22,348 bases of DNA from Thermofilaceae archaeon. Lineage in GTDB: Archaea; Thermoproteota; Thermoprotei; Thermofilales; Thermofilaceae. The translations under genes and the position numbers were made by a program. Positions 1 through 22,348 of the stretch are shown here, piece by piece. The stretch covers positions 1 through 22,348 of the forward strand of contig JAWCCZ010000008.1 of assembly GCA_038861545.1 (NCBI GenBank). The letters are read 5' to 3'. Position 1 is the first letter of the stretch; the number at the start of each line of letters is the position of its first letter. The notes beneath the pieces are model-generated. The model did not search any database, was not told where the DNA came from, and worked only from the letters and a program-made list of their open reading frames with translations.

Positions 1-1
1 A

Positions 2-373
2 ACAGTCCTTATATCCACGCATCTTCTACATGAAATCGGTCATATCTGCACGCACGCGGCCCTGATTCGGAAGGGTAAGTTAATAGCTCATGGCAGTCTA
101 GACGAATTGTCTAAGCCGTACATAGAAGCTAAAGGTTTCCTTTACGAGGTCACGGCTTCGAGCGAAGTTGAACGGCTTTTCCAAGAGGTTAAACAATTAG
201 ACAGCATCTTAGAGGTGAGCTTGGTTAACGATAAAATAAGGATTAGGGCGAAGAAGGATGTCAGCGACGAATTGTCCAGATTGGCCAGCATGTTCAGGGT
301 TAAATCGCTAACCTCCTTACCTCCTTCATGGGATGAGCTGTATCGGTATTACCAGGGGGGTGGTTGGGAATGA
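2..373 (+). CDS. ABC transporter ATP-binding protein, C-terminal part (5' truncated by window edge)
   Basis: Frame is open from base 2 and reads TVLISTHLLHEIGHICTHAALIRKGKLIAHG, the ABC H-loop region. It continues into the 107..373 ORF, and its TGA overlaps the ATG of the permease (ATGA, 370-373). Confidence 0.9.
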   Translation, partial: TVLISTHLLHEIGHICTHAALIRKGKLIAHGSLDELSKPYIEAKGFLYEVTASSEVERLFQEVKQLDSILEVSLVNDKIRIRAKKDVSDELSRLASMFRVKSLTSLPPSWDELYRYYQGGGWE

Positions 374-1299
374 ACGACAAGCTAGTTACGATAGTTAGAA
401 AAGAGTTGAAAGAGAATTTAAAAAGCATAAAGTATTGGGCGATCATTATACTCTTCATACTACTATACTTAGCAAGTTCCTACGCTGTGGGTTTCGCTCT
501 GCGTGGTTTTGGTGGGCCTGTAGGGATAACCCGCCGAACTCGGATGATCGTACAACTTACATCTTCTGTTACCGGTACGATGACTTATATAGCTCCGTTA
601 CTTGGCATAGCCTTGGGCTTCAGCGCTATAGCAGCTGAACGCGATAAAGGTACAATCAGACTTTTGCTCGCTAGGCCAATTTACAGAGACGACGTAGTGA
701 ACGGGAAGGTTTTAGCGGCGATAGTACTGATAGTTTTAGCTGTAGGGATGTCTACAGCTATAGCGATACCTCTTTCAGTTATTCTCCAGGGATTAAATGT
801 AACTGCTGAGGATTTATTAAGGTTGGTACTCACCGTCATACCGGCAACTTTACTCGCTTTAGCCTACTACGCAATAGCTTTATTCGCCTCCGTTAACGCA
901 GGCCGATCAAGCCACGCCCTCGTGATCGGAATTGTTACTTGGATATTCTTCGCTTTCCTGCTACCAATGCTAGCGTCGTTTGTTGCATTCTATACCTTAG
1001 GACCACCCCCAGCTATAACGTTCAACGCCACCAGGCCAGGGCAGATGCCAGAGCAGTTCCGAGAGTATTACTCCCGGTACCAACAGATATACAGCCAATT
1101 CCAGCTTATATCCCCAAACGATCGTTATACCTCTTTAGCTGGTGCATTATTTAGCATCCGAGAGCAGACAGAAGCCTACGAGAGCTTAATAGGTATACTT
1201 TCTAGGCGCTGGATAGATGTAATTGTGCTGCTAGCCTACACTATTGTCTTCATAGCATTATCCTATGTTTTCTTTGTTCGTAGACAGGAAACGAAGTAA
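370..1299 (+). CDS. ABC-2 type transporter permease (NosY/ABC2_membrane_2-like)
   Basis: Contains IVRKEL, AIAAERDKGTIRLLLARPIYR and about 6 hydrophobic segments. ATG 370 is preferred over TTG 364 because of the ATGA coupling and an upstream GGGGGTGG SD. Confidence 0.9.
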   Translation: MNDKLVTIVRKELKENLKSIKYWAIIILFILLYLASSYAVGFALRGFGGPVGITRRTRMIVQLTSSVTGTMTYIAPLLGIALGFSAIAAERDKGTIRLLLARPIYRDDVVNGKVLAAIVLIVLAVGMSTAIAIPLSVILQGLNVTAEDLLRLVLTVIPATLLALAYYAIALFASVNAGRSSHALVIGIVTWIFFAFLLPMLASFVAFYTLGPPPAITFNATRPGQMPEQFREYYSRYQQIYSQFQLISPNDRYTSLAGALFSIREQTEAYESLIGILSRRWIDVIVLLAYTIVFIALSYVFFVRRQETK

Positions 1300-1343
1300 A
1301 TTATTTTTCATATAATGGTACTTTTTCTCATCATACTCATAGG

Positions 1344-1357
1344 GAAAACTTATATAG
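1344..1357 (+). promoter_or_regulatory. BRE/TATA promoter of sor (probably leaderless)
   Basis: GAAAAC-TTATATA ends 22 nt before ATG 1378. Confidence 0.6.
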
Positions 1358-1377
1358 GATGTTCTTAATATCATACT

Positions 1378-1752
1378 ATGACATCGGAACTATTTAGAAC
1401 TGAGGACTGGAAAAAAGAGAAACACGTTCCTGTTATAGAAGTAATTGAGAGGAAAGATAACGTAGTAACCGTGAAGGTGAGCATAGGCAAGGAAATTCCA
1501 CACCCTAATACGACAGAGCACCATATAAGGTTTATAGAATTGCTTTTCTGGCCAGAAGGCGAGCCTTTTCCGTATAATATCGGACGGGCTGAATTCAATG
1601 CTCATGGCGAGTCAACTAAGGGGCCGAATACCAGCGGTGTTTACACAGAGCCCATAGCTTTTTTCACTTTCAAAGTAGAGAAGAGGGGCAAGCTCATAGC
1701 TTTCGAGTACTGTAATATACACGGGCTTTGGAAAAGCGAAGCTGAACTATAA
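1378..1752 (+). CDS. sor: Superoxide reductase (neelaredoxin-type, 1Fe-SOR)
   Basis: Has the iron-ligand motifs EKHVP, HPNTTEHHI and YCNIHGLW. 124 aa with no desulforedoxin domain. Confidence 0.95.
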   Translation: MTSELFRTEDWKKEKHVPVIEVIERKDNVVTVKVSIGKEIPHPNTTEHHIRFIELLFWPEGEPFPYNIGRAEFNAHGESTKGPNTSGVYTEPIAFFTFKVEKRGKLIAFEYCNIHGLWKSEAEL

Positions 1753-1770
1753 TTTATTTTGTTTAAATAG

Positions 1771-2178
1771 TTATTTTTCTTCTATGATGAAAAGTTCATC
1801 ATCATTTTTCAGAATAACAGCTTTATAGGCTGTGTTCTCGTCCTTTTCTCGGAGGATCTGTTCCAAGCTAAGTGCAGGCTTTAGACAGATTCTCCCCTTG
1901 CTTGATTCGAATATAATCATCACTTCGTTTCCAGGCACCACCTTTAAATTTTGTTTACCGAGCGTGCATGGCGAGCCGGATTGAATCCCATCGAGTATAC
2001 AACTGTAGGGAGTTCGTAGTGGGATAACCGCTGTGCAGAGCATGTCTTTATGATCCTTGGGTTCGAGTTTCTTCACGGCGAAAACAGCCGCACGATAGCC
2101 CCATGCTAAAAACGGTCCCGGGTGCCCGTGAAACTTTACGGCTTCATCCGGATCCAGCATCTGTAACACCTTTTTCAT
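1771..2178 (-). CDS. FmdE/FwdE-family metal-binding protein (short form)
   Basis: Has FHGHPGPFLAWG and SCILDGIQSGSPCTLGK motifs. The start may instead be ATG 2160. Confidence 0.85.
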   Translation of the reverse strand: MKKVLQMLDPDEAVKFHGHPGPFLAWGYRAAVFAVKKLEPKDHKDMLCTAVIPLRTPYSCILDGIQSGSPCTLGKQNLKVVPGNEVMIIFESSKGRICLKPALSLEQILREKDENTAYKAVILKNDDELFIIEEK

Positions 2179-2191
2179 ATAAGGTGTTACA
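2162..2191. promoter_or_regulatory. Perfect 11-bp inverted repeat, candidate operator (GTAACA-N16-TGTTAC)
   Basis: TGTAACACCTT (2162-2172) and AAGGTGTTACA (2181-2191) flank an 8-nt spacer that contains the annotated fmdE start codon. Confidence 0.65.
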
Positions 2192-2218
2192 ATAACCTTT
2201 TATTTTTATCCTAAAAAT

Positions 2219-2248
2219 GGTATGTATCTAGGAAAGAATCTACATACC
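2219..2248. promoter_or_regulatory. 8-bp inverted repeat, candidate operator (GTATGT-N16-ACATAC)
   Basis: GGTATGTA (2219-2226) and TACATACC (2241-2248) are separated by 14 nt, in the fmdE/ABC divergent intergenic region. Confidence 0.5.
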
Positions 2249-2394
2249 TATATAGTATTCATCTTTCAATGCAAAGAAGATTTAAATCCTGCCAGCGAAG
2301 ATACTGAGGAGCTCCACTGTGGATGTAGGTATTGTATTCAAGGAATTTAAGGGATGTTACAGTAGTGTAAGCTTGAGAATAAGGGTGAAACACA

Positions 2395-3126
2395 ATGCCA
2401 GTTGTAGAAGTTGAAAATTTAATCAAAGATTTTGGCGCTTATAGAGCATTGCAGGGTGTCAGCTTCTCGGTAGATGAGGGCGTGGTTTTTGGCCTAGTAG
2501 GCCCAAACGGGGCTGGGAAGACCACTACTTTCAGGATCATAGCCGGATTACTGCCCCCTACCAGTGGCGAGGTTAGTGTTCTCGGTATGGAGCCTGGAGA
2601 TGTTAAGCTTCGAAGACTTATGGCTTACTTGCCGGAGGATGCTGGAGCTTATAGGAATATTACCGGCTACGAGTTCCTCGCGCTCATAGCTAGGCTTTAC
2701 TTCGGAAGAAGCAGAGAAGCTGAGGAGGCGCTGGAGCTTGGGTTGAAGATAGCGAATTTAGGGGATAAGGTTCACGATAAGATGAAGAATTACAGCAAAG
2801 GTATGAAAAGGAGGATCCAGGTTGCTAGAGCTTTAATGGTGAAACCCAAGGTGCTTGTACTCGATGAGCCTACAGCTGGCCTCGACGTAGTTAACGCGAA
2901 GGAGATTCGAGACCTGATAGTTCAGTACGCGCAGACGCTTGGTACAACTGTACTTGTATCAAGTCATAACATGACGGAAGTTGAGAAGGTGTGTTCAACT
3001 GTTGCACTCATTAATAGAGGTTTAATCTTAGAGCAAGGGTATGTAAGTGAACTATTGAGTAAACATGGTGTTAAGGATCTCGAAGACCTGTTTCTAAAAC
3101 TAGTAGGAAGTGATTCACGATGGTAA
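2395..3126 (+). CDS. ABC exporter ATP-binding protein (NatA-like)
   Basis: Walker A GPNGAGKT, signature YSKGM, Walker B LVLDEP and H-loop SSH are present, with a GGGTGA SD upstream. Confidence 0.95.
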   Translation: MPVVEVENLIKDFGAYRALQGVSFSVDEGVVFGLVGPNGAGKTTTFRIIAGLLPPTSGEVSVLGMEPGDVKLRRLMAYLPEDAGAYRNITGYEFLALIARLYFGRSREAEEALELGLKIANLGDKVHDKMKNYSKGMKRRIQVARALMVKPKVLVLDEPTAGLDVVNAKEIRDLIVQYAQTLGTTVLVSSHNMTEVEKVCSTVALINRGLILEQGYVSELLSKHGVKDLEDLFLKLVGSDSRW

Positions 3127-4451
3127 ATTTCTCTGCAATTGCAGCGTTATCGCTTAAGGAATTCCGTGATCTTATACGTGATCCAAGAGTAATAATCCCT
3201 TTTTTAATAGGCTCTTTGATCATGCCAGTGCTGGGCGCTGTCCTTTCCATACCTATGAAGTACGCCGCGGAGCAGGCTATGAAAGTCAAAACTATCGCGG
3301 TCGCCGATTTCGATGAAAGCCACGAAGCTAAGATGCTGATGGACTGGTTAACAAAATACAGTATACCGCTAGTAGAGGTTAAAGGATCGTCAAACGAGGA
3401 ACTGGCTCGCACGGCGGCGCAGAGAGGTGCTGTTGCAGTTCTAGTAATTGAACCCGGTTTTTCAGCATCTTTGGCTGCTAGGGAGAAACCGAGAGTAAGG
3501 TTTGTAGCTGTGGCCCGCGAAATAACATTATTTTCCAGTGTAGAAGGTGCTTTCATAATCGATGCTGTGAAGCGTTACGTAGAGTATCGATTATTGGAGG
3601 GCACAGGTTTAAACCCGGATTTGTTGAGATCACCGTTGTACGTAAACGAGTCGGTCTACCTTCTACCGAAGGATATTATGCTACAAGGAGGTTACAGTAG
3701 CCTGATGGGTTTAATGATGGCAGCTATGTTTGTTCCTATAATACTTGTAAGCGTAGTGCTAGTAGTAGTGCAGATGGCAGCTACATCAATGGCCGTCGAG
3801 AATGAGGAAAGAACATTCGAAACCCTGTTGACGCTACCTGTTTCTAATTCTGAAATTTTAATATCGAAGCTATTCGGTATGTTTTCTGTATCCTTACTCG
3901 GCACAATTCTACAAATAGTCGGTCTAGCAGGTTATCTATACCTCTACATGGGTAGCTTAACTCCGCTGATGGCAGGAGGAGCACAGGCTTTCAGCCTCGG
4001 ATTAATAATATCACCAGCTGACATCGCATACTTGGCTATCAGCCTACTGTTATCGCTTTTCTTCGCAGCTGCAATTGGCATCGTTGTCGGTGCATTAAGC
4101 CGTGACGTTATGATAGCTAACACTATAGTCGGGCCCCTTAGTATGCTAGTTTACCTGCCAGGCTTTTTCCTCGCCTTTGCACCAGGTGATTTAATTGGAG
4201 GTTGGCTTAAAATTATCCTTTATGCGCTGCCGTTTACCCAGTCGGTTGTTGCTGCTAAAGACGCGGTGGGGGCAACCATCCCCCATGAAGCGCCGCTGTA
4301 CCTGCTAGTATCGCTAGGAATTTCCCTAGCATCAGTGTTTCTTACCTCTAAACTATTATCTCTGGAAACTTTATCGTCTCTTCAATACAGAGTGGTTAGG
4401 CTAACAGCGCGTATGCAGCGGAGGAAAACCGAAACAAGAGTCCAGCAGTAG
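3120..4451 (+). CDS. ABC-2 exporter permease (NatB-like) with large extracytoplasmic loop
   Basis: Contains KEFRDLIRDPR, one N-terminal TM helix, a soluble loop, ENEERTFETLLTLPVS and multiple TMs. Overlaps the ATPase gene by 7 bp. Confidence 0.9.
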   Translation: MVNFSAIAALSLKEFRDLIRDPRVIIPFLIGSLIMPVLGAVLSIPMKYAAEQAMKVKTIAVADFDESHEAKMLMDWLTKYSIPLVEVKGSSNEELARTAAQRGAVAVLVIEPGFSASLAAREKPRVRFVAVAREITLFSSVEGAFIIDAVKRYVEYRLLEGTGLNPDLLRSPLYVNESVYLLPKDIMLQGGYSSLMGLMMAAMFVPIILVSVVLVVVQMAATSMAVENEERTFETLLTLPVSNSEILISKLFGMFSVSLLGTILQIVGLAGYLYLYMGSLTPLMAGGAQAFSLGLIISPADIAYLAISLLLSLFFAAAIGIVVGALSRDVMIANTIVGPLSMLVYLPGFFLAFAPGDLIGGWLKIILYALPFTQSVVAAKDAVGATIPHEAPLYLLVSLGISLASVFLTSKLLSLETLSSLQYRVVRLTARMQRRKTETRVQQ

Positions 4452-4518
4452 GAAGCACGGTTAGCGTTAAGTCCCCCAAAAGCAAAGAATTTATTAGAGT
4501 GGTAATCCGCATCATCAC

Positions 4519-4740
4519 ATGAGCTTCAGTAGAATATACGCAGAAGTATCGAGAAAGTTGCTTGAAAAGGGTTTCTTAAACAGAGATGAGCTAGATGAAC
4601 TGTACGAGATCTACGGCGACAATGCTAGAGATGCGCTTGACGCACTAGTGGCTGCCGGAGCAGCTCGTTATACGGCTATCGGCGTAGAAGCTGTGAACCG
4701 GCAAAAGCTTGCCCGAATTGCTAAATCGACTAACCGTTAA
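4519..4740 (+). CDS. Small hypothetical protein, possible winged-helix fold
   Basis: 73 aa with a helix-helix-helix-strand pattern (LNRDEL...ARDALDALVAAGAARY). It has its own BRE/TATA (AAAGAATTTATTA, 4484-4496). Confidence 0.7.
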   Translation: MSFSRIYAEVSRKLLEKGFLNRDELDELYEIYGDNARDALDALVAAGAARYTAIGVEAVNRQKLARIAKSTNR

Positions 4741-4859
4741 TGATTATTCCAACAAAGTCGTCTTCTCCCGGCTCTCAGGGTATTTCCCTAATCAACAGTG
4801 ACTTTATTTCCCGTTCAACTAATCCTGCCGGTTATTCTCGCCGAGGCTAGTGTGAGAAT

Positions 4860-5243
4860 TTGGATGCTGGGCGAGCGCTAGCTTTAGCGAAAAGGGTTAT
4901 AGCGGGAGAGCCTATTGAAGGTTACCAAGAACTTTATACTGTTTTCCTTGAATTAAGGGTATTGTTCAGTAAATCATCCTCATGGTATGAAAGGGCTCTA
5001 GCAAGGGCGATTCTCGGCGTGCGACAAGTGGGTGAAGGACACTGGCTTGTCCCGAGTTTGCCAGGTGATTACCACGCGTTCTATAACGTCTGGCTCAGTG
5101 CAGAGGGGAAGTACAAATGTGATTGTCATTCGAGAACATTCGGCAGCTCTAGGGAGAAGTCTATCTGTACTCACGTCGCAGGCGTGATAATTTCACGTAG
5201 ATGGGAGAAACTTAAAAGGGATTTAGGGCTTGCCACTAGTTAA
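4860..5243 (+). CDS. SWIM zinc-finger protein
   Basis: YNVWL...YKCDC-x13-CTH matches the SWIM CxC-xn-CxH pattern. TTG start. Confidence 0.8.
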   Translation: MDAGRALALAKRVIAGEPIEGYQELYTVFLELRVLFSKSSSWYERALARAILGVRQVGEGHWLVPSLPGDYHAFYNVWLSAEGKYKCDCHSRTFGSSREKSICTHVAGVIISRRWEKLKRDLGLATS

Positions 5244-5272
5244 GCGTTTAAAGCCGTGTCTACGGTAGCATT

Positions 5273-5890
5273 GTGTCAATAACGGTCAGCTTAGTTGAAT
5301 ACATCATAAACCTAATCGCTACTTTAGGGCTCGTAGGAGTATTAGCCTTGACTGCACTGGAGATACTACTAGCCCCGATCCCAGGCGAGGTGGTGATGAC
5401 TTTCGCCGGTTTCCTCATCAATACTGGAAAGTTCGGTTTCACAGAAGTTATTTTAGTTAGTATTACAGGGAACCTTATAGGTTCGCTTATATCCTATTGG
5501 ATAGGGTTAAAACTTGGTAGACCAGCTCTCTTAAAGATTGGAAGATACTTGCGATTCAGCGAGAGAGACCTGGAAGCCGCTGAGAATTTTTTCCAAAGAA
5601 AAGGATCTTTAGCTATTCTAGTCGGAAGGCTAGTGCCGGGATTAAGGTCGGTGATAAGCTTTCCAGCTGGTGTTGCCCATATGAACTTACAGGTTTTTAT
5701 CACGTTTACACTGTTCGGCAGCTTAGCTTGGAACGTTCTTTTCGTTTATATTGGCTTTCTGCTCGGTGAGAGGTGGTCAGAGATTACGGCTTACTCGGAA
5801 TATCTTGATGTAGTTGGAGTGGCTATTTTAATGCTCCTCGGGATCTACTTTATTTGGAGGTTAATGAGAAGATCAAACAAGCCTTTATAA
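5273..5890 (+). CDS. dedA: DedA family membrane protein
   Basis: Contains PIPGEVVMTFAG, GSLISYWIG and GRLVPGLRSVISFPAG motifs. Confidence 0.92.
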   Translation: MSITVSLVEYIINLIATLGLVGVLALTALEILLAPIPGEVVMTFAGFLINTGKFGFTEVILVSITGNLIGSLISYWIGLKLGRPALLKIGRYLRFSERDLEAAENFFQRKGSLAILVGRLVPGLRSVISFPAGVAHMNLQVFITFTLFGSLAWNVLFVYIGFLLGERWSEITAYSEYLDVVGVAILMLLGIYFIWRLMRRSNKPL

Positions 5891-5893
5891 ACC

Positions 5894-7597
5894 CTAAAAT
5901 AAGGTTTTCCAACCACACACTATGTATTCTTCCAGCACCCTCTCATAAGTTGCCAGTAAATGGCTGATTATTTGCCCCCATCTGTAGAGTTCTTCAACTC
6001 TTCTCCTTCCTCTGTAACCCATCTCCTGCGAACGGGGGTCGTTAAGTACGCGCTCGATAGCTTCTGCCAGCGCAGGTGAATCCTCTGGTGGTACAACTAT
6101 TCCAGTCTCATTATCGACTACTAACTCGCTTAAACCTCCAACCTTCGAGGCTACTATAGGCTTCGCCGCTGCCATAGCCTCCAGGGCAACAATTCCAAAT
6201 GGTTCGTATCGAGAAGGTATTGCAACAACATCGGCTATCTTCATCACCTTGTACAACTCATCATCGCTGAGCCTTCCTGTGAACAGGATTTTTTCGCCTA
6301 ATCCAAAGTAGCGCGCTAAATCCATCAGCTGAGCTCTCATCGGCCCATCGCCTGCGACTACAAACTTTACGTCATCTCGTTTAGACAGGACCATACGTGC
6401 GGCATTAACTAGTACATCCACTCCCTTATCGTATACGTGCCGTCCCGCGAAGAACACAATCTTTTCCCACGGTAAAGCGTAACGGCTCCGTTCTTCTGCT
6501 GACGGCGTACGAGCATCTATCTCCGCCAAGTCTATGCCATTAGGCAATACAGAAACCTTATCGCTAGGTAAAGAAAACGCTGCAGTAACCTCGTCTCGCA
6601 TGGATTTACTGCATACGAATACTCTCCAAGCTTCGTACGTTAACCTCCACTCCCAGTAGTGAATTTGGTGTTGCATAGGAGACCATATTCTCCCCCTGCT
6701 CCTGCCGTACTCCGTAGCGTGCATCGTGGCGATTAGCGGGATGCGGAGAATGTGTTTTAACGAAACTCCGGCTGGTGCTCCAAGCCAATCGTGAACATGT
6801 ATTATATCTGGGCGCGGAATACTCGTTAAAGCTTTGGCGATCATAAGCATGTTGAAGGCGTAAACCCACGATACGAGTCCTGTAGAACGTAGGAGGAAGG
6901 GATCAACACGTAAAACCCTTAGCTTATTCTCCGTTTCGTCGAATACGTGTCCGGGAAGCCCTATCGTTAGAATGTAGACGTTAACGCGCCTGGCCATTCT
7001 TCGAGCGATGCTTGTGACGGCTCTACCTAAGCCCCCGATTACGTGAGGTGGCCATTCCCAGGAAACGTGTACGACGTTGAATCCCTCAGGTTTGGATAAG
7101 CCGCAAAGTTGCTCGCGGCTCTTGGGTTTTTCTACGGCAAATCCCTTCCTTCTATGAATGACGACATCGGCCTCTTTTTGTAGGAAGTATTCTATACTTT
7201 TCACAGCTTCTGCTATAACGCCGCTCCCGCCTCTTTCCTCTTCTGTCGAGTACAGCGAGTACCTGAAAGTTTTCCCCAACCGTTTAGATAGAATATAAGC
7301 TAATAACGCTCCTCGCCACTCGTGCCCCTCAACAGCCTCTATACCACTCGGATCCAGTTTGTAGGGTAGCTCTGCAAGTGCCGTGAATACTTCCAGGAAA
7401 GCCTCTTCCACAACATCTGATGTAGGGATCTTTGGGGGTAGGCCAGCACCTACAATTTGTACATTTCCAATAGAGCTTCGTCCCTCATGGCCGAGGAGGA
7501 TCACAACACCCTCTTCTATGTTTTCTTTAACCCAGTAAGCGAGCTGACCTACCCCTTTAACCGGGTCAATCTCGGGAGCGACGTGAAGCACGGACAC
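5894..7597 (-). CDS. GT4 glycosyltransferase (GT-B) with an extra degenerate N-terminal domain
   Basis: Contains SWEWPPHVIGGLG, HVHDW, TMHATE, FAGRHVYDKG and PSRYEPFGIVALEAMA. An extra ~170-aa N-terminal segment precedes this core. Confidence 0.9.
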   Translation of the reverse strand: MSVLHVAPEIDPVKGVGQLAYWVKENIEEGVVILLGHEGRSSIGNVQIVGAGLPPKIPTSDVVEEAFLEVFTALAELPYKLDPSGIEAVEGHEWRGALLAYILSKRLGKTFRYSLYSTEEERGGSGVIAEAVKSIEYFLQKEADVVIHRRKGFAVEKPKSREQLCGLSKPEGFNVVHVSWEWPPHVIGGLGRAVTSIARRMARRVNVYILTIGLPGHVFDETENKLRVLRVDPFLLRSTGLVSWVYAFNMLMIAKALTSIPRPDIIHVHDWLGAPAGVSLKHILRIPLIATMHATEYGRSRGRIWSPMQHQIHYWEWRLTYEAWRVFVCSKSMRDEVTAAFSLPSDKVSVLPNGIDLAEIDARTPSAEERSRYALPWEKIVFFAGRHVYDKGVDVLVNAARMVLSKRDDVKFVVAGDGPMRAQLMDLARYFGLGEKILFTGRLSDDELYKVMKIADVVAIPSRYEPFGIVALEAMAAAKPIVASKVGGLSELVVDNETGIVVPPEDSPALAEAIERVLNDPRSQEMGYRGRRRVEELYRWGQIISHLLATYERVLEEYIVCGWKTLF

Positions 7598-7624
7598 ACT
7601 TACACGCCCGGCAGGCTTAGGACG

Positions 7625-7849
7625 TCAACAAAACGTACTATTCACTTTTAAAATGCCTAGTTCTGTTAGGTAAATTTTAACGCCCTTAATAACGAGGTAC
7701 GACATTTCGCTCAGGGATCTTAGCATTTCGGCCAGCTCGGACTCTGATGAGTTCAAGATCCTCGAGAGCTCGTCGACGGTCACTGCCTTGCTCTCCTCTA
7801 CTGCGGAAAGGGAATGAAGGGTCTTCAACAACTCAAACGGATCTAGCAT
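7625..7849 (-). CDS. Small winged helix-turn-helix protein
   Basis: TVDELSRIL...ELAEMLRSLSEMSYLV...IYLTELG is a typical wHTH pattern. It ends 27 bp upstream of the GT4 gene on the same strand. Confidence 0.75.
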   Translation of the reverse strand: MLDPFELLKTLHSLSAVEESKAVTVDELSRILNSSESELAEMLRSLSEMSYLVIKGVKIYLTELGILKVNSTFC

Positions 7850-7873
7850 AGCTGGATTTATATCAAACGGTAG

Positions 7874-7887
7874 CTAAAATTTTTTAG
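7874..7887. promoter_or_regulatory. Palindromic bidirectional TATA-like element CTAAAA-TT-TTTTAG
   Basis: The element edges lie exactly 25 nt from both divergent ATGs (7849 on -, 7912 on +). Confidence 0.6.
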
Positions 7888-7911
7888 GTTCTCTCATCTC
7901 AACACACGGTC

Positions 7912-9603
7912 ATGAGTAGAATCCTCGTTGAGCATTCAGTATGCCTTGTGGGGGAACGTGTTAGGGTTCTAACAGAGTGTGAACATGAAGATACTTTAAC
8001 AGTCTTAAAAGGAACCGAAAGGGTACACCGTGTAGGGGTATCAGCAGGCTCAGAAGTAGTGGAGTTTGAAATTAGTGAGGCTGGAGTTTATGAGTTAGTT
8101 TTAGAGGGGGCTAAAGTATCGGGATCCTTCGCCGCTCTAGAGCGCCCCGAAAAACCCCCCCTCCTGGCAATAGTTTTTCATAACCATCAAGCGCCAAATT
8201 ATTCTCCCGATGGTTCGATTAGAGAACCTTGGGCTTTTAAGCATGTGTGGGATAACGAATTTCACCCCTACTATAGGGGAGGGGCCTATTATTTGCAGGC
8301 CGCTCTGCTTTCCAGCTGGCGTATGCAGTGGAACGCCAACCTTTCTCCCAGTCTTCTTAAACAGTGGGCAGATCTTCTGGATAAAGGTATAATGTTAAAC
8401 GCTGGAGGTGTGTACATCGGCATAGACCCGGACAGCCCGACGGCTGGGATGGTTCGCGAAACGCTTGAAGGTTTTAGAGAATTGGTTAACAAGGGGTTAC
8501 TGGAGCTGATGACCAGTTTTTACTCACATCCCCTAGCCGGTTATCTAGCTGACGCATACGGCTGGCTCGATATCCTACGGGAAGAACTTAAGTGGGGTAA
8601 GGGCATTAGCGTGCAGGTGATGGGCGTTGAGCCGAAGGGCTTATGGCTACCGGAGTTATCTTTCTCGATGAAGCTTACTCGGCTGATGCGTGAGTGTGAA
8701 ATAGAGTTTACAGTGTTAGATTCAATGAACCACTTTACCGGGGCGGTAGGAGATAAAGGGTCTATTTACGAGCCTTACTTGCTCGATGACGTAATAGTAT
8801 TCTTCCGGCACACAGGTTTATCCGATTTGTGGAGCTTTAAGTATAGTAACGTTAAAAACCCTGCTGAAGCTGAGGTGGGAGCTAGGGACCTAGCTCTGAG
8901 GTTAGTTTTAGAGGCTTACGTGAATAAAGCAAAACCGTTAACAGTAGCGCTGGACGGGGAGAACTGGATGATTCTTCCCGAGCCGAAACCTTTCTCCGCT
9001 ATCCTATTCAACGGTTTGCTCGAGCAGCTTAAGTGGGCTGAAGATAAGGGGTTAGTGAAGCTTGTTAAACTTAGCGATCTCTTAGGGAAGGTGGAGCCAC
9101 GTAAACTGGTAAACGTGCCTTCACGTAGTTGGAGAGGGGGTTACGATAAATGGCTTACCGATAGAAGGGCGATGCAGGAGGCGATCTGGAGTAACATAGT
9201 TGATGCATACGAGCTCTACAAGGCGATCGATAATAGTTTGGGTTGCGGTAGCGAGGAAACGTTAGCTGTTATGCATACAGTTAACAGTGACCACATATGG
9301 GCCGAGTTCGCTGATGAAAGCTATGCAAGGGAGTGGGCCGAGTTTCTGAAAGGTAAGCTGCAAGAGGTAGTTTCATCGATTAAACTGGAGGGGTTTACCA
9401 GAGATAAACTGATTGTGCGATGGATTCACAATAAACCAACGAGAATTCTAGTGCGTACAGATGGACGTGCACAAATCTACACGTTGCAGCCAGGTCTTAA
9501 TGAGCTATACTTCGACGGTAGCAGCATAACGATTGCGTTAAAGGGTTGGACTAAAGAAGTGCTTATCGGAAAGCCTATAGTGAAGTACACTCCTACCTCC
9601 TGA
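7912..9603 (+). CDS. GH57 glycoside hydrolase, amylopullulanase-like signature, apparently cytoplasmic
   Basis: Has HNHQAP, FYSHPL, WLPELS (nucleophile E248), ALDGENW (acid/base D348) and NSDHIW. No signal peptide; beta-rich N- and C-terminal extensions. Confidence 0.88.
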   Translation: MSRILVEHSVCLVGERVRVLTECEHEDTLTVLKGTERVHRVGVSAGSEVVEFEISEAGVYELVLEGAKVSGSFAALERPEKPPLLAIVFHNHQAPNYSPDGSIREPWAFKHVWDNEFHPYYRGGAYYLQAALLSSWRMQWNANLSPSLLKQWADLLDKGIMLNAGGVYIGIDPDSPTAGMVRETLEGFRELVNKGLLELMTSFYSHPLAGYLADAYGWLDILREELKWGKGISVQVMGVEPKGLWLPELSFSMKLTRLMRECEIEFTVLDSMNHFTGAVGDKGSIYEPYLLDDVIVFFRHTGLSDLWSFKYSNVKNPAEAEVGARDLALRLVLEAYVNKAKPLTVALDGENWMILPEPKPFSAILFNGLLEQLKWAEDKGLVKLVKLSDLLGKVEPRKLVNVPSRSWRGGYDKWLTDRRAMQEAIWSNIVDAYELYKAIDNSLGCGSEETLAVMHTVNSDHIWAEFADESYAREWAEFLKGKLQEVVSSIKLEGFTRDKLIVRWIHNKPTRILVRTDGRAQIYTLQPGLNELYFDGSSITIALKGWTKEVLIGKPIVKYTPTS

Positions 9604-9654
9604 AGGCTGTTTCCATCCTTTTACTAATTCATTATCGCTCGAAGTAAAGTAGCG

Positions 9655-9672
9655 CGCTAAGATCTTATAATA
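9655..9672 (+). promoter_or_regulatory. TATA promoter of the inactive GH57-like gene
   Basis: CGCTAAGATC-TTATAATA ends 27 nt before ATG 9699. Confidence 0.5.
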
Positions 9673-9698
9673 GTAACTGGTATATAATTGAGCGATGG

Positions 9699-10775
9699 AT
9701 GGACTTTATAGTGTACTTAGAGGCTCACCAACCGCTTATTCTGAGAAAGCAGCCTAGAGAGCGTGTTACATCTTGGTTGGATCTAGTTGACGAGCATAGT
9801 TCAAGCTCTCTTTTCGAAATAGCTTTAAAAAAGTCTTACGAACCTTTGTTTAAACTTTTATCCGAGCTCGCGCCTACCGGGTTTAAAGTTGGCCTGAGGG
9901 TCAGCGGTATTTTACTTGATCAGGCTGAAAGATGGGGGAAGGTTTTTCTCGAGGAGTTAGCGAGCCTTGTGGCTAAAGGCGTGGTAGACCTAGTGGCCGG
10001 ACCTTACTATAATTCTATCACTTTTCTTCTCTCGCAAGATGAGTACGTCGAACAGGTTGAAATGCATGTAAAAAAACTAGTTGATTTATTTGGAGTTAGG
10101 CCGAAGGTTCTCTCAAATCCCTATTTAGCGTACAGCGATGAAGTTGGTCGGCTAGCGTATGATAAGCTTGAAATGCAGGCTGTCATAACAGAAGGGGCTT
10201 CCCAAGTGCTAGGCTGGAGAACGCCACATTTTGTCTATAGGCATCCAGTTCACCAGCTCAAGGTTTTGACAAGGGATCCGGAGCTAAGTAACGAAATAGC
10301 TTTCGGCTTAGGCAGATGGCTGAGAGCTGATTTCTTCACGGATAAAGTGACCCGCGTGGCCGGCTCAGTAGTGTTAGTAGGCGTTCCAATGGAGACTTTT
10401 GGCTTATCCGTTCCTAGGGAACAAGGGGCTTTCGACTTTTTACGCTGGCTTCCCCGCGAAGTTGCTAAGCGTCATTGGGTAAGGGTAGCTACACCGAGCG
10501 AGGTAGCGGCAAAAGAGCCGGTAGACCTTTTCACCTCTTTCAACGTGGTTACTTGGCTTGAGACAAAGGATCTGCGACCGTTAACAGAAAACCCTTTGCA
10601 GGCTGCTTTACTCTCACAGCTAGGTGATCTGCGAGAACATGCACGTGCCGCCGGCTTAATTGAAGCTTGGCGGCTTCTTACTCAAGTAGACCTGCTATAC
10701 GCGGCTAGAGGGGTTTCAACTTTTACTTCTGTTCAGAAGGCTATGTGTGCACTCTACGCTTCTGTAAGTCCGTAG
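9699..10775 (+). CDS. GH57 alpha-amylase-like protein lacking both catalytic residues
   Basis: Collinear with the 10741..12291 protein (EAHQP, PYYNSI, TEGASQVLGWRTPHFVY, FLRWLPREV). NTEL is replaced by NPYL and MDYET by VPMET. Confidence 0.85.
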   Translation: MDFIVYLEAHQPLILRKQPRERVTSWLDLVDEHSSSSLFEIALKKSYEPLFKLLSELAPTGFKVGLRVSGILLDQAERWGKVFLEELASLVAKGVVDLVAGPYYNSITFLLSQDEYVEQVEMHVKKLVDLFGVRPKVLSNPYLAYSDEVGRLAYDKLEMQAVITEGASQVLGWRTPHFVYRHPVHQLKVLTRDPELSNEIAFGLGRWLRADFFTDKVTRVAGSVVLVGVPMETFGLSVPREQGAFDFLRWLPREVAKRHWVRVATPSEVAAKEPVDLFTSFNVVTWLETKDLRPLTENPLQAALLSQLGDLREHARAAGLIEAWRLLTQVDLLYAARGVSTFTSVQKAMCALYASVSP

Positions 10776-12291
10776 TTTTCATGAAAGAAGCAGTTAACTC
10801 TTCTACTAGCCTTGACCTAAGCTCGTTACCTTTTAATCCCCTTAATTTCTCGATAGACGCCGCCAGCTCTTTTATACCTAAAACCCATCTAACCCATTCG
10901 GCTAAATGGCCGTGCTCAACGTGGTACTCTAAGCTCTTAGCTGGGACTGACTTGATGTAACCCAGCAAATCGAGGCCGTTTCTCGCTACGTAGGGAAGCG
11001 GAACACCGTTACTCTCGTAAAATTGGAAAACTCTATCCCGGCTGACGCTCTTCACCCATGGCGATTCAAATAGATTAACTCCAATTGCTTCGAAAACCCT
11101 TCTTTCTAAATCTGATAAGACATCATTAAACGCTGTAAAGGCGTTAAACGGAGAAGGGTAAGGGCTAAAATAACTATGCACTTCCCCTGGTCCCCCTCCC
11201 TTCATACTCATATAATAGTAATGGTCGCTAATAGTCAGTAATCTCCAAAGTCTTAAGAAAGTAGGTGATCCAGAAACTTTAGCAGGGAGCTCAAGTGCAC
11301 CCTCTCGAGCCAAGGCGAGAACTTGCATAGGATTGCCCACCCAAGCAGAAATATCTCTTTCTAGGTCAGCCCATGAGACCGGATCAACGACATCTATATA
11401 ATCAACTGGTTCATAGCGGCTAATCACCTCGCTTGGCGTAGCAAAACTCAAACCCCATTTAATAACTTCACGAGGTAACCATTCAAAGAATTCAAATATC
11501 CCGGTTTCAAGTGGGAAGTGCTCGCCTATAGTTTCGTAGTCCATAAACACACATATAACCTGCCCGGACGTTGATGCTAGCCACGAAGAGTATTTCGCGG
11601 CCGTCAGCGGATACTGGTTCCAATCACGCGAAGTAAACCTAAAGCCTACATCATCACTTAGACGGTAGTTTCTAAACAACACTTTAATATCAACTCCCTT
11701 AGCTCGGTAAACATAATTTGGCGATCTCCAGCCTAACAGTTTCTCGCTCCCCTCAGTCACAACTGCATTGAACTCCAGCTTAGCTGCAAGCTTAGCTAGG
11801 TGGTTATCATATATAAGTTCTGTGTTTTCAAAGACCTTTGGCCAAACGCCAAGCAGATCTCTAACAGTTTTCCTATGTTCCTCGACCTGATCTATGAATT
11901 CGTCATCTCCGAGCATGAAAGCAAGAGAATGGTAATATGTCTGACCAAGGATTTCGCAGCGATTATGATTGGCTATATGCTTAAAAAGATCCAGTGTATC
12001 ACGAGCCCAGCGTTCAGCCTGCTCTAAAAGGACTCCCGAAAAGCTGAATGAAACTCTAAACTCGCTGTATTCGTCTAGTAATTTTAAGAAAAGAGTTGTA
12101 GCCGGTTCATAGCATCGCGAAGCCACTCTTTGAAAAATTATTTTATTCAGTTCTTCGTCAAAATACATGCGTTCGAGGTCATCCGGCGCGAAGTCCTTTC
12201 CTTTAGAAATTACTTCATTCAGTTTATGCCTGAAAGCCATGTTAAGTCTGTAAGGTTGGTGTACCTCGAAGATTAGTACTATATCAGGCAC
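10741..12291 (-). CDS. amyA: GH57 alpha-amylase (MJ1611/AmyA-type) with C-terminal DUF5752-like domain
   Basis: Has FEVHQP, QTYYHSL, ENTELIY (E158), FMDYETIGEH (D251) and SDHYYYM. The C-terminus reads FQFY...SLEYH...GHLAEWVRWVLG..ELA. GTG start with AAGGAG SD. Confidence 0.9.
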   Translation of the reverse strand: MPDIVLIFEVHQPYRLNMAFRHKLNEVISKGKDFAPDDLERMYFDEELNKIIFQRVASRCYEPATTLFLKLLDEYSEFRVSFSFSGVLLEQAERWARDTLDLFKHIANHNRCEILGQTYYHSLAFMLGDDEFIDQVEEHRKTVRDLLGVWPKVFENTELIYDNHLAKLAAKLEFNAVVTEGSEKLLGWRSPNYVYRAKGVDIKVLFRNYRLSDDVGFRFTSRDWNQYPLTAAKYSSWLASTSGQVICVFMDYETIGEHFPLETGIFEFFEWLPREVIKWGLSFATPSEVISRYEPVDYIDVVDPVSWADLERDISAWVGNPMQVLALAREGALELPAKVSGSPTFLRLWRLLTISDHYYYMSMKGGGPGEVHSYFSPYPSPFNAFTAFNDVLSDLERRVFEAIGVNLFESPWVKSVSRDRVFQFYESNGVPLPYVARNGLDLLGYIKSVPAKSLEYHVEHGHLAEWVRWVLGIKELAASIEKLRGLKGNELRSRLVEELTASFMKTTDLQKRRVHT

Positions 12292-12374
12292 GGAATACTA
12301 CTCCTTTAGGTGCTATTATCTCTTTACTAGCTTCCAACGCTAACCATTTTGAGTACGCTAATCAGCTAATAGGC

Positions 12375-13895
12375 GTGCGGGTGTGGATTATAAGCTTTGA
12401 GTGTGGCGGTGTAGTCAAAGTAGGTGGTCTTGGGGAAGCAGTTCGAGGATATGCCGTAAGCTTGGCTGAGCGAGGGCATGACGTTCAAGTTTTAATGCCA
12501 AGCCATGGTGCAAAGGGGGAGCCGGAGTTCGACCTTGAAGGGTTTAAAGTTTATAAGCGTAAATTGGGTCAAGCTACTGTCCTCATGTTTTCAAATCCAG
12601 TGTTAGAGGAAGTAACTGTTTATTTTAACGGTCTTACAGAGGTTAAAGCTGCTAACTTAGCTAAAGCCGTCGCTAGCCTAGTAGAACATGAAGGTCCACC
12701 CGATGTAGTTCATTCAAATGATTGGCACGCCGTACCTGCAGGCATCGCGGCTCTCTCTACAGCTGAAACTCAAGGTCAAAGAACAGCTTTCATTTTTCAC
12801 GTACATCTGTATATTCACAGGTGGGTTAGTTGGGATTACATTTTCTCCGAATGCTGCCTGAACCCGGATACGACCTTAAGAGGGTTAAAACTTGGTGAGG
12901 TATACCTACGCGCTAGCGGTGTGCTTGAAGCGATTGCAGCAATGGTAGCTGATAAGATAGTTACTGTTAGTAAATCATACGTTAATGAGGTTCTCGCTCC
13001 GACTATAGGATGGATTGCTGGAGATAAACTTACTCATGTTCATAACGGTACGGACTGGAGCCTTGAACAACTATATGAAGAGGTAAAGAAGCTACACGGT
13101 TCAAGCATCTGGCGTGAGTGTGAATCAGCTAGGCCTTCAAGGCGAATCCTAAGGAGGTACTTATTAACCCAAGCTTTAGCACAAGCTGAACCTGAAATTA
13201 GGGACCCGGCTTTTTACTGGCTTCCCCGGAAGGTTGAAGTTTTCCCCTCGGATGGCCCCTTAATATTAACTACTGGACGGGCCAGCTGGCAAAAGGGTTT
13301 TGACACATTGATATTTGCAGCTGACAGGCTCCGAGGGTTGATACCTAACCTCAGACTTTTACTATTACTGATCCCTGTAAGGGGTGAAGAGGGTCACTTA
13401 AACTGGCTTCTGAACGAAGCTACTCGGAGAGATTACGTTAGAGTAATAGTTGGCCATGCTAAAAATATCTACGCGCTAGCCCATTTAGGGGCAAACGCTT
13501 TCGCTGTACCAAGTAGGTGGGAACCCTTTGGTTTAACTGCTATCGAAGCCATGGCATCAGGGGTGCCAGTAGCAGCAAGCAGAGTGGGCGGGCTAAAGGA
13601 AACAGTTATCGATCTCAGGGAGAATCCATGGGGTACTGGTTACTTAGTGGAGCCTGAAAATCCGGAAGAACTAGCTAAAGCTTTGGCTTCCTTACTTTCG
13701 ATTACAGCAAGGGATGATTTAACCGAGACTGGTGTACTCGAAAGCATAGAGAGTTTCTGCTTACCTTACCCCTCGCTTACTGGAGATGAGCTACGGAGAA
13801 GATGCATTAAAAGAGTTGATGCAGAGTTTAGGTGGAGCAAATCTGCTGAGAAAATGGAACAGGTTTACTTAAGTGTATTAAGCAGGTCAAGCTAA
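12375..13895 (+). CDS. glgA: Glycogen/starch synthase (GT5)
   Basis: Has SFECGGVVKVGGLGE (KxGGL), HSNDWH, TVSKSY, GRASWQKGFD, PSRWEPFGLTAIEAMASG and RVGGLKETV. Confidence 0.9.
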   Translation: MRVWIISFECGGVVKVGGLGEAVRGYAVSLAERGHDVQVLMPSHGAKGEPEFDLEGFKVYKRKLGQATVLMFSNPVLEEVTVYFNGLTEVKAANLAKAVASLVEHEGPPDVVHSNDWHAVPAGIAALSTAETQGQRTAFIFHVHLYIHRWVSWDYIFSECCLNPDTTLRGLKLGEVYLRASGVLEAIAAMVADKIVTVSKSYVNEVLAPTIGWIAGDKLTHVHNGTDWSLEQLYEEVKKLHGSSIWRECESARPSRRILRRYLLTQALAQAEPEIRDPAFYWLPRKVEVFPSDGPLILTTGRASWQKGFDTLIFAADRLRGLIPNLRLLLLLIPVRGEEGHLNWLLNEATRRDYVRVIVGHAKNIYALAHLGANAFAVPSRWEPFGLTAIEAMASGVPVAASRVGGLKETVIDLRENPWGTGYLVEPENPEELAKALASLLSITARDDLTETGVLESIESFCLPYPSLTGDELRRRCIKRVDAEFRWSKSAEKMEQVYLSVLSRSS

Positions 13896-13913
13896 AGCTT
13901 CTTCAGTTCTATG

Positions 13914-14660
13914 CTAACTGCGCAAATGGGTAGAACCCAATTGGAAACGGTCATACCCAGGTTTAAAATCGACTCGCATGTTCTTCTCCCCTTCAACCTG
14001 GCACAAGATCCATAGGTAATTTATGCCAACCCCTGGCGATCCTACGTTAGGATGGTATCCTCTACAGATTACCACAGCGTCATAGTTCTTAACCATATAC
14101 AAATCCGCGTTATTTTCATCTTCAACTATTTGTACTCCAAAACCGTCCTCTAAACCATAGTATACATACACCTCCAGCTTATCGTCATGTTTATGTGGTG
14201 GAAAACTAGTCCATTCGCCCGGAAAACCCTCCGTGTAACCGGCGAGTAGGCTGCAGCTAGGATCTTTTTCACCAATCGCCACGTAAACTTTTCGTCTGTA
14301 CCCTTGCATACCGGTGATAACAGGCTGTATCTCTACAAATCTCCTAATTATTGACAAGCCCTTACTTTTTGCCACAGCTTCAGCCACCACTACTAGACAT
14401 TCATTACTGTACAACTTAAGTTCGCTTGGACCCGACAAATATAGTGTATCTCTACAACCGATTTCTATGGATGCGCCATCAACATCAACATCGCACCGGC
14501 CCTTTAAGCAGGCTATAACCATCTCCCTGTTCTTAGCTAACTTATAACTCTCCGTACCGGTTAACAAAGCCCATTTGAACGTACATTTATGACAGGAATA
14601 AAGTTCAATTAAACCAGACGGCTCTTTCAATGCTTTAATGGCAATTGATCTAGGGCTCAT
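13914..14660 (-). CDS. iolB: IolB/KduI-family cupin (5-deoxy-glucuronate isomerase-like)
   Basis: Has GEWTSFPPHKHD, LEVYVY, GYHPNV and YLWIL. A TTTTTAATA TATA lies about 23-30 nt upstream. Confidence 0.85.
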   Translation of the reverse strand: MSPRSIAIKALKEPSGLIELYSCHKCTFKWALLTGTESYKLAKNREMVIACLKGRCDVDVDGASIEIGCRDTLYLSGPSELKLYSNECLVVVAEAVAKSKGLSIIRRFVEIQPVITGMQGYRRKVYVAIGEKDPSCSLLAGYTEGFPGEWTSFPPHKHDDKLEVYVYYGLEDGFGVQIVEDENNADLYMVKNYDAVVICRGYHPNVGSPGVGINYLWILCQVEGEKNMRVDFKPGYDRFQLGSTHLRS

Positions 14661-14897
14661 ACATTGACACTATTACTTGATATATTAAAAACACCTTCGA
14701 ATATTAATCCTGCTAACGCTACATCAAAGGAATTTTAAATCTAGTAAGTTGAACATAACTTAAATTAGAGTGCGCTTTAACTCTTTCAGTTTTTCAGGTG
14801 TATTCTCATACTGTTAGATGCTTGCATACTCATAAACTTTCACAAAGTTACACAACGTATTTAGCTTGATAATGGGTTAGTTCACCGGGTTCAAGCC

Positions 14898-16850
14898 GTG
14901 AAACGTGAGTTCTTAGGCATCCTAGTAATCTACCTAATTCATTGTATACTTATTTCCGCAGAACCGAACGAGCTTAAACTGAATATCGTTGAAGTGGAAT
15001 TAGGCATTATCCGCGATGGAGTATTCATACCGCTGCCGGAGAGGATTATTCCAGTTAACGAAGTATTCGCTACCCGAATAGCCGTTACAGTAGTGGGGCC
15101 GCTAAATACAAATTATAATATTTCGCTTACTATTGAAATCGTTCATCCGTTAGGTTTCACTGTAGTCAAGAGTGAGAAAACAGAAGAATCAATTCTAATT
15201 AGAGGAGCCGACAGGTGGGGCTTCAGCTTTGACTATAAGCTGGATAAAAGTCTCCCGACTGGGTACTATACATTAAAGGTGACGGCAAATGCCGGGGCTT
15301 CTACAAAAACAATGTCAAAGCTGTTTTTCATTCAAGGTTATACATCTCTGGAGAACTTCATTGAACTAACATACACTCTTGAATTAAAGGGTAGAGGTTT
15401 TGTTCGCACCTTAACTCTGGCATTACCAAGCGACCCCTCATTTCGCGCAACCATAGGACCTTTAATCTCACCAAAACCAGAGAAAATAGTTCACGATAGC
15501 TTTGGAAACGCTTATGCTTTTTTTGAAAACTTATCTATTGAAAATGACACGCTTAAGATAAACGTATGGCTCGCTGGTAGCCAGCGTTTAACCATTGTAG
15601 ACACGGATGCACCTTTAATTTCCCCGATACCGGTAGATGTTACACGTTTCCTAGAACCTAGCACGTACATTGAGTCGAACCACCCTGACATAGTAGCACT
15701 TGCAATGAAACTAACGAATGGTGTTTCAACGTTTAAGGAAGCTCTTTCAAGGATTGCAGATTACGTATCGACTAACGTAAAGTACAGTGAAGAAATTAGC
15801 TCTTTACCGGGATTTGAAAAACTTGGAGCTCTTTGGACTTTACATGCCAGGAAAGGCATTTGTCTTCACATTTCTCGACTCTATGTAGCTTTAGCTAGAG
15901 CTGCTGGGATACCTGCTAGAGTGGTAGAAGGATTTTCAATTGAACCACCAGGTCTTAATGAAAGCAGGGTTTTACATGCTTACGTTGAAGCTTACATACC
16001 AGGTTATGGATGGATATTGATTGAACCGCAAAAACCAGGTACATATATTAGGGTTATCCCGCCCTCTCCCGGCTACCTCTTACTCGTGAGAGGCAAGGAT
16101 GAAGAGGTCTCATACGAGGGTCCAGCGAAGAGAGCTTTAACATACGCTATAGAGTACGTAGGAGAGATCTCAGCAAGCTTTAGCTACACGGCGTCAATTC
16201 GTTCTATTACTTTACTTGGCGGGAAGCTCGACTTACATATTTCATCTCCGTCATATGCATTTTTCAACGATCAGCTTAACTTACCGATCGTAACCACTCC
16301 GCTTGGTGCGGTATGCGAGGTATTGGTCAGAAGTCCTTCTGGATTTACGTATTACGTTAATGAGTGCAGAATCTTTCAAATAGCATTAAATGAGACCGGA
16401 AATTGGCTTATTGATGTGTTCGCTTCGATGGACGGGTATCTACCATCCTTCAGTAGGGTATACTTAGAAGTAAAACCAAAGCCTATTAACCTTTCACTGG
16501 ATATAGTTGACGCGAGAGTCTTAAGAAGCCCAAGGGTGATTGTGAAGACTCACCCTTCCTCAGCTGGAGTGGGAATAAAGGTATCAGCAAAAACCTGCTA
16601 CGGTAGCATGAGCACTATCGTTCTAACTGGGTTAGAGGGGACAGGTGAGGTAAAGTTAGAGCCTCTTCTACTTCCCTGCGAGTTGATAATTGAGGCGTCG
16701 ATAATATCTGAAGGGTACCAGCAAGCTACGCAGGTGAAACGACTATGGGTTTTACCTTCACCCGAGCTGATAGCTTGCATTACAACAGCTGTCTTAGCCA
16801 CTATGATTTATTTTAGGCTCAAGAAACGCGAACACTCGTTTAAAAGCTAA
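14898..16850 (+). CDS. Secreted, membrane-anchored transglutaminase-like (TGc) domain protein
   Basis: Has an N-terminal signal peptide, FLEPSTYIESNHP, GICLHISRLYVALARAAGIPARVVEG and HAYVEAYIPGYGW. Ends in a TM helix plus basic tail. Confidence 0.88.
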   Translation: MKREFLGILVIYLIHCILISAEPNELKLNIVEVELGIIRDGVFIPLPERIIPVNEVFATRIAVTVVGPLNTNYNISLTIEIVHPLGFTVVKSEKTEESILIRGADRWGFSFDYKLDKSLPTGYYTLKVTANAGASTKTMSKLFFIQGYTSLENFIELTYTLELKGRGFVRTLTLALPSDPSFRATIGPLISPKPEKIVHDSFGNAYAFFENLSIENDTLKINVWLAGSQRLTIVDTDAPLISPIPVDVTRFLEPSTYIESNHPDIVALAMKLTNGVSTFKEALSRIADYVSTNVKYSEEISSLPGFEKLGALWTLHARKGICLHISRLYVALARAAGIPARVVEGFSIEPPGLNESRVLHAYVEAYIPGYGWILIEPQKPGTYIRVIPPSPGYLLLVRGKDEEVSYEGPAKRALTYAIEYVGEISASFSYTASIRSITLLGGKLDLHISSPSYAFFNDQLNLPIVTTPLGAVCEVLVRSPSGFTYYVNECRIFQIALNETGNWLIDVFASMDGYLPSFSRVYLEVKPKPINLSLDIVDARVLRSPRVIVKTHPSSAGVGIKVSAKTCYGSMSTIVLTGLEGTGEVKLEPLLLPCELIIEASIISEGYQQATQVKRLWVLPSPELIACITTAVLATMIYFRLKKREHSFKS

Positions 16851-18275
16851 TCGAGCTAGCTCGCGGAACCACGCGTCAACGAAGTACAAGAAGACGAAAT
16901 ACACTATTGCGCCTATTCCAACTGCTAAAAATGCCTCCCTTATCCTTAGCGGATGAAGTATCCAGGCCACTGTAGACGATAGAAGCGCTGCTGCTGTAAA
17001 GCGTACGATGTTTTTAACAATTCTTGTAAACACGCTTTTCATGCTTAGCCAGTTAATCAGGATGAGAAATGCCAGGGTATCTGCTACGAGCCAAGAGGCG
17101 CGAGCGTATACGGCTGCATTTAATGAATCCTTCGTGAAAGCCAGCACACAAGCTACTCCACCGACTCCCAGTACAACCTTAGCAAACATGAGTGTTTGAA
17201 TCTTAAAAATCCAGCTTTTATAAAGATCCTTTAGAGGGGCTCCCTCAATGTCAGCTCTTTCAAGACCTTGCAGTGTGTCAGAAAGAACTCCACTCATTGA
17301 GCCTATCATTGCTGAGAAAGCCGCTAATCTTAATACTTGCATCGCCGACGAGTACTCAGGTCTGAAAAGGTATAACAGGTTGGGTGCAAGCACTGTAGCT
17401 CCTATGGTGGTGGGAATCGCGAGAAGGAGAGTAAGCTTCAACGCCTCCTCTAACAAGGCGCTTGCATCAGGGTTTTTCTTAGTTATAAGAGCTGGGTACA
17501 GCCCCCTAGCTAGGAAATACGAGTAACTGATTAGATTCATATAAGGGTTTACAACAGTGTAGAAAGCTACTGAAATGTTAGAAGTCAAGGAGGAGAGCAA
17601 TGCTACATCCAAACTCGCAATTAAGGGTGCTACTACGGAGGACACGTTAATTTGAGATAGCGTAATTACTCTTGCGGCAACTTGTCTGCTTGGTTTGTGC
17701 AATATTTCTCTTCTGGAGAAATACGCTAAAGAAACTCCTTGGACAACGTACCCTGCTAGTACGAGGGCCAGTGCTTTTTCTAGGGTGATTTCTCCACGCA
17801 ATGCTAAGGGTACAGCTGCTATGAGCTTCCCACTTTCAAAGCAGATCTCAGATATGGCGGCACCTGAAGGGTTAAGCCCGTAAACAGACGAGTATAACGT
17901 GCTTACAATGTAAAGCATTGGAATATACGCTGCGGAGAGTAGCAAAGCGCTTTGCCTTACATTGAACGTACTGCTTAGCCAGCTGAGGGAAAGCGCATAT
18001 AAAGAGGTGGAAATAGTCGCGAAGCATAAAGAGATAGTTAAACCAGTGGAGGTCGCCGACAGCTCCCCAGCAGCTCTAAGCCTCGTAATCCAATAATTAA
18101 CGAAGGTAGCTGCCGTCGCATAGTTTAGCAAATTAGAAATTACACTCCAAGCTCCATAATCATCCACCGAGAGGTTGCGGGTCACTACTAAGATGAATAA
18201 CGAGCCTACCAGTACACTGTATAGTTTTGAAGCATAGAAGAGTAAGCCTACACGTCGTACACTCAGGATAACCAC
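16794..18275 (-). CDS. MOP-superfamily (Wzx/RfbX/MATE-like) flippase or exporter
   Basis: About 12-14 hydrophobic segments and the motif VTRNLSVDDYGAW. Start is uncertain: the ORF extends to 18323, but GTG 18275 near the NUDIX stop is more plausible. Confidence 0.8.
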   Translation of the reverse strand: MVILSVRRVGLLFYASKLYSVLVGSLFILVVTRNLSVDDYGAWSVISNLLNYATAATFVNYWITRLRAAGELSATSTGLTISLCFATISTSLYALSLSWLSSTFNVRQSALLLSAAYIPMLYIVSTLYSSVYGLNPSGAAISEICFESGKLIAAVPLALRGEITLEKALALVLAGYVVQGVSLAYFSRREILHKPSRQVAARVITLSQINVSSVVAPLIASLDVALLSSLTSNISVAFYTVVNPYMNLISYSYFLARGLYPALITKKNPDASALLEEALKLTLLLAIPTTIGATVLAPNLLYLFRPEYSSAMQVLRLAAFSAMIGSMSGVLSDTLQGLERADIEGAPLKDLYKSWIFKIQTLMFAKVVLGVGGVACVLAFTKDSLNAAVYARASWLVADTLAFLILINWLSMKSVFTRIVKNIVRFTAAALLSSTVAWILHPLRIREAFLAVGIGAIVYFVFLYFVDAWFRELARLAFKRVFAFLEPKINHSG

Positions 18276-18796
18276 CCTTGTAGCTTGCAGAGTAGAAGCG
18301 CGGCAGCGGTTTTCAAGTCGCAAGTTGTACTATCTAGCTGGTTTAAGTACCAGTCCGGGCTGACTTCTACTACTTCCAGTATTTCACTGGACTCTGGGCG
18401 AGGAGCCAGCTTAGAGAGACCACGAGCCGCAAATACATGCATAACTTCATCACTGTACCCAGGTGTGGCGTAAAGCGAAGCGATTTTGACTAAAACCTCA
18501 GCAGTAAAGCCTGTTTCTTCTTCAAGCTCCCTTCTAGCAGCCGAGCTTACCTGCTCCCCGCTTTCCACTTTACCGGCCGGAACTTCAAGCACCCACCCAC
18601 TCACTGCAGCTCTCCACTGTTTAACCATTACTACCCTATTTGGGTTGATTATTGGTACGATGACAACAGCTTCTCCAAAGCGTACAACATCCTTCTCGAA
18701 TAGTTCACATTTATACTCTACTAAACGGCTGTATAGTTTAACCCTTCGCCCCTCAGCTAATAGTTTTTCCGAAACAATGCGTGGTTCGTCTTGCAT
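18263..18796 (-). CDS. NUDIX hydrolase (ADP-ribose pyrophosphatase-like)
   Basis: Has the Nudix box GKVESGEQVSSAARRELEEETG plus KQWR, LEVPAG and TPGYSDE. Confidence 0.93.
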   Translation of the reverse strand: MQDEPRIVSEKLLAEGRRVKLYSRLVEYKCELFEKDVVRFGEAVVIVPIINPNRVVMVKQWRAAVSGWVLEVPAGKVESGEQVSSAARRELEEETGFTAEVLVKIASLYATPGYSDEVMHVFAARGLSKLAPRPESSEILEVVEVSPDWYLNQLDSTTCDLKTAAALLLCKLQGWLS

Positions 18797-18823
18797 GTAC
18801 TCGGTGTATTCTACAAGGTTTAA

Positions 18824-19333
18824 TTACTTGCGCCCCAGCGCTAGGATATGTGGCTCAAAACCAGCCTGTTTAAAGGCTTCAGCCACATACATGACACATT
18901 CATCAATTCCTCCATCGAAACGAAGAAGATGGGAAGTGCACCGAGCCTTGCAGTCAGTATTGCCGAATCCCTTCACACAGTGTTTAAAACCCAGTAATTC
19001 TAATTGTGGGGTGAGTGGACATTCAGTCGATATGTTAAACGAAAATACAATATAGTGTATAGCAACCGATTTTGTAGTCAGATGATCTATATGCCATCTT
19101 ACCTTTTTATTTAACTTTAAGTGTCTTGAAATCCTCGCTGCCAAGCCTCCTGGACCCCTAGCAGAGCCTATGTAAACATAGCATCCGGGTCTGAGTCTCA
19201 ACTCGAATCTACGTGTTTTCAACTCGATTTCATTCAGAACAATTATGACTAACGCGTATACACCGGGAACTACTGGCAACTCAACTTTTAAGCGTGAAGA
19301 CTTCAAGTTTAACCATGCCCCCTGCAACTTCAA
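18824..19333 (-). CDS. GIY-YIG (Uri/DUF123) nuclease family protein
   Basis: Has GVYAL, YVYIGSA, RISRH, WHIDHL, EC and GFGNTDC...SHL. The true start is probably TTG 19279, just after the upstream stop. Confidence 0.88.
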   Translation of the reverse strand: MKLQGAWLNLKSSRLKVELPVVPGVYALVIIVLNEIELKTRRFELRLRPGCYVYIGSARGPGGLAARISRHLKLNKKVRWHIDHLTTKSVAIHYIVFSFNISTECPLTPQLELLGFKHCVKGFGNTDCKARCTSHLLRFDGGIDECVMYVAEAFKQAGFEPHILALGRK

Positions 19334-19538
19334 CAGCCTCCTTGACTAGTTGAATTACAACCCCTGAATATTCTATTAAAAATAAGTTAGCCTTACCTTT
19401 ACTTGGTTCGAGCAATAGCGTGCCAATAAGCCTGCCGTTATACCCTAAAAGGAATTCGTAAGCATGCCACCTCACGTAGAAACCCCGCTTCCTTAATTCT
19501 TGTACTAGGGCTAGCCTCGACTTCAATGTTGAAAGCAT
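19281..19538 (-). CDS. Hypothetical protein (85 aa, alpha/beta)
   Basis: Clean ORF with ATG start and A/T-rich promoter-like sequence upstream. First gene of an apparent four-gene operon. Confidence 0.7.
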   Translation of the reverse strand: MLSTLKSRLALVQELRKRGFYVRWHAYEFLLGYNGRLIGTLLLEPSKGKANLFLIEYSGVVIQLVKEAVEVAGGMVKLEVFTLKS

Positions 19539-19660
19539 GGAAATTAATGCCTCTCACAGGTTTTATACTTTTTATCTCTCAAGTTATCTAGTATTCAACC
19601 AAGCTTTACAGTTAGTTCATGTTATGTTATAATTTTATTAGCAGCTCCTTCACAGATTGA

Positions 19661-20653
19661 ATGATGGGCTGGATACCGTTTGATCGATACGTTACAAGCC
19701 ACGTGGGTAGTTTACCCTCGGAGTATTCTGAAGAAAACTTTGAAAGATGTTTCAAAGATCTCGTTGATGTTGGTTTAGACGTGCCACCTATACCTCAGCT
19801 AAGGGATTTTATATTCATGTACCTTAATCCACTTGTCGAGGCAGGTGTTCTAAGAGTAGATGGCGAACTATATAAAGCGGATTTAAAGATGATCGATGAA
19901 ATAGCTAGTATCACTCCAGTTCTCAGCGAGTTAAAAAGAGCTTCTGAAATAACTGAGCACTTTCAAATCAAGTGGTTGAGAGTTCCTATTACAGGGGCTT
20001 TTACCCTGGCCTCGCGAATTTATCTGGAAGATCCGGCTAAGGGCTTAAAAAGCACAGTGCTTGCTAAACCAGAGCTTGTAGCGCCTCTATCCGAGTATGT
20101 ATCAAAGGTTGTAGCCGAAGCTTCTAGATTAAAGGGATCAGTGATCGTAATAGATGAGCCAGTTCTCGGAAATATCGTCGGACCTCGCGTAATACTTTTT
20201 GGCTATAAGGGGGAGGAGATACTAGAGGTATATAATACAGAGTTAAGGCCAGCACAGGGTCATGTCACTGCAACTCATATATGTGGCCAAGTAAGCGAAC
20301 GTCTTCTAGACATTCTGGCAGAATCTGAACGGCTCAACTTCCTTAATCACGAATTCCACGATACTCAGGTAAATCTAGCATTACCTTGGCGAAAGCTACT
20401 GGAGAGAAGTGATAAAATCTTAAGCCCGGGGGTATTCAGTACTAAGAGGAGAGAAGTAGAGAGCGTTGATGAAATAATTAATTTATCTAGAAAAATTATC
20501 GAAAAAGTTGGGGGAGAGTATGTAAACCTTTTCACAGGTGATTGCGGGCTAAGGGGGTTGAAAGGGACTTTAGGTGCTTATGATATTGCTTTGAAGAAGC
20601 TTAGGAATCTCGTTAGCGCGGTGGACGCACTTAACCGTACGCGCTTAAAATGA
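19661..20653 (+). CDS. Cobalamin-independent methionine synthase catalytic-domain-like protein (Meth_synt_2/UROD-MetE fold)
   Basis: Has TSHVGSLP, PQLRD, PITGAFTLA, IDEP, Zn ligands HIC...E...DCGL and ALKKLRNLV. TTTTATTA TATA upstream. Confidence 0.8.
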   Translation: MMGWIPFDRYVTSHVGSLPSEYSEENFERCFKDLVDVGLDVPPIPQLRDFIFMYLNPLVEAGVLRVDGELYKADLKMIDEIASITPVLSELKRASEITEHFQIKWLRVPITGAFTLASRIYLEDPAKGLKSTVLAKPELVAPLSEYVSKVVAEASRLKGSVIVIDEPVLGNIVGPRVILFGYKGEEILEVYNTELRPAQGHVTATHICGQVSERLLDILAESERLNFLNHEFHDTQVNLALPWRKLLERSDKILSPGVFSTKRREVESVDEIINLSRKIIEKVGGEYVNLFTGDCGLRGLKGTLGAYDIALKKLRNLVSAVDALNRTRLK

Positions 20654-20822
20654 CTGGGAAGTCTCCACAGAAAGGTAACCCGCGTATAGAAATTAACGTT
20701 ATGCTGGCTTAATTCTATTTCGAGACGTTCGTTAAGCAAGATAATTAACTCAAAAAATTTATAAATTGTTATAAGGAACTGTTTTTAATTAACCTTTTTA
20801 ACCCTATATATGTGACATACAT

Positions 20823-21689
20823 ATGGTTTTGAAGGTGGCTTTAGATACAGATATAGGTGATGACATCGATGACGCTTTTGCGATTGCTTTAGCATGCCTT
20901 TCACCCGAGCTAGATTTAGTAGCTGTAACGACGGTGTACGGGGATGTAAAGAAGCGTGCTATTCTTGCTGCCCGACTTCTTAGATCTTTGGGTAAGGAGA
21001 ATATACCAGTTGCATGTGGGGCTTCTCAACCTTTGTTAAACCCTAAGCCAGATAAGCCACCGCTCTACTACTTTCCTTCGGAAACAGATAATAGGTATAC
21101 AAATATCGTGAGTAAACATGCGGTTGACCTGCTGGAGGAACTAGTTGAAGATGAGAAAATCGATGCAATTATCTCTGTAGGTCCTTTAACCAATGTAGCT
21201 CTGTTTTACCTTAAGCGTCCCGATCTTGTTAACCGGGTGAGGCTGTTTTCTATGTGTGGAGCTTTCTTCATAAATACAAGCGAATATAACATCAAGTGCG
21301 ATCCTGAAGCCGCAAGTATAGTGCTTAACGCTGGCTTTAAGAAAACGCTTGTAGGTTTAGATGTAACCCTTAAATGTTCAATAAACCAGGAAATGTTAAA
21401 TGCTCTACGTTTCTCACAGAAGGATTATGGAAAAACATTGTGGTCATATACTGAAACATGGATGAAACAGAGTGGGCATCTTCCAATACTTCATGATCCA
21501 CTTGCAGTTGCCGTTACGTTTAAGCCAGAGATCGTGGAGACCGTGAAAGCCCACGTAAAGGTTGAAACATCAGGCCAATTTACACGGGGATACACAACGT
21601 TAACTAGCGGGGAGCCTAATGCAGAAATTTGTAAAGAAGTCGATGTACAGAGTTTCATGGAACTAATTTCGGAGAGGCTGTTAAGTTAA
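20823..21689 (+). CDS. Inosine/uridine-preferring nucleoside hydrolase
   Basis: Has DTDIGDDIDD, VTTVYGD, GPLTNVA, EYNIKCDPEAA, GLDVT and LHDPLA. Confidence 0.93.
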   Translation: MVLKVALDTDIGDDIDDAFAIALACLSPELDLVAVTTVYGDVKKRAILAARLLRSLGKENIPVACGASQPLLNPKPDKPPLYYFPSETDNRYTNIVSKHAVDLLEELVEDEKIDAIISVGPLTNVALFYLKRPDLVNRVRLFSMCGAFFINTSEYNIKCDPEAASIVLNAGFKKTLVGLDVTLKCSINQEMLNALRFSQKDYGKTLWSYTETWMKQSGHLPILHDPLAVAVTFKPEIVETVKAHVKVETSGQFTRGYTTLTSGEPNAEICKEVDVQSFMELISERLLS

Positions 21690-21860
21690 GCAATATATAT
21701 GTAGCAATCTAGATTTAATTAACGCGCTAAGTAAGGTTGCTATGGCATTCAGCTAGATCTAAGGGGTCAAACTCGCTTACGGGTTTACTTCAGAGTGAGT
21801 TTTAAGTCAATTAAAATAACTAGTAGTATTATGACTAGTAGCCTTTAATAATATTTCGGA

Positions 21861-21875
21861 CAAAATTTATATAAA
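21861..21875 (+). promoter_or_regulatory. BRE/TATA promoter of the downstream membrane protein
   Basis: CAAAA-TTTATATAAA, with TTTATATA ending 23 nt before ATG 21896. Confidence 0.65.
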
Positions 21876-21895
21876 TACTAACAAAAATATCTTCT

Positions 21896-22348
21896 ATGGA
21901 AACCCAAGCAGGCGTAGAGGTAAAAAGCAAATTATCTTTACAGCTTTTCGCTTCACTTGTACTCTTCGGAGCATTCATTGGGATTACAGGTGTTCTTACA
22001 ACACCTTTTGTTCCGGGCTGGCTCGGATGGTCCACGCTTCTGGCTCCAACCTCAGCACCACTAGTTATCCTTTTTATACTTCTCTTGCTTGCCCGGTTTA
22101 CCGGTATCTCTATTTCTTCGCAGAAGCTTGCCCTGTTATTCACGGCTTCCGCAATGGGTGTAGCTTTCTGCTACAGTTGGGTTCCATACGGTATAATACA
22201 CAACTCGGCAGCTTTAAGACAGAACCAGTATAATTGGCATCCGACGAATTGGGCTGTTCCAAATTACTGGGTTTTCGGTCCAATAGTTTCTGATCCAGCG
22301 GAAATGACTCCAATTACTACGGGAGGCCCAGTCCCATTGGATAAATGG
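21896..22348 (+). CDS. Multi-pass membrane protein, probable OPT-like/DUF6785-like transporter (3' truncated, not in ORF track)
   Basis: Open for 151 codons to the window end: METQAGVEVKSKLSLQLFASLVLFGAFIGITG...PLVILFILLLLARF...TTGGPVPLDKW. Contains three hydrophobic segments and follows a TATA box. The family call is tentative. Confidence 0.7.
   Translation, partial: METQAGVEVKSKLSLQLFASLVLFGAFIGITGVLTTPFVPGWLGWSTLLAPTSAPLVILFILLLLARFTGISISSQKLALLFTASAMGVAFCYSWVPYGIIHNSAALRQNQYNWHPTNWAVPNYWVFGPIVSDPAEMTPITTGGPVPLDKW

Follow-up and report, generated by a model that had tools for sequence, protein, structure and literature searches.

Many archaea store glycogen, and most Thermoproteota are without a recognisable branching enzyme. 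Pairs of enzyme and pseudoenzyme are found in plant starch metabolism (ISA1/ISA2 and the BAM pseudoenzymes), and GtfA/GtfB and Alg13/Alg14 are two-protein glycosyltransferases, the latter splitting one GT-B between two chains. According to reviews, there may be an unknown archaeal branching enzyme (PMC12525153). A GH57 "amylase" unexpectedly turned out to be necessary for glycogen synthesis in Sulfolobus: amyA (Saci_1200) of S. acidocaldarius is co-transcribed with glgA, and its markerless deletion abolishes glycogen (PMC8158581). This knockout is the sole link of an alpha-amylase-type GH57 to synthesis. In the GH57 amylopullulanase-cyclomaltodextrinase subfamily, the enzymes that have been characterised act as hydrolases (PMC6037648), and GH57 "alpha-amylase-like" proteins lacking catalytic residues have been described (Janecek and Blesak, 2011; Martinovicova and Janecek, 2018, PMC6037648). 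Rv3032-like GT4s were put forward as archaeal glycogen synthases (PMC6355812).

Here we analysed a stretch of 22,348 nucleotides (the window) from an uncultured Thermofilaceae archaeon of a hot spring, in which six adjoining genes form a cytoplasmic glycogen-type set (Table 1). As in the Sulfolobus cluster, a cytoplasmic alpha-amylase-type GH57 adjoins a GT5 glgA in a genome with no recognisable GlgB, and the GH57 fingerprints EVHQP, ENTEL, DYETxGEH and SDHYYY are common to both. The pair is co-transcribed in Sulfolobus, whereas here it is divergent and the GH57 has a DUF5752-like tail and a dead paralogue. The Sulfolobus TreX (GH13), GH15 glucoamylase and GlgC are replaced by a GT4 with a partial glycosyltransferase domain (half-GT), a small winged-helix (wHTH) protein and an amylopullulanase-type GH57.

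The six-gene locus and its relatives

The six open reading frames were found with the order, domains and positions given in a preliminary description of the window. As had also been stated there, none of the six proteins has a signal peptide, and neither GlgC nor GH13 nor phosphorylase is encoded within the window. No N-terminus resembles a signal peptide, and membrane segments were not found in the six proteins (19-residue Kyte-Doolittle windows reached at most 1.62). An ABC-2 transporter of exporter type, without a sugar-binding protein, is encoded upstream in the window.

Gene order and orientation are the same in five other Thermofilaceae/Thermofilales MAGs, with protein identities of 52-93%. 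The genes thus stay together in relatives, which the preliminary description had proposed as a check on its cytoplasmic alpha-glucan system, and linkage is seen also across classes.

Table 1. Features of the locus, with positions in the window
Feature	Position	Strand	Size and basis
GT4 with fused N-terminal half-GT	5894..7597	(-)	567 aa; Pfam, NCBIfam, PDB, Foldseek
GT4 core, residues ~173-567	5897..7081	(-)	GGLG, HVHDW and E-x7-E all kept
Half-GT domain, GT4 residues 1-150	7148..7597	(-)	hhalign, AF2, PDB fold search
Putative small winged-helix protein	7625..7849	(-)	74 aa; sub-threshold wHTH matches
Palindrome CTAAAATTTTTTAG	7874..7887	(.)	in 62-bp divergent intergenic region
Predicted GH57, amylopullulanase-cyclomaltodextrinase type	7912..9603	(+)	563 aa; PF03065, 7E1Y, motifs
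Predicted GH57 pseudoenzyme, alpha-amylase-like	9699..10775	(+)	358 aa; PF03065, both catalytic residues replaced
Active-type GH57 (alpha-amylase type) with DUF5752-like tail	10741..12291	(-)	516 aa; PF03065, motifs
DUF5752-like tail, residues ~395-516	10744..11109	(-)	PF19027, structure comparison
Predicted GT5 glycogen synthase GlgA	12375..13895	(+)	506 aa; PF08323 and PF00534

A supernumerary domain in the GT4 protein

Pfam matches of the GT4 (PF00534, PF13439, PF13692) place its domains at residues 176-555; no Pfam match was obtained for residues 1-170. None of the NCBIfam models was matched above its cut-off. Sequence matches in the PDB are SPS, GlgM and MshA, and the AF2 model (pLDDT 78) matched P. 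abyssi GlgA, MshA, SPS and GlgM best in Foldseek. Since all NCBIfam cut-offs are missed and MshA, SPS and BshA are about equally as near as GlgM, an acceptor can be assigned to this GT4 only tentatively. With actinobacterial GlgM (PDB 6TVP) and Rv3032 it shares the retaining GT4 fold, the E-x7-E motif and glgA_Coryne (TIGR02149) as top model over the full length; it differs in its score (180 bits, cut-off 302), in the extra N-domain and in the location of its gene after a small wHTH gene. We know of no actinobacterial GT4 with such a domain or such a preceding gene. A GlgM-type identity is not supported: the TIGR02149 cut-off was missed and no GlgE (GH13_3) partner, nor any PF00128 match, was found in the 92%-complete genome.

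The half-GT corresponds to the N-terminal Rossmann domain of a GT-B fold in degenerate form; it lacks the glycine loop and is followed by a disordered, variable linker (residues 151-172). Its stand-alone AF2 model has a pLDDT of 90, and in the fold search all 19 PDB matches with E <= 0.001 were GT4/GT5 enzymes (TM up to 0.74). Aligned with hhalign to the N-domain of its own GT4 it gave 125 collinear columns (P 0.0012), in comparison to a P of 0.33 for the C-domain. Separate half-GT homologues (193-202 aa) exceed the Pfam cut-offs for GT4/GT5 N-domains.

Fused half-GT homologues are rare, with only seven among 5.8 billion proteins, all highly conserved. In other lineages the half-GT is an ORF of its own of ~200 aa that is translationally coupled to the GT4, overlapping it by 4 nt in three genomes, and at least 117 clusters of stand-alone half-GTs (194-218 aa) were found, mostly from Bathyarchaeia. 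The preliminary description had called the extension a degenerate duplicated GT4 domain. It is a degenerate extra domain; since it is a separate ORF in other lineages, however, it goes back to a gene fusion and not to an internal duplication. The partner GT4 has both GT-B halves, which makes the half-GT a supernumerary N-domain, and a split GT-B of the Alg13/Alg14 type is ruled out. Many columns of the half-GT are invariant and its conservation equals that of the catalytic core; dN/dS of the whole GT4 is 0.056, to be read as a rough value with dS near saturation (1-2).

The putative winged-helix protein and the divergent intergenic region

The 74-aa protein is a putative small wHTH without an effector domain. 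Its matches to the DtxR/MntR, MarR, Rrf2 and TrmB families are sub-threshold; Fe_dep_repress was best with 25 bits (cut-off 26), and many wHTH families score weakly. The gene is located upstream of half-GT/GT4 throughout the phylum and was conserved in the 10 loci sampled. In genome G186, wHTH is fused in frame to the GT4 C-terminus (hhalign 98.3%, E 1.4e-14). The same 14-mer palindrome, CTAAAATTTTTTAG, was present in three loci and as a one-base variant in a fourth. It is likely a shared A/T-rich promoter element, a function that we infer.

Three GH57 proteins

GH57 proteins were regarded as active-type when they matched PF03065 above the cut-off (21.2 bits) and had Glu as nucleophile (CSR-3) and Asp as proton donor (CSR-4). 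The 563-aa GH57 (112 bits) has the catalytic Glu in WLPELS and the Asp in ALDGENWMIL. Its motifs HNHQx, WLPEL and ALDGENWMIL fit the rows given for Vulcanisaeta and Thermofilum under the amylopullulanase-cyclomaltodextrinase (APU-CMD) subfamily in the table of Janecek, and on these grounds we assign the protein to this subfamily. Its best PDB match and best solved relative is the Staphylothermus marinus amylopullulanase (7E1Y; Li et al., 2013; E 8e-75, residues 83-488), with which it shares WxPE and DGENW as well as N- and C-terminal regions outside the aligned core. In contrast to that enzyme, it is predicted to be intracellular and is set in a synthase cluster.

The 516-aa GH57 (272 bits) has NTEL and MDYET as intact counterparts of WLPE and DGEN; its motifs EVHQP, ENTELI, FMDYETIGEH and SDHYYY resemble those of S. 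acidocaldarius Saci_1200 and T. pendens ABL77545. Against DUF5752 (PF19027, cut-off 23) the C-terminal tail scored 19 bits within the full-length protein and 24.3 bits as an isolated segment, and it reached a TM of 0.79-0.80 to stand-alone DUF5752 models and GH57-DUF5752 fusions among Atlas structures.

The 358-aa GH57 (159 bits) is 35% identical to this neighbouring active-type paralogue. In 14/14 orthologues the catalytic Glu is replaced by Tyr and the Asp by Pro; NPYL and VPxETFG are present in all 14, and HQP, the Glu of ETxG and the Asp of CSR-5 are retained. We thus classify it as a putative GH57 alpha-amylase-like pseudoenzyme. It lacks a C-terminal tail, and its gene is preceded by a separate TATA-like element. 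The orthologues form a single clade (100% support) and occur only in three Thermofilaceae genera, always beside the active-type paralogue. The protein is nearest to the alpha-amylase type and has both catalytic residues replaced, which is the definition of the described alpha-amylase-like group; in difference to that group, its CSR-3, NPYLA, is not among the 1602 sequences, and the clade, from uncultured genera, stands next to an active-type paralogue and is under purifying selection (dN/dS 0.075, rough for the same reason as above).

The apparently non-catalytic parts that the preliminary description had singled out are therefore real and conserved: the pseudo-GH57 is kept by selection, the half-GT is conserved and the DUF5752 tail recurs widely on GH57s. 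A dead paralogue or partial GT-B next to an active-type member of its own family is reminiscent of ISA1/ISA2, BAM, GtfA/GtfB and Alg13/Alg14, although those belong to unrelated families. In Alg13/Alg14, moreover, one GT-B is divided, whereas here a complete GT-B carries an additional N-domain.

GlgA and the remaining pathway

GlgA (PF08323, 100 bits; PF00534, 94 bits) contains VKVGGLG and EPFGLTAIE (E-x7-E) and reached 146.7 bits against TIGR02095, below the cut-off of 328. It represents a divergent archaeal GT5, with a family-level assignment that rests on its domains. The gene is transcribed divergently from the active-type GH57, and its position differs among relatives. Across 41 Thermofilales genomes GT5 GlgA and GT4 are nearly complementary, both being present only in this lineage; their presence in one genome argues against simple redundancy.

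A search of the whole genome, which is 92% complete, gave no GH13 (PF00128), GH15, GH77 or GDE/GDE_C. On contigs other than that of the locus, the genome encodes a phosphorylase (TIGR02094, 306 bits) and four NTP-transferases (NDP-sugar pyrophosphorylases, GalU/GlgC-like).

A conserved core in Thermoproteota

The conserved core consists of the small wHTH, half-GT and GT4, usually together with an alpha-amylase-type GH57 with DUF5752 tail; GT5 GlgA was ruled out as a phylum-wide member. Half-GT and alpha-amylase-type GH57 are <=12 kb apart in ~59/75 Thermoproteota genomes, a count made by hand cross-match and limited to the genomes that could be matched. The gap between them is often ~0.36 kb and thus about as long as the wHTH gene. 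In one family both occur in the same 7/17 genomes; in a second, half-GT and wHTH adjoin an amylopullulanase-type GH57 with no adjacent GT4, and in a third the trio of wHTH, half-GT and GT4 and the GH57 are on different contigs.

Neighbours of the trio in other classes include GH13 GlgB with CBM48, GDE_C, a GT35-like phosphorylase, a ROK kinase, a GalT-like transferase, GH15 and GH57-DUF5752, and genome G056 has an operon GlgB-wHTH-half-GT-GT4. In four loci of other lineages a second, different GT4 adjoins the trio. Thermofilales with GT4 and no detectable GT5 GlgA have phosphorylase, GDE and GH57 genes around the GT4. Across the phylum, the alpha-amylase-type GH57 accompanies either kind of synthase.

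Possible functions of the locus

We consider it probable that the locus serves cytoplasmic synthesis and turnover of a glycogen-like alpha-glucan by combining two modules. Module A would comprise wHTH, half-GT (joined to its partner in this genome), a glgA_Coryne/Rv3032-like GT4 and an alpha-amylase-type GH57, usually with DUF5752, to which a divergently transcribed amylopullulanase-type GH57 would often be added. This module occurs widely among Thermoproteota, and we found no earlier characterisation of it. In Module B an alpha-amylase-type GH57 would be paired with GT5 GlgA, the classical crenarchaeal combination. NDP-glucose would come from the GalU/GlgC-like enzymes encoded elsewhere, and alpha-1,4 chains would be polymerised by GlgA and/or GT4, to which the half-GT, its glycine loop lost, may offer an extra acceptor-binding or oligomerisation surface. 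The active-type GH57 would be needed in synthesis, as in Sulfolobus, and may trim, transfer or possibly branch chains; the dead GH57, with substrate-binding residues kept, could be a non-catalytic glucan-binding or partner subunit. Degradation would be carried out by the amylopullulanase-type GH57 and the phosphorylase encoded elsewhere. For the wHTH two roles are conceivable: it may belong to the GT4 complex as a subunit, or it may regulate locally by acting on the palindromic divergent promoter. We infer the activities of the locus proteins and their physical contacts, the contacts from gene fusions and operon structure.

The preliminary description had proposed a multi-protein assembly with priming or branching by GH57s. 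The assembly is supported indirectly by the half-GT-GT4, GT4-wHTH and GH57-DUF5752 fusions and by the 4-nt half-GT/GT4 overlaps. The sequences lend no support to priming or branching, with one GH57 subfamily hydrolysing and debranching and the other being of the alpha-amylase type, and such a role is speculation. Since no recognisable branching enzyme is present, the polymer could be linear or not glycogen-like. A more far-reaching interpretation, in which wHTH, half-GT, GT4 and GH57-DUF5752 would form a previously unrecognised phylum-wide glycogen synthase complex, with the GH57 providing the priming or branching step that GlgB-less Thermoproteota lack and, in this lineage, the dead paralogue helping in the manner of ISA2 with ISA1, seems rather unlikely to us. 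The locus names three conserved, unstudied partners (half-GT, small winged-helix protein, DUF5752 domain), supplies a natural GH57 enzyme/pseudoenzyme pair and offers clonable candidates for archaeal glycogen priming, branching and regulation and for thermostable starch-modifying enzymes.

Alternatively, the GT4 module might make another glucoside, such as a maltooligosaccharide primer, alpha-maltose-1-phosphate (GlgM), a methylglucose-polysaccharide-like oligomer (Rv3032) or a compatible solute, with GlgA alone elongating glycogen and the GH57s processing the products. We give this a modest chance: the GT4 resembles glycogen synthases and GlgM, MshA, SPS and BshA to about the same degree, a second GT4 beside the trio elsewhere and GlgA here suggest two non-redundant transferases, and the trio is co-located with ROK kinase and GalT-like genes. 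However, no GH13 and hence no GlgE is available to use maltose-1-phosphate, GT4-bearing Thermofilales without detectable GlgA keep phosphorylase, GDE and GH57 around the GT4, and the G056 operon joins GlgB to the trio.

A mainly catabolic locus, with intracellular amylopullulanase and alpha-amylase acting on imported maltodextrins or cyclodextrins next to unrelated GTs, is very unlikely. The characterised APU-CMD members are hydrolases (PMC6037648) and a transporter lies upstream; it is, however, of the ABC-2 exporter type and lacks a sugar-binding protein, the maltodextrin pathway is incomplete without GH13, GH15 and GH77, the GT4-GH57 linkage persists across classes, and GlgA divergent to the active-type GH57 fits the Sulfolobus amyA-glgA linkage. 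We likewise see hardly any chance that dead GH57, half-GT and DUF5752 tail are leftovers without a role and the wHTH an ordinary local transcription factor, with no assembly. Winged-helix folds are typically found in regulators and the palindrome in the divergent promoter is conserved, but the low dN/dS of dead GH57 and whole GT4 (both rough) and the invariant columns of the half-GT speak against it, as do the retention of the half-GT gene across classes in translational coupling to GT4 and the in-frame wHTH-GT4 fusion of G186.

Gene content of the cluster

The preliminary description had named six open reading frames, all of which were found at their coordinates, forming two divergent pairs and one tail-to-tail pair. 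Its proposal that the system is cytoplasmic agrees with the protein sequences, since a hydrophobic N-terminus or membrane-like segment was seen in none of the six. The cluster is flanked by non-glucan genes: ABC-2 transporter genes and genes for desulfoferrodoxin, FmdE, a DedA/VTT protein, a KduI/IolB protein and a transglutaminase-like protein. The DedA/VTT gene is convergent with the GT4 gene, and its position is kept in three related loci from other genomes (L011, L012, L013).

Features of the cluster and of adjoining regions in the window
Feature	Length	Position	Strand	Remarks
DedA/VTT-domain membrane protein		5273-5890	+	
GT4	567 aa	5894-7597	-	first 170 residues without any Pfam/NCBIfam match
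Winged-helix protein (wHTH)	74 aa	7625-7849	-	winged-helix matches sub-threshold only (Pfam, NCBIfam)
Divergent intergenic region wHTH/GH57	62 bp	7850-7911		
Palindrome CTAAAATTTTTTAG		7874-7887		
GH57, amylopullulanase type	563 aa	7912-9603	+	Pfam/NCBIfam
Intergenic region 5' of dead GH57		9604-9698		TATA-like CTTATAAT / TATATAAT
GH57, dead	358 aa	9699-10775	+	Pfam/NCBIfam
GH57 with tail	516 aa	10741-12291	-	tail scores 24.3 bits for DUF5752, scanned alone
GT5 GlgA	506 aa	12375-13895	+	Pfam/NCBIfam
KduI/IolB family		13914-14660	-	

The GT4 carries a degenerate GT-B N-terminal domain

Residues 1-150 of the GT4 (termed half-GT) match the catalytic core in conservation and are joined to it by a variable, disordered linker. 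Four lines of evidence, from sequence and structural modelling, identify this extension as a degenerate GT-B N-terminal domain. A direct BLAST of the extension against the rest of the protein gave no significant match (E 0.14); the relationship had to be traced by profiles, by transitive homology and by a fold search. Using hhalign, the extension and the N-domain of the same GT4 aligned over 125 collinear columns (P 0.0012), compared to P 0.33 for the C-domain control. Homologues of the extension in other Thermofilales families are separate open reading frames of 193-202 aa, and the separate homologue in locus L016 clears the Pfam cut-offs for both Glyco_transf_5 and Glyco_transf_4. When the half-GT was modelled alone (AF2, pLDDT 90), all 19 PDB fold matches with E ≤ 0.001 were GT4 or GT5 enzymes (TM up to 0.74), including MshA, GlgM, sucrose synthase and the glycogen synthases of P. 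abyssi and E. coli. Its secondary structure elements follow one another in the order seen in the true N-domain, and KGVGQLA is found in place of the glycine loop GGLG.

The extra domain had been described as a degenerate and duplicated GT4 domain; degeneracy was borne out, duplication was not. In three genomes (G002, G006, G013) the half-GT has a gene of its own, which either shares 4 nt with the start of a gene for a 404-407-aa GT4 or directly adjoins it; this shows the window protein to be a gene fusion and not the product of internal duplication. The protein database contains just seven proteins with the fused architecture. Stand-alone half-GTs make up at least 117 clusters (194-218 aa, mostly from Bathyarchaeia), which are automatically annotated as glycosyltransferase or glycogen synthase. 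The GT4 itself is closest to glgA_Coryne/GlgM/Rv3032. Because its score is below the cut-off and GlgE is missing, it was placed outside the GlgM/GlgE pathway, which was ruled out for this genome without GH13. Rv3032-like GT4s have been proposed as archaeal synthases, in general terms only (PMC6355812).

The inactive GH57 appears to be maintained

The 358-aa GH57 is 35% identical to the 516-aa GH57 (E 2e-62), and at its catalytic positions the nucleophile Glu is replaced by Tyr and the Asp by Pro. A search of 5.8 billion proteins showed that NPYL and VPxETFG are common to all 14 orthologues, which likewise all retain HQP, the ETxG Glu and the CSR-5 Asp, which are substrate-binding positions. 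In a phylogenetic tree, the dead GH57s form a single clade with 100% support and a long stem, within which the branching order follows the one seen for the adjacent active paralogue; how this clade relates to the active clades with and without a tail was not resolved by the tree. In a comparison of the window with its congener L011, dN/dS of the dead GH57 is 0.075 and that of neighbouring genes 0.03-0.10, values that are rough as dS is near saturation. Taken together, the lost catalytic residues, the shared motifs, the single clade and the low dN/dS argue that the 358-aa GH57 is a maintained pseudoenzyme. A class of dead GH57s is already known as 'alpha-amylase-like' GH57; however, the CSR-3 motif NPYLA of the window protein is missing from the 1602 sequences of that study (PMC6037648). 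In a set of 41 Thermofilales genomes, only genera g1, g2 and g8 have the dead GH57 and the fused form of the GT4, and neither was found in genus g9 (8 genomes, several of them closed). A lineage-specific, selected pseudo-GH57 adjoining its active paralogue appears to be undescribed in the literature searched.

The TATA-like element located 5' of the dead GH57 gene has a counterpart in L011, CTTATATA, and suggests that this gene may have its own promoter. In locus L014 (genome G030), a 939-aa open frame that seemed to join the amylopullulanase-type GH57 to the dead one is out of frame and does not represent a fusion.

The active GH57s and the predicted pathway

Nucleophile (WLPELS) and proton-donor (ALDGENWMIL) motifs are both intact in the 563-aa GH57. 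It is matched by PDB 7E1Y (E 8e-75), the amylopullulanase of Staphylothermus marinus (PMC12106739), and its motifs agree with those tabulated for amylopullulanase-cyclomaltodextrinases by Martinovicova and Janecek 2018 (supplement). The 516-aa GH57 shows an alpha-amylase-type fingerprint (EVHQP, ENTELI, FMDYETIGEH, SDHYYY), resembling that of S. acidocaldarius Saci_1200 and of 512-519-aa proteins from cultured Thermofilum and Staphylothermus. A 1157-aa open reading frame on contig C1 (G000:C1:526623-530093) has a weak GH57 Pfam match but appears GH38-like by its motif GHAHIDTAW and lies outside the glucan system. With this fourth match set aside, the genome is taken to have no GH57s other than the three in the window.

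GH13, GH15, GH77 and GDE_C were not found in the genome (92% complete). Other contigs encode an alpha-glucan phosphorylase (TIGR02094, 306 bits), RmlA, a GalU-like enzyme, a GlgC-like nucleotidyltransferase and a ROK kinase. From sequence and by analogy, the locus is predicted to serve synthesis and turnover of a glycogen-type polymer. Its firmest link to function comes from amyA-glgA of S. acidocaldarius, an organism without a recognisable GlgB, in which both genes form one transcript; markerless deletion of amyA abolishes glycogen and complementation restores it (PMC8158581).

Synteny and fusions in Thermofilales and beyond

The order GT4(-), wHTH(-), GH57(+), dead GH57(+), GH57(-) is kept in five Thermofilaceae/Thermofilales MAGs with 52-93% identity. 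The next gene is GlgA in two of these MAGs; in one GlgA is located elsewhere in the genome, and in another it was not found. Across the 41 genomes of the order, GT5 GlgA and GT4 are nearly complementary, both being present only in g1 and g8. The KduI/IolB gene follows GlgA in the window, L011 and L012 and directly follows the GH57 in L015 (5088-5639), from a genome in which GlgA was not found; by this arrangement GlgA looks like a variable insertion at the KduI/IolB-side site. In families f2 and f3, wHTH, half-GT, GT4 and tail-less GH57 are arranged as one operon, and the genes opposite encode a GT35-like phosphorylase and a GH57 of the amylopullulanase type.

The palindrome between the wHTH and GH57 genes is an identical 14-mer in L011, L012 and L013, differs by one base in L015 and is degenerate in L019 and L014. 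This candidate element is likely a shared promoter or operator.

One GT4 of genome G186 ends in the wHTH specific to this cluster, as a C-terminal fusion (hhalign 98.3%, E 1.4e-14). A 168-aa DUF5752 protein of the same genome was not counted as a wHTH-DUF5752 fusion, because its N-terminus matched the cluster wHTH weakly (E 0.006, probability 6%). DUF5752, of which no mention was found in the literature searched, occurs stand-alone or fused to GH57s, sugar nucleotidyltransferases and HAD sugar-phosphatases. The GT4-wHTH, DUF5752 and half-GT-GT4 fusions suggest physical or functional coupling, and they are the sole evidence here suggesting a multi-protein assembly.

The half-GT profile matched 153 of 401 Thermoproteota genomes, typically in an open reading frame of about 200 aa directly followed by a GT4 of about 400 aa; alpha-amylase-type GH57 was present in 214 of the same 401. 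Both lie within 12 kb of each other in about 59 of 75 genomes (coordinates cross-matched by hand), often with a gap of about 0.36 kb, the size of a wHTH gene. They occur in the same 7 of 17 genomes of family f20, and alpha-amylase-type GH57 is found without the trio of wHTH, half-GT and GT4 in families f9, f17, f26 and f32. Neighbours in eight sampled loci include wHTH, GH57-DUF5752, GDE_C, a GH13 branching enzyme with CBM48, a ROK kinase, a GalT-like transferase, GH15 and a second GT4. The individual families are already known; the conserved module of wHTH, half-GT, GT4 and GH57-DUF5752 and its fusions appear undescribed in the literature searched.

In L034 and L041 (genomes G204 and G153, family f10) half-GT and wHTH adjoin an amylopullulanase-type GH57 and no full GT4 is present within 19 kb, so the half-GT can occur without an adjacent partner. 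Locus L039 (G186:C3:92000-111000), probably from a Bathyarchaeia genome, contains two half-GT/GT4 pairs, the GT4 with C-terminal wHTH, the 168-aa DUF5752 protein in the slot 5' of a half-GT, a GH57-DUF5752, a second GH57 and a GH15. In L036 (G056:C1:212000-231000) the genes for a GH13 branching enzyme (with CBM48), wHTH, half-GT, GT4 and a ROK kinase form one operon, which adjoins GH57-DUF5752 and GalT-like genes; the trio is thereby directly linked to a classical GlgB.
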